Positions 1-64,000 of a stretch of 64,000 nt of DNA are shown piece by piece (within the stretch, counting starts at the first letter, position 1; every line of letters starts with the position of its first letter). Below the pieces are notes generated by a model. The model made no database searches. It was not told the origin of the DNA and saw only the letters and a list, made by a program, of their open reading frames with translations. Source of the DNA: Mantamonas sphyraenae STR306. Lineage: Eukaryota; Protista; CRuMs. The stretch lies in contig JAPMXV010000059.1 in assembly GCA_026936335.1 (NCBI GenBank), positions 62,001-126,000 on the forward strand, given 5' to 3'. The translations under genes were made by a program, and so were the position numbers.

Positions 1-731
1 ACAGGATATTCCCCACGGGTGGCTCTGTGGCAGGGGAGCAGTACATTGAGTTGAGTGGCAGCAACTTTATCACCACACGTGTGCCCTCCATCAACGTGGA
101 TGGTCGTGCCTGCCTCTCCCCCACTGTCATTTCATCCACACTGGTGTCCTGTGTGACACCTGCTCGGAGCAGTGCCCTCAACTCGGATGCCCAGGTCGAC
201 GTCACTCTCCTTGATCCTGCCGGTCGCCTGGCTGTGGCCAACAATGCCTTTCGCTACCAGGCCACCTGGCCCCAGTTTGTCTCCATTTCCCCGGCCTCTG
301 TGGTCAACCAGGAGACTGCCACCATCACCATCACCGGCACAAACTTTACCTTTTTCATCAACAACAACGCCGCCACGGCGGCGAGCATCAAGGTGCTCCT
401 GGGCGACACGGAGGCCACGTCGGTCAATGCCACTAGTGACACCACCGTTGTGGCCACGGTGGCCCCCAAGCTGGCTGCTCTCAGTGCAGACGCAAAGGTC
501 GACGTGACCATTGTGGACTCGCAGGATCGCGCCGTAAAGGTGCCCGGCGGCTTTACCATTTCTGTGCCACCGACGCCGCCGCCGCCTGTGGAGCCACTGC
601 TGATCTTCTTTGCAGCTGTGCCCGTGGCCATGGCCGTGCTCTTTGTCTTTCTCAACCGCGTGTTTGGCGTCCTCCGAGGCGAGGAGAAGATTCCCGTGAT
701 TGTCATGGTGCGCCAGAGCACGCGTTCATGA
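1..731 (+). CDS. 3' part of an IPT/TIG-repeat single-pass membrane protein (5' end outside window)
   Basis: IPT-like repeats (IELSGSNF...VSCVTP; SISPAS...ITITGTNF), Pro-rich stalk, C-terminal hydrophobic helix, stop at 731. Confidence 0.75.
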   Translation, partial: RIFPTGGSVAGEQYIELSGSNFITTRVPSINVDGRACLSPTVISSTLVSCVTPARSSALNSDAQVDVTLLDPAGRLAVANNAFRYQATWPQFVSISPASVVNQETATITITGTNFTFFINNNAATAASIKVLLGDTEATSVNATSDTTVVATVAPKLAALSADAKVDVTIVDSQDRAVKVPGGFTISVPPTPPPPVEPLLIFFAAVPVAMAVLFVFLNRVFGVLRGEEKIPVIVMVRQSTRS

Positions 732-1080
732 GGTGGGATGCGACTGTGATTGAAATACATTGCAAGACTTGTACAGGTGTGAAGCGTATTTATTTGGGGG
801 CATGGACCCGTGTGGTTTGAGAGAGTGTGGTTAAATTTTGATTGAGATGTAAATCTCGGTATGGTGTATTGCGATGTGATTTGGAGTTGAATCAAAAATT
901 AAGTGGTGGTGGAGGGTGGACATGAGAATGGTGGTAAACGCATTCGCATGCAGTCTAGCAAAGCATATTCTGAACAGATAACTCGACACGGGGCCGCATG
1001 GCGAGAGTGTGAAGCAGGCCGGACGCCTTGACCACACTTGCAGCAGCTGCACGCCACACGAAACAACAAAATCAAGAAAC

Positions 1081-2217
1081 ATGTGGACAATGTGGCAGAT
1101 GGTGCGCATTCACTTGGTGGTGTGCATGCTGGCGGCTGTGGTGATGTTCAACTTTACGGCGAGGTGTGGGTGGACATACACGGAGGAGGAGGCGCCTGTG
1201 CGGATGCTGCTTGTGGGAGATCCTCAAATCGAAGGGAGCGACCGGCTGGAGCGGGAGGGCCTGTGGGGGATGGTTGCAATGACCCTGGACGACTGGTACA
1301 TGCGGTTTGTGAGCTGGCGGACACAGGCAGCGCTGGGACCTGCGCACGTGGTGGTTATGGGAGACGGGATGAGCAGGCAGCACCTTGCGCAGGAGGAGTT
1401 TGAGTCACGTGCGGATCGTCTGGAGTGGATGTTTGGCAAGGCAGAGGCAGGGCAGGACGAACGAGCAGTGGCGGGAGAAGGGCATGCAGTGTGGCACCTT
1501 GTGGGCAACCACGACGTGGGTTACGGCCACGAGCTCCGGGGGGAAGAGATGCGTCGGTGGGAGGGGCGTTTTGGACGTAGCAACGGGATGGTGGAACTGG
1601 ACGGCCACCGGGTGGTGTTTGTGAACGCAATGCTTGTGGACGGACGAGCAGGAGATGAAGAGGAACAGGAGGCGACGTGGGCTCACCTGCGAGCAGTGGC
1701 CAAAGCACAAGCAGAAGAGGAAAAGCCACTTGTGCTGCTGACACACATCCCTCTGTACCGTGAAGTGGGCAAGGATGGGGCGTGTGGGGAGGAGGCACAC
1801 GTGGCCATGGATGCGTTGGGACGTGTGATCCGACAGAACACCCTGAGTGCAGAGAAGAGTGCGTGGCTGCTGCAGCACCTACGCCCACGCTGGGTGCTCA
1901 GTGGACATGACCACGAAGGCTGTGTGCACACCCATCCCTTGCCCACCAAGAATGGTGGTGTTGGCATGGCTGACGTGGCTCCCACCCATGCCACCGAGAT
2001 CACCGTGCGTTCCATCATGGGCGACTACGGCGGTGGCGTCCACCTGTTTGAATTTGGTTCTGCCACACAGGCCAGTGCCCATGCACAGTGTCCCTTTGTG
2101 ACCATCCACTGGGTTGTGGGCCTCATCTGCTACGCACTCCTCATCTACTTTGACGCGGCCCTTCTTTGGGCCCTGGAAATCTTTGCCAGTGGCGGAGGCA
2201 AGCTGAAACGGGAGTAG
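1081..2217 (+). CDS. Calcineurin-like metallophosphoesterase, MPPE1/PGAP5-Ted1/Cdc1 type
   Basis: Motifs GDPQ, GD, GNHD, HIPL, SGHDH; N- and C-terminal TM segments; C-terminal KLKRE resembles an ER-retrieval signal. Confidence 0.8.
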   Translation: MWTMWQMVRIHLVVCMLAAVVMFNFTARCGWTYTEEEAPVRMLLVGDPQIEGSDRLEREGLWGMVAMTLDDWYMRFVSWRTQAALGPAHVVVMGDGMSRQHLAQEEFESRADRLEWMFGKAEAGQDERAVAGEGHAVWHLVGNHDVGYGHELRGEEMRRWEGRFGRSNGMVELDGHRVVFVNAMLVDGRAGDEEEQEATWAHLRAVAKAQAEEEKPLVLLTHIPLYREVGKDGACGEEAHVAMDALGRVIRQNTLSAEKSAWLLQHLRPRWVLSGHDHEGCVHTHPLPTKNGGVGMADVAPTHATEITVRSIMGDYGGGVHLFEFGSATQASAHAQCPFVTIHWVVGLICYALLIYFDAALLWALEIFASGGGKLKRE

Positions 2218-2362
2218 GGAGGAACGAGTACAGCCTAGGGTGAACCAAACCCAAGTGCCATCATGTTTGGGATGTGTGAGCTCACAATGCGCGGGTGCAC
2301 CAAAAACCGTTGCTCAGCTCAGCCGCTGTGTCTTGCGTTGACGATTGATTTCACCACACCGC

Positions 2363-4182
2363 ATGTCCACAACGCACGGCACAGCTGAGGCTGTACCCAG
2401 TGAAGCCGCTGGCATGGAGGAAGAGATGAGTGAAGAGGAGGTGGCTGCTGCTGAGGCTCTGGAGGCCGAGGTGAGTGAAGCCGGGTTTTCGAGCAAACTT
2501 GTGGCCGGAATGGCACTCACACACACACGTGCACACACGTATGCACACGTGGACGCATGCAGTTGATGGCTAGGATGCAGAATGCGTTTGTGTCGGAGCC
2601 GACATTGTTGAAGGGGGAGGAAAAGACGGCAGTGTTCGAAGGCAGCGAGCTGATGCCTGCGCACAGCCGTTCTGTGGCTGGAACGCTGTACATTACCAAC
2701 TACCGGGCCATCTTTTACCCTCTGAATGTGTCGTCTTATGTACGTAGGGGCATGTGGAGAGTTGCAAAGGGAGAGAGTGGGTGTGTTGTGTGTGCGTGTG
2801 GCTGACGCGTGCCGGTGTGCCTTTTTCCCCTGCTTCCTCCAGGACGACGCCAGCGACGCCGAAGTGCATCTGCCACTCACGTGTGTGTATGCAGTGAACA
2901 AGGTAAACACCCAGAACGCCATTGAGGTTGTGTCCAAGCTGGGAGAGCGCCACATGCTGCAGTTTGGCAGCCAACGACGACGGCAGCAGGTGTTTCACGC
3001 GCTGAGCACGAGTGTGCGTGAGAGCAGCGGAGAACGTATGTTTGCGTTTGTGAACCGGGAACAAGACGGATGGACGGGCTTGAGTGAGCAGGCAAGGGAA
3101 GCGTACGGGTGGGGCTTGTACGACGCAGAAGCAGAGTACGAGCGGTTGGGAGTGAGCGAGGAAGGCAGTGGGTGGCGTGTGAGCCATGCCAACGCAGAGT
3201 ATGCGCTGTGTGAAACGTATCCACGGGTGTTGGTGGTTCCCAGCAGCGTGAGCGACGAGGAACTGGAGGTGGTGGCGGGGTTTCGCAGCAAGGGGCGCCT
3301 GCCCACGTTGGTGTGGCGCCATCCGGCCAACACGGCCACGTTGTGTCGCTGCTCGCAGCCACGGGTGGGTATGAAACGCAGCCGGTGCGCAGAAGATGAA
3401 AAGCTGTTGGCGTGCATGAACGAGACGTGTGTGGGAGCGGACACGCTGCGGATTGTGGACGTGCGACCGAGGGTGAATGCAGTAGGCAACACGGTGATTG
3501 GCGCAGGGTTTGAAAGCACGTCGTTCTATCCCAACACGCAGTTGGATTTTATGGGCATTGAAAACATCCATGTGATGCGCACGTCGATGCAGAAGCTGAC
3601 GGAGGCGTGCCAGAGCCTACTGGCTACGGATGAGCCGTACAGCCACAGCACCAAGCTGAACGGGTTTCTGGGCGCGGTGGACGCGAGCAACTGGTTGGAT
3701 CACGTGCGCATGGTGCTGACGACGGCGGTGGGCATTGCCAGCAGCCTGGAGCGTGGCGAGAGTGTGTTGGTGCACTGCAGCGACGGGTGGGACCGCACGT
3801 CGCAAGTGATCGGGTTGGCTGAGCTCATGTTGGACGCAGAGTACCGCACGCTGCGTGGCTTCCTGCTGCTGATTGAAAAGGAGTGGCTGAGCTTTGGGCA
3901 CAAGTTCCAGACGCGGTGTGGTCATGGAGCACCGCCGGACGACCAGCAGTCGCCCATCTTTGTGCAATTCTTGGACTGCGTGTACCAACTGCTGGTCATG
4001 CAGCCCTGCCTGTTTGAATTCAACGAGAATCTGCTCCTGTGCATTGCGGAGCATGTGTACAGCTGCCGCTACGGCACGTTTCTGGCCAACTGCGAACGGG
4101 AGCGCGCAGAGCTGGCGAAGAGTACCACGTCGCTGTGGGCTTATGTGTACGCCATGATTGGTGTGGAGGAGGAGGAGGAGGG

Positions 4183-4226
<44 letters not shown>

Positions 4227-4458
4227 TGAAGGGACGGCCACACACGTGTTTGCCAATCCGTTCTATGAACGGGTCGCGGAACCCGTCATTCCCGACGTCA
4301 GTGCATCGGACATTCGCCTGTGGGAAGGCTTTTTCCTGCGTCACCGCACGCAGATGCTGCATGGCGACGCCATCATGCGCGGGCTGGCCATGAAGCGCGA
4401 GCTGCTTGAGCTCCGCGCGCGCGTGGCCGAGTTGGAAGGAGGTGGGTCTGGGCTGTGA
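2363..4458 (+). CDS. Myotubularin-related phosphoinositide 3-phosphatase (introns 2471-2562, 2740-2842; frame break near 4160-4225)
   Basis: PH-GRAM-like GTLYITNYR, catalytic VHCSDGWDRT, EKEWLSFGHKF, SPIFVQFLDCV; the NPFY...LW tail lies in another frame after a CAG tract. Confidence 0.9.
4185..4225 (+). repeat. (CAG/AGC)n trinucleotide tract
   Basis: About 13 uninterrupted gca units preceded by a (gga)n run. Confidence 0.95.
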
Positions 4459-4587
4459 CAAGAGAACAATGGACAGGGAAGATATCAATGCATGCAGTAA
4501 CAAGAACTGGTGGGAGGCAGCGTTGGGGAACGGATGGATGCGAAAATTCATGGGTTCATTCTCGCGTCAGGCGCTGTTGGAAAGGAT

Positions 4588-7500
4588 TTAGCAGTGCTTG
4601 AGGAAGCGGACCTTCTGCTTGCCGTCCTTGGTCTTGTAGACCTTGCGCTCGACCTTGCACTGAGCCTGGAACTCGTTGACGCAGCGGGCGTAGTTGCCGT
4701 GGTGCACGTTCTTCACCTTGGCGAAGCAGTACTTGAGGACCATGTTCTTGTTGTTGCGCCACTTGAACTTGCGCAGGAGCTGCTGGTGACGGACACGGAT
4801 CTTCTCCTTCTCCTGGCGGACGTAGCTGCGGCGGACGCGCAGGTACCACGAGTGGGCGGACATCAGATTGCGGTGCAGGCCGCGCTTGAAGCTACGGCTC
4901 TTCTGCTTCAGCTCCTTGTTGGCCTTCTTGATGACGGCGCGAGCCTTCTTGATCTGATGCTGGGCAGCCTTCTGCTTCTTCTGGTTGGCAGCCAGGACGC
5001 GCTTGCCGTGGTCGCGGCGGGCACGCACGGTGCGGGTCAGGTGGTGCATGCGGTTCCTGTAGTCGGCGCGAGCACGGGCCAGCTTGCGCAGGTACATGCG
5101 GTGCAGGTGGGCAAGGTAGGCGTGGTTGCCGGCGTTGAACCAAGTGAGGTGCTTCTTGTGCAGCTTGCGGATCACGTGCTTGTGGGCCACGTTCTTGTTG
5201 TAGTAGGCGACCTTGCGGCGGATGCACTGGAAGTAGGCGTGGTTGCTAGCCTTCTTGGCCTTGATGCACTGCTGAGCGTACTTGCGGCGCAGCGAGGCAA
5301 AGTGGACCTTGCGCAGAGCAGAGTTGGCGCGAGCCTTCCAGCCCTTCCAGTTCTTGCCCTTGCCCTTGGTGGCGGACTTGGCGCGCAGGTACCACTCGAC
5401 CTGGTCCAGGACGCAGTCGTAGTAGCGAGCACGGCCGTAGTTCAGGTGCTGCGAGCAGCGAGCCTTGATGGCCTTGGCGCGCTTGTTGTTCTTGACGCGG
5501 CGCAGAGCCTGGTGGGCCTTGGTGACCCAGCCGTGCCAGTTGTTGCGGTGGCCCTGGTGACGGCACAGACCACGCGAGCTGAGGGCGTACATGGTCGGGG
5601 CGATCACGCGGACGTCCATCCAGCGGTAGTTGCCGTGGCGGCGGCGGTAGATCTGCATCTTGGTGTGGTACGGGAGCTTGACCTGGATGTGCGACTTGCC
5701 GTGCGGGTTGATCGTGTGGATCTTGCGGTTGCCGTAGAAGACCTGGACGCCGTCGTTGAGGCCGCGGTTGCCCCACGGAGCCATGAAGGAGATGTGGGTC
5801 TTGACCGTGAGCTTCTTGTACTGGAAGAGAGTGTTCCAGCCCTGGAAGTTGTACAGGTTGTAGTTGCGGCGGTCAAAGGTGTTGTAGTGCGGGTCACCGT
5901 GGGCAAAGCACGACTTGGTGCTCATGTTGCCGAAGCGGACGGTGTCGACGACGCAGTCGTAGAACTGGGCGGCGTTGTTCTGGCGCTTCCAGTGCTGGCA
6001 CTGACCGTTGATGTAGTTGCGCAGGGTCGGGTTCATCTTGGCCATCTGCTTGTTGGCACGCTTGTACCAGACAGGCGAGTTCTGGGCGGTACCGCGGTGG
6101 ACGCACAGACCGGACGACTTGGCAGCGACACCGCGGGCGGCGTGCACGTAGACGTTCTGGTAGGGCACCTGGCAGTTGCGGCCCCAGCAGGCGTTATGGA
6201 CCTTGACGTAGCCACCCGGGATGTTGTGGCGCTCGGTGCGGCGGTTGTGGGCAAAGCGCTTGATGAGCTTGTTGCCCTTGTACAGGCGGGTCTCCTTGTT
6301 CAGACCACGGTTACCGAACGGGTTGCGCTGGTAGACCAGGGTGCGCAGGGTGTAGCCACCGTACTTCCACAGGGTCATCCAGCCGTACTTGCCGTAGATG
6401 TTGAAAGCCTTGCCGTTGAAGGTGCGGTAGTGCGGGTCACCGGTGCTGTAGCACATCTGAGAGCGGCCCATGTACTCTTCGTAGAGATCGAGGGCGCAGT
6501 CGTAGTACCAAGAACGGCCGTTGGAGCCGAACTTCTGCAGGAACTTGCCACAGTGGCTGCGGATGTGGTTCTTCTCGCCGGCGCTGAGGTAGGGGCGGGC
6601 CAGCAGGGCGTTGGTCTTGTGCACCCACGACATGTCGTTGTTGGCGTTACCGCGGTGACGGCACAGACCGGACGAGCGGTTGGCCAGCGAGGCGCTGACG
6701 GTCACACGGATGTCCAGCCAGTAGAAGCCGGCGTGCACGTGGTTGTAGCAGTCGATGGTGGCGCTCTTGTAGTTGAAGCGCTTGTGCTTGGGCTGGCCGC
6801 GGGCGGCAGTGCACAGACGGCGGCGCTGCTTGGTCTTCTCATCGTAGCCGTCGAGGGCGTAGTTGAGACCGCGGTCACGCCAGATGCGCGGGTACATGCG
6901 CACGTACGTCTTGAGCGAATAGCCGGGGAAGTTGGCCAGAGAGTACCAGCCGGTCATGCCGTACATGTTGAACGCACGACCGTCAAAGGTGTTGTAATGC
7001 GGGTCACCGTGGGCCACGCAAGTCTTCTTGGCAGCCTCGTCGGCGTCCTCGATCTCCTCGGGCTCGGCGTCCAGAGCAGCGTACGTCTCCTTCAGAGTGG
7101 CCAGATCGGTGCCTGCGTAGGCAGCGGTCTCGGACAGCATCTCTGTGTGTCGCGTGTCCGCGATGGTGGTGATGGTGCGTGTCAGCGTCTATGGGGCGGC
7201 AAGGACCCACACATTTTTTGGCCAGAGGGCGAAAAAAAAAACGCGCGGAGCCAGCCGTCACGCTTTTTTTCCTTGTGACCCCGAGACCTCCACACGCAGC
7301 AAACGCGCACACGCATACGCGTACACACATACGTGTGTGCCGACGACGTGGAGACGCCTGCGCGCAACACGTGCGTGTGCATGCGATGTCCGCATGTGCA
7401 TCTCACACTGCGCAGGCGCGTCGCGTTTGTTGCGAATCGAGGACGGGGGAGGAAGGAAAAAAAAACGCTCCTCCTTTCCGCTGCCGTTTCCGGCTGCGTT

Positions 7501-7990
7501 TGCGTGCTGCACACGAGAGTGCGCGGAACATAAACATATGCAACGGGTGCATGGGACACAGGGCAAGGCAGTCATGCTACTTACCGTCGCTCTCGGCAAC
7601 GTTCTCGGTCTCCTCGGTGGACTGGACGTCCTCCTCGCCGGCCGATTCGTACTCCAGCGGATCGTAGTTATCCATCGCAAGCTGGTCCTCCTTGAAGGGG
7701 GCCTCGGCCTCAGCCTCAACCTCACCCATCTTCTCGGGAGCCTCGACCTGCAGGTCAACCTCCGTCGGTTCCTCCTCATCTGCAATGGCACGCTCGTGTC
7801 AGCCTCGCAAAACGGTGACCAAAAATGCGTGCAACTTCGAGAAAAAAACGCTGCCAATTTCCCTCTCGGCCCAACGCCGCCGCAATCAGGGACAGCACAG
7901 TGCAAACGTACAGTCAAGTCCGACCGAGTCAAAGTCGGCAATCACGGCACCTGCCGTGATAAGCATCAGCAGAAACAAAGTCTTGATCAT
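4588..7990 (-). CDS. Secreted precursor: signal peptide, acidic pro-region, three VWD/C8-like repeats, basic helical tail (exons 7990-7912, 7779-7585, 7142-4588; ~942 aa)
   Basis: Phase-compatible introns (gtacgt..cag, gtaagt..cag); N-terminus MIKTLFLLMLITAGAVIA; three C-x3-GDPHY-x-TF motifs, each followed by GLC and YDC-x2-D; strong C/G-ending codon bias. Confidence 0.8.
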
Positions 7991-8160
7991 TTGTTTGCTC
8001 TTTTCGATGGTGCTTGAAGCGCATCGGCTCCAACTGCCTCACATGCCACCATAGAGTTGCACGTCTCTCCCCCTCCCTCTCCCTCTCCATTTCCCCGCAT
8101 TGATCTCTCTGCTGTGCCTCCCATCCCTCCAACCAACCCACACCAACTCGGCACCGACGA

Positions 8161-8751
8161 ATGTCCAACTCGCTGCTGCGTCCTGGCCGCACGGCATTTC
8201 TCTTGTGCGATGTCCAGGAACGATTCCGCAAGGTGATCCACTGCATGCCTGCAGTGATGCAAGTGTCCAATCAGCTTGTGTCAGCCTCCAACGTCCTCGA
8301 CCTGCCTGTGCTGGTCACCGAACACCTGCCCAACACCTTTGGCCCCACCGTGGCCGACATCGACCTCTCCACAAGTACCAAGACACACATTGTGTCCAAA
8401 AGCTCCTTTTCCATGTGCAACGACGACACCATGGATCTCCTGCGCTTCCACGACGACTTTGTCGACCGCGACCAGATCGTCCTCTTTGGCATCGAAGCAC
8501 ACGTCTGCGTCATGCAAACTGCCCTCGATCTCCTCCACAACGACTACACCGTCCATTTGGCCATCGATGCAACCTCTTCCCAACGCCAGTACGACCGCAC
8601 CGCCGCCTTCCAACGCCTTCAGAACGCAGGTGCCGTTCTCACCACCTCCGAGAGCCTCCTCTTTGAACTCATGCAGGACGCCACAAATCCAGCACTCAAA
8701 AAGCTCCTTCCTATGCTCAAGGAAGCACGTATCGACCCTGGCCTCATGTGA
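8161..8751 (+). CDS. Isochorismatase domain-containing protein (ISOC1/ISOC2-like)
   Basis: LLCDVQERF, VTEH-P, KSSFSM, FGIEAHVCVMQTALDL, SESLLFEL. Confidence 0.9.
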   Translation: MSNSLLRPGRTAFLLCDVQERFRKVIHCMPAVMQVSNQLVSASNVLDLPVLVTEHLPNTFGPTVADIDLSTSTKTHIVSKSSFSMCNDDTMDLLRFHDDFVDRDQIVLFGIEAHVCVMQTALDLLHNDYTVHLAIDATSSQRQYDRTAAFQRLQNAGAVLTTSESLLFELMQDATNPALKKLLPMLKEARIDPGLM

Positions 8752-8812
8752 GTGAGCGAGTGTGTGTGTGTGTGTGTGTGTCCCAGAAACACAACCTCTC
8801 CGTTCTGCCTGT

Positions 8813-9412
8813 TCATTCGTCGCTCCTCGACCACAGCCCGTCGTCTTGAGGGCGCAGGGCACGGTACTTGACCATCCTGCGTGCATCGCGTTTGGCTGCC
8901 TCTTCATCCTCGTGCTGATAGAAGGCCTGCAGGCGTGATTCGTGTCCGGTGCGCTTGGCTTCGGTGACCGCACGCCGTTGAGAGCGTCGTGCGTTGTCCT
9001 CCTGCGCCGCCACGTTGACACCCGACCCGTTTGTGGTTTGCCATCGTGTCTCTGCGTCGTTGTCTGCTGCAAACGCACTGCCATCCACGCCGCTCACCAG
9101 ACCCGTCGTGTCGGTGTACCGCTGCGTGGCAAACCGTCCTCGTCGCACACGTGCTGCCCGCACACTCGCATCCACCTCACTGCCACCCAACGCCACCTGC
9201 GACCGATTCTTTCGGCGTCGTCGTTCCATCCGTTCCACCACCGCACTTGCGGAAGACTTGGAGCTGTGGGACAACGACGATGACGACGAGGATGATGACA
9301 AGGATGATGGGTTGCCATCCAACTGCACTCCCGTCCTTCGTCCCCTGCCATGGCCATCATCCTCATTATCCTCACTGGCATTCTTTGCGTTGGCAATGCT
9401 TCCATCCTGCTG

Positions 9413-9448
<36 letters not shown>

Positions 9449-11884
9449 AGATGGGCCTGTGTGCAGCCCTGCCAGCAAACCCACCTCCTCCTTGGCAGCA
9501 AATGCGCTGACAAACTCGTTGATATCCACGTAGCCGTCGCCGTTGTAGTCCAGATAGCCAAACATCTTGGCCACGGTGCTTGCCTTGAAGCCCATCTGGC
9601 CCAGGGCGCTGTCAAACTCTCGTCTGCTGACGAATCCGTCCCCGTTGCCGTCCAGCCGACGAAACACGTGGCGTGGGTTCTTGCCCTTGCGTTCAAACTC
9701 CCTGCGTGCAAACTCCACCAACTCATCCAACTGCGGTTGTGTCTGTCGATCCACGCGCAGCTGCTCGCTCAAAGGCACCTGCGACGCCCCCTTGGGTGCC
9801 TTTGCTGCAGAGGCAACACCACCTCCACCTCCACCACCACCGGTGGTGTTGCCCGTGCCCGTGCCCGCGGCATTGGCGCTGTCCAACTCCATCCACGATG
9901 GGAACCGTGCAATGAATTCGTGGTAATCCACGTGACCGTCTGCGTTGCTGTCCATGTCCTGCATGATTGCGTGCAGGGCCTCGTCGGGGGCATGGAGGTT
10001 GAGTTCGTCAAAGGCACGCGCAAACTCGTCGGCGCTGACAAACCCATCCTTGTTGAGGTCGACCATGCGAAAGGTGCGGTACAGCTCTTTCGTGTGTTCG
10101 TCCAACCGTTGGGCAAACGCACGCAGCACCTGTGCCTGTCCACTGCGTGCCAACGCCTCGTTTCGTCGTGCCTTTTCCTCCTCCGCCGCTGCCGCCTCCG
10201 CTGGCCCACGTGTCACCGCCACCAACGCCGTCTCACGCGTGTGTCGATCGCCCGTGCGACGTGCCAGCCGCGGTGCCAGCGCACGATGCACCCGTTTGCG
10301 TTCGTAATCCTCAAACAGTCGGTCCGTGAACGCCTCCATGTCGATGCTCTCCCGTCCCGCCAGTGCATACTGGGCCACATGTTCCAATTCCCCCTCATCC
10401 ACGCCCCACTCGTGGTACCCACCCACACGCGCCAACGCCTTGGCAAACTCGTGCGCACTCATCTCCCCGGCCCCGTCCAATTGCACCCGTTGCAACGCCT
10501 GATGCTTCAAGCCACTCTGTGTGCCCAGCACCACTGCGTTCCGAAACACATCCAGAATGTTTTCGTAGCGTTGGGCCACAGACGCATCCGTCATCCACTC
10601 GGGCAGTGCATCTCTCTCCACGCCCCTGCTTGCCACCCTACCTCCACCACCACCACCACCACCACCAACGCCTCCGCCCTCACGTGCTGCTGCCTTGGAC
10701 GTTTGCAAAGCCCGCAACGATGATGACGATGATCGGTCATCCTGCTGCTGCGGTTTTCCCCCTTTCCTCTCATCTCCTGTCTCTCCTTCCGCGTCAATCC
10801 CATCCCCCGACGCCGGTGCCTGCTGTCCCCTTCCAAACATCCTCTTTCGATTCCGAGGCGACGAGTCCCTGTGCAACGATCGCTTCATCTGTTCGTCCAC
10901 AGAGACGTTGGCCAAGCCTGCCTCCTCCTGTTCCTTCTCCTCCATACGTCGTGCCTCACGCAACGCCTGTGCCTGTGCCTCACTCTGGGTGCCACTCTCT
11001 TCCAACGCCCTCGCCGTCGTCGTCTTCCACTCGCTGCCTCCTTCCCTCCCATACGCCCCAATCTCATGTTCCCACACCTGTCCCGTGTGTCCCACCGTGC
11101 CCATGGCCACCACCTGAGCCGCTGCACGCAGTCGGCTTCCCTTTGGCATCGTCTTCTTGGTCGTCCGTGTCGATGCTGCTGCTGCCGCCGCCGCTTGTTG
11201 TTGTTTCTCCTTCCTGCTTCCTCCCTCGCCCACTCCAGACCCCATGCTCATCATCATCTCCTCCACCTGCTCCAGCTGAAACTCACGTCGGTTGCTCATG
11301 CCTGTGGTGCGTCGCACGCGTGCATTCCGCGTCCCAGGTCCATCCCGTGGCTCGGGCGAAAACACGTGACGGCCTCCGCCACCGCTGCTGCTGCTGCTGA
11401 TGCCACCGCCCACAGTCGACGACGACGAACCACCCAGGTTCGGCACGCGTGTATGGCCCATGTCACGTCCATACACATCCTCCACCGACATCCTGCTCCA
11501 GTGTTGCTTGTGGCCGCCGCCACCTCCGCCACCACGGCCGTTGTGGGTGCTCCACGACGACGACGACCGTTGCCCCCCTGTGTTTCTTCCATGCCGCCCC
11601 AAGCCACCCATGCTCCTCGACAGCGACCCACCGGCCCCTCGTACGTTGCCATTGCGACTGGCACGCAATGCCTCCTGCGTAGCACGTCGTTCGTCCTCTC
11701 GCCAGCGCCCGAGACCCGCCCGAGGCAGGCTTCGGGTGAGCGATGAAGATGACGGAGAGGAGGAGGAGCCCTGAGCCTGCGACACAAGCTCACCACGATG
11801 ACGAATGGCATATGCCACCTTACGTGTATTACCTTTGGCATTGCCACCGCCCGCACCCTGCTGCTTGCCTCGTTTGCCACTCAT
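8813..11884 (-). CDS. Large low-complexity EF-hand calcium-binding protein
   Basis: Four canonical EF loops: DLNKDGFVSADEF, DSNADGHVDYHEF, DGNGDGFVSRREF, DYNGDGYVDINEF; first in-frame ATG at 11884. Confidence 0.75.
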
Positions 11885-13076
11885 GCCGATTTGTTTGGCT
11901 CGAGCAGCGGGCGGAGGATGCGATGGAACGCCGTATCCCTTTCCCAAATGTCCTTCTCGTTCAGATTGGCCAGGAATCGAACCCACGACTTGGATTCCCA
12001 CAGATGCACTGCATAGTTGTCTGCAAAGTCATACTCGTCAAGCACAAACAGCTCCTCGATCCCTTCCGGTGTCCACAACGGCCAGAAGAACGCCCGTTCA
12101 TGCTCAATGTGGATGTCCCCCGAAGGCGCCGTGGCTGCCAATTGCAACGGCAGTTCCACACTGAAGCCACCCCAGCGTTGGGCGTTGAACCCGCGGTACG
12201 CGTTCAGCCACCGTTGCACAAACGCCCCTCCTCGTTCACTCATCATGATGGCATTGCACAAACCATACTTGCCGCCACGCCCCTCGTGTCCCATCACCAT
12301 GCGATGGGACAGCAGTGGGTCAAACGAGCGCAGCACCACCACGTCCAGATCCAGGTAGATGCCTCCGTACTCACGCAGCGCACGCAGTCGGATCACGTCC
12401 GCACGGTGTGCAAAGTGATCCACTGCACGCCCATACACTCGACTGATCGAATGGATCCGCTTCCTTGTGATCCATCCCTGCACACGCTCCCAGTACTCGC
12501 CCTTTGGCTCGAAGCAGAAATAAAAGTGGATCGCTGAAATTCGACCCTGCCCTGTCAGTCGCACTGGCACCCTCCCCGTTGCACTTGACACCCTCACATG
12601 CACCCACAACCATCCCATGTCGGTTCTCGGATGCACACAACCCATGCGCGACTACTCACCGTCAGGTTTGATGCGCTCGTGCGCCGATTTCACCGCCAGG
12701 TAGTGGAGCAGGCCGAACGGTTTGCCGCCAAAGTCCTCTGCCAGGCCGTACACAAAGTGGACAATCTTGGGTATCCTGGTACGGTTGGAAGACAAGTGCA
12801 CGTCTCCATTCACACTTCTCTCTGTGTCCCTGTGTTCCTGTGGCACGCATACGTGGTCAGTCCGGCAACGCGTGATCATCACACGCTGACACAACCGCGC
12901 GTCATGCCACCCACCCTGTACTCCAGACAGCCTCCTTCCACGTAGGGCATTCCATCACACCCATTGATGGCATGGAAAGCCACACGTTGCATTCCATAGA
13001 ACATCACACTGACATACACCACCAGGAAGACGACATAGTGCCCACAATTCGGTTTCCCTGGCGCCGGGCGATTCAT
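11881..13076 (-). CDS. GT32 (DXD) glycosyltransferase, type II membrane protein (introns 12914-12838, 12659-12534)
   Basis: IPKIVHFVY, ADVIRLRALREYGGIYLDLDV, YAVHLW; N-terminal TM helix; intron phases fit. Confidence 0.85.
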
Positions 13077-13217
13077 TTGGCCTTTACAGTGCGTTCCAAC
13101 AACCCTCATGGATACACATTGTCGCCATGGAGGCAAGGAGTTGTTTGGTGTGGAGCGTGCACAGGTGTGTGTGTGCGTGTGTGTTGGGAAAACAAAGGCA
13201 GATCCTGAAACACACGT

Positions 13218-13825
13218 TCATTCCTTCATGCCAGAAAGGGAGGCAATCAGACTGTCCACGGGGTAAAACCAGAATGTTTGCATGTCTGGAAACTCAACCC
13301 AGTGTTTCCAAGGCATCTTGGAGGCAGGGTAGATGACATGGAGGTGCAGGTGGTCGACCGAGGTGAACGGGGGCACATGGAAGCCCATGCGCACCTCGGT
13401 CACATCCATCTCGCCCCCACCTGTGTCATCCAATCTCTTTTGCAACGCCTCCAAGCCCAGGGTGCGCAGGTGTTGCACCGTGCTGACGTCAGCACGCGTC
13501 AGAACCCCGACATTCTTGGCGTGCGCCTTGGGCACCACCAGCAGGTGCACAGGAGCCACGGGGTGGATGTCATCAAACACAGCCGCCTCTTCCGACTGTG
13601 TGTGCCGACGTGTTAGCCTGTTGCATGGCCATCAACATTCACACGGACATACGAGGAAGGTGGGATGCACACACGCACAAATCACCATACCTGTACCAGC
13701 ACCGGTTGGTCCTCCACCTCCCCATACGCCACCTCACAAAAGATGCATCCCTCCACCCGCGTTGACGACGACGAGCTCTTGTCCTCCACCCCTTCCCCCT
13801 GTTCCCCGCCTTCCTTGGTCGACAT
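13218..13825 (-). CDS. HIT-family nucleotide hydrolase (HINT3-like; intron 13690-13596)
   Basis: CIFC in exon 1, DIHPVAPVHLLVVPK, GFHVPPFTSVDHLHLHVI. Confidence 0.85.
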
Positions 13826-13932
13826 CGAGCTGGGGGACGTCGCGCACCAATGGCCCGATCATGGAGACAGAGTCGCACTGTTGTTGGTGTGCCACCCACA
13901 GCGCACAATGGACAACCACAAACACAGACACA

Positions 13933-16056
13933 CACACACACACAATGTCGTAGGGAAGCATCCAATGCATTTCCTTCCCCGTCTCTCTTCCTTTCCCTTT
14001 CCATCCACTCATCCTCCCCGTCTCCTGTCTCCGTGCTTACATCTCCAGCGTCTTGGCCTGCTCCCAGGTAAAGTCCGCATCGTCGTCCCGGCCAAAGTGA
14101 CCATAGCATGCCGTCTTGAGGTAGCGAGGGCGACGCAGGTCCAGTTCCTTCACAATCGCACCGGGGCGCAGATCAAAGTTCTTGGCCACAATCTCCATCA
14201 CCTCCTTGTTCGTCTTGGTGCCAGTGCCATACATGTCCACAAACATCGACAGAGGCTCCGCCACGCCAATCGCATACGACACCTGGAACAGGCAGCGACG
14301 GCACAGACCAGCTGCCACAAGCGACTTGGCCACCCAGCGTGCCGCATACGCTGCACTGCGGTCCACCTTGGACGGGTCCTTGCCCGAGAACGCTCCGCCA
14401 CCGTGCGCTCCCCATCCGCCGTACGTGTCAATGATGATCTTGCGACCCGTCAGACCCGCATCGCCCTGCGGTCCACCAATCACAAACTTTCCACTCGGGT
14501 TCAGATGGTACACCGTCTTGTCATCGATCCACTTGCCACACACAGGCTCAATCACCGCCTTCATCAGATCCTCCTTGATCTGCTCCTGCTCCACGTCGTC
14601 CGTGTGCTGCGTCGAAATCAACACAGTGTGCACACGCTGCGGCACCATCGCTCCGTTCTCGTTCAGGTACTCCACCACAACCTGCGTCTTGCCATCCGGA
14701 AGCACCCATGCAAGCTCTCCGCTCTTGCGCACCTCCGTCAGCTTCTTGCCCAGAGACGTCGCCAGCATGTGCGACAGAGGCATCAGCTCGGGCGTCTCAT
14801 CCGACGCATACCCAAACATGTGACCCTGGTCACCGGCTCCCAGGTCGTCGTCGTCACGGCCCACGTGCACACCCTGTGCAATGTCCGGAGACTGCTCCTC
14901 AATCGCCACAAGCACGTTGCACGTGTAAAAGTCGAATCCCTTTGTCGACGAATCGTATCCGATCTCCTTGATCGTGTTGCGCACAATGCGCTGGTAGTCC
15001 AGGTTCGCCGTCGTCGTGATCTCGCCAAACACCATGATCATTCCTGTCTTGGTGCACGTCTCACACGCCACCTTGCTGTACGGATCCTCAGCCAGGCATG
15101 CATCCAGGATCGAGTCCGAGATCTGATCGCAGATCTTGTCCGGATGGCCTTCGTTCACAGACTCGCTGGAGAAGAGGAAAGTCTCGCCGTTGCTGGACAC
15201 TGAACGGAGTGTCACACATGGTCAAACACACACACACACACACGTGTCAGTGCTTCCATGGAAGAGGCACGCCAATGTAAATGGGAGAAACAAAAACAGA
15301 AATCAGACACAGACAGACTCGTGGGGTGCCACCAAACGGTGGGATCCGGAACCTGGACTCTGCTCTCTCCTCATGCACCCTGTCCTTTCGACCTTGCCCA
15401 CGCCATGCACACAGCCCATCCTGCTCCCTCATTCCCACCACACATGTCCTCCGTCCCTCTTCTCCCCATCCACATGTATGGTGCATCCCCTCCGCCTCTC
15501 CCTGCTCCACACACCCGCTGCAAACACGCGACGCCGGAAAATTAATCCCCGCTCTGTGCACGCACGTCAAAAAGAGGAGCCACGTCGACACGCCGCCCTC
15601 CCTCACATGCACATCCTCCATTCACACGGGCCAATCCATCCATCCATCCACACATGCCCCTCTCCTTTCCCCCCATGCATCTGTGTCCTCATGTGCATCT
15701 CCCCATACGTCTCCGCTCCCGTCACAACGGACACCTTGCGCTCGCGCATGTCACACACCGCCGTCCCCGACAGCTCGCACATCCATGCACATCGCACGAC
15801 CCCTGCTCTCCTCCACATCCTCCCATCCCGTCTCCTCTCTGCAAATCTCTCCTCCATGTCGTGTGAAGCAACGGTGGAGAGGTGGGGGGGGGGGGGGGTA
15901 GGCAAGGAAAAAGTGGCAGGCGTTGCCATTCACAAAAAACGCACTCTTTGAATTTTTTGAAGTTGGGTTTTTGTCAGAATTGGGGTGGGTGGGTGCGGGC
16001 ATGGCACCACACATTGCACTCATCGTGCGTACACCCACACACATGCATTGACGATA
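13933..16056. repeat. Left arm of a ~2.1 kb inverted repeat (partner 28847-30966) containing the whole MAT gene
   Basis: Near-identical reverse complement across CDS, intron, upstream and downstream flanks. Confidence 0.92.
14037..15945 (-). CDS. MAT: S-adenosylmethionine synthetase copy 1 (A of ATG at 15945, intron 15944-15200, exon 2 15199-14037)
   Basis: [25 protein letters not shown] signatures; splicing gives [14 protein letters not shown]. Confidence 0.95.
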
Positions 16057-16142
16057 CGCATGGGCCCTGTGTACAGCGCATGCGTTCTGTGTGGAGGGAG
16101 GAAACAAGTTCCTGACTCGTCTGCGCGCAGGCAGGCACCGAA

Positions 16143-16747
16143 ATGTCGTCCGAGAACAGCAACGCAATCCCCATTGGTGGCTCGAACAAGCTCAGTGCCA
16201 AGCACGATGACCTGTCGTTCTCCACCTCTGTGGGCGGCACGTTGTATGCCACCACCCCGGGTGGCACGCGACTCGTGTACAGCAGCGAGGCACTGATGCA
16301 GTACTCCAAGTCTCCCCTGGCTCGCACTCCGCCTGCCGGCATGGCAGACATCCCGGGCGTCACCATTACAGACAAGACGGAGCAGAGCAACTCGGAAGAG
16401 ACCCAAATCGAATCCAAGGTGCGTTCCGTTTTTCCACACGGGAGAGGTCCGCGCCAAATCGGCCTCCTCCTGTAGCCCACTATGTCCTTATGGACCATGC
16501 CATGTGCCTGTGGTACACCCGCATGTGTCCTCCATACCATATTGTGCCGTTTTGTGCGTCCTACGCCTCCCGTCTGTTGCCACATGTGGCTGTACATGCG
16601 TGTGCTTCCAAAGGGAGGGTGGCTCCCCGCCGCTGCTGCGGATTTCCACACGGGTCGACGCTGACACAATGCCAACAGGAGGAGGAAACAGAAGAGACGA
16701 CGACAGAGAGCCACGAGGATGAATCGATGTTTGAGCTGGAAGAATGA
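16143..16747 (+). CDS. EIF4EBP: eIF4E-binding protein (4E-BP; intron 16419-16678)
   Basis: GGTLYATTPGGTRLVYSSEALM (YxxxxL-phi motif), SPLARTPP, N-terminal AIP, C-terminal TOS-like FELEE. Confidence 0.85.
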
Positions 16748-16840
16748 TGTGTGCGCGTATGCCACCAGCCACCAACAAAGCAAAGCTGCGCCCCCCCGCC
16801 CCACCTTGTTCGTTTGTCGTTCCATCAACCCCAAAGTCGG

Positions 16841-18590
16841 ATGAGTGTCTTGTTGCAGACCTCGCTGGGCGATCTCACGGTGGATTTGTACCATGAGGAG
16901 TGTCCGCTGGCATGCAAGAATTTCGTCAAGCTGTGCAAGGTGAAATACTACAACAACTGCCTGTTCTTCAACGTCCAAAAGGACTATCTCGTCCAGGCAG
17001 GCGATCCCACAAACTCGGGTTCCGGTGGCAGTAGTGTGTACAGGTCAGTGCGGTGGGGAAGGGAGGGGGAGGGCAAAGGACCATCACATACCTACCCTTG
17101 CATGGAATTGCCTAAGCGCGGAGAGTCCTGCCCGGAATGTCGGAATGTGGGCAGGTGATCACTCGTTCCAATCAATCATCATGGGCTTTCACACTCACAC
17201 TCATCACAGCATGCTGTATGGAGAACAAGCAAAGTACTTTGAGGATGAAATCCACATGGACCTGAAATGGGACACCAAGGGTCTTGTGGGCATGGCACAC
17301 GCAAACGGGCAGCCAAACACAAACGGCTCGCAGTTCTTTGTGACCACACGGGCTCAGGACCTGGAGGCACTGGACGACAAGTACACCCTGTTTGGGGAAG
17401 TCACCGAAGAATCACTGCCAGTGTTGGACAAGATCAACGAGGCGTACACGGACGAACAGGGCAAACCGTACCAGAACATCCGCATCAAGCACACCTACGT
17501 CCTCGTCGACCCGTTTCCAGACCCTCCGGGCCTCGTGGTGCCCACACGCTCCCCGTCACCCGTAGTGCACCAGGACGACGTGCGTCTGGATGACACTGTC
17601 GATGTCACCGTGCAGGACGACCGTCCTGCGGAGGAGGTGGAACGCGAAAAGGCGGAATCCGAGGCGGCCTCCCGCGCTCAGGTGCTGGAAATGATCGGTG
17701 ACCTGCCCTTTGCCGACATCCGTCCGCCAGACAACGTGCTGTTTGTGTGCAAGCTGAACCCGGTGACCCGTGACGAGGACCTGGAGATCATCTTTAGTCG
17801 CTTCGGGGAGATCAAGTCCTGCGAGGTCATCCGCGACGCAAAGACGCACGAGTCGCTGCAGTACGCATTCATTGAGTTTGCACAAGTCAAGGATTGTGAA
17901 CGGGCATATCTCAAGATGGACAATGTGCTCATCGACGATCGCCGCATCCACGTCGACTTTTCACAGAGTGTCAGCAAGTGGCAAAAGTTCTATCTCAACT
18001 CAAACATGGCTCGCAAGCAATGGAACAACATGAAGGGTGCGCAGGGTCAACAGCAGCAGCCGCCCGATCGATTCAAGCTCAAGAACCAAACCCCGAACAA
18101 CAACGGCAACTTTGATCTTGTTTTCGACCATCCACCTGCCCAGCAGCACGGCATGCAACCGCAGAGCACAACCACATCCACAACTACAACAACTGCAACC
18201 ACCACGTCCGCCTCACACCCATCCTCCAGTGTCGATGCAGACTCGTATGTCCCGGAGGGAGAAACGCGCAGTGATCGTCGTCGCAACGACAACGACCGGC
18301 ATCGGCACAGGGACAGGGACAGAAACGAGCACAGGCATCATCATAGGCACCATCACCACCACAGGCATCACCGCGACGATAGGGATAGGGACAGGGATCG
18401 TCATCGGGATCGTCGTGATCGGAGTGACGAGAGGAGGCACAGCCACCATCACCGCGATCGTAGGGACGAACGGCGGCAGCATCGTCACGATGAGAACGGG
18501 CATGGGGACGGGTACAGCCAGCACCATGCAAAGCGTGATCGACAAGACGATTGGGACCGGGAACGGGAAGCCAAGCGAAGCCGGGTGTGA
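16841..18590 (+). CDS. PPIL4: Cyclophilin-RRM protein PPIL4/CYP59 (intron 17044-17209)
   Basis: MSVLLQTSLGDLTVDLY, NFVKLCKVKYYN, NGSQFF, RRM NVLFVCKLNPVT...NVLIDDRRIHVDFSQS, RD/H-rich tail. Confidence 0.92.
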
Positions 18591-18620
18591 ATGAACAGAA
18601 CCTGTCAATACTCCCGTTTG

Positions 18621-21600
18621 CTACAGCTTGAGTTCCACTTCCATCACATTCTCAACTTCTTGCAACACACTCAGGGCCGTGTTGAGTTCGCGTCGCAACT
18701 TGGTGCGCTCGAAAAACAAGGGACACTGCAACGACGTACACGGTACGTCGTACTGGATGCCGTTGCCCATGCACACACGACACAGCTCCATCACCTTGTT
18801 CAGGCTCATGTCCAGGTCACGCACGCGGCGCATGATCGTCAGCATGGCTCGCTGCGGGTTGGATCGACACGATGCACACAACGTCTCCTTGGTCTGTTGG
18901 AAGCACAGCGGACAATGGGAACTGGTAAAAAACTGGTCAATGGTCTGCTTGCGTGGCGACGACGACGATGATGACGATGATGACGAGGAAGACTCTTCGC
19001 CGCCTGCTGCTGCCATCTGGCCGCGGAACGTCCAAAAGGCCTGCTGTTTGAGATTGACTCGGCTGTGAGGCATCTCGTCGTACCAAGCCTGGATGTCGGC
19101 TCCCATGAGGTTGAACAGGCGTGCCAGCGACGGGATGATCTGTTTGGTGATGTAGTAGGTGCCGTGGAGCTGCAGGGCAGGGTTGGCAAGCAGCTCGTGT
19201 GGTGACACGACGAGGTCGATCAGACGGGAGTTGGGGCCACCGTACACAACCACGTACGGCACACGCTCGCCACGCTTGGGCACGGCGCGGCGGTCGCGAC
19301 GAAGGGCCTTTTTGCTGACAATGGCTCCGGGCGGGAGGTTTGGTCCACGGTAGGAACCCCAGCGCACCTCTTTGGCAAACACAAAGTCCATCACGTTGAC
19401 ACGCGCACTGTGGATGCGCTTCCACTGACGCTGCAGGTAGGATTTGACCAGCGACAGGTCCTTGGTGGTGAAAATGAGCCGGATGCACTTTTCCATCATC
19501 TTTGCTACCGCCGGACATGTGTCACGTCGCACCGTCTCGATGCCCTTGGCGTCAAACTCGGGCTCCTTCTGTTCGGGCGTCTCGTACATGAAGCCCACGT
19601 AGCGTTTCTTGGTGGCCAGGATGCATGGGTGGTAGATCTTCTCAAACTTGAGCTTGACAGGCTTGGGATTGGCGGCGGTGACCCGATCGGCAATCCCGTG
19701 GGCAATCACAAAGGCTTCGTCGCGTGATACGCCTGGAAACTCGATAAAGAGGGAGTCTGTGTCGCCGTAGATGACGCGTGCGTGAGGTGTCTCGTGCACC
19801 ACAGCCATGGCGTTCTCCAACGACATGCGTCCACTCTGCACAATGGCATCCGCAATGTCGATGCACGGCATGCGTCCACTGAAGCTGGCCGACGTGTAGC
19901 CGTAGGTGACGTTGGCCAGCAGCTTGAGACCCAACTGCCTTGCATCCAGCATGCGATACAACGCCATGTTCTCCCGCTTGGCCTTGCGCATTCCCTTCTT
20001 CACCATGATGCGTGTGGACAGCACCTCTCGCAGCATGCGAGGCAAGAAGCCTGCACGCACACTCGGTTTCGTAAACATGACAGAGTTGGGCGAGGCGTGC
20101 ACGTGCGACGCCAGCGAGGCAAGCGTGCCCGGAGGAATGTGCAGACGCGTGCTGCCAAACTCTTTGGTGTCATCCTCGTCCGTGGGCATCACGCGACCCA
20201 GGCATGTGCTGTAGCAGTAGTTGTAGGCAATGATCTGGGACGGGTACAGGGATTGAAAGTCCAGCACCGCCACCGGGTTGCTGTACAGCTTGGATTGCGG
20301 CTCCATAATCATCGGGATGCACTCAGCTGCCTTTTGACCCGCCACCTGCTCGGGACTGGGCGACAGCATGACGTAGTTGCGCGGCTTGGACATACGCAGC
20401 ATCATCGACTCGACACGATACTGGGATCCTCGCGAAATCACAGAGAAAAAGTCGATGCCAAACAGACGTGCCATTTCCGACGTGCGGCCAACCAGGTTCA
20501 CCTGTTGCATCAGTTCCAGGTTGATCTGTGCATGTTCCAGCACCGTCAACACGGCCCGATGTCGCATGGAGCCGCTTTTCCACCACGCTTGCATCGTGCG
20601 CATCGGCACAAAGGGGATGCGTCGGTGCAGGATGTGGTACACCACGTTTTGTCGCGTGTATATCGTCAGTGCCACCTCCTTGCGCATGATGCGCCAGATG
20701 TTGATCACGGCCCGCCCAGCTAGGTTCAGGCCGCTCTGGTGCTCGAATCCGTACTCGTCCTTGTTGCGATCAAAGTGTGCGTGCAGCGACTGCACCCTGC
20801 TGAGGGCGTCCGGCAGGTTGGCGTACGTGTGTTCCCGTGCCTTGCTGGACCAGTACCGCCTGTGATTTGCTTCGTGCCGCGCAGCCTGCGACGCTGTAAA
20901 TGTGTCCGAGTCGCTGCGTCGCATGGTGGTCGACTGTGACATTTGACCTCCGCCAGACTTGGACGCCTGCTGTGCTTGCCGAGGTTGCTGTGGACTCTGT
21001 TTGGGAATGCCATTGGGAAACAAGACCTCTGCTCGCTCGCACAGATAGCCTAGCGAACTTGTTTGCACCTCGTAGCCCACCATGATGTCTGGGTCGTGTG
21101 CTTGCACCACACGGATAAAGAACATAAACAGCTCCTTCTCGTTTGCTGCGTGGATGACCTCCATCTGCGTGCGCGGAAAGCCGCTGCTGAATCCCAGCTC
21201 GTCGCGCAGCAGCAGCACACCGTGGTGGTCCATGCTCACGTCGTCGCGTTCCACCATGTCGTCGTCGCACACACAGAAGCAGATGGCCAGCACGCGGTCG
21301 TATGCAGGATCGGGCAGCAGATGGTCTGCGCCTCGCTTCTGCTCCGCCGCCATGACACGCTCGCGCACGCGCCCAAACGAGTCTGTGCTCACATACTTGC
21401 GCGTCTCTGTCAGAATCTCTACACTCATCACACTCAGGTGCTGATTGACGTTCACCTGCGCCAAGGGCAACTCGGCGGCGGGACTGAACGCAAACGCATA
21501 CGAGTTCAGTGGCGTGGCGCCTTGCACACGCGACATTGTCGTTGCCATCCCGCCGCCCATCCCACTGCCCGTACTCGTACTGTCACCTCCGTTGCTGCTG

Positions 21601-24600
21601 TTGCCTCCCGTGTGTCCGCTGCTACTCTGCTGGGCTGCCTTGGATCCCGACGGCGCCGCCGCCGACGTCGACGCGTACGCACGTGCTGAATGGCCATGGT
21701 GCAACACACGCACATCTAACTTGGCTTGGTAGCTGTCGTACTTTGGTGATGGGATACGCAAGGGAATGTCATCGTCGCCGTCGCCGTCGTCGTCGTCGTC
21801 ATTGTCGCTGTCCTCCGCTTGACTCAGTCCCGATTCCATGAACCCCGGATCTCCGTCGTCGTGGATACCGATGGGGTTGGCCCCACTTCCATATCGACTG
21901 CGCGTATCACCATCCATGTCTCCCATGTCCCGAGGCGGGTGGCGCTTGAGCCATGCCAGCACGGTGTTGGTGCTTGGCGGAGGGCGCCACGGACGCAAGG
22001 CCACGTTGTACGACACCTTGCGTCCGCGCTCACGCTGTACCCGTGCATATCGGCGTCGGTTGCGTGTCGGGTGTACCTTGCTTTTAGCTGGCCTGCCGTT
22101 GGCGATGTCCTGCTGAAAGTCCGGCAGTGATTCGATGCCCAGCGTGCCAATGTCAAACTCCAGGCCGCCAAACATCTTGGGTTCACGTGGAACGTCGTCG
22201 AGGCGTGAGTAGTACACGTCCTGGTGGACCACTCGGTCCACGCCAAGCTCGTCCATGCTCGCCTCCAGCTCCTTCCAAGTCGGAGCGGCTCTGGGAGGCT
22301 GCAACACAATTGTCCTTTGCTCTGCAGTGCCTTCCACCACTTCCATGGACGACGACGACATCATACTTGCCTGCTGGCTTTCCCGTTCCAGGTCCATCTT
22401 GCTGCTCTTGGTCATCTCTTCCTGACTATCGTTGTGGTCTTCCACCACAGACTGCGTGCCCTCCTCCTCCTCCTCCTCCTCCTCCTGAGCTCCTCTTTCC
22501 GGTTCCTGTGTCTCGTAGATCACATCCTCAGCCTCTGTTTCTTCCTCGGTTTCCATCTGCACGTGTTTCTGAGCCCGCATGCTCGCCATGCTTCGATCCA
22601 CCTCCAACAGTGCCATCCGCGCACGGGCTCTGATCGCTGCTTCGTTCTGCAGCAACACCACCATGTCTTCTTCTTCCTCTTCTTCATGTTCCTCCTCTTC
22701 TTCCTTCAAATGAATGTCTTCCTCGCTTTCGTTCCCATGTTCTTCCTCGTCTTCTTCCTCGTCCTCGTCCTCGTCCTCCTCATCCTCATCGTCCGATTCC
22801 TTCACATACAACGTGGCCACCCTTGCCTGGCGTCGCGTGCGCCCTCGTGTCGTCCCTTGGCTACGTTCCAACACTTTGATGTCCATGTTCCCGTCCTCCT
22901 CCTCCTCCTCCTCTCCTTCCTCTTCCACATCCCCTTCGTCTTCCCGCTTCCGCTTCCGCTTCCGCTCCAGCTTCTCTTCATACTTTGGAACACCTTTCTC
23001 TTGCTCTTCTCCGGCCAGCGGGAGGGCATTCAGCCGTTTGGTGCGCGCGTGCCTCAGCTGCCGCTCTGACATGCGCACCTCAAACTTTTTGCCTTTGTAC
23101 GACATCTGCAACGTCGTTTTAGTCTTTTTCTGTGTGCGACGCGACCGTGTGCGCAGACCTTTACGAGTGCCTTGCATGTCTGGCTGCCTTGTTGCTTTCA
23201 CCTTCTTGCTGCTACTCCGGCTTTCCTGGAACGCATCCTCGTCGGTGTCCGAATGCCCTCCTGCGACCGTCACAACCACAGGCACCTTTCTCTTTGATCC
23301 CCTTGCCTGCCTGCCCTTGCTGCTGCTCGTTGTTTTCCTCCGCTTGCTTCGCCTCGGCTGCACACGTGTCTTGACAGGACTCGCAAAGTCTTCGTCGTCG
23401 TTCGGTCCGTCATCGCCACCGCCACCTCCGGCCCCATCAAACTGCGGGATCCCACCTTGTGCGTCTTCCTTTTCGTACCTCACCTCAACCGGCGTCTTCT
23501 TTTGCGACGCCGCGTGCCCCTCTGCAGACAGGATCACCTGTGATGCAGCCATCAGATCCTGCAACTCTTGCTGTTCCCTTCGTTCTGTGTTTTCATCCTC
23601 CACGTCCGCTCCTGCTGCATCCTCCTCGTCCGTCAACGTGCCCTGCTCCTCCCGCATCCACTCCAGGATGTCCAAAAGATCTTGATCCACCTCCGGTGTC
23701 CCCGAATCGGCACGTGTTCCCATACGATCTCCCTGCGACGCCATGGCCTTGTCCACATCCACCTCCTCCTGCGACAACTCGCTCAGCTGTTGCGACAGAT
23801 CCGAAGCCCCTCGATCCAGCCCCGGTGGTCCGTCCTCGCCTTCCTCCTCTTCCACATCATCATGTTGGCTCTCGACATCCATGGCCATGTGCTGGCTGCC
23901 GCGCCTGCGAAAGGAAAACTGTACGCCTTCGCCTCCCTCACGCATCCGTCTCGCCTCCTCCTGCTCGGCTGCGTGCATGCCCATCCGCGGCAACACCACA
24001 AACTGCGACTGCTGCTGGCTGTACGCCTGACTTCCTTGCCACGACGACACACGCGCAGGCGACGGCAGGTTGCCCTCGTCGCGCAAGAACATGTTGGTGT
24101 CGTACGACAGCGGAGCATTCCACGGCAACTCGGTCGATGACTCGGGCGACTTGGGTTCACCTTCGTGTAGGATGGAGGAGCTCTCCTCGTCACCACCATC
24201 TCGCCCGAGCGCCTCGAGATACAGCCTATCCTCGTCCACAAGCTCCCGCATGTTCTCCTGAACATATGTCATCTGGTCTGACAGCGACACGTACGCGCCG
24301 TTGTCCTGCGAGTCTCCCACCTGCACCTCGATGGGGTTCAGCTCCTGGCTGGCCAGCTGGCTAGCTTGTTCTTGCGCTCGCCGCTGCTTCTCCTCCTCCC
24401 ACAGGGGCGCCAACGACGGAATCACCCATCCTTCTGTGCGAGCTCCCAACGGCTGCCGATTAATTTCCAGCCGGTTCAGGATATCGTCTGCCAGTGCATC
24501 CACCTCCAGGCTCGTCACCGGCATGTTGCGTTGATGCCGCGGCGCTGTCCGCGCGTCCATCAACATGTGCTGCGGCACGGTGCCCTCCAACCACACCATG

Positions 24601-25644
24601 TTCAGCAGTTGCATTTGGCTGAGCCCCCTGCTCAGGTCTGCTTCGCCCAGGCTGTCTGCAGTCAGGCGTTGGGCCACATCCACCTGCAAGCTGTACTTCA
24701 GCCGAGCGGGCATCGGTTGCCGGAAGCGTACCGTGCTAAAGTTGGCAAAACCCATGCCGTAAATGTTGTTGTCAATAAAGAGCTGCAACAGGTACGGAAT
24801 GTGTGCCTCGTACGGTTGGAACTGCGTGGAGAACACCGCTCCGCTGCGCAACAGGTTGGCAATCCGGCTCAGGTGCGTCGGATTGAACACATAGATCTTT
24901 AGGAAGAAGCGCTCTTTGTCATGGTACCCGTAGAACGGCGTCCCGCGTACAAGGACAATCTTGAAGATTTCTGGCCTGTGCTTCGTCTGCAGAAACTGTT
25001 GCAGCGCTGCCGGATCCTCGAGATCCACCGTGCCTCCTCCGCCGCGAAGCTGCAGCTTCCCGTCGCTTGCCCCGCCGCTTGCCTCGCCCGGATTGCGCAC
25101 TACCATGTTGTTGGCCATAATCATTGCCTTTTCTATGGCCAGTCCCAGCTTCCAGATGTATCGTTCGACGTCGTCTTCGCGCAGCGGGACGTGCGACGGC
25201 AGCGGCACAAACAAGTACGGAAACACCCTGTGCAGATGCACACAGGTCTTCTGGCCGACGGGGGTCGACCCAAATAGACGGATCACAGGCACTTCCTTCA
25301 GTTCCATTCCTGTCATCGGACTCACCGTCACGTCCAGACCCTGTGGGTGTCGCACAAAGGTGAGCGATTCGCTCGCCAGGTGTCAGGAACCTTGTCGTTC
25401 GACTCCCGCACGCGTCCCAAACACGCACCGCAATCGGTTTGGCCATATAAAAGTCGTGGCTGACCACGCGCACCGCAAACACAGGATTGGGCATGTCGGC
25501 CACACTCATGGACGCCGTCAGCGTCCGAGTTTGATCCTCCTCGTCACCCAGTTCGTCAACGCCTCGACTGTTGCTGCTGCTGCTGCTGGCCTGTGATGCC
25601 TGCGAGCGCACCTGGTGCTGGTGTTGAGCACGACGGCTGCTCAT
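18621..25644 (-). CDS. REV3: DNA polymerase zeta catalytic subunit (intron 25428-25341; start could be 25644 or a later ATG)
   Basis: SRGSQYRVES, LDFQSLYPS, KLLANVTYGY, YGDTDSLF, C-terminal Cys clusters; N-terminal GQKTCVHLHRVFPY. Confidence 0.93.
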
Positions 25645-26153
25645 GTGCAGTGAGTGCTTCCCTGTGACCAGCTACAGTTGTGGTGCAGGGTGCAGTTTTG
25701 GCTGCGACGACGCACCCACGACTTTCACCTCACCCACTCTCATCATGGCCGTCATGGCCACCTGGCTGTTTGTCGGCCTGGCTGTGCCAGCGGGACTGCT
25801 CATTGGCGTGGCCACCTCCATGATTTCTTTCACGGCATGGACGCTGGCAGTGCCACTCTTCTTCACCGCTCTCGACTGGAGCATCTACAACGCCCTTTTC
25901 CTGTCCATTGCCCTTGATTTCGTCGACGGCCTCCTGCTCACCGTCCTCTTTGCCTACCGTGGCAACGTGGACTTTGCCAAGGGTCTCCTGTTTGGCCTTC
26001 CAGCATGCGGAGCTGCCGTCGGAGGTGTGCAGATTGGCAAGCAGCTCTTACGCTCCCACGAGAACCTGCTGCGAGGCGGCACCTCTGTATTTACGTACAT
26101 CCTGGCGGCTGTCTTTATGTTCAAGGGGTGGAAGTGAGTCTCGTGTGTGGTGT

Positions 26154-26187
<34 letters not shown>

Positions 26188-27113
26188 CAGCGGTCAATCT
26201 CCTGACACTTCCCCTGCCCGCGTGGACCCCCCTGCCCACCAGAATGTACAAGAAGGAACGGGAGCTGGAAGAGAAGCTCAATGCAGACGCTGCTTCTGTA
26301 CAAAATGACGATTCAGAGGCCGTGGAGCGAGTCGGGGTGTTTTCGGGACAATGTGATCCCCTGCTGGGCAACCGCTATCCCAGCGGCGGTGAATCGAACA
26401 CAGATGGGGCATGGGCAGAGCTGGATGAGGATGAGGACGATGACAGGGACGAGGATGGGTACAAGGAGGAGAAGCCGAAGCGGAGCACGTCACGAGGTTC
26501 GGGCGGCCGTTTGAAGGCAAGTGCTCTGGATCACGTGGTCATCCACCACAGCGCAGATGATGGAACGCGGCCTCGCAGTCTGTCACACACACAACCTGTG
26601 CTTGCATCGGACGACACGGTGGTGGTTGCGCCGACGGGGGAGGAGATTGATCCTGTGTCCTCCACAGGCGCTCCCAATGCGGCCACACGGCTGTTCAACT
26701 CCCCCGCAGCCCATCGTGCCAAATACGCCATCATGTTTGTCATGGCACTCACATCGGGTCTTGTGTCTGGGTTCCTCGGCGTTGGGTCTGGAATGGGGAT
26801 GGCTGTGTGGTTGATGCTGCTGTTTCGCATGCCCCATTTCAAGGCCACAGGGACAGGGTGTTTCATCATGAGTATGCTCATGCTCACTGTGGGCATCCTC
26901 ATTGCTGACATGGTCGACTTTGAGGTGATCAGTACCCATCTTGTGGTCTGTGCCATCAGCACCCTTCTTGGGGTGCTCATTGGCGCAAACATGGCCAAGA
27001 GTGGCAACAAACCAGCCATGGCTGCCCTGGTGGGAGTCACCTTGCTCATCCTCGCTCTTGCCAGCACCATCAGCCACGCCCTGATTGAGGATTCGCAAGA
27101 GGGAGGCCGGTGA
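25643..27113 (+). CDS. TauE/SafE (TSUP) family membrane transporter (intron 26134-26242)
   Basis: Two multi-TM halves separated by an acidic loop; GLVSGFLGVGSG, ATGT motif. Confidence 0.7.
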
Positions 27114-27251
27114 TGCACGCAGAACAGAAACACAGACACACACACCACAATGAACAACTGAATTGACCTGTCATGTTGTCGCAATGGTCGAATGTGTGGC
27201 GAACAAATGTGCTCATGTGCGCGCGTGTGCATGCAACGCAACATCGACCAA

Positions 27252-28754
27252 TGAGCAGTTCGTCCTCGTCCTCGTCATCGTCGTCGTGGATGCTGCTGCC
27301 GCTGCTGATCCTGGCTGTGGTGGCAGGTGGTGGCTGGGCCAAACACGTGGGACCCACTGTCATTGATGAACCGGGCATTGAGGGCCGTCTGGATTGGGTG
27401 TATGTGTCCAACTTTTGGGTGGACACGTACGGAGAGAGCAGCGTGGCCGTCACCTACAAAGCCTACTCTTCCTCCCTCTATCTCGCTTTTTACAACCACA
27501 CCGAGTGGCTGGACGTGCAGGCACGCGACAAATGCAAGGTGCGACTGGATGTCGTGGACACCACACTGGCTGCCATCCCACTGCCTCGTTCGGACGGCAA
27601 GAACGCCACAGGCACCGTCCGTCAACGCTTCCCCAAGCACTCCACACCCACCTGGTGGCACGTAGCCCTCGTCGACTGCGAAACCGCCAGTGTCAAGGGC
27701 GTCAAATACGAAATGAGCTTTCTCAACCATCCCTTCCGCGTGCTCATCCAGCAGGAGGAGTTTGGCTACGACAACCAGCGTACGCAATTCTTCTTGCCCC
27801 ACCATTTCTTCTCGCCTTGTCCACGCGTGACACCCAAACCTGACACCCACCCCACTGCACGCGCACACCCCCCCTCCCTGCCCGCTGTATCCCATCCTCA
27901 CCAACAGACATGTTTGAAATCTTTGCCGCGGCGTTGCTGCTGAGTCTCGTGCTGGCTATGGCCCACGCGTACGGCTCGTTTGTGGCGGACATCACCTACG
28001 CGCCCCTGGTGCGCCGTGTGTTGACTCTTTTCCGCGCCGCATTGGCATGCCAGGCGGGCTTCCTTGTGTGCGTGCTTGTGCACCTGATAGCATATGCCCA
28101 GAACGGTGTGGGGTCGTACTACACCCTGGTGCTGGGTCTGGCCCTGGATTTCATCGCCTACAAGCTCATGGTCCTCTTCTACATCATCATTCTCAACGAA
28201 AAGCCCGAATGGCGTCCACGCAGCAATGCCTGGGCGGTGTTTGTCATCCTGTATATTCTGGTCGACCTTGCTGCCTCTGTGGCGGTGTACCTGCAGTACT
28301 TTGATGTCCACTATATGCCTCCCTCAACCTGGACCACCCGTACAGCACCTTTTCCGGCATTGTGCGTGCCGGACTGCAGATTGTGCCCTTTGCGTATTAC
28401 ATCAAGCTCGTGGTGGCCAACCGACCCAGTCACCATGCACTCAGCAACACCCAAAGGCTTCTCTTTGTCATGGGGGCCGTCTGGCTCATGGCTGTGCCCG
28501 TCATTGCTATGATCACTCTGGCTCTGCCTGCGTATTATCAGTGGAAGATGATGATTGGCTGCTATCTGGCCTCAAACGCAATCGTCCTCCTCACCATGGC
28601 CTACTTCCTCTGGCCCCCACGCGCAAACTCCAGCTTCAAAAGCAACTTTGAAGACGACGAGTTGCGTCACGCCATCGGCGACATGGAGCTCCACTACAGC
28701 CAGTTGGCGGGCGATGACGTGTTTGACGAAATGGAAGATGAAGCTCGCCCTTGA
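27252..28754 (+). CDS. GPR180/TMEM145-like (GOST) protein with luminal domain and multi-TM region (intron 27780-27907; frame break or 50-nt intron near 28296-28345)
   Basis: Signal peptide, WWHVALVDC, YEMSFLN...EEFGYD, several TM helices, LWP near the end of the TM region. Confidence 0.65.
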
Positions 28755-28846
28755 TCGAGGGCAAGGCACTGTTGGGGGCTGAGGGAGGGGAAGGGAGAGG
28801 ATTGGGCTGAGGGAGGGGAAGGGAGAGGATTCGTGTTGCCCACGCC

Positions 28847-30966
28847 TATCGTCAATGCATGTGTGTGGGTGTACGCACGATGAGTGCAATGTGTGGTGCC
28901 ATGCCCGCACACACCCACCCCAATTCTGACAAAAACCCAACTTCAAAAAATTCAAAGAGTGCGTTTTTTGTGAATGGCAACGCCTGCCACTTTTTCCTGC
29001 CTACCCCCCCCACCCCCACCTCTCCACCGTTGCTTCACACGACATGGAGGAGAGATTTGCAGAGAGGAGACGGGATGGGAAGGATGTGGAGGAGAGCAGG
29101 GGTCGTGCGATGTGCATGGATGTGGAGCTGTCGGGGACGGCGGTGTGTGACATGCGCGAGCGCAAGGTGTCCGTTGTGACGGGAGCGGAGACGTATGGGG
29201 AGAAGCACATGAGGACACAGATGCATGGGGGGAAAGGAGAGGGGCATGTGTGGATGGATGGATGGATTGGACGGTGTGAATGGAGGATGTGCATGTGAGG
29301 GAGGGCGGCGTGTCGACGTGGCTCCTCTTTTTGACGTGCGTGCACAGAGCGGGGATTAATTTTCCGGCGTCGTGTGTTTGCAGCGGGTGTGTGGAGCAGG
29401 GAGAGGCGGAGGGGATGCACCATACATGTGGATGGGGAGAAGAGGGACGGAGGACATGTGTGGTGGGAATGAGGGAGCAGGATGGGCTGTGTGCATGGCG
29501 TGGGCAAGGTCGAAAGGACAGGGTGCATGAGGAGGGAGCAGAGTCCAGGTTCCGGATCCCACCGTTTGGTGGCACCCCACGAGTCTGTCTGTGTCTGATT
29601 TCTGTTTTGGTTTCTCCCATTTACATTGGCGTGCCTCTTCCATGGAAGCACTGACACGTGTGTGTTGTGTGTGTGTTTGACCATGTGTGACACTCCGTTC
29701 AGTGTCCAGCAACGGCGAGACTTTCCTCTTCTCCAGCGAGTCTGTGAACGAAGGCCATCCGGACAAGATCTGCGATCAGATCTCGGACTCGATCCTGGAT
29801 GCATGCCTGGCTGAGGATCCGTACAGCAAGGTGGCGTGTGAGACGTGCACCAAGACAGGAATGATCATGGTGTTTGGCGAGATCACGACGACGGCGAACC
29901 TGGACTACCAGCGCATTGTGCGCAACACGATCAAGGAGATCGGATACGATTCGTCGACAAAGGGATTCGACTTTTACACGTGCAACGTGCTTGTGGCGAT
30001 TGAGGAGCAGTCTCCGGACATTGCACAGGGTGTGCACGTGGGCCGTGACGACGACGACCTGGGAGCCGGTGACCAGGGTCACATGTTTGGGTATGCGTCG
30101 GATGAGACGCCCGAGCTGATGCCTCTGTCGCACATGCTTGCGACGTCTCTGGGCAAGAAGCTGACGGAGGTGCGCAAGAGCGGAGAGCTTGCATGGGTGC
30201 TTCCGGATGGCAAGACGCAGGTTGTGGTGGAGTACCTGAACGAGAACGGAGCGATGGTGCCGCAGCGTGTGCACACTGTGTTGATTTCGACGCAGCACAC
30301 GGACGACGTGGAGCAGGAGCAGATCAAGGAGGATCTGATGAAGGCGGTGATTGAGCCTGTGTGTGGCAAGTGGATCGATGACAAGACGGTGTACCATCTG
30401 AACCCGAGTGGAAAGTTTGTGATTGGTGGACCGCAGGGCGATGCGGGTCTGACGGGTCGCAAGATCATCATTGACACGTACGGCGGATGGGGAGCGCACG
30501 GTGGCGGAGCGTTCTCGGGCAAGGACCCGTCCAAGGTGGACCGCAGTGCAGCGTATGCGGCACGCTGGGTGGCCAAGTCGCTTGTGGCAGCTGGTCTGTG
30601 CCGTCGCTGCCTGTTCCAGGTGTCGTATGCGATCGGTGTGGCTGAGCCTCTGTCGATGTTTGTGGACATGTATGGCACTGGCACCAAGACGAACAAGGAG
30701 GTGATGGAGATTGTGGCCAAGAACTTTGACCTGCGCCCCGGTGCGATTGTGAAGGAACTGGACCTGCGTCGCCCTCGCTACCTCAAGACGGCATGCTACG
30801 GTCACTTTGGCCGGGACGACGATGCGGACTTTACCTGGGAGCAGGCCAAGACGCTGGAGATGTAAGCACGGAGACAGGAGACGGGGTGGATGAGTGGATG
30901 GAAGGGAAAGGAAGAGAGACGGGGAAGGAAATGCATTGGATGCTTCCCTACGACAATTGTGTGTGT
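28847..30966. repeat. Right arm of the inverted repeat (partner 13933-16056)
   Basis: Reverse complement of the left arm with a few SNPs and small indels. Confidence 0.92.
28958..30865 (+). CDS. MAT: S-adenosylmethionine synthetase copy 2 (A at 28958, intron 28959-29702, exon 2 29703-30865)
   Basis: Protein identical to copy 1; caaagA|gtgcgt ... ttcag|TGTCC. Confidence 0.95.
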
Positions 30967-31137
30967 TTGTGCGGGTTCTCTCTCTCCCTCCCTCGCTCTC
31001 TCTGTGCATGTGTGTGTGTTTGCATGGTTGTGGAGCGGTGCGCGCGTAGATGCACAACAAACCCTCTCCATTTCTTCCAGTCGCATTCACCCACCCACCC
31101 ACCCACCCATTCACTCGGCAAGGGGCAGTCAGCAATA

Positions 31138-33924
31138 ATGCACGATAGCGACTCCTCAGACGACGATGACCACGGGCGGCTGCTGGGCAGCGGGTCGTTC
31201 AACAGCTTTGCCTCGACACAGATGTTTGCCAGCCGGCTAGCGGAGCTGGAGGACGACGACAACGACACATGTGACATGTGCTGTGGCGGAAGACTGCGCT
31301 GCTGCACACGGACACCAAAACGACGATATGGATTTGGCACGTGCCTGGTGGTGCTTTCGGTGCTGTGTCTCGTCGGCGGACCCCTCCTGTCCGACTGGGT
31401 GCACAGCATCACCGTGCAACAGGTGCGCGACCAGGCAGTGGTCGACAGTTTCAACTCGCCTGGCTATGCACAATGGGTCATCAACAACCAAACCGACGCC
31501 GTGCCTCTCTATCTCAACTTTTACTTCTTCAACCTCACCAACCACGAGCTCGTACGCACTGCTGGCGCAAAACCCGTTTACAAAGAGGTGAGTGCGCGGT
31601 CCCATCACCCGTCTCTCTCTCTGCCCTCCCACCACCACCATCCCTACTCGTCCCTTTCCCCAGCCCTGCCCGTTTTTCTGGTCTTTGCTTCACCCCGAAT
31701 CCCGAATCCTGAATACTCACGCGCGTTTTCGCTCACCGGTCACAGCTCGGACCCTACTGCTTTCGCAAGTACAGATACAGGTTCAACATGACATTTTACG
31801 ACCAGGGCAACCGCGTACGGTACTGGCGCAAGGTGAGTGGTGGTTTGTGTGTGCCAAGGGGTTGTCTCTGTTGCGTGAAGGCGCTGACCCTTCCCTCCCT
31901 CGCGTCCCTCGTGTGTGTCATATCGACCACCACGCCATGACCACGTTCCTGTGCTCCAGCGATGGTACATCTTTGACGCCGAACGGTCGCAGAAGCTGAG
32001 TGGGATGCCACTGGACGCAGAGAGGGACATCATTGTCAACGTGAATCCCATCTACCAAGGGGCCCTCGCCCAGGCGGGGAGTGAGGTGCAACTCACCGTG
32101 GCACTGGTGGCACCGTTCATCCAACAGCATTTGACACTGTTCCAACAGCGCGTGTTGCCCATTGCAGTGGCACGTCGCACGCCTTCGACGCTTGCTCCTG
32201 TGCTGACCAACCTGACGGCGTTGATTCAGGCCACACTCGGGTTGGATGCCACGCAGGCCTGGGAGCACCTTGTGACACAGTGGGCCAATGCCACGTCTCC
32301 CACGCCTGCCTCGCCTCTGTGGGATCACATGCACCTGGCAGCGGTCAACGGGGGTGTGGCAAGTGGGATCAGCGTCGAGGCAGCAAGCCGGCTGCTGAAC
32401 AAAGGCGTGGCCCAATCCATCATGTCGGCGACATACGCAGACAGCCAAGGATGGTACAATGCCAGCCAGGAGGGCAATGCAGGGTCATTGGCCACACGTG
32501 TGCAGCTTGCAGGGGAGTTTGGATTGTCGCGTGCCCAGGTGGATGTGGTTGCCGCGTGGCTGCGTGACGTGCAGGTCAACGTGGTTATCAAATCGCTGCT
32601 GGATGCATATGGCCTCAAAGCCAGTGAGGTGGACCGGTTGGGGTACATGCAGTGGAGCATGGGCAATGTGACGGTGCCTGCGTATGCAAGTGCGCCGTCG
32701 CTGTTGCCCGACTTGCCGAACAAGCACAAGTATTCGATGGCGGTGTGGGCCCATTCCTTGTTTATTCCACGCAGCGATTACAGTTTGTCGGCTCGGGCGA
32801 CGATGAAGCTGCTGACGGGGCCGTGGGCAATCACGGTGCCGACGAATCTGGGCGATTTCGTGGCGGCCAAGCTGGCCAAGGACGACCACTTGATTATGGA
32901 AAAGTGGGGCATCAGTCACAACCAGTCCACGGTGCTGTCGGCGTACATTACGTACATGACGGGCGAGTTTGCAGAGCCGTACCTGAAGTATGTGGCCTTC
33001 CCCGCGGGCGAGGGCATCATGAGTTGGCGCACACCCAACCAATTGCTGTGGGGCTACGAAAACAAACTGGCGGGCATGTTGGATCCCAGCATGGCGTTTG
33101 TGCAGTTCCAGTACAACGACACGACGGAGGAGTCTGTGAAGAAACACGCGGGCCTGAACGACTACTGGACGGGCAAGGATGACATTGAAAAGGCCATGCA
33201 GTTCTACAAATGGCACAACATGACCCAATTGGAGGGTGTGTGGGCGGAACCGGAGGTGATCAAAGGCACGGATGGGCAGACGTTTCGGCCGTTTCTCAAC
33301 GCCACCGATCCGGTGTACGTGTGGGAGGCAGACCTGTACCGCTCACTCATCATGCAACCCGTAGGGGACGTCTCCTACCTGGGCGTCAAGATGCAACGGT
33401 ATGGCATCGACAATCGCACGTTTGTGCCCTCGACACGGTACTACTCGCACTTTCCGGGCTTTGCCAACATGAGCGGAGTCAACTTTGGCGCACCGGTGTT
33501 CTACAGCAAACCGCACTTTCTGGACTGCGACACCAAGTGGCTGGACAAGGTGGATGGGATCACGGCACCGAGCAGGGAGGGCCACGACACGTGGCTGGAC
33601 GTGGAACCCTTCTCTGGGATCACCATGCACGCACACAAACGGTTCGGGGCAAACTCGTACATTGCCGAAGGGGACACCACACTGAACTTGTACAACGGAG
33701 AAATCACAAAGGGACTGATGTATCCGTTGTTCTGGCTGGACGAAAACGGTATGATCACGCAGGCGCTGGCGGACAAGTTCCACCTCTTGTACATTTTGTT
33801 TGCGGCGGAAAAGGTGCTGTTCTACGCAGGCATCAACCTGGGTGGCATTTGCGCCTTTAGCGCCTTTCTGGTGCTGTTCTGGCACTGTTTGTGTGGCGCA
33901 CGCGAGGAGGAGATTGCCTGGTGA
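31138..33924 (+). CDS. CD36/scavenger receptor class B (LIMP-II/Lmp-like; introns 31588-31745, 31833-31959)
   Basis: N- and C-terminal TM helices; FYFFNLTN, KP-YKE-GPY, GTDG-F-P, PVFYSKPHF, LDVEPFSG. Confidence 0.88.
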
Positions 33925-33991
33925 GAAAGAGGCAGCAAATGTACACACACACACACATTGGACACATTGGGAGCCATGGGACCGATTGTCA

Positions 33992-34846
33992 TCACTTGGC
34001 ACACACAATGCTGGTCACTGTGCGTTCGCAGACAACGGGTACGTCGTCGCAGGTGCTCTTTGAGATCATCTTGCCGTTGTACACACTTGTGCTGGATCCT
34101 CCGCCGTCGAGGTTGATGGCATCGGTGACATTGAGCTGGTGGAGCATAAAGTGAGCCAACTCGTTGAGGTTGACACCCTTGTGGATGGATTCTGCGCCGT
34201 CGGCCTGGGCAAAGATGAAGCGTCCCTGTGTGTCGACTCCCACGGCGGTACGTGGGGCAAGCAGGTCCACAAACGAGGTGGAAACTCCCTCTGCAGCCGC
34301 ACTCTTGTCGACGGTGACCTCGCCGGCGTCGACGAGACGGACGGCACCTGCCACGAGACTGGCAAACTGGGCGTGGTGGACGTCCGGGAAGTAGCCAAAG
34401 GTGAGCTTGTTGTCTGCGGTGACACCCATGTTGCTTTTGTGTGCAGACGACGTTTCAATCACGTCAAAGTTGGACACGAGGTTGCCGATGCAGTTGCCGT
34501 TGCTCATGTCGAAGAAGCCGCCGTTGACGGCGTACACGCAGCCGTGGGCCGCCGCCGTCTCGGACGTTTTCACCCGATGGCCACATCCGTTCACGGGAGG
34601 GAACACGTGGATGTGCAGGCCGGGCTCCTTCACGCGTGCCACATGCACAGTCGAATTGCCGGCGGTGCCGTGCAGAATGAGATCGAAAACCTCAATAAAG
34701 TCGTTGTCGTTGTCGTCGTCCGAAGGTGCCGGCATCGCCTCCTGCAGCTCTGCCCACGGACGCACAGGCACGGGGGCGTCGGAAGAGGCAGCAACAAACA
34801 CACACAGAGTCACCAGTGCAACCAGCAAGGACACACGGGACAGCAT
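33992..34846 (-). CDS. Secreted phosphodiester glycosidase (NAGPA-like)
   Basis: Signal peptide, VNGGFF, APRTAVG, AINLDGGGSS. Confidence 0.85.
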   Translation of the reverse strand: MLSRVSLLVALVTLCVFVAASSDAPVPVRPWAELQEAMPAPSDDDNDNDFIEVFDLILHGTAGNSTVHVARVKEPGLHIHVFPPVNGCGHRVKTSETAAAHGCVYAVNGGFFDMSNGNCIGNLVSNFDVIETSSAHKSNMGVTADNKLTFGYFPDVHHAQFASLVAGAVRLVDAGEVTVDKSAAAEGVSTSFVDLLAPRTAVGVDTQGRFIFAQADGAESIHKGVNLNELAHFMLHQLNVTDAINLDGGGSSTSVYNGKMISKSTCDDVPVVCERTVTSIVCAK

Positions 34847-34960
34847 TGGGACGGGGTTGCTGCACAAAGAAATGAGAGTGTTTGTTGTCAATTTGTGTTG
34901 GTGGTGATGGTGGTGATGGTGATGGTGATGGCAAGGAGGAGAGGTGATGGAGTCATGTCA

Positions 34961-37786
34961 TCACGGCGACCCTGAAACTTGGATGAGCTCATCGGCGTTG
35001 CGACGCCACATTTCCAGGGAGGTGATGCGTGCGGCGCTGTACTCCTCGTTGTCGAGGAGCCAGAGACCCGTCATGCGGTTGAAAGGATTGAGATCCCAGT
35101 ACCAATTCATGGGCGACTGTTCGACAGCGAGACGGAAGTGCTTGTTCAGGTAGCTGCCGTACAGGAGTTCGTAGAAGTAGGCCACCGAGCCTTGTCGCGG
35201 TTGACGGATGTCCACGCCGGTGATGTTCAGAAAGAGACGACGGGTCTTGGGGCCGATGCGATGGCCACCCAGATTGAAGATGTTTTCCATGTGCATCGTC
35301 TCGATGATGGAGCCCTCGTAGTCGAAAGTCCGTGCTGTTTCCATGAAGCGAGGCAGCTCGACGTCGTGCTCCCAGTCGTTCTGGCGATTGATAAACAGCT
35401 CATCTTCGGGTTTGACGCGAATGAACGCCGTCTGCGAATGGTCCTCGTGGCGATGGAAGGAGACGTCGTTGTAGCCGGGGAAAAAGTCGTCCAGGATCTG
35501 CACTGTGTACAGGCGACACTTTTCCGGGAGCCACCACGACGTCCACGGGTGTGTGGAGATACACGACTCCATGGCACCGCCTTTGAGGTCCTCGCTGTTC
35601 TTGAGACCCATCGCTTGGGGCACCTTGCTCTCATAAAACTCGTGGTGATCGGAATACATCGACACATTGATGCACATGGCCGACACGCCGCCCACAATGT
35701 ACAGCACCGCAATCAACCGAAACGCGGTGGTGCGGTACGGCGCCAACTTTTTCCGTGTGCTGAGGGAACGGGGAGGGGAAGGTGAGCGATGATGGGCGAC
35801 GCAGCAGCGTTGTCAGGAAAATCACACACACGCAAAAAGGCGGGGCTCTCACGGCACGTACGACTCAAGCCAGGGTTGGGGCACAACAATGTCTGTGCGC
35901 GACTGTGTGGTGGAGCGGAGGTCAGCCTTGCGCTTCTCTGCGCCAACCCCTTCGGCCTCGTAGACATGGAAGGCCCAGTGCAAGAAGACGGAGGCGTAGA
36001 GGCACATGATGGGGTAGAGGAAGAAGACGAAGCGCTCCTGCTTTTGGGCCATGCGTTGCATCCACACAAAGACCACGAGGTAGGGCACGGCATACTTGAA
36101 GCGGTTGCGGGTGACGATGAAGCCGGGCAAGCTCATGAGCATCACCCAGATGTTGTTCTCGCGGAGGAAGGTAATGGCGTACTTCCACGGGGTGTGGATG
36201 CCAAACAGGTGATTGAGATTTTGGAAAACCTGTGTGTGAGAGAGTGTGAGAGTGTGTGAGTGTGGTGCGCGTTTGGTTGGAAACAGGACACTTTGTGCGT
36301 GCGTGTGTCGTGTGACGTACATTGAAGTAGAGGGAATTGAAGGTGGAGCTTGTGAGTCTGCCAAACCACCACGAGTCGGTGAGGACAAAGATGGTGGTGA
36401 TGACAATGAGCCATTTGACGGACATCATGACGAGTTGGAGAAACCAGGCTGTGTGCATCGTGAGTGAGCGAGTGTGTGAGTGAGTGTGATGTAACATTGG
36501 CAGTGGGAAGCACCGGAGACAAGTTCACCGCACGTACACTTGGCGTCCTTGTCAGTGTACTCGGTGCGGTTGTACAGGAGGTCGATCGCAATGAAAACGA
36601 TCACCGGGGCAATGTTGAAGCGCAGGAAAAAGGTAAACACCTGAGGTGAGAGGGAACAGGTGGGAAAGGGTTAGGAATAGCGTGTGCACGCATGGGCGGG
36701 GTCGTTTGTCAGCATAGGGGAAGGAACGGGGAGTCGGGTGACGAGGAAGGACAGACAAGCTGCAGCCTTTTTGCAAAGCTCTCGCAACTGCAGAGGACAA
36801 CGACGACAACGGGGCACACATGTTTCGCCTCATGGCCGTTCCATAGGGTGTCTATCCGTGGCTGTCGTGTGTCTCGATGCAGCTGCCATTGGTGGCAAGA
36901 GCACAAGGCTGGTCCAAAACTCACCGAGACCAGGATTGCAGAGTCCACTTGCCCGCGCATCCAGAAAGAGGCAATCCACATGTTGAGGGTGGCCATCAAG
37001 GAATCCATGTTGATGCGGTTTTGAAAGAAGATGACGAGGTAGTGGAACTGGTGCATGGGTAGGGTGTGTTTGTGTGAGAGGGGTGTGAGTGTGCACCGAG
37101 TGTGCAGCCGGCGACTCCATTTCCGCGGGCTTTTGTGTCCACCTACCATGGTGAAGATGTACGTGAGGATGGCTGTGCTGTTGCCAAAGCGGTGGCGTAC
37201 ACCGAGAGCAAAGTAAAAGGTGCTGACGACGCCAAGCATGCCCACACTGGCGCGAATGGTGTAAAACACCCAGAAGCGCGGCAAGCCCACGAACTGCGCG
37301 AGTGTGCGGTGTGTGTGTGTGTGAGCGCATGTGCAGACAAGGTGGAAGGATCGATGCAAGGAGAGCGAGGAGGGGGAGAGGGGCATGCAGACAACTGACT
37401 TTGGCAAAGTGGCCGATGAGCGAGAGGAGAAGCGAGGTGAGAGGCGAACGCAGCGCGTACTTGGGATTCCACTCCCAAGTCATCAAACCCTTGCCATACA
37501 GCAGGTAATGCAGTGGTTCCCAGTACTGCACATGGAATACCCGCCCGCCACAAGGCCCCCGAAAGCCCCCAAACGTGGGAAGAAGAGTGTGAGTGTCATC
37601 GAGTCTCGTGTGTGTGTGTGCCGTGTGTGAACATACGTTGCCGCTCTCGTCCCAGTCGCCGGTGTACTCCGCGTACAAAGTGGCAACCAGCTGTACGGGG
37701 ATATTGATAAAGGCCAGGTAATAGAAGAGGTCGGGCACCTGCTTGGAGTTGGTGCTGGTGGCTGTGCTCATCTTGTGCAGCAGCAT
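34961..37786 (-). CDS. GT22 Dol-P-Man mannosyltransferase, ALG9-like, many introns
   Basis: D-DE-NYWEPLHYLLYGKGLMTWEW-P-YALRS, KQERF; coding pieces interrupted by CA-rich introns; exon boundaries not all resolved. Confidence 0.75.
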
Positions 37787-37902
37787 TCGACAGGGGCAGT
37801 GGCTGCCCGCGCCGGCGCAGGCATCTCCGCACCCAACACGCACACACACACACACATACGCATCACACACACACACGCACCGACAAGCAGTCACACACAC
37901 TC

Positions 37903-39951
37903 ATGAGCTCCAAAGGGCAGAAGAGACTGCTGTTTGGCGTGCAGAAGGAAATCCACAACAAAATGAATGGGCGTGTGTTGTGTGTGGACTTGGGTCGGCG
38001 GGAAATCACCAACAACCACAACGGAGCACACAAACAGAGCTTCACCTTTAGACAACTCGAGTCGGTGAGCCATGAGGACAAACCGCACATGTTTCGCGTG
38101 TGCTTTGCCGACCACAGGCCGTATCTGTACGAAGCACAGACGCAAGCCACGGCCAACGCCATCGTCCACCTGTTGGCCCTCGTCACCAAAGACTCTCACG
38201 CCTTGGACGCCGTCGAGCCGGACTCTGACGGGTGGGTGGAATTGCCTCCTTACGACAACACATCTAACTCCACACGCATCATGTGTCTGGACGTGTGCAC
38301 TCCAGCCAAAGCCGGTAGGTGACGCCCGAACAGAGTCGGCGTGGATGCGCGAATTTCCGTGAGCCACGAAATGGGTTTTTTGGACACGTTTTGCGTGCTT
38401 CCGCGGCACACACAGAGACACAGACACACAGAGACACATGCAGAGGGATGTATAGCGTGGCACTGACACAGGCAAACGATGCACCCACTGTCGCACGCAG
38501 GGCAAGACGTGAAAGTGAAAGGGACGCTGACGTCCAAGACACGACGTGTGGCTCTGTACATGAACGGATGGATGACGGTGTCGGCTGTGGATGGGGAATA
38601 TCCACTGGAGGTGATGGAGATGAGTGCATGCACGGCCAAGGCCATGCCCAAAGCACCCACAGAGCTGCAAGTGACGTGCACCGCGTTTGCCTCGCAACCC
38701 AGCGTCACCATGAGATGCAAGTCGGACAAGGCCGTGCAGGGCTGGCTGGACATGTTGAATGACGACCAGTGGAAGGTAGGGGACGAGGTGGTGGACGAGG
38801 ATGAGGCCATGGCAGCCAAGGCAGCAGCCACGGCCTCTTCTTCCTCCTCCTCCTCCTCCTCCTCATCATCAGGCTCTGGTGGCAAAGGCACAGGAAAAGA
38901 CGCCGGGAAGGATGATGGGAACACAAATGGTCAGGGCAGCGGCGGCAAGGAAGGTGGTGCCAAGAAGGAGGGTGGGGACAAGGAGAAGGAAAAGGAGAAG
39001 GAGAAGGAAAAGGCTGCTGCGGCAAGGGACAAGCGATTGTCAATCTTCCACCTGGGACCGGTGGGAGGGCACGAGGACAGGTCGGAAAAGAAGCAACGTG
39101 CGTTGGAACTGAAAAGGATGCAGTTTGAAGACCAGTTGGTGTTGGATCGGCGGGAGGCACGCGTGCAGGCAGAGTTGGAGGAGAAGGCGAGGCAGAAGCG
39201 CTTGGAGGCGGTGGAGTTGGATTCGATGAAGATTCACGACGAACACAGCAAGGCCATGGCGTTTGTGCGTCGCAAGGAGAAGCGGAATCTGGCGGAGATG
39301 GTGCGACACGACAAGGTGGCACACGCAAGGAGGGTGGCACGGTGGGAGCGGGAACGGGAACAGATTGCAAACGAGTACAGCCTCATGCTGGGCACGTATG
39401 CCACCAAGTTCAAGGTGGAACGCCTCAAGAAAAAGGTGGACACGTACTGGGTGCGAGTCATGTGCGAGCAGGGAAGCGAGGGCAGCAGCAGCAGCAGCAG
39501 CAGTAGCAGCAGCAGTGGTGGTGGTGGTGGTGGAAGTGGGAGTGAGCATGTACACGCGTACTATTTGGGATGGGAAAAGTGCAAAGGGGCCGACCAGGGG
39601 CCGGTGGACTTTGAGCTGGACGTGAAGCGTGCGATTGCCTTGAATGGGGACACCGAAGTGGTTGCCGGCGTGGACGGATGTGTGGAGTTTGAAAAGCACG
39701 CCAAAGCCGTGGGAACACCGGAGAATTGTCTTTACGTGCGTCAGGGCAAGCAAACGGTGGCGTTGGAGCTTTCGTCCAAGGAGGAGCGCGATTTGTGGCG
39801 CCAAACCCTGAGACTGTTTGCCCAGCCTGAGCAGCTGCTTAAGGATGCCATCCACCAGCCACCGGACATGCGCACTGTGCATGTGTTGTACGGCGACATT
39901 GTGGTGGAGGATGACGATGAACAAGGCGACGGGAAGAAGAAAACAGCTTGA
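37903..39951 (+). CDS. Uncharacterised protein with probable multiple PH-like domains and a central coiled coil (intron 38315-38500)
   Basis: Beta-rich segments ending in PH-type helices (SDKAVQGWLDML; SKEERDLWRQTL); charged central helix. Confidence 0.55.
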
Positions 39952-40035
39952 GCAATGGACATTGAACACCAGGAACACGTTGGCTTTTTGTTCTTTTCTG
40001 CATGGAACGCAAAGGTGATCGATGTTGTGCAGGTG

Positions 40036-43000
40036 TTAGTCATCGCTAGCACCCGTTTTGTCCAATTCGGCCATCTCTGTGTCCTGCACCGCAGAGCGTC
40101 TGCTCTTCGCACGGTTGGATCCCGGTTGCAGGCCACGCCAGACGTCCAATGCGATGTAGGCGACGCACACGACGACAACGGAGAGGGCAATGCCCACGGT
40201 GAGGTAGTTCCATGCCTCTCGTGCCAGAGTGTCGGATTCGGTGACAAAAACCATGCCCAGCAGGAGGAGCACGAGGCTTTCAACGAGCAGGACGCTCTCG
40301 AGGCTGTTTTGGGCCTTGGTCAGGTAGGGCATCATGTTGAAATGAACCAAAGTGGAGGCGCCAAGGACCAGCAAGCCCATGAGGCCTTGCAACGCCGGCT
40401 GCGACGTCCCATAGAGCTTCACGGCCACGACGGCAGCCTTGCGCAGCAGCAGCATGGACTCAAACCAGAAATAGTTTGCGCTGAACTTGCCAAACAGTGT
40501 GCTGAACTTTTGCTGGAAGACCTCGCTGTTTCGGTCTTCCTCAGTTTTGCCCGACCTGACAACAAGGAGGAAGATGACGGGCGTACCGATGACGTACAGG
40601 AGGCCAAAGACCAGTGCGGGCAGGATGAGACGCGAGTGCATGTCTCCGGACCAGCACTCGATGTCTGGGGCGACGTCCAGCACACTCACGCCGGTGCGCA
40701 CCTCGGTGCAGTCAAACAGCTCCAACACACGGGTGCACAGGGTGATGTACAGCAGTCCCATGCTAAAGAGCATCTCGTTGACCAGGTAGCGCAGCGATGT
40801 GGCTCCCACACGGTCGGCTTCTGTGAAAAAGGTGGAGAACCGGTATCGAAGGGTTGCCAGGGCGTAGCGAATGGACGACAACGACGCATCGGGTTCCTCA
40901 CAAAAGGAGGGATGGTTGGTGCGGAAGGAGGAGCCACGCGAACGCACCCACTCGGAATGCACATACTCCAGCAGAAGGCGCAGGAGTAGGCCACACAGGA
41001 CGATCACAGGCAGGGCCATGGTGACCCAGAAACGGGTCTCCACCGTCCAAGCACTGGCGAGGCTGCACTCGGGAGCGGCCGTGTCCAGATTGAAGTTGGC
41101 CAGAGAGAAGTAGCTCAACACCTCCTGCACGGATTCGGGCCAATTGACTCTGTAATCACCAAAGGTGCTCATGACCTGCAGGTGAGTGATGGCCAAGGCA
41201 GCCACCGTCCCGGTCGCCTTGGATTCGTTGCGTGCCTGACGGCGCACGAAGAACAGGTAGGCGATGAGGAGGACGGCCAGAGCAACCACGGTTGCGCCGT
41301 TGCCTTCACGGCACGGCTGGCACGTATCACTCAATTTGTAGTAGCCGGCAGAACAGGTGCCACACAACAGACCCTCGTACCCCTTTGCACACTGCTGGCC
41401 GCCGTTTCCACCCCCGCCGACGCAGGCCTCCTTGACGGCACACTGGACAAACTTGAGGTTGTCGCCCGAACCCGCTGCAAAGAAGCCCTGCTGGGGCACG
41501 GGCTGCAGCAGGCGTCCTGCGCATTCGGCGTTGCTGGGGCACGGTGCACACGCCTTGCCTGGCTGTGCGTCTGCACGGTAGAAGCGCGGGCTGCACTGGC
41601 AATCTTCGATTCGAGTGGGGGTGTCGACCACGGGTGCGGTGTTGAGAGGACACGCAATGGGTTCCGCAAGGATGCGAAATACCACCGAGGAGGAGGCGCT
41701 GAAGTGGGCCCCATCGTCCAGGCTGACCTTGACCAGATACACGCCCTGCGGATCGGAAACGGGCGATCGGAATGTGATTGCCGTGGGTGCGATGGTCAGC
41801 GGCGTCACAACCGGGTTGCCTCCCAGTTGGATCTGGACTGCGGAGCTGTTGAAGAAACCAGTGCCTTGAATGGTCACGACAAGGTCCTGGTCTGGGTTTT
41901 TGACAGCCGGATCGACAAGAGTCAACGTTGGCGACGGATACGTGGTCACAGTGCGCCCGGTGTCGACAAAGTCAATGCCGTTGAGTGCCAGATGGACACT
42001 CAACGTGGCCGCGGCTCCTTCCAGACGCTTGTATGCAGGCAGGGTGACGAGCATGTCGCTGGGTGTGGCTACAGGACGCGTTCCAGAGACGGCAACTGAT
42101 TCCCATCCTTCGGCATCCTTGAGCACCACCTTGGGTACCACAGACAAGGTTGACATGGAACCTTTCAGGCGGATGGTGGTGCCACCGGAGAGAGGCATGG
42201 CTGGGGGAAACACCGACGCAACTACCGGCAAATGATACACAACCATGGGCTGCGGCAGTGCCGTGTAGCTTGTGCCACCGTTGCTCGACACCTCCACCGT
42301 CTGTGATCCCACAGACAGTGACACAGGTACCGTGCAACGCACTTCACTGTTTGACACCACAACCACTCCGCTCGCTGCCACGCCACCGATGCGTACAGCC
42401 ACGGCATCACCCAAAATACTCGCGCCGAAGATGGTAATGGATCTCCCACTGGCAACCACGACCTGCGCCGGTTGCACACTCGTCACACTCGGTGCAAGCA
42501 CACGCAGCTCGGCACCAGGTGCAGAGCTCTCAACCCCGTCATTCAGCGAGATCGCAAGGTTCACCGTGGTCACAGGCAGTGCAGGGATCGCACAGTCCAC
42601 CGCGCTACTGTTCACAAACACACACCCTGACGGAAGAGACGTCACAATGCTGCTCACGTTCACAAACCCACTGCCCGTCACCGTCACCCGTGTTGCCCGT
42701 TGCGATGCCACTTCCTTCGGTTGCACACCCGTCACACGCACAGCTGAATGGTACACAAACTGCCCAGCACTCACGAAATCCTCGCCGTTCAGCGCCACAT
42801 ACACTCCCACAGGCCCCGCATACCCACCCTCCGTGGCAGGTGTGCTGAACCGCAGCTGCGTGCCATCCACTTGCACAGGAACAACCACCCGGCTGAATGT
42901 CGTCGTGTTCACACGCACACGGATCCCACTCAACTGTGTGTACTCCCCAAACAGGCTCACTGACGTCCCGCCGCTGCTCAAGCCCAATGCAGGTTGCGTA

Positions 43001-46000
43001 TGGTTGAACACAGGTTGCTTGTACACAATCAGTGGCTGCAGCAGTGCCGTGTAGCTGGTGCCACCGTTGCTCGACACCTCCACCGTCTGTGATCCCACAG
43101 ACAGTGACACAGGTACCGTGCAACGCACTTCACTGGTTGACAACACAACCACTCCGCTCGCTGCCACGCCACCGATGCGCACAGCCACGGCGTCGCCAAG
43201 CATGTTGGATCCAACAATCCTCACCGCACGCCCACTGCTCACTGGAACCTGCGCCGGTTCCACACTCGTCACACTCGGTGCAAGCACACGCAGCTCGGCA
43301 CCAGGTGCAGAGCTCTCAACCCCGTCATTCAGCGAGATCGCAAGGTTCACCGTCGTCACAGGCAGTGCAGGGATCGCACAGTCCACCGCGCTGCTGTTCA
43401 CAAACACACACCCTGACGGAAGAGACGTCACAATGCTGCTCACGTTCACAAACCCACTGCCCGTCACCGTCACCCGTGTTGCCCGTTGCGATGCCACTTC
43501 CTTCGGTTGCACACCCGTCACACTCACAGCTGAGTGGTACACAAACTGCCCAGCACTCACGAAATCCTCGCCGTTCAGCGCCACATACACTCCCACAGGC
43601 CCCACATACCCACCCTCCGTGGCAGGTGTGCTGAACCGCAGCTGCGTGCCATCCACTTGCACAGGAACAACCACCCGGCTGAATGTCGTCGTGTTCACAC
43701 GCACACGGATCCCACTCAACTGTGTGTACTCCCCAAACAGGCTCACTGACGTCCCACCGCTGCTCAAGCCCAATGCAGGTTGCGTACGGTTGAACACAGG
43801 TTGCTTGTACACAATCAGTGGCTGCGGCAATGCCGTGTAGCTGGTGCCACCGTTGCTCGACACCTCCACCGTCTGTGATCCCACAGACAGTGACACAGGT
43901 ACCGTGCAACGCACTTCACTGGTTGACAACACAACCACTCCGCTCGCTGCCACGCCACCGATGCGTACAGCCACGGCGTCGCCAAGCATGTTGGATCCAA
44001 CGATCCTCACCGCACGCCCACTGCTCACTGGAACCTGCGCCGGTTCCACACTCGTCACACTCGGTAGAACTGTGCGCAGCGACACTTGACCGGCCAGATT
44101 GGTCTGTGTAGCATCCAACTGGCCATTCATCGACACAAGAACCTCGTAATCCCCCCCTGACAGAGCTGGCACCTCACAACGAATTGCGCTTTGGTTCAGC
44201 ACCTGCGCAGAAACATCCACAGTTCCAAAACGCACGGTGACCATCCCTGTGTCCACAAATCCGCTACCGACGATGGTGACGTTTGCAGCGAGATTTGCGG
44301 CCACAGTCTTGGGCAGGATTGTTTGCAGCACCGGACGCGTTGCAACCGTCATCACATACCCGGCGACGGATGCAAAGTCTCGTCCGTTGGTCGTCATCGA
44401 TACAACTGTTTGTCCAAGTGGCAGTGCAAGCGGGGCGGTGCATCGAATCAGGGTTGAGGAGACGTAGGTTGCAGTCACCTCGGTGGTGTTGAATTTGCAG
44501 CGCAGATTGGGTCCTGTTTCGTTGAATCCGGAGCCTGTCAGTGTCATCACCGTTCCACCGATGTTGGTGCCCCATGCAGGATTCACTGTATCCAGCTTGA
44601 ACAGGGTCAACTCCACCCATGGGCTCCACTGCTGTCCGTTCAGTGCAATTCCGACCTCGCCACGTCCAGGCGCGTCGAGCTGCGGAAGAACCACGGTTAC
44701 AGACGCTGCAGACACCCACGTTCCGGGTTGTACTGATACAGTGCCGGCCGACGAGCGGAATCGCACACGGATCTCGCTGCTTGTGTTGGCAAAGCTCCTG
44801 CTTTCATCCGGCGACAGTGCCAGCTGCACACCCTGGCCATCGAGAGGGGCGGTCGAGGGGCTCACCGACTTGAGGCCGTGCGGTTCGTACAGGGCAAAAG
44901 TGTGCTGCTGCGCCAGATCCTGTTGGCCATTCGGAGCGAGGCTGACGACGGCCGCCAGTGTCTGCCCGGCTGCCAACGGTGGAATTGTGAATGCCTGCGT
45001 CGATACGGAAACCACCCCGTTCACAAAAGACCCATTGAGAGTGCTGACGGAACCCCCGGGGGGCGAAATGGTGACCCGAGGCGTGTCGCGGCCGTCGATG
45101 AGCGAGCCTCCCTGCAGATTCACCTGTGTGCCTCCTGTGCTCAGTCCACTGTGTACATCCAACGAGGTGAATGTGCTGTTGTACGCAAAGAAGAAGCCAC
45201 CTGAGACTGCGTGCCACTGCTGGCCATTCAAACTGACGGCCACTCCCTGGTTCCCGTACTGCAATGGGTTGCCTGTGCTGCACGATACTGTGGTCGTGCT
45301 AACGCCTGTGGCAGCAGAGACAGTGCTCCCAAACATGCACCGAGCCAATGACGGGTCGCGGTTGGACAAATCGGCGCCAGCCACCACAACAGTGGAAAAC
45401 CCTGTTTGCGGCCCGCTTTTCACAGAAAATGGGCCAAACTGGGTCCCAAAGTAGTCCATGGTTGGTGGGATATAGCCGGGCTCGGTTTGCACATACACTT
45501 TAACGTTTGCATTGGCAAAGCCTAGAGAGGGCGAGGTGCAGTTCATGCGGCTGGTTGAAACGACCGTGCACGGGCCACTGGTGGCCGTGGTGCCGTTGGT
45601 TGCCTCTACTGTGATGGTGTTGCCATTGACAAAGTTTCCACCGCGCACATCGAGGATGGTTCCACCCTCGATGGGCGACAACACAGGGGAAACTGTTTGC
45701 ACAGAGGCAAACGTGACATTGCACACAGTGCTGCCCAGCGCAAAGTTGGTTGTCCCCGTTGCACATTCAAAGCATGTGCTCAGACCCGTCACGTTTCCAA
45801 ACGTGCCCGGTGCACATCGTGGGCAATCTTCATCGCGTTCGCTCGCTTGCGGCTTGGCCAGGATGTTTCCTGAGAATCGACCCAGCGCCGTACATCCGTT
45901 TTGGTGCACTCGTGTTCTCACGAGGAGACCGTCTTCTGGACCGCCCAGATTGGGTTGTGTGAGTGTGCTGGTGGTGCTGCCAACCACAAAGAGCGAGCCG

Positions 46001-47148
46001 GTAGAGGGAGCGATGGCGAGTCCTTTGCCATCTTCGTCTCCATCAGATGCCCCCACAAACTGTGTCCATTGCTCGGTGCCCGTCGCGTTGAATCTTACAA
46101 TGAACATGTCCTCTTGGCCGATGGTTGGCGTGGAGAAGATGCTGCCTGCTGCGAACCCGGCGACAACCACGGTTCCATCCGAATCGGTCGTCATCGACCG
46201 CGCCCTGTCGTTCCCAGTTGTTCCAAAGCCTTTTGTCCACAGGATTGATCCCGTAGAGTTGACTGCAATCACCATGGCGTCGGCCGAAGAACTGGGTGGG
46301 TTGTGTCCGTTGAAATCGTTCCCCACATAGCCAGCAATGTAGATGCTATCCATGATGGGTGACACAGCAATGCCTTCACCTGCGTCCGTGCTGGTGCTCC
46401 CCATGGTGCGGCCCCACAAAAATGTGCCTGCCGTGTTGAACGCAGCGACGAAAATGCGCGTCCCGGAACCACTGAGGGATTCTCCAATGACACCTCCCGT
46501 ACTCCCTGTAGTGTAGATGGTCTTCTGGTCAGAAGACAGCGCGATGCCAGCAGCATTATCCGTTGCAGTGGTGCCGTACTGCTTGATCCAGTTGATGGCT
46601 CCTTGGGAGGACATGGACACAACAGCCGCGTCACGGCCTCCAACCTGTACCTGCCCAGGGAGGGCTCCATCGGCAGAGGCATGTACGTACAAGGTGGGCA
46701 CAGAATCATTGGTGACCACGATCGTTTGGGCACTGTCGAGGCCGGACGATCCAAACGTCTGTGTCCACAACTGCGTGCCGTTTGAATGGTACGCGACGAC
46801 AAACACCTCGCCGTTTGAGCCTTCCCTGTACGATCCCGCGGCAAAGACAACACTCGAGGCCTCATGGGTGGCCACAGCATTGAAAATATCATTGTTTGAT
46901 CCTCCCAGCTGGACGAACCAGTTGGCTGTGAGACCGGTTGCTTCAAAGCTGATCAGGAACGGATCCTGGAGGCCATGGTTCGTTTGTCCCGGAAACGTCC
47001 CAGAAGTACCTCCCACGACAAACACTGACCCTGGGAGTGTAGCCACACCCTCAACAAAATCTCTTCCGCTCGTTCCAAATTGTTGGGTCCAGTCTGCGTG
47101 TGCGAGGGAGACAAAAAGAAGGAACACGAAAAAAGTGTGTCGCTTCAT
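40036..47148 (-). CDS. Giant intronless surface protein: signal peptide, SBBP beta-propeller repeats, Cys-rich module, many IPT/TIG domains, Cys-rich region, C-terminal multi-TM domain
   Basis: MKRHTFFVFLLFVSLAHA; repeats W-x-Q-FGT-x-D; IPT repeats (SVEP...G-N-/GTSVSL-G); CAKGYEGLLCGTCSAGYY; 7 or more TM helices. Confidence 0.8.
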   Translation of the reverse strand: MKRHTFFVFLLFVSLAHADWTQQFGTSGRDFVEGVATLPGSVFVVGGTSGTFPGQTNHGLQDPFLISFEATGLTANWFVQLGGSNNDIFNAVATHEASSVVFAAGSYREGSNGEVFVVAYHSNGTQLWTQTFGSSGLDSAQTIVVTNDSVPTLYVHASADGALPGQVQVGGRDAAVVSMSSQGAINWIKQYGTTATDNAAGIALSSDQKTIYTTGSTGGVIGESLSGSGTRIFVAAFNTAGTFLWGRTMGSTSTDAGEGIAVSPIMDSIYIAGYVGNDFNGHNPPSSSADAMVIAVNSTGSILWTKGFGTTGNDRARSMTTDSDGTVVVAGFAAGSIFSTPTIGQEDMFIVRFNATGTEQWTQFVGASDGDEDGKGLAIAPSTGSLFVVGSTTSTLTQPNLGGPEDGLLVRTRVHQNGCTALGRFSGNILAKPQASERDEDCPRCAPGTFGNVTGLSTCFECATGTTNFALGSTVCNVTFASVQTVSPVLSPIEGGTILDVRGGNFVNGNTITVEATNGTTATSGPCTVVSTSRMNCTSPSLGFANANVKVYVQTEPGYIPPTMDYFGTQFGPFSVKSGPQTGFSTVVVAGADLSNRDPSLARCMFGSTVSAATGVSTTTVSCSTGNPLQYGNQGVAVSLNGQQWHAVSGGFFFAYNSTFTSLDVHSGLSTGGTQVNLQGGSLIDGRDTPRVTISPPGGSVSTLNGSFVNGVVSVSTQAFTIPPLAAGQTLAAVVSLAPNGQQDLAQQHTFALYEPHGLKSVSPSTAPLDGQGVQLALSPDESRSFANTSSEIRVRFRSSAGTVSVQPGTWVSAASVTVVLPQLDAPGRGEVGIALNGQQWSPWVELTLFKLDTVNPAWGTNIGGTVMTLTGSGFNETGPNLRCKFNTTEVTATYVSSTLIRCTAPLALPLGQTVVSMTTNGRDFASVAGYVMTVATRPVLQTILPKTVAANLAANVTIVGSGFVDTGMVTVRFGTVDVSAQVLNQSAIRCEVPALSGGDYEVLVSMNGQLDATQTNLAGQVSLRTVLPSVTSVEPAQVPVSSGRAVRIVGSNMLGDAVAVRIGGVAASGVVVLSTSEVRCTVPVSLSVGSQTVEVSSNGGTSYTALPQPLIVYKQPVFNRTQPALGLSSGGTSVSLFGEYTQLSGIRVRVNTTTFSRVVVPVQVDGTQLRFSTPATEGGYVGPVGVYVALNGEDFVSAGQFVYHSAVSVTGVQPKEVASQRATRVTVTGSGFVNVSSIVTSLPSGCVFVNSSAVDCAIPALPVTTVNLAISLNDGVESSAPGAELRVLAPSVTSVEPAQVPVSSGRAVRIVGSNMLGDAVAVRIGGVAASGVVVLSTSEVRCTVPVSLSVGSQTVEVSSNGGTSYTALLQPLIVYKQPVFNHTQPALGLSSGGTSVSLFGEYTQLSGIRVRVNTTTFSRVVVPVQVDGTQLRFSTPATEGGYAGPVGVYVALNGEDFVSAGQFVYHSAVRVTGVQPKEVASQRATRVTVTGSGFVNVSSIVTSLPSGCVFVNSSAVDCAIPALPVTTVNLAISLNDGVESSAPGAELRVLAPSVTSVQPAQVVVASGRSITIFGASILGDAVAVRIGGVAASGVVVVSNSEVRCTVPVSLSVGSQTVEVSSNGGTSYTALPQPMVVYHLPVVASVFPPAMPLSGGTTIRLKGSMSTLSVVPKVVLKDAEGWESVAVSGTRPVATPSDMLVTLPAYKRLEGAAATLSVHLALNGIDFVDTGRTVTTYPSPTLTLVDPAVKNPDQDLVVTIQGTGFFNSSAVQIQLGGNPVVTPLTIAPTAITFRSPVSDPQGVYLVKVSLDDGAHFSASSSVVFRILAEPIACPLNTAPVVDTPTRIEDCQCSPRFYRADAQPGKACAPCPSNAECAGRLLQPVPQQGFFAAGSGDNLKFVQCAVKEACVGGGGNGGQQCAKGYEGLLCGTCSAGYYKLSDTCQPCREGNGATVVALAVLLIAYLFFVRRQARNESKATGTVAALAITHLQVMSTFGDYRVNWPESVQEVLSYFSLANFNLDTAAPECSLASAWTVETRFWVTMALPVIVLCGLLLRLLLEYVHSEWVRSRGSSFRTNHPSFCEEPDASLSSIRYALATLRYRFSTFFTEADRVGATSLRYLVNEMLFSMGLLYITLCTRVLELFDCTEVRTGVSVLDVAPDIECWSGDMHSRLILPALVFGLLYVIGTPVIFLLVVRSGKTEEDRNSEVFQQKFSTLFGKFSANYFWFESMLLLRKAAVVAVKLYGTSQPALQGLMGLLVLGASTLVHFNMMPYLTKAQNSLESVLLVESLVLLLLGMVFVTESDTLAREAWNYLTVGIALSVVVVCVAYIALDVWRGLQPGSNRAKSRRSAVQDTEMAELDKTGASDD
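42247..44065. repeat. In-frame tandem repeat, unit 786 bp (262 aa, about three IPT domains), ~2.3 copies
   Basis: Near-identical sequence at offsets of 786 (e.g. 42272/43058/43844). Confidence 0.92.
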
Positions 47149-47504
47149 GCGAATATGTGACAAATTGTGTGTGTCAGCACCTGCTGCTGCCCCAAGGGTA
47201 TCCTGGTGTGTCCTGGAAACTTCTACCCCTCTTCCCTGTTTAAGAGAACATCTCCTTGCCGGGATTGTCTCACCATCTTCGATTTGGCTTGGTTGCGGAA
47301 ACGGCGAGCCCTGGAAGTGTGGTCTCCTGCTGGAGACACGCCGCAGCACGCCATCCTACACCCACACGTGTGACGAAGGGTGGAGCTTGGCATACTGTGC
47401 ACATTGGCAAGACTGGGGGGCCAGAAGGGGGACCGTCAACGGGTCGACAACGTGTTTTGGTGTGAACATCAATTCATTCCATTCCATTCCATCATTGTCA
47501 TCCA

Positions 47505-49857
47505 TCAGTCCTCAATCAACTCCCTCAACTCATCGCGGTAGTGATGCTCGGTGGTTTCCTGGCTGCGGTCGATGAGGACACTGAGGAGGATGGTGTCGAT
47601 GCCGATCTCAAAGATGGTAAAGAAGATGGTGGCGACACCAAAGCCAAGGAGCATGACAATGGCCACGGGGATGGCATAGTAGTTGACTTCGACGTTGGGC
47701 ATGAAGCGAAGGAGGGCGTAGGTGGTGACGCCCGCGGCACCGGCGACAAAGAACTTGCCGAGGAACATGAGGAACGGGCCGACCATGTTGACGATGGCCA
47801 CGTCGAGGAGACGGCCGACAATGAGCTTGAAGGACTCGTACGAGGCGCGGCAAAAGTTGTCGCCGGTGATGGAGATGTAGATGTAGGCGTTCTTGGAGAA
47901 GAACTTGAGGAAGCGGATGATGCAGTCGAGGCAGCACTTGATGCAGGTGAGGCAGTAGCGCAGGAGAGCCATCTGGTCCGGGTTGGTTTGCAAATCCTTC
48001 TCCAGCATCCAGACCAGCGAGCGCAGGAATTGCACAATGGCCAGGATGAAGGAGCCGAGGGCGGCTGAGCCCATGTGGAAGCGAACCACGTTGGAAAAGG
48101 CGTCGCGCACGGGCGTCTCGTCGCTGTTGCCCTCAAGGTGCTCCTTCTCGGTGGCTGTGGCCCAGTACCAGGTGGCCACGGAGCCACCGATGGTCATGTG
48201 GCCGATGGCCTGGGTGAAGGCCAGGATCCAAAACAGACCAAAGAGCACGGCCAGACGCAGGTAGAGCAGGTAGTTGCCCTGAAGGTACTCGTTGGTGGTG
48301 TCGTCAGGAATGGAACCCAGGAAGAGGGCGGTGGCACACCAGTAGGTGAAGAAGCCCAGCTGGACAAAGAACATGACCACCGGCAACATAAACACACCCC
48401 GCACCACACGCACAGCCTCGGCCGCCTCCTGAATGATCACCGAGGCGGTGCTGATGCGACGTGCCAACCAGATGACCACAAGGACGGCCAGACCAAACAG
48501 GCCGCACATGACGTAAAAGAGGACTTCCAGCGCCTGCACAAAGCCCGTGGCATACTTGTTGTCGTCATCCGATGAGCTGCTGGCTGCCTGCAACTCCGCC
48601 GACTGTGTGGTCCACTGCCAGTACGAGGCGGCGGTGAGGCCGCCCAGCATGAGGAGAAAGAGGATGAGCGTGGCCCACACCATGAACCGAGCCGCATAGG
48701 CCAGAATGACCAGCCAAATGAAGCACAGCACCAGGGCCGCCCCCACACCACACAGCATCCACATCCAGTTGTTGGCCACGTCGCCAAGGTACATGGACAC
48801 GCGCTGCGACTCGTAGCTCTTGCTCATCTCCTGCTTCAGCGCGGTTGCGTTGCCGCTGCTCTGGTCACGCGGAGCACACCGGTAGAAATCTGTGTGTGTG
48901 TCGGCCCCATGGCCATGGTGGATGCGGTGTGTGTGGGTCAGTGTGGGAGGCACAGGGATGCGGGACAAGGCGTGGGGGCCAGTCCGGGATGGAGGCTGGG
49001 CGGGCCCATCGCGTCGTGGATTTTTCCCGCGACGCAGCACGTACAGCTCTTGGTTTTGTAGGGACAGAAGCACGTGGGACTGGTGGTAAAGGGACGACGC
49101 TTGCTGGTTGCGGGTTGAACTCCGTAGTTACACACTAGGTCTTTTTCGTCGCATGATACGTCGTCGACTGAGCCGGCGCCAGGGCATTCTGCGCGTGTGA
49201 AATGGGGGGTTGTCCAGGACACACGCCGTCGTGAACACAGGCATAGGGCAGAAGCAGGAAGCGGCAGACGTGCGTGATGTGTGCAACGGGACACGGTGAG
49301 TAGTGGCAACCGTGGTGTGTGAGTCGGCGTGTGTGTGTCTGTGGGGGGTGGGCAGCGCTGCGGTGGAATCCGACGAATACGTACTGGAGACACAGAGAGA
49401 GAACTTGGGCTGCAGGATGTTGGGCCTGTAGAGGTACTTGTTGTTGATGAGGTCGAGGTTGGTCTTGGGGTTCATGGTGCCGCACACATTGCCGGCAGAG
49501 TCCTCCGGGAAGAAGAGGCTGGTTGGGGAGCGTGGTGAGCAATGTCAGTTTTTCCGTTTCAAAAAACGGCGGGAAAGGTGAGAGCAAGGCAGCGGGGGAG
49601 GCCCAATGGGAGGCGGACCGGGCATGAGAGTGGGGCATCCGTAAAGACGGATGCCTGGGGAGGCCTTGGGTGGGTGGACATGCAGCAACACACCTTCGTG
49701 GGTCGCCATTCATAAAGGCGAGCACAGAGATGCCAATAAAGGCAAGCACAAAGAGCACAAAGAGCAGGCAGAAGAGGACGTCGCGGCAGACACGGTCCTC
49801 GCGATGGAGAGGGCCCTCAATGACATCCGCCTTGTACTCGGATTGATTGTTTCCCAT
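47505..49857 (-). CDS. Choline transporter-like protein (SLC44/CTL), several introns
   Basis: R-CRDVLFC, GDPRR, GSVATWYW, RFHMGSAALGS, KNAYIYISITGDNFC. Confidence 0.88.
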
Positions 49858-50101
49858 CGGTGCTTGTGTGTGTGGAGATCGGTGTGGGTGCGATTGTGCA
49901 CGGCACGGCAGGAAATTTGGGAAGCCAAACGGGAACTCGGCGTTGATGATTGGGTGAATTTGGAGGACGAGGAAGACGGGGGAAAGTGGATGTTGGTCAG
50001 GGGGACAGGGACATGCCAAAGTTTGGCTGCAGTTCATTCACAAGGATTTTTTCCCACGGGTTGGGCGACGATGGGACGCAGTGTGGACACAAGACATGTC
50101 A

Positions 50102-52045
50102 TCACTCCTCCTCGACGGCTTGCTTGAGCTGTGCAAGGGCCTGTTTGTACTCGGGGACAAGGTAGTGGAGATCTTGGGCGGGATGGTGAATCTCGGCCAT
50201 GGAACCAGCGTGGTGTGCCTTGGCGAGCATGCTGTTGAAGTGACGATACTCTTTGGACTGGAGGAGGTTGTAGCAGACACCGCGAGCGCCTGCGCGTGCT
50301 GTACGTCCCACACGATGGACATAGGTGCGAATGTGCACGGGGACGTCGTAGTTGACGACGGCATGGACGTTGTCGATGTCCATGCCACGTGCCATGGAGT
50401 CGGAACAGACGAGGACGTGGACGCGTGCAGCACGAAAGTCGTCGAGGATGCGGTCGCGTGCACGCTGGTCGAGTTGGGAGGAGTATTCGGCGACGGTGAG
50501 GCCCTGAAAGTGGGCCAGGAGGAGAGCAAGGCGATGGGTGCTCTGCACGGACGAGGTGAAACAGATGACACCCGTGCGTTGGGTGTCGTCGAGCACCCTG
50601 CGCAGCAGGTGGACAAGGACCATGGGTTTGTCGCCGGCACTGTCGCACAACACCTTGTACTCCGTGAGCCCCGCCGGCGTGGTGTACTTGCCGTCCACAC
50701 TGGTGCTGAACATCCGTGGCCGCACCAGTTTCAACTCGGCAATCTGCTTCGGATTCTGCGTCAGCGTGGCTGAAAAGAGCAGCTTTTGCAGCGGCACGCC
50801 ACGCGCACGCACACACCGCATCAGACTCTCCATCTCGGACGGTTCGGTCTTCCAGTTGCGCCACGTGTGCACCTGTCCTCCTCCGTCCTCCTCCTCCCGT
50901 GTGCGTGGATCGCGTGTGGCTGCGGCCAACACCCGTGGCAACCATCCTTGGTAGGACTGCGTGAGCAGCCGATCAGCCTCATCGACGACGAGGAAGCGCA
51001 AATGTTGCAAATCAAACCCTTCTGTGCCTTCCAGATGGTCCATGAGACGACCGGGCGTACACACGAGAACGTCTGCGTTCAGGACATGGGCCTGCTCCTC
51101 CGCAAACGAGTGCTGTCCCATGGCAATGGCCACACGCACACACGTGTCCCGTGCCACCGCCTCAAACACGGCCTGCACCTGTGTGACCAGGTTGCGCGTG
51201 GGCAGAATCACAAGTGCACGCAGCCGGCACACACGACGGGCCATCAGCGCGTGCACAATGGGCAACACATAACACAGCGTCTTGCCCGAGCCCGTGGGTG
51301 CACTCACACACGTGTCGTGCACCGCCGCCTCACTCACAGGCACAAACGCAGGCACACGCCCCGTGCCCGACGACAAGGTGGTGGAGGACGAAGAAGAAGA
51401 GGAGGAAGAAGAGGAGCCACGCGTCCATGACGCAAGCAGGTGCGGAATCACCGCATTCTGTACAGCAAACAGGGACTCGATGCCCTCGCGCGCAAGATTG
51501 TCCAGCAGTACCTGGGCCAGTCCCAACTGCGTGAGAGGCACCGGCGTTTCGTCGTCGCTGATCTGCACCGCCTCTTTCATCCACTGCGGCAGCACCACCT
51601 CCACACGACTGCGTTTGGGTGCAGGTTCGTCCAGCGCACGGTGGTGGCGGCGTTGTTCATCATCATCGTCGTCGTCGTCGTCGTCATCCTCTGTGTCGGA
51701 GGACGAGTCGTCGTGGCTGTGGCTGGAGGAGGCCGCCGCGGCCGCCGCCGCATGCCCAGCAGACGAAGCCGACGACTCTGAGCCAGCTGAGGACAAAGAG
51801 GACAAGGAAGCGACGGATTCGGCATCGCTGTCCTCATGTGCGTCCATGTGTGTATGTGTGTCGTGTGTGTGGAGTGTGTGTGTGTCGTCGTTGTCGTCGA
51901 CATCGTCCAGCTTGCGCTTGCGAGACTCCACCTTGGCTCGCAACAATTGCAGTTGCCGCTCCTTACGCGCCCTCCTCTCGTTCCGCTTCTCTTGCTTCTT
52001 TTTGTCCTCATGCGCCTCGCTCTGGTAGCGATGCACACGGAACAT
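50102..52045 (-). CDS. DDX51: DEAD-box RNA helicase DDX51/Dbp6
   Basis: APTGSGKT, PTRNL, TPGRL, DEADRLL, SAT, SDSMARGMD, YVHRVGRTARAG. Confidence 0.88.
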   Translation of the reverse strand: MFRVHRYQSEAHEDKKKQEKRNERRARKERQLQLLRAKVESRKRKLDDVDDNDDTHTLHTHDTHTHMDAHEDSDAESVASLSSLSSAGSESSASSAGHAAAAAAASSSHSHDDSSSDTEDDDDDDDDDDEQRRHHRALDEPAPKRSRVEVVLPQWMKEAVQISDDETPVPLTQLGLAQVLLDNLAREGIESLFAVQNAVIPHLLASWTRGSSSSSSSSSSSTTLSSGTGRVPAFVPVSEAAVHDTCVSAPTGSGKTLCYVLPIVHALMARRVCRLRALVILPTRNLVTQVQAVFEAVARDTCVRVAIAMGQHSFAEEQAHVLNADVLVCTPGRLMDHLEGTEGFDLQHLRFLVVDEADRLLTQSYQGWLPRVLAAATRDPRTREEEDGGGQVHTWRNWKTEPSEMESLMRCVRARGVPLQKLLFSATLTQNPKQIAELKLVRPRMFSTSVDGKYTTPAGLTEYKVLCDSAGDKPMVLVHLLRRVLDDTQRTGVICFTSSVQSTHRLALLLAHFQGLTVAEYSSQLDQRARDRILDDFRAARVHVLVCSDSMARGMDIDNVHAVVNYDVPVHIRTYVHRVGRTARAGARGVCYNLLQSKEYRHFNSMLAKAHHAGSMAEIHHPAQDLHYLVPEYKQALAQLKQAVEEE

Positions 52046-52103
52046 TGTGGTCGGAGTGTTGGACAGGACTGGCCACGCGCTCGCAGCCAACCTCGGCCCC
52101 CGC

Positions 52104-52993
52104 ATGCAAGACCTGGGCAAGGGGGAATCCCCTCCTGCGTCGCTTTCGCCTGTGGACGAAAAGTTCCGGGCCAAGTATGCGGTCGAGGATGCCGATGGCT
52201 CCTGGTTGAGGGAGTTTGGGCACAACAACTTCACTTTCATCCGCGGCGGCCGCTTTGTCCTCTTTGACAAGGTGCCGGCTGCCATGGGCAACATCCCTCT
52301 GGACGAATTGAATGCACCCATGTTGGCGTGTGAAGAGATCTTTCGCAACACATCCGTTTTCACACAGTATGCCGCCCGTCTCGGGTTTTCCCTGCTGTTC
52401 GTGGGCATCCTCGTCCTCCTTGGCTTCCCGGCCATGACGGACGGCAGCCAAGGAGAATTGGCAGTCATTCCAGCGCTGCTGTGTATCCTGGGTGCCGCTT
52501 GCATTGGATGGCACTTCTTCCAAATGTCGTCGTTGGTGCCAGGAAGGGTGAGTTTGTGGTGATGCTGATGCTGACGATGCTTGGTGTCGAAGAGAGAGAG
52601 AGAGTGTGTGTGTGTGTCCCTCTCGAAAAGCTGACCTCAACACACCCATCATTGCTCGTGTGTCCGACGCAGTGGCACACGGAGTGCAGCCAGATCTGTG
52701 AGCAGGCGTCGAAGAAAGCATCGTACCGTGCATCGAACCTCAACGTCTCGTTTGTGTTCAAGACGCCGTGGGCGGCGACCAAGGAAGGGTACGACGTTGA
52801 GGCGTACACGCGTACACGGAGCAGTGCCAAACCGTTGCTCCTCATGCTTGTGTACCAGCTGGACTCGGTTCACGAGCGTCAGGAGGAGAAGAGTGGCCGT
52901 TCCCTGGCATCGATTCGCATGGGAGGCGCACAGGCAACACCGGCGGGCCCGCCCCCGGGTTTCGAGGATTACACAGCCAATGAACGGGTTTAG
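52104..52993 (+). CDS. Hypothetical two-TM protein (intron 52548-52672)
   Basis: Phase-0 gtgagt..cag intron joins two ORFs; two hydrophobic helices; C-terminal PPPGFEDY. Confidence 0.55.
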
Positions 52994-53045
52994 AAGGAAA
53001 AGGTGGAAGGTGGAAGGTGCGCCGGCGGAGGCAGCGACGGACGAA

Positions 53046-54536
53046 ATGGAAAACCACACAATTCACCAGGAGGAAGAGGAAGAGGAGGAGCAGTTTGACG
53101 ACGTGCGATTGTTGGATGCCACGTCGGACAACCTGGCAGCGGACAAACAAGAAAAGCAGGGGCAGGGGCAGGCAGTGACGCCGTTGCCGCTGTTGAGTTT
53201 GGTGGTGCTGAGTTCGATTCTGCTCTGCGACGCCCTGTCGGTGACCTTCCTGTTTCCCTTTGTGGTGTTTATGGTGCGTGGGTACGATGGGGTGCAGGAC
53301 GAGCAGGTGGGCATGCTGAGTGGCCTGTTGGCGTCGTCGTTTGCCGTGAGTCAGCTGCTCTCTGCATTCCCCTGGGGCAGGCTCAGCGATCGCATCGGAC
53401 GCCGTCGCACCCTCCTCTCCGGCCTCTTGGGCAACATGGTGGCCATCCTTTTGTTTGGCCTCTCCAACAGCTACGCAACGGCCCTGTTGACACGCTGCCT
53501 TGGTGGGTTGGCAAACGGCAACGTTGGCATTGCCAAAGCCTATCTCTCGGACATCCTGGACCACACCAACATGAATGCAGGCTTCAGTATTTTGGGCCTG
53601 ATGTGGGGTGTGGGCAATGTGCTGGGTCCCGTCATTGGAGGCGTGTTGTACGGCGTCGGCACAGATGCGGGCTTCTCCCCACACATGGTCGCCTGCTTTG
53701 TCATCTGCGCCGTCCAGGTCGTCGGCTTTGTCGTCGGCCTCTTTGTGCTCAAGGAGCCGCGGCGTGAAACGACAGCGGAGGAGGAGGCGGCGGAAATGGA
53801 GGAAGCCGAATCACGCAGTCAGGAATCCGGATTGCAACAGGCATTGCGTCTGCTGAAGGATCCGGGAGTGCGTGCATCCGCAGTCTGCTACGCAATGATT
53901 GCTCTCATTTACATCACGTACGACGAGTCCATGCCTCTGTTGTTCAGCATGGACAAGAAGCGGTGGGGACTTGGCATGAGCAGCACGGACATTGGCATCA
54001 CCTTTGCCATCTCCGGCGCCCTGATTCTTGCCACACAGATTTTCATCTTTCCGCGTGTCGCCGACCGCCTAGGCGTGCGCAAAACCTTTATTGTGAGCCA
54101 AGTTACGGGCACGCTGTACTTTCTCACCTTCCCCTTGGTGAGTCTGCTCAAGGATGCCAGCGATTGGGTGCTGTGGCTCTTCCTCGTGTTCATGATTTTC
54201 AACCGGTCGTGGATTTCCGTGTTTGCATTCACGTCCTCCTTTGTGCTGGTCAACCAGAGTGCACCCGCGGACCAGCGAGGGGCGGCCAATGGGTTGGCAC
54301 AGAGTCTGGGCAGTGGCGCACGCGCTGTCGGCCCCTTCCTCGGCGGTTCCATCTTTGGGGCGTCAACAAACGCAGGTCTGGGGCTGTTTGGCGTCTTTGT
54401 GCTTTACATCATCCTGGTGGTGTTTAGCATGGGCAACAGCTGGCTGGCCATCACGGGCCTTGTTGACAGGCCGGTCAGCGAGACCAAAGCAGCTGCAAAC
54501 GTGGAGATGAAGAGCTTGGAGGACAAGAAGGTGTGA
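53046..54536 (+). CDS. Major facilitator superfamily transporter (DHA1/ZIFL-like)
   Basis: Motif A WGRLSDRIGRR, GPVIGG, about 12 TM helices, RGAANGL. Confidence 0.9.
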   Translation: MENHTIHQEEEEEEEQFDDVRLLDATSDNLAADKQEKQGQGQAVTPLPLLSLVVLSSILLCDALSVTFLFPFVVFMVRGYDGVQDEQVGMLSGLLASSFAVSQLLSAFPWGRLSDRIGRRRTLLSGLLGNMVAILLFGLSNSYATALLTRCLGGLANGNVGIAKAYLSDILDHTNMNAGFSILGLMWGVGNVLGPVIGGVLYGVGTDAGFSPHMVACFVICAVQVVGFVVGLFVLKEPRRETTAEEEAAEMEEAESRSQESGLQQALRLLKDPGVRASAVCYAMIALIYITYDESMPLLFSMDKKRWGLGMSSTDIGITFAISGALILATQIFIFPRVADRLGVRKTFIVSQVTGTLYFLTFPLVSLLKDASDWVLWLFLVFMIFNRSWISVFAFTSSFVLVNQSAPADQRGAANGLAQSLGSGARAVGPFLGGSIFGASTNAGLGLFGVFVLYIILVVFSMGNSWLAITGLVDRPVSETKAAANVEMKSLEDKKV

Positions 54537-54610
54537 GATGGGCGAAGGGAAGGGGAACAGAGGAAGCAGTGCACAAAAATGAACAATTTGGTATCCTCAC
54601 ATGCGCCGCC

Positions 54611-57600
54611 ATGTCCAACACAATGAGCAGCCAGCCAGCAGACCCTTCGCTCCAAGCGGTATGTCACTGGCCCCTCGTGTTTGCAAAACGTACACATGTA
54701 GCTGACACTCCTCCCTTTTGCTTGCACATGCCTTTGTCTGGACCTCGTTGCCTCTCGTGTGTGCGCGTGTGTGTGCGTGCGGTGTTTGCTCGAATTCGCG
54801 CCTCGTCCATTTGTGCGTCGTTGCCGTCGTCGCACATACGCCATCCCCACCACAGAACTTTGCCTTTATCACTGTGGGCCTGTTTGTGTCTGCGCTGGTG
54901 TCGTCGGCCAACAAATATGTGTCGACGGTGTTTCAGATGAGCCAGCACCGGCCGAAAGGTGTGTTTTGCCTCGGGAGGGCTCTCCGGGACAACCCGCACA
55001 CACAGAAACGCGGCGAGCACTGACACAGCGACCCCGATTGCCCTGGGCATGCACACGATCACACGGACACAAACCGCACACAGCACTGGCGCTGGGGTTC
55101 TTTGCTGGCGCGTGGTACTTTGCCTTCAACATGCTGGTGCTTGTGTTGAACAGCCCAGCCACGAGCGAGCTGGATCTGCTGTACAAGTCGTCGTTTGGGT
55201 TTGGGGCAATCACAATGGCGTTTGGGCCGTTTCTGGTGTTGACACCGACACGGTGCGTTGTGTGGTGGGATGCGTGGAGGCGGCAGGTGATGTGGGGAGA
55301 AGGAGAAACGCTGACACAGACACTGGCTGGCTGGAGCGCAGCCAAATCGCCCTGAAGAAGGAGACCTTTTTCAAGAAGCTGGTGATGGGTGCACAGAAGG
55401 ACGAGACGCGGTACTTTGCGCTGAGCATGTTTTGTGTGCTGACGGCGATGCAGGTGTTTGTGGTGTATTCGATCTACGTGGTGCTGGAGTCGCTCACAAA
55501 CGACCTGCGCCTGATCCTGGGCATTGTGGTGGGCTACTCCCTCGTGTGTGTGTTCTACCTGGTGATCTTCTACTCGGTGATGATGAAGAAGGAGGTTGTG
55601 ATCGGCGGGATCAACCTGATGGACCAGATCCGCAAGAACATCAAGGTGCGGAAGGGTGGGAAGAACGAGGATGCGTCTGCGCCGCAGCTGTACGACGAAG
55701 AGGGCAACCCGTACACGTATGTGAATGTGCTGAACCACAAACATTACGTCAAGGTGTACCTGGCTGCGTTTGTGGTTGTGACGTTGGGCTGCGCCGGGAT
55801 GGTGATCTATCTGTTTGTGGAGCAGAGTGCAGCATGGGATGCGATGAGTGTGCTTGGACAGACGATTGTGACGGGCTTCTTTGTGCTGAATGTGCTCACT
55901 GTGATTGTGCTTGTGATCTTTGTGCTGAACATTGCGTTCCACCCTGTGAACATGGCCACAGAGGTGGTGATGGACGACGGGCGGGTGGTGTCGATTGACA
56001 AGGTAAGGGGGTGAGCGTGGAAGGAATGATGCGACAAGGGGGTGGGTGAGGGCACACACACACTGACACGAGAGACGACGGGTTGGGACAGATTCGCTAC
56101 TGCGCGGTGGCGAGGCAGAGCGACCGTGTGCCGCTGTTTGCGTATGGACAATCGTTTGACCCTGCGAAAGGGTCGATCATGCGGCTGGTGATGAAGCACA
56201 TGGAGTCGTGCGACAACAGTGCGTGGTACAGGGGCAGTTCGTCGCTGGGCACGTATGGAAAGCTGCACCAGAGCAACGACTGGCGATGCATGTATGTGCT
56301 GCTGACGGGCGAGTCGTACAACAACGACCTGGCTGAGCACTTTCTGTTCAAGATGCAGACGTATGTGCAGGGACGGTACTACGGAGAGGTGGAAAGCGAG
56401 GAGGCGCTGGACAGCGTGTCGCCGCTGGGGTGGATGAGCGGCTGCTACGGGTTTGTGGATGCACTGGCGAACGAGTACAGCGAGGAGAAGAAGCTCAAGG
56501 CACTCGGCGAGGAGGCAGTGGCCTTTAAGGAGGTGATGGCGTATCTGGGCGAAGCTGCTGAGCAGCGGAAGCGCATCCTGAAGCACTTTTGCTCGGTCGA
56601 GTCTGTCAAGGATCGTCAAGATGTGCATTATCGTGTGCACAAGGCTGTACAAGAGCATTTTTTGGCCACAACTGGAAGCAGCAGCCAGCTGACCACTGCG
56701 TTGCGCGCTGCACGCCGCCGAAAGGCTGACAAAGACGCACCGCCGGTATCATCCTCATCGTCGCGGCCGTCCAACCTTATTCTGGACATTGTAGAGGTCG
56801 GTGCGACCGACAACGAGTATGCGGCGTTTAACGACTACATGTACCGGGACGGCGACGGATTCCTGCTTGTGTACAGCCAAACTTCGCGTGCGTCCTTTGA
56901 CGAGCTGCCGACCATTGTGGAACGCATCTACAGGGTGAAAGACACGGACCGGCTGGCCATGCTTGTGGTAGGCAACAAGTGCGACCTGGAGGAAGAGCGG
57001 CAGGTTGCAGACTCGGAAGGAGAGGCGTACGCAGACTCGCTGGGGTTCCGCACGCCGTATGTGTCGACGAGTGCCAAGCACCGCATCAATGTGGATGAAG
57101 CTTTTGGCAGATTGGCGGCACGTGCGCCTCTGAAGGGCGGTTCGAACGAGCTGAAGCTAATTGTGGTGGGCGCCGGTGGCGTGGGCAAGTCAGCACTGAT
57201 TGTTCAGCATTTGACGGGCGTTTTTATGGACGAGTACGACCCGACAATTGAGGACTCGTACCGCAAGCAGGTGAATCTGGATGGGTTTGGTGACGACAGC
57301 GACTTGTTTTCGGACGGTCCCGCAAAGAACATGAAGAAGAAGAAGGGCGGATTCAGCGGAGGCAAGAGCAGCAGCAGCAAGCCCAAACCGCCGCCCGAGC
57401 CAAAGTTGGACGAGCCGAAGCGCAAGGAACGGCCAAAGAAGTCGTCGAAAGTGCAGGAGGGAAGCGAAAGTGCACAGGAAGCGAAGCCCATGGACACAGA
57501 CAAGGATGTGCAACCGGATGCGTCGCGCAAAGGCAAGAAGAAGAAGAGGATGGACGTGGAAAACGAGAGGTTGGAATTGGGTGTGATGATGAACGACGGC

Positions 57601-59292
57601 CTGATGCAGGAGGTTGTAGTAGAGGTGGAGCTGGATGAGGACGAAGCGGCCAAGGAGCTTGCACGCATGCAGCGGTACTGGGCAACGATGCGCTCGTCGT
57701 ACCGCATGGGTGGCCAGCGCATGGAAGGGGTCAAGGGCATGAGCAAGCTGCAGTTGCGTGTGGAACAGGTGCAGAGGAAGAGTGCGGCGATGCAGGGACC
57801 ATCGCGTATGGAGGCGTCGAACGGAGAGAACGTGCGTGTGAGTGCAGATGGCCTGACGGTGGAGCATGCGGAAGAGGCGGCGCGAGAGCACAGCGCGTAC
57901 GTGTGCAGCGACTTGCCGTTTGTGCGAGGTGTGAGCGTGTTTGAAGCGGTTGTGACGTGCGAGGACGAGGTGGGTGGAGGAGTGGCGATTGGAGTGAGTA
58001 CAGAGATGAGTCTGCGTGGTGTGGAGGGCGGGCGAACGGGCGCTGTGTTTGCACTGCGATCGGACGGACGGCTGGTCAAGACACCGGGAGATCTGAGGGA
58101 GGCAGGAGCAGAGGCGACGTTCTGCGGCGGGTTTGAACCAGAGGCGTGGAAGGGAGAGGGTGGAGCGGAGGTGTGGGAGGCGGATGAGGAGGAGGAGGCT
58201 GCGGCGGGGATGGGAGGCTTGTATGGAAACAAGGGCAAGGGCAAGGGCAAGGGCAAAGACGCGGTGGATGATGAACCAGGGAAGCTGGAAGCGATGGTGG
58301 CGAGCAAGCGATGCCGTGTGGTGAGCGTGCTTGTGGACTATGAGCGGGGATGTGTGGCGTATGCGGTGGACGGGGTGTACCAGGGAGTGGCGTATGCAGG
58401 GATGGGGCAGGAGAACAAGGCGGTGTATGCGTGTGTGATGGGCACACAGGAGGGCAAGTGGAAGGTGGAGATGAACTTTGGGCATGCGCCGCTTCGGTAC
58501 CGAGGAGCGTTTGGACGGGTGCGTGGACAGGGGATGTTTGTAAAGGCGTTCAATGTGAGCAAGCCCGAGAGCATGGCAAGCCCAGTGATGCTGAAGGAGG
58601 TGCGGGAGGCGGTGGACAAGGCGAACGCAAAACTGGTGGAGGAGTTGGAGAAGGAGGTGGACAAGGCCAAAGGGCGAGAAAATGGAAGGGAGGTGTCGAT
58701 GGCAGGGGACGTGGTGATGGAGATGCAGCAGCGCACAAAGGATCTGGTGATGCGGGCGGCGCTGGAGTCCTGGGGTGGCCTCGGTACAGCCGAACAGATG
58801 TACATTGTGGAGCGAGTGCGCTCGGCACAGAAGGAGGTTGTGGCCAGGATGGCGGAGGAAGGGTGGTTGCACGCCGCACCCAAGGCGTTCCAAGTGCAGG
58901 TGATGCGTGATCTGACGCTAAGCCACGACGAAATGACGTTGCTTGCAGCAGAGTGCATGCCCAGCGTGGAGGGCAAGGGAAACAGCGATGCGGCAGAGGC
59001 ACACGTACAGTACGCCCGCTTTCATGCTCACGTGGGCATGTCACTGTACCTTGCGTTTGAAGCGATGCTGTGGACGAGTGCGGCGAGCGTGGCGGAGGCG
59101 AAAAAGGTGCTTCAGCGCGTCGAACGGACGATGGAAGAGACTCTAAAGGTGGTGAAGCCGACCAAATCCGACTCTGCCAGCATGAATGTGGACCATGCCG
59201 AGGTGTGGGAGCAGTACCTGTTTGCGCTCGCCTTGCATGACACGCTGCTCGTGTGGCTGGGTGAACTGAGCGAGACACTGTCGGCTGCGTGA
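54611..59292 (+). CDS. 7TM + longin/R-SNARE-like + circularly permuted Ras + SPRY + helical domain fusion (exons 54611-54658, 54856-54958, 55084-55252, 55342-56002, 56092-59292; ~1393 aa)
   Basis: Four GT-AG introns with matching phases; NKCD and TSAK precede GAGGVGKS and YDPTIEDSY; SPRY-type VAIGV...VDG-YQG-AY...NFG. Confidence 0.75.
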
Positions 59293-59356
59293 GGGATGGA
59301 GAAGCGGGGGCATGGGCATGGATGGAGTGCGTAGTGAAGAGTGTGTTCATTGGCAA

Positions 59357-60289
59357 TCACTTGTCTCCTTTGTAGAGGGGGGACGCGAAGCAGGAGGTGA
59401 CGTGGTCGTTCACCAGTCCGATGGCCTGCATGAAAGACAGCATGGTTGTGGGACCCAGCCACTTGAAACCGCGCTTTTTGAACACCTTTGCCATGGCAGT
59501 GGACTCTTTGGTGAAGCCGATTGTCTTTGGGTCTCCGCGGAGGTCGGGCTTGTCAAAAACGATGGGTTTGTTGCCGGGAACGAAGCCGCTGTTGTACACA
59601 AAGTGGTGAAAGGTGGTTCCATCTTCCTGGCGCAGCTTGGCGATGGCCTGGGCGTTGTTGACCATGGCCGATACTTTGGCACGGTTGCGGATGATGCGCG
59701 TGTCCTGGAGCAGCTCGTCGACCTTGTCGGCGTCGTATTGGGCCACGGTGTCGACGTCAAAGTTATCAAAGGCATCGCGCATACCCTGGCGCTTGGACAA
59801 GGTGATGGCCCAGGAGAGGCCTGTGTGGCGAGAGTCAGTGGAAGGGTTCCCGGGAACTCGCTGTTTGTCTGCAGCCTTTTCCGCAGGCTGCTGCTCGAGA
59901 CACACACACGTACCGCTTTGCATGCTCTCCAACGTGAGCATCTCAAACAGTTGATTGTCAGCCTGGTCGCCTTTCTCGATGGGCACGCCCCATTCGTCGT
60001 CATGGTAGGCGACGAGCAGCGGGTTTTCGGCCTGTGCGTAGCCGACCCAGTGGCAACGTGGACGGCCATCGCTGCCCACCTTGGCCGTGACCATGAGCTT
60101 GTTGACAACCGCCCCCGAGTCGGAGGACGATGCCTTTGACTTTGCCTTGCCACTTGCACGCTGGCGCTTGGTATCTTGCGGCGAAAAGTCGGCGTCGTCG
60201 CCCGCGTCGTCGTCGATGTCCCCTTCGCCACCACCATCGACACCGAGGCGAGTGACTTGCTTTCGAGTGCGCTTGGAGCGACGAGACAT
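59357..60289 (-). CDS. tag: DNA-3-methyladenine glycosylase I (Tag family; intron 59913-59821)
   Basis: [59 protein letters not shown]. Confidence 0.9.
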
Positions 60290-60372
60290 TTGGGCAAAGG
60301 TGGATGGAAAGGAAAGTTTGGGGGAGGGGTGGTTGGACGGGCGCGGGGTCCGGCAAACCAAGACAACACACC

Positions 60373-61528
60373 ATGGGGCTGTACCTTTCCAAGGCGTTGG
60401 CCTCGCTGTTTGGCAACACAGAGATGCGCATTGTGATGATTGGACTGGATGCCGCGGGAAAGACCACGTGCCTGTACAAGCTTTCTTTGGGTGAGTTGCT
60501 TGGTGTGTCCACGTGCGCACCACGCACCTCTGGGCGCTGTCGTGCTGCCCACACTGGTGACCGGTTCCCCTGTGCCTGTGCATTGGGGGGGGATGGCACT
60601 ACTGCGGTGCGCGTGTCTTTGCACGCACGCTGCGTCGTGTCGCACACGTGACGTGGCAGAAGGGAGGGGTGGGAGAATTGGGTGGAAGGGTGTGAGGAGG
60701 GCCCAACCCGCGCTGACACAAGAGGTGCGCACTGGGATGCACAGGTGAGGTGGTGGACACCATGCCCACACTGGGTTTCAATGTGGAAACGGTGGAGTAC
60801 AACAATGTGTCGTTCACAGGTGAGTGGTGGTCCGGCCTGGGTTACGGGGCAAGGCGAATTCTCCCGCCCCGCCAACCCCCTCTTGCCGCACGCTCTCCAG
60901 TGGCACACAGACACGCAAAACTCACGCTCGCATGCGCGCACGCACACAGTGTGGGACGTGGGAGGACAGGACAAGATCCGCCAGCTGTGGCAGCACTACT
61001 ACGCAGATGTTCAGGTGAGTTTCCGTTTTTCCGTGAGCCGCTCTCGTGGCGCTGTGGCAAACGGCTTGGGCATTTTGGATTGTGGCAGTTCCCCCCGCTC
61101 ACCCTCTCCCCCCGCTTTCCCCTCCTCACGGACCTCTGCTCACACACACTACCCGTTGGACACGTCGACGACACGTGTGTGTATGGATACACACGGCCGT
61201 GACCACACACACACACACACACACGTCACACGTCGCACAGGGAGTGATCTTTGTGGTCGACAGCAACGATCGCGAGCGTTTGGAGGAGGCCCGCGAGGAG
61301 TTTAGCAACGTGGTGGGCCACTCGGATCTGGACAAGGCTGTGGTGCTGGTGCTGGCCAACAAGCAGGACCTGCCCGAAGCCATGAGCACCTCGGAGATTG
61401 CCGAGGGCCTGGGTCTCAACAACCTCAAGTCCCACGAATGGTTCGTCCAGCCCACTGTCGCCACAGAAGGCACCGGCCTCTACGAGGGGCTCGACTGGCT
61501 CGTCGACAAGGTCAAGAACAAGGCATGA
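60373..61528 (+). CDS. ADP-ribosylation factor family GTPase (introns 60491-60744, 60820-60949, 61015-61240)
   Basis: MG myristoylation start, [31 protein letters not shown]. Confidence 0.92.
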
Positions 61529-61744
61529 TGATGGGCAGAATGGATTGAAAAGCTTTTTTTGGTGATGCCGTGGATTTTGTTTCCACCCCCTCCTCCTTCC
61601 CCGCACGTGCACCCTGATGGAAACCATTGTGTTGTTGGCGGTGTGTGGGTTGCTGTGCAGTTGTCTCGACGGCATGTGTGAGGAGATGACAAGCTGACAA
61701 GCTGACCACCGGCAGCGGGGTTGTTGTTGCACCGAAGTTTCACA

Positions 61745-62355
61745 CTACATCTCCTCCTCCTCCAGCTCTTTTCCCCGTTGCACGCGTTCACGTGCCCCAC
61801 TCAGACTCGTGAGGCTCTTGAGGGCAGTCTCCAATTCCTCCGACACCTTTTTCACGTCTGCCTCGTCGCCCGTCTTCTTGGAATACTCCTTGCCGTTGTC
61901 CGGTTTGCCCATGCCAGCGGCCAGTTCGGCCTCCAGCTGCTCGTACGGCGTCTCCAGCATCTTCTTCTTCCTGTGGTCCGGTGAGCGTGCAGTGTCAGCG
62001 TGTGTGCGTGTGCTGGGAGCCAGGGAGTCGCATGCGCGGATTTCTTTTCGAATCTCAACCCCACCCCCCACTCAACCCCCACTCAACCCCTGCCTTACCT
62101 CCTCTTGTGCAGCTTGGTGGCCGTGTGTGCCTTGAGGGCGTCGCTGTCCATGAAAAAGCGAGAGCAGGACACGCAGTAGAACTTGCCTGCGCCCGGAAGG
62201 TCCAGATCCACCTCCCTGGGTTTGCCGGTGTCGCCAAACTCGCTCAGTTCGGCGTGCACTTGGTCGTGGTCCAGCTTGCGGTTGCGAAGCCGTGTGCCCT
62301 TTCGCGTCTGCTTCTTGTCCGCTTTGCTCTTCTTGCGTTTGTAGACGCCTCCCAT
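61745..62355 (-). CDS. BUD20: Bud20/ZNF593 zinc-finger ribosome biogenesis factor (intron 62098-61971)
   Basis: DLPGAGKFYCVSCSRFF...H-ATKLHKRR, PYEQLEAELAAG. Confidence 0.88.
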
Positions 62356-62409
62356 GTGTGTGTGTGTGTGTGTGTGTGTGCCTGCGGGTGCGCAGCCAGG
62401 GCAAACAGC

Positions 62410-63439
62410 ATGACCACACGCAAGTTGGATGACCTGCAAGATTGGGGGGATTTGGATGGGTTTGAGGATGATCCGTCGCTCAGTGACATTGTCGTTGAAG
62501 CTTCGTCGTCCGAGAGCAATGAGCCAGCAGCCGGCGGATGGCAACGCACCCTGGAGGAGGAGCAGGCATGGCAGGCCCGCAAGCGTCAGCGGCGCGAGCA
62601 GCTCCAGACAAAAGTTGTTGTTGACGACTCCACATACACCGGCTACAACGTCGAAGAGCGTCGCAAGGCCAAGGCCGAAGCGATGATTTCGAGCTTCGTC
62701 AACGTCGGCAGCGACGGAAAGGCCCGCTGCTGGGGCAGCATCTCGGAGGGGGAGCGTGATTTCCATGACAACGCGTGGGGCGTCCCTGTGCTCGACGACA
62801 CAAAGCTGTTTGAGCTGCTCACGCTCAACGTGTTCCAGCCGGTACGTGGGGGTTCCCGAGAACCTTTTGTTCGAGACCATGGCACGCTGACACACACGCA
62901 CACACCACAACACACAGGGACTCAACTGGCGCCAGATCATGAACAAGGCACCAAACATCAAAGCTGCGTTTCTGGACTACGACATCGTCAAGGTGGCTTC
63001 GTTCAGCGACGACGACATCAACCGGCTGCTCAAGCTTCCCGACGGCGAGTTTATACGCAACAAAGCAAAGATCCTGGCCACTGTGTCCAATGCACAGGCA
63101 GTGTGCATCCTCCGTGCTGAAAACAGGTGTTCTTGGGCAAAGTGGCTGTGGACAAATCCAGACATCTGGCCCGAACACGATTTTGACGCCTCGTCTCGCC
63201 TCCAGCCATTCATCAAACCCACCACATTCTACGAGAGCTTTTGTGAGACAAACACCGAGTTTTCACGGCGCCTTGCAAAGGTGCTCCTGGCCAATGGCTT
63301 TGCCTTTCTCGGTCCCATCAACACCTACACATTTGCCCAGAGCGCTGGGTTCTACAACATGCACCTGGATGGCTGTTGGCGCTCTCACAAGGAAAACATC
63401 AAGAACGAGCTTGTGCCGAAGTATGGCGAGCTGAAATGA
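62410..63439 (+). CDS. Second, divergent Tag-family glycosylase (intron 62842-62917)
   Basis: RCW, FHDNAWGVP, LFELLTLNVFQPGLNW, IRNKAKI, GFAFLGP, NMHLDGC. Confidence 0.82.
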
Positions 63440-63448
63440 ATTCCGCCA

Positions 63449-64000
63449 TCAAACGCCCTCCAACACCTCCAGCAACGCATCCACCCACTGCACGAGCGCA
63501 TGCGCAGTCTTGAACACACAGCGGTACTCCTGGTTCATCCTTGCCTTTTCCAGCTTGGACGCCTCGATCTCCTGGCTCGTGAACTTGGAGATCTTAAACT
63601 CGGTTTCCCCTCCAAGCACGGCACGAACACGCTGCAGCACCTTTTTCGCCTCAGCCACACTTGCAGCTTTGTACCACATCATCGCCTCGGCGCCCACGTA
63701 CACCACCGTCGACATCATGGCCGTATACTTGTGGTACGCGGCAGAGAAGTGGCGCACGTCGCCGTCAAGTCGTGGCGACAGGGCCAGCACCTCCTTGCAC
63801 TCTCCAAGCTGCATGTCCTGTGCCATTTGTCGCTGGACCACACCCTGCAGCGCCACAAACCCGCCTTCGGTCAGCAGACCGCCCACAATACGCCTCTGCA
63901 GATCCCGCACCTGGTCCTCCACGTACAGCTGCTCCTGTGTGCCCAGACCACCCCAGGACTCCAGTGCAGCGCGCATTCCCTCGTCCTTTGTCAGTAGTGA
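63449..64000 (-). CDS. 3' end of a gene paralogous to the C-terminal domain of the 7TM-cpRAS protein (5' part beyond window)
   Basis: [23 protein letters not shown] vs [23 protein letters not shown]; [14 protein letters not shown] is identical in both; frame stays open to 64000. Confidence 0.8.
   Translation of the reverse strand, partial: SLLTKDEGMRAALESWGGLGTQEQLYVEDQVRDLQRRIVGGLLTEGGFVALQGVVQRQMAQDMQLGECKEVLALSPRLDGDVRHFSAAYHKYTAMMSTVVYVGAEAMMWYKAASVAEAKKVLQRVRAVLGGETEFKISKFTSQEIEASKLEKARMNQEYRCVFKTAHALVQWVDALLEVLEGV

What the first reader, a model, noticed from the sequence alone, without database searches (positions are those of the whole stretch)
28940..29720. SAM synthetase start codon is created only by splicing a 744-nt intron (A|TG)
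Seen: the MAT ORF has no in-frame ATG before the conserved [10 protein letters not shown]. Joining caaagA|gtgcgt (28958/28959) to ttcag|TGTCC (29702/29703) yields ATG TCC AGC AAC, giving [10 protein letters not shown]. Copy 1 has the same structure (15945/15944 to 15200/15199). This is the longest intron I modelled in the window, and it carries many upstream ATGs, including an out-of-frame ATG at 29683. Known: SAM synthetase is feedback-regulated by splicing in mammals (MAT2A intron retention via METTL16) and C. elegans (m6A at the sams 3' splice site). Inference: retention or most alternative acceptors remove the start codon, making an all-or-none translation switch that may respond to SAM.
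Basis: partly seen in the sequence, partly recalled or inferred. Interest (0 to 1): 0.78.

Follow-up and report, generated by a model that had tools for sequence, protein, structure and literature searches.

The report
Intron splits SAM synthetase start codon
Both copies of this protist's SAM-synthetase gene lack an ATG where the protein should begin and likely get it when a long first intron is spliced out (A|TG); an unrelated alga shows the same predicted layout, but no known SAM-sensing signal is present, so it is probably an ordinary, always-spliced intron and not a switch.

Summary
Coordinates confirmed: GT at 28959, AG at 29701-2, 744 nt (745 in copy 1); the unspliced frame is closed by a stop and has no ATG before [10 protein letters not shown]. 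The A|TG model is the best reading, but no RNA holder was listed, so the junction is unproven. For it: 29702 is the first AG after both branch-point candidates; the split ATG has the best start context of 35 candidates; the predicted N-terminus fits homologues; gene spacing fits. A Parmales alga (L069) has the same phase-1 split in its SAM synthetase, with a 60-nt intron. Against 'only by splicing': four in-frame ATGs lie 19-33 codons upstream, so the claim needs a transcription start after 28903. The SAM switch is unsupported: no METTL16 motif, no Rfam riboswitch, whole-intron fold z = +0.28, and most retained coding introns are null anyway. Leads left: two internal donors outscore the real one, a second acceptor lies 7 nt downstream, and some local folding is above controls. 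Closest named relative: Mantamonas plastica (87%). The scan noted split start codons in other genes before; no eukaryotic SAM synthetase case was listed. Verdict: likely real, rare but known layout; regulation speculative.

The parts
28848..30956 (+). Copy 2 of the duplicated SAM synthetase gene unit (promoter region to 3' flank)
   Evidence: Inverted repeat arms and alignment with copy 1
28859..28903 (+). Four ATGs (28859, 28880, 28889, 28901) in frame with MAT after splicing; would add 19-33 residues if transcribed and used
   Evidence: ORF 28859..29179; frame walk; start-context scores -0.6 to -5.5
28904..28958 (+). Predicted first exon: short A/C-rich leader ending in the A of the start codon (5' end inferred, not mapped)
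   Evidence: 28919-28958 has 20 A in 40 nt, top 0.1% of window 40-mers; best start context of 35 candidates
28959..29702 (+). Predicted 744-nt phase-1 GT-AG intron inside codon 1
   Evidence: Donor GTGCGT (same hexamer in 4 of 29 other introns), score 6.8 with 5 of 29 leave-one-out scores lower
29143..29148 (+). Internal donor-like site (GTGTGT, score 8.4); possible cryptic or alternative 5' splice site
29331..29347 (+). Internal branch-point-like TTGAC overlapping a donor-like GTGCGT (29336, score 8.7), followed by CACAG; possible alternative donor or internal acceptor
   Evidence: present in both copies
29418..29465 (+). 12-bp stem with a purine-rich loop; not above chance
   Evidence: 18 of 40 shuffles give at least one such stem
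29651..29681 (+). Two branch-point candidates, CTGAC (A at 29654) and TTGAC (A at 29680)
   Evidence: First AG after either is 29701-2, at 48 and 22 nt; other introns show 7-54 nt
29700..29709 (+). Predicted acceptor CAG (29700-2) and a second CAG 7 nt downstream (29707-9) that would destroy the ATG
   Evidence: a YAG within 10 nt after the acceptor occurs in 1 of 29 other introns
29703..30865 (+). Second exon: TG of the start codon plus the rest of an uninterrupted SAM synthetase (MAT) coding sequence
   Evidence: Pfam S-AdoMet_synt_N/M/C above cut-off; 87% identical to Mantamonas plastica MAT
15200..15944 (-). Copy 1 of the intron (745 nt)
   Evidence: 7 substitutions and 5 indels against copy 2, none at the donor, branch candidates or acceptor
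14037..15199 (-). Copy 1 second exon; protein identical to copy 2
   Evidence: 6 of 6 coding differences are at third codon positions and silent
15945..16056 (-). Copy 1 predicted first exon and promoter region, back to back with a 4E-BP gene

Best explanation
This is likely an ordinary, constitutively spliced first intron that falls after the A of the start codon of a housekeeping SAM synthetase gene in a Mantamonas-like protist. Shown in the sequence: no usable ATG at the protein's start, GT-AG ends, branch-point candidates, an A-rich stretch ending in A before the GT, and two copies encoding the same protein. Inferred: transcription starts about 40-55 nt before the donor; the major spliceosome joins 28958 to 29703, making AUG; unspliced or mis-spliced RNA makes no enzyme, as with most coding introns; the intron's length is probably that of a promoter-proximal, expression-supporting first intron. 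The same intron position in a Parmales alga suggests an old or repeatedly gained intron site, with no conserved interior.
For: Acceptor 29702 is the first AG after both branch candidates, which forces a phase-1 N|TG codon. Only 2 of the 30 best-scoring of 78 upstream GT sites give ATG, at scores 6.8 (28959) and 1.0. Split ATG context scores 4.8, best of 35 candidates and in the top 1.1% of 2209 window ATGs (model from 15 hand-picked starts). The predicted N-terminus puts EGHPD at residue 16 against a median of 15 in 118 homologues, and 11 of 120 begin MSSN; M. plastica begins MTSAANDGETFLF. With this exon the gaps to the neighbours are 203 and 197 nt, inside the 9-356 nt range of 24 of 25 gene gaps; without it they would be about 900. 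The duplicated unit starts about 110 nt before the donor. Parmales locus L069: A|GTACGT...ACTAAC...CTCTAG|TG, 60 nt, no in-frame genomic ATG; removing it gives 45 of 45 residues of the Triparma pacifica transcriptome protein; the NCBI model GMI63182.1 uses the same two junctions in the wrong frame (residues 2-62 match); GMH73249.1 is 'partial' and lacks just the Met. No SAM-sensing signature found. Start-codon introns are efficiently spliced in highly expressed Yarrowia genes.
Against: No RNA evidence for this organism. The donor is on the weak side (A at -1 in only 2 of 29 others) and ranks 5th of 78 GT sites; two internal donors score higher, whereas 0 of 29 other introns have a better internal donor (biased, since their own donors trained the model and only 2536 interior nt were scanned). 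The intron is 1.7 times the next longest and differs in composition (G 0.39 against 0.27). Six overlapping 100-nt windows in 29100-29560 fold with z about -2.0 to -3.8, against a minimum of -2.53 in 111 control windows. My own gene finder, which cannot model a split ATG, chose other, mutually inconsistent models for the two copies. Expression support by the intron is assumed from other organisms.
Confidence: 0.62

Rival explanations
1. The intron is real and is a SAM-feedback splicing switch: at high SAM a downstream donor (29143 or 29336), an internal acceptor (29347), the second acceptor (29709) or retention is favoured, which removes the AUG and leaves upstream ORFs, as in fungal TPP-riboswitch introns.
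For: MAT is feedback-regulated on its RNA in mammals, nematodes and fission yeast (passages of PMC8208822, PMC9778287, PMC6961541). Competing donors outscore the productive one, the layout used in Neurospora THI4/THI5 (passages of PMC5997356). Tandem YAG is seen in only 1 of 29 other introns. ATG excess, TGCATG five times (P = 0.035 against trinucleotide shuffles) and local sense-strand folding.
Against: No TACAGARAA in the window; 11 one-mismatch hits against 10.2 expected, none in either MAT unit. Acceptor reads TTCAG|TGT. Rfam: 6 weak hits, all far below gathering score, none a riboswitch. Whole-region z = +0.28. The AG is predicted paired (0.94-0.97), but 7 of 29 control acceptors reach 0.94 or more in the 60-nt window and 4 of 29 in the 110-nt window. 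Donors scoring 8.7 or more occur about 0.5 per kb in the window by chance. Folding z-scores shrink under 3- and 4-mer shuffles. The +4 base is C, not the A class sensitive to U6 m6A loss (passages of PMC8163875). The Parmales intron is 60 nt, so a long interior is not part of the shared layout; the intron matched none of 83 fetched loci.
Confidence: 0.12
2. The same intron is spliced but the mRNA starts further upstream, so an upstream in-frame AUG (28901, 28889, 28880 or 28859) is used and the split codon is an internal Met; the enzyme has a 19-33 residue extension, or two isoforms are made.
For: The frame is open for 33 codons upstream in both copies and 4 of 5 ATGs in the duplicated upstream stretch are in frame.
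Against: Their contexts score -0.6 to -5.5 against 4.8; only 4 of 118 homologues have N-termini that long; in copy 1 this stretch lies within about 140 nt of the divergent 4E-BP start and looks like the shared promoter (inference from the G-rich to A/C-rich switch near 28900).
Confidence: 0.1
3. A different first exon supplies a complete ATG: donor 28891 to acceptor 29709 (MSAINGETFLF), donor 29336 to 29709 (18 extra codons), or donor 29658 with a 44-45 nt intron (MEALTL...).
For: These donors score 6.5, 8.7 and 7.0, similar to or above 28959, and give open frames in both copies. MSAIN- resembles M. plastica MTSAAND- about as well as MSSN- does.
Against: 29709 is not the first AG after the branch candidates. 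Start contexts are -4.1, -7.1 and -4.7. GTGTGG is not among the 29 donors, and the shortest accepted intron is 76 nt. The donor-29143 model is broken by an indel in copy 1.
Confidence: 0.12
4. There is no intron: transcription starts close to 29690 and translation begins at the in-frame GUG at 29702-4, giving the same protein.
For: The unspliced frame has GTG at exactly the position of Met1.
Against: An out-of-frame ATG at 29683 would capture scanning unless the leader is under 20 nt; branch-point and acceptor signals are in place; gene spacing would be about 900 nt; in Parmales the NCBI model has the junction and transcriptome proteins of relatives start with Met.
Confidence: 0.04

Closest known systems
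Introns that disrupt the start codon (phase 1 or 2 in codon 1), noted as 'relatively rare' by Nielsen and Wernersson 2006 (PMC1626468, passages seen); Yarrowia 'start codon' introns, 42 of 2421 (PMC13309789, section 26 read)
   Same: GT-AG intron at codon 1 of a conserved housekeeping gene; the AUG exists only after splicing if the leader is short.
   Different: Unusually long for this genome (744 against median 109 nt); the same position is predicted in MAT genes of two distant groups (a Mantamonas relative and Parmales), which my searches did not find in print.
C. elegans sams-3/4/5 3' splice-site m6A switch by METT-10 (PMC8208822, passages seen)
   Same: SAM synthetase pre-mRNA; a nearby second acceptor that would give a non-productive RNA; acceptor within a predicted hairpin.
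   Different: Needs UACAG|AAAC in the loop of a stem-loop; here the acceptor is UUCAG|UGU with the AG in the stem, and no motif is present.
Mammalian MAT2A intron retention controlled by METTL16 (passages of PMC8208822 and PMC9778287)
   Same: Same enzyme; an intron whose removal is needed for protein.
   Different: Terminal intron and six 3' UTR UACAGAGAA hairpins there; first intron, uninterrupted coding exon and no motif here.
Fungal TPP-riboswitch introns (Neurospora THI4, THI5/NMT1, NCU01977; PMC5997356, passages seen)
   Same: Long 5' intron, upstream productive donor, downstream donor-like sites whose use would keep upstream ORFs.
   Different: No TPP or SAM aptamer found by Rfam; alternative donor use is not shown.
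S. pombe sam1 5' UTR SAM-binding RNA (PMC6961541, passages seen)
   Same: 5' RNA of a SAM synthetase gene in a unicellular eukaryote.
   Different: A 185-nt AU-rich leader acting on translation; here the predicted spliced leader is about 40-55 nt and the long sequence is intronic and G-rich.

Membership tests
Start-codon-disrupting spliceosomal intron | GT-AG ends, branch point and phase 1 or 2 within codon 1 | tested here: met
Start-codon-disrupting spliceosomal intron | No complete upstream in-frame AUG in the mRNA | tested here: inconclusive
   Four in-frame ATGs at 28859-28901 with poor context; transcription start unmapped
Start-codon-disrupting spliceosomal intron | Junction seen in mRNA | not testable with these tools
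   No RNA holder was listed; indirect support only from Parmales
METT-10/METTL16 3' splice-site m6A switch (C. elegans sams) | UACAG|A(G/A)A motif at the acceptor | tested here: not met
   Acceptor TTCAG|TGT; no exact motif in the window, none with one mismatch in either MAT unit
METT-10/METTL16 3' splice-site m6A switch (C. elegans sams) | Motif in the loop of a stem-loop | tested here: not met
   AG predicted in the stem of a 6-bp hairpin; similar pairing in 7 of 29 control acceptors
METT-10/METTL16 3' splice-site m6A switch (C. elegans sams) | METTL16 orthologue in the genome | not testable with these tools
   No whole genome is held
MAT2A/METTL16 retained-intron system | Retained terminal intron and 3' UTR UACAGAGAA hairpins | tested here: not met
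   Coding exon uninterrupted to the stop; no motif
SAM or TPP riboswitch (Rfam families) | Match to a curated aptamer model | tested here: not met
   28700-31200 at E up to 5: 6 hits, miRNA and sisRNA models far under gathering score
Riboswitch-type alternative-donor intron (fungal TPP) | Competing downstream donor that retains upstream ORFs | tested here: inconclusive
   Donor-like sites 29143 and 29336 outscore 28959, but about 0.5 such sites per kb occur by chance
Any SAM-feedback splicing system | Splicing changes with SAM level | not testable with these tools
   Needs cultures or condition-matched RNA
S. pombe sam1-type SAM-binding leader | Direct SAM binding by the 5' RNA | not testable with these tools
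   No sequence model exists in the passages seen
Eukaryotic MAT (SAM synthetase) | Three S-AdoMet_synt domains | tested here: met

The most novel reading that the evidence does not exclude
The start-codon intron of SAM synthetase is an ancient eukaryotic intron position, kept in CRuMs and Parmales, and in this Mantamonas-like protist it has grown into a SAM-sensing splicing switch that uses neither METTL16 nor any known riboswitch: structured RNA in 29100-29560 steers the choice between the weak AUG-making donor and stronger downstream donors.
Probability: 0.08. Interest if true: 0.82.

Novelty: new member of a known kind. Interest (0 to 1): 0.3.

Why it matters
As it stands: a practical annotation point and a small evolutionary lead. 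A split ATG made one public Parmales MAT model come out in the wrong frame and probably left another without its Met, so such genes are easily mis-annotated. The same rare intron position in two distant eukaryote groups may be inherited from an early eukaryote or gained twice, which can be tested on genomes. If the switch were real it would be the first SAM-responsive splicing control outside animals that my searches found, in a lineage near the base of Amorphea, and possibly a new SAM-sensing RNA.

Tried and rejected
No whole genome is held, so METTL16, RBFOX-like proteins and genome-wide intron statistics could not be checked. No RNA holder was listed; this is no evidence either way. METTL16 motif, Rfam riboswitch, C/D-box snoRNA core (no strict box C), G-quadruplex and AATAAA/TGTAA scans of the intron were negative. 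A hidden protein gene in the intron: four ORFs tested had no Pfam hit and the best coding score, 13.6, is at noise level. A mobile or repeated element: the intron matches only copy 1 and GT-repeat scraps. The hairpin over the acceptor and the 12-bp stem are not above controls. CATG and GCATG excess vanishes under trinucleotide shuffles (P 0.44); only TGCATG stays marginal. Assembly artefact for the two copies is unlikely, as 6 of 6 coding differences are silent third positions; misplaced haplotypes are not excluded. A viral-collection scan gave 3 intronless loci with intact starts and nothing relevant. The bacterial promoter scan is not applicable. Of 80 metagenome MAT loci, 21 were flagged as long or intron-bearing; 1 of 21 (L069) has the split ATG, and the others show a genomic ATG. 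Literature searches for split start codons or intron control of MAT in protists listed no paper on this layout; the library lacks most subscription papers. No supplements were read. PMC10492846 (passages) was used only as lineage background: mantamonad genes are mostly single-exon. PMC7247714 (passages) was used for intron-mediated enhancement in general.

Full report
Setting. The window is a compact, intron-poor eukaryotic genome of about 58% GC. The gene is a SAM synthetase (MAT): all three Pfam domains pass their cut-offs. Its best hit is Mantamonas plastica at 87%, and the two are sisters at 100/98 in a 21-row tree. I therefore treat the organism as Mantamonas-like (CRuMs), at lineage level only. 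No whole genome is held and no RNA holder was listed, so everything about splicing below is inference from DNA and from relatives.

Observation. The unspliced MAT frame is closed at 29678-80 and has no ATG before [10 protein letters not shown]. The first internal ATG (29861) would remove 52 residues. The two copies form an inverted duplication of about 2.1 kb that begins about 110 nt before the donor. They encode the same protein; 6 of 6 coding differences are silent third positions, and the intron has 7 substitutions and 5 indels, none at the splice signals.

Is the gene model right? I built a rough gene finder and kept 29 of its 56 introns by hand as a reference. The 27 dropped were shadow-strand or doubtful models, the two MAT models and two probably real Arf introns. 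The 29 are 76-442 nt long, with donors mostly GTGAGT (7), GTACGT (7) and GTGCGT (4). The MAT donor is thus a normal type, though weak: score 6.8, above only 5 of 29 leave-one-out scores, and 5th of 78 GT sites upstream of the acceptor. The acceptor at 29702 is the first AG after both branch-point candidates, which makes the split codon N|TG. The split ATG has the best start context of 35 candidates and lies in the top 1.1% of 2209 window ATGs, behind a 40-mer in the top 0.1% for A content (the model rests on 15 starts). The resulting N-terminus has typical length (EGHPD at 16, median 15 in 118 homologues) and 11 of 120 homologues start MSSN. Neighbour gaps become about 200 nt, as elsewhere in the window. 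My gene finder cannot split an ATG and picked different models for the two copies. Of 90 donor-acceptor-ATG combinations with introns of 76 nt or more, several remain formally possible; they are listed as rivals.

The frame upstream of the donor is open for 33 codons and holds four in-frame ATGs. 'Created only by splicing' therefore needs a transcription start after 28903. Poor contexts, short homologous N-termini (4 of 118 as long) and the back-to-back 4E-BP gene in copy 1 favour a late start, but it is unmapped.

An independent parallel. Among 80 metagenome MAT loci, 21 were long or intron-bearing, and one, L069, has the same layout: A|GTACGT, a branch-like ACTAAC, CTCTAG|TG TCT ACC, 60 nt, with a stop upstream and no in-frame ATG. 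Its main exon is 100% identical over the aligned part to an NCBI protein of 'Parmales sp. scaly parma' and 93-94% identical to Triparma proteins. Removing the intron gives ATG and 45 of 45 residues of the T. pacifica transcriptome protein. The NCBI model uses the same two junctions but in another frame, and the T. laevis f. inornata model is 'partial', starting at residue 2. So a split ATG in MAT is very likely real in Parmales, which raises the odds here. The other 20 loci, among them diatom-like and fungus-like ones (labels from sequence resemblance), show a genomic ATG. Shared ancestry and parallel gain cannot be told apart with two cases.

Is it a SAM switch? The known systems were checked against their papers (passages only). 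The nematode switch needs UACAGAAAC at the acceptor in a hairpin loop, and MAT2A needs UACAGAGAA hairpins in the 3' UTR (PMC8208822; PMC9778287). The motif is absent: 0 exact hits in the window, 11 one-mismatch hits against 10.2 expected, none in either MAT unit. Rfam finds no riboswitch. The region folds no better than shuffles (z +0.28, 12 of 20 shuffles as good). The AG sits in a predicted 6-bp stem, but so do 7 of 29 control acceptors in the same test. The donor has C at +4, outside the A4 class that depends on U6 m6A in fission yeast (PMC8163875). The all-or-none argument is weak: most retained coding introns are null, and in Yarrowia start-codon introns are the best spliced and mark highly, stably expressed genes (PMC13309789 section 26). 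Start-codon-disrupting introns are known and 'relatively rare' (PMC1626468). The Parmales intron shows that the layout does not need a long interior.

What keeps the switch alive. The intron is far longer and more G-rich than its neighbours. Two internal donor-like sites outscore the productive one, and 29336 overlaps a branch-point-plus-CACAG element; this recalls fungal TPP introns with competing donors (PMC5997356), but about 0.5 such donors per kb occur anywhere in the window. A second CAG lies 7 nt after the acceptor, seen in 1 of 29 others. ATGs are in excess. Six overlapping windows fold at z about -2.0 to -3.8 on the sense strand, beyond most of 111 control windows, though the effect shrinks when 3- and 4-mers are preserved. 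Fission yeast shows that a SAM-binding RNA need not match Rfam (PMC6961541; the inference is mine). These are post hoc leads; I give the switch 0.12.

Mechanism committed to. A short A-rich first exon ends in A; the spliceosome removes 744 nt using a branch point at 29680 or 29654 and the first AG; the join makes AUG in an aaagAUGU context and yields [10 protein letters not shown].... Splicing is probably constitutive, and the long first intron probably supports expression, as promoter-proximal introns do in other organisms (not tested here). Shown: signals, frames, duplication, homology. Inferred: transcription start, junction use, constitutive behaviour, any benefit of length.

Novelty and score. 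New member of a known kind. The scan's notes hold other split start codons in fungi, yeast and an arthropod, nothing near this window, and no eukaryotic MAT case among those listed. One note led me to the TPP paper and one to the GUG rival. The shared position with Parmales is the only new element and is worth a genome survey. Interest 0.30.

Noticed in passing
L069:2797-2859 (contig Ga0302116_1001879): Parmales SAM synthetase with the same predicted A|TG split (60-nt intron); the NCBI protein GMI63182.1 uses this junction in the wrong frame, and GMH73249.1 lacks only the Met.
   Followed up: yes
window 16025-16130 (+): Possible 106-nt 5' UTR intron of the divergent 4E-BP gene (Pfam eIF_4EBP). 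Its donor lies inside the duplicated MAT unit, so copy 2 would carry an orphan piece of it, which suggests copy 1 is the original site.
   Followed up: partly
window 28776-28831: Perfect 28-nt tandem duplication just left of the copy 2 boundary; the right boundaries of both copies end at GT-repeat tracts.
   Followed up: no
window 29044-29298 (+): 84-codon ORF inside the intron with about 10 Met codons; copy 1 keeps it open through two compensating 1-nt indels. No Pfam hit, weak coding score; probably a by-product of ATG-rich sequence.
   Followed up: partly
window 29113-29529: Five TGCATG hexamers (6.7 per kb against 1.0-1.4 in other non-coding DNA). This is the RBFOX element in animals (recalled), but may equally be a DNA palindrome.
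   Followed up: partly
L002 (ATG 823), L076 (ATG 1234), L060 (ATG 2799): Other genomic MAT loci have acceptor-like sequence ending 8, 1 and about 45 nt before the ATG, so introns near the MAT start may be common; donors were not established.
   Followed up: partly
window, 29 accepted introns: Donor position +4 is A in 12, C in 12, T in 4 and G in 1, an unusually C-rich mix.
   Followed up: no
window 38460-38479 (+): Branch-point and acceptor-like sequence 7 nt before the ATG of the 491-codon gene, perhaps another 5' UTR intron.
   Followed up: no
window 42236-44107: Three copies of a 786-nt-period repeat inside a 2371-codon single-exon ORF on the minus strand.
   Followed up: no

Follow-up and report, generated by a model that had tools for sequence, protein, structure and literature searches.

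Background

Circularly permuted Ras (cpRAS) domains, in which the GTPase motifs follow each other in the order G3-G4-G5-G1-G2, have been described with only two kinds of partners, VWA and alpha-2-macroglobulin-like sequences, as in the cpRAS-VWA proteins and Dictyostelium CPRas2 (PMC2430557). Our literature searches found no functional study of cpRAS since that description in 2008. Another domain relevant here is the longin, a known platform for small GTPases (PMC3747258). In the longin R-SNAREs (e.g., VAMP7 and Sec22b; the multi-pass Sec22a/c are also relevant), the membrane anchor comes after the SNARE motif. Fusions of a GPCR with an effector are exemplified by the oomycete GPCR-PIPK.

The gene analyzed here comes from Mantamonas sphyraenae and is located within a 64,000-nucleotide stretch of DNA (hereinafter, the window; C59:62001-126000), where it occupies positions 54611-59292 of the forward strand. 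The encoded protein combines a seven-helix membrane domain with a longin, a cpRAS domain, a Lys/Glu-rich linker, a SPRY domain and a helical tail (Table 1). The first-pass annotation considered this architecture undescribed, and indeed literature searches, with incomplete coverage of subscription journals, retrieved no description of either the architecture or the family. Longin, cpRAS and SPRY domains are familiar individually; what appears to be new is the family and the architecture, and the gene represents a third cpRAS architecture.

Gene structure

The five exons sum to 4182 nt and form a single open frame of 1393 aa, interrupted by four introns, all GT-AG, with phases 0, 1, 2 and 0. A CTGAC element lies upstream of the AG in introns 3 (31 nt) and 4 (29 nt), and stops interrupt all three frames of intron 4. 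Each exon was submitted to sequence searches separately, and the spliced translation served solely to check length, phase and hydropathy.

Table 1. Features of the gene and of the related copy B in the window
Feature	Position	Strand	Remarks
Exon 1: start codon, short outer N-terminus	54611..54658	+	6/10 identical to P0011 N-terminus
Intron 1: GT-AG, phase 0, 197 nt	54659..54855	+	
Exon 2: membrane helix 1	54856..54958	+	23/34 identities to P0011
Intron 2: phase 1, 125 nt	54959..55083	+	
Exon 3: helices 2-3, conserved GP..P kink	55084..55252	+	45/55 identities to P0011
Intron 3: phase 2, 89 nt, CTGAC at -31	55253..55341	+	
Exon 4: basic loop 3, helices 4-7, long basic loop 5	55342..56002	+	177/220 identities to P0011
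Intron 4: phase 0, 89 nt	56003..56091	+	missing in C30/C35 paralogs; copy B intron 6 nt shorter
Exon 5: longin to C-terminal helical domain	56092..59292	+	388/1012 identities to P0011
SNARE-type (Sec22/VAMP7) longin domain	56092..56487	+	61% identical to ortholog
cpRAS domain, order G3-G4-G5-G1-G2	56773..57297	+	Pfam and motif alignment
cpRAS G3, degenerate	56785-56820	+	
cpRAS G4, NKCD, intact	56974-56985	+	
cpRAS G5, SAK, intact	57070-57078	+	
cpRAS G1, intact	57169-57192	+	
cpRAS G2, YDPTIED, intact	57235-57255	+	
Lys/Glu-rich linker	57298..57620	+	KKKxGF element at start, common to Anaeramoeba members and cpRAS-VWA linkers
SPRY domain, split, divergent, RanBP9/10-like	57814..58536	+	
C-terminal helical domain, ends at stop codon	58540..59292	+	homologous tails in paralogs
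Block 1, 98% identical, including introns, to copy B (C59:128229-130402)	54402..56581		coding differences all synonymous
Block 2, 98% identical to copy B (C59:126089-127122)	57610..58643		
Copy B 3' end; rest extends past window	63449..64000	-	

Three independent lines of evidence support the exon joins. First, each exon aligns, in order, with P0011, a transcript-derived protein of 1401 aa from Mantamonas plastica (EukProt EP00003) that contains the same domains. Second, in paralogs on contigs C35 and C30, a single open frame connects the last membrane helix with the longin, without intron 4; at the codon position equivalent to intron 2, a donor and an acceptor can be read from the sequence of the C35 paralog. 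Third, copy B, an inverted paralog located tail to tail with this gene about 4 kb downstream, differs from it by a 6-base deletion inside intron 4, and the changes in the flanking exons are only synonymous. Together, the sister-species transcript and the paralogs confirm the splicing of the 1393-aa model, as anticipated in the first-pass annotation from the matching phases of the four introns. That exons 1-4 and exon 5 are two separate genes joined by mistake is hardly credible: the support for the junction comes from the sister species and the paralogs rather than from M. sphyraenae RNA reads, but a single transcript-derived M. plastica ORF crosses all the junctions, two paralogs have no intron at the critical one, and the homologs from Anaeramoeba and Diphylleia are single proteins.

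The membrane domain

Structure prediction was performed with P0011 in place of the M. sphyraenae protein. AlphaFold, with a 72-row alignment, predicts seven long helices for its membrane domain (pLDDT 94, pTM 0.88), the number that had been read from the hydropathy of the gene itself. The topology proposed earlier from the positive-inside rule, with the N-terminus outside and the C-terminus inside, is well supported at the family level, because the charge bias of the loops and the features of homologs agree: loops 3 and 5 contain, on average, 6.5 and 9.1 Lys/Arg residues, respectively, the N-terminus is acidic, as are loops 2, 4 and 6, and three homologs start with an apparent signal peptide, followed in two of the three by glycosylation sequons (identified by eye).

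Seven helices, this topology and a signaling domain fused to the cytosolic tail are features shared with GPCRs and GPCR-effector fusions, and the first-pass annotation called the domain GPCR-like. The predicted helix packing, however, departs from the GPCR fold. A Foldseek search with the P0011 model yields GPCR matches only with E-values of 0.2 or worse and TM-scores of at most 0.26, and the superpositions have rmsd values of 16-26 A. There is no GPCR among the best 50 matches of a wide structure search, where the best overall is a designed bundle (Z 8.4), and the best GPCR in a further structural comparison reaches Z 4.7 with an rmsd of 19.7. At the sequence level, neither seven family members nor exon 4 match any 7TM-receptor family of Pfam up to an E-value of 1. 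Thus, neither Pfam nor any of four structure searches favors GPCR homology. Given that a true GPCR modeled so confidently should score far higher, a GPCR-like fold is not supported by the predicted model of the ortholog; the combination of seven helices and a GTPase need not equal a GPCR. The domain matches no family in Pfam, a search of ESM Atlas features returned nothing, and, as judged from the model, it corresponds to no solved fold and is best treated as unclassified, given that weak structural matches alone are no proof of a new fold.

The membrane domain is highly conserved: the sequences from Mantamonas and Anaeramoeba share about 45% identity. The near-invariant residues (in P0011 numbering) include G93, P94, P100, R125, Q139, Y167, Y174 and R199, of which R125, Q139, Y167 and Y174 are located within or beside helices. 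This conservation, the GP..P kink of helix 3, the conserved polar residues, and the persistence of the domain in members that lack a longin are all compatible with a channel, a transporter or a lipid-handling enzyme of a new fold that would be positioned or regulated at fusion sites by the tail. Nevertheless, no structural match to any channel or transporter is found (bestrophins give a Z of only about 5, below the designed bundle), and we consider this possibility unlikely.

The cytosolic domains

In the AlphaFold model of P0011, a longin fold comes directly after the seven long helices. The domain adopts the five-strand, three-helix profilin-like fold in this ortholog, which is 61% identical to the M. 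sphyraenae longin. The ortholog model matches Sec22 (Z 16.8, rmsd 1.9) and VAMP7 (Z 16.7) and is also recovered by Foldseek (E 3e-4), so that the longin-like fold suspected in the tail is confirmed through the ortholog, and the domain is predicted to be closest to the longins of SNAREs. The likeness to longin R-SNAREs extends to an R-SNARE motif located downstream of the longin in several family members. The differences are that here the longin is preceded by the seven-helix domain and that the SNARE motif is internal where present. This gene lacks one: the region 56470-56640 has no match to Synaptobrevin, and exon 5 has none to the R-SNARE profile of the family. A search for the vestige of an R-SNARE helix behind the longin was likewise negative, and no WCA motif was found in this gene.

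The cpRAS assignment of the first-pass annotation is borne out by the Pfam matches, where Ras positions 56-158 precede Roc positions 1-46, and by the order of the motifs. The nucleotide-binding motifs G1, G4 and G5 (15 residues in all) are kept, and a RAS-family effector loop, with the TIE of G2, is present in the ten residues from 57235 onward; G1, G2, G4 and G5 are kept in M. plastica as well. In contrast, G3 lacks the DxxG and the catalytic Gln of an active Ras GTPase: it reads EVGATDNEY in M. sphyraenae and DTYYDTEY in M. plastica, as opposed to D[TS]AGQEE[YF] in the full-length cpRAS homologs listed (mostly cpRAS-VWA proteins), in all of which it is intact, and it has been altered differently in the two Mantamonas. 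In Ras enzymology, the Gly and Gln of G3 are needed for switch II and for hydrolysis. Given that these residues are lost in both species, the domain probably binds nucleotide, whereas hydrolysis is predicted to be poor or unregulated. Loss of the DxxGQ motif with retention of the P-loop resembles the RGK group, an example of Ras-fold proteins with an altered G3; unlike RGK, the domain is permuted, fused to other domains and carries a classical Ras effector loop. The cpRAS domain thereby gains a third context and a specific prediction, namely nucleotide binding without normal hydrolysis.

The best relatives of this cpRAS domain are largely cpRAS-VWA proteins (40-54% identity over the domain), which have the same permutation and resemble it in the helix5-to-strand1 junction and in the basic/GF linker that follows G2. 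It differs from the described proteins in that it is embedded in a polytopic membrane protein and has a degenerate G3, and exon 5 shows no Pfam match to a VWA or alpha-2-macroglobulin part. In a quick tree, it falls among the cpRAS sequences without strong support, so that the tree does not settle its origin; the shared junction and linker favor a common origin with the other cpRAS domains. The same similarity speaks against an independent origin from a tandem Ras gene, one of which is present on contig C9. The genome also contains three VWA genes of the cpRAS type; no cpRAS was found at their examined loci.

The cpRAS domain could be a decaying passenger in a protein that works through its other domains. 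Compatible with this are the loss of G3, the heavy decay of cpRAS in copy B, the existence of a second M. plastica form that lacks cpRAS, and the retention of only 8-10 residues in Anaeramoeba. However, both species have the other four motifs intact even though their longins share just 61% identity, and the middle part of the protein that contains cpRAS is 47% identical between them, which renders this explanation quite improbable.

The SPRY domain of this copy falls below the Pfam cut-off (E 5e-4 for the region alone), but the family alignment matches the SPRY domain of RanBP10 with an E-value of 4e-9, so that the assignment, already made in the first-pass annotation, is supported at the family level. 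The tail of copy B has no match in Pfam. A PilJ-type helical lead for the tail, obtained from ESM Atlas features, was weak and was disregarded.

Family distribution and module variation

The membrane-domain profile identifies 96 proteins among 1.84 billion representatives. The named hosts are M. plastica, Diphylleia rotans, Anaeramoeba ignava, A. flamelloides and the choanoflagellate Hartaetosiga balthica; several metagenomic members are flanked by eukaryote-type genes, and no relative turned up when prokaryotic genomes and viral contigs were scanned with sequence patterns, a method of limited sensitivity. In a midpoint-rooted tree, the members with a longin fall into one supported clade (98/97) and mostly have a SPRY domain near the end, whereas those outside this clade have no detectable longin and keep the membrane domain; kinase-like, SAM or MORN domains are present at the end of further members. 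The full cpRAS is found, among members of this family, only in the two Mantamonas species.

What follows the longin differs among members: a cpRAS domain in some, R- or Q-SNARE motifs or a WCA motif in others, and elsewhere only the Ras effector loop. The C30 paralog has a Synaptobrevin motif (E 5e-15), and so do Diphylleia P0004 and Anaeramoeba P0008 (E 4e-11); in P0008, a weak Q-SNARE match comes after it, and P0009 retains a relic. In the C35 paralog, P0141 and P0158, Q-SNARE-like motifs are discernible only by eye; the one in C35 matches syntaxin 8 with an E-value of 0.5. P0003 contains a WH2/WCA region matching N-WASP and WAVE1, which is weaker in P0005 and the C30 paralog, and polyproline accompanies it in all three. 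The likeness to WASP-family nucleation-promoting factors thus lies in WH2-central-acidic motifs with polyproline; the difference is that members of this family are integral membrane proteins, and this gene lacks WCA. Integral membrane proteins with internal SNARE or WCA motifs would be unusual designs for fusion or actin nucleation.

Three Anaeramoeba members contain a bare effector loop, YDPTIEDS, followed by a basic KKKxxF linker as in this gene. This suggests either that the cpRAS fusion predates the split of CRuMs and metamonads and was subsequently trimmed to its effector loop, or horizontal transfer. The eukaryotic trafficking toolkit would gain an unclassified seven-helix domain that occurs in CRuMs as well as in an anaerobic metamonad and a choanoflagellate, and that may be very old and either missing or unrecognized in model organisms.

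Predicted function

The functional predictions below derive from the architecture and the states of the motifs. With about equal weight for and against, we propose that the protein is a scaffold, anchored in the membrane, that serves vesicle traffic and controls actin locally, with cpRAS as a dock. The seven-helix domain would fix the protein in the membrane with the N-terminus outside or in the lumen, as the charge bias and the signal peptides and sequons of homologs imply. The cytosolic longin of the Sec22/VAMP7 type, by analogy with known longins, probably serves as a sorting signal or a docking platform, and the region behind it contains a variable module, namely SNARE motifs, WCA or, in this gene, cpRAS. 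The latter most likely binds guanine nucleotide and displays the Ras switch-I surface without normal GAP-driven cycling, and could thereby be a standing membrane dock for Ras effectors, with further partners recruited by the SPRY domain and the tail. Because three Anaeramoeba members keep only the effector loop and the basic linker, the switch-I surface appears to be the retained function.

Several observations count against the scaffold. The membrane domain is conserved beyond the need of a plain anchor, this gene has no detectable SNARE or WCA motif, and no longin is detectable outside the longin clade. Given the high conservation and the near-invariant residues in or beside the helices, the membrane domain may have an activity of its own. 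A broader conjecture, which we regard as doubtful, is that this domain is a sensor that gates parts for fusion (longin, R-/Q-SNARE), for Arp2/3 (WCA) and for Ras (cpRAS), in an old family with a new fold of which different lineages kept subsets and which animals, fungi and plants appear to have lost or altered beyond recognition.

Alternatively, the protein could be a single-chain receptor with a fold other than that of GPCRs, in which an outside cue would shift the helix bundle and the adjacent longin, acting as a built-in exchange factor or platform, would relay the change to the tethered cpRAS. The inside C-terminus with two large basic inner loops, the known role of longins as small-GTPase platforms (PMC3747258), and the kinase-like, SAM or MORN domains that end other members are compatible with such a role; however, the outer loops are short (about 8-13 residues), G3 is degenerate, most family members have no GTPase, and no GPCR fold is found, all of which makes a receptor improbable. 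The receptor/GTPase signaling or trafficking module of the first-pass annotation retains its trafficking and signaling flavor, and a working receptor/GTPase switch is doubtful, with G3 degenerate in both Mantamonas.

Mosaic evolution of the paralogous pair

This gene and copy B are nearly identical in two blocks (Table 1) and differ strongly elsewhere, with only 29% protein identity in the cpRAS region, which is heavily decayed in copy B, and 34% in the tail, which is different. The simplest reading is that gene conversion maintains identity between the two copies in the membrane and longin parts, and the cassettes drift apart; the tails may also be swapped by inversion or recombination between the near-identical blocks. 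A similar mosaic is found in M. plastica, where all four combinations of middle and tail have been assembled as isoforms, which may be assembly chimeras. A comparison of the sequences weakly suggests that copy B is orthologous to the second M. plastica form.

Genomic neighborhood of copies A and B

Two methyladenine glycosylase genes in opposite orientations lie between copy A (seven-helix membrane, longin, circularly permuted Ras (cpRAS) and SPRY domains) and its inverted paralog, copy B, one adjoining each copy, and flank the ARF-like and C2H2 zinc-finger genes. This paired arrangement is a remnant of an old inverted duplication. On the opposite side of copy A, block 1, one of two segments 98% identical to copy B, takes in the final 135 nt of the MFS transporter gene.

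Features discussed (G000, M. sphyraenae assembly; C, contig; L, extracted locus with local coordinates)
Feature	Location	Strand	Description
DEAD-box helicase	within window 50105-54536	-	ordinary; 5' neighbor of copy A
MFS transporter	within window 50105-54536	+	5' neighbor of copy A
A-B spacer	window 59360-63439		two methyladenine glycosylase, ARF-like, C2H2 zinc-finger genes
C30 paralog	L027:3401-7822, G000:C30	+	WH2-central-acidic motif, polyproline, R-SNARE motif, SPRY, seven-helix anchor
C35 paralog	L026:2526-6837, G000:C35	-	long acidic region, Q-SNARE-like stretch, two SPRY domains
Tandem-Ras protein	L028:2746-6102, G000:C9	-	1119-aa open frame; two canonical Ras domains, WD40 repeats
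cpRAS-type VWA protein	L036, G000:C44:472440-477002		actin-like N-terminal fragment

Family members and other proteins in M. sphyraenae and beyond

The C30 paralog, in which the WH2 match has an E-value of 0.009, is a candidate integral-membrane Arp2/3 activator. The reading frame of the C35 paralog shifts near a CAG repeat (L026 ~4160-4180), a change that an intron would explain, as would a slip in the assembly. Elsewhere, the Anaeramoeba flamelloides family member (P0008) combines an R-SNARE motif and a subsequent syntaxin-like motif in a single chain, and members on two gene-dense contigs from JGI metagenomes (L032 and L043) adjoin RBP-receptor (STRA6-like), HlyIII and CAP_C genes.

The tandem-Ras protein, with its hydrophobic, multi-helix C-terminus, is a second Ras-membrane fusion, unrelated to copy A. 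In the VWA protein, the actin-like fragment occupies the usual position of cpRAS.
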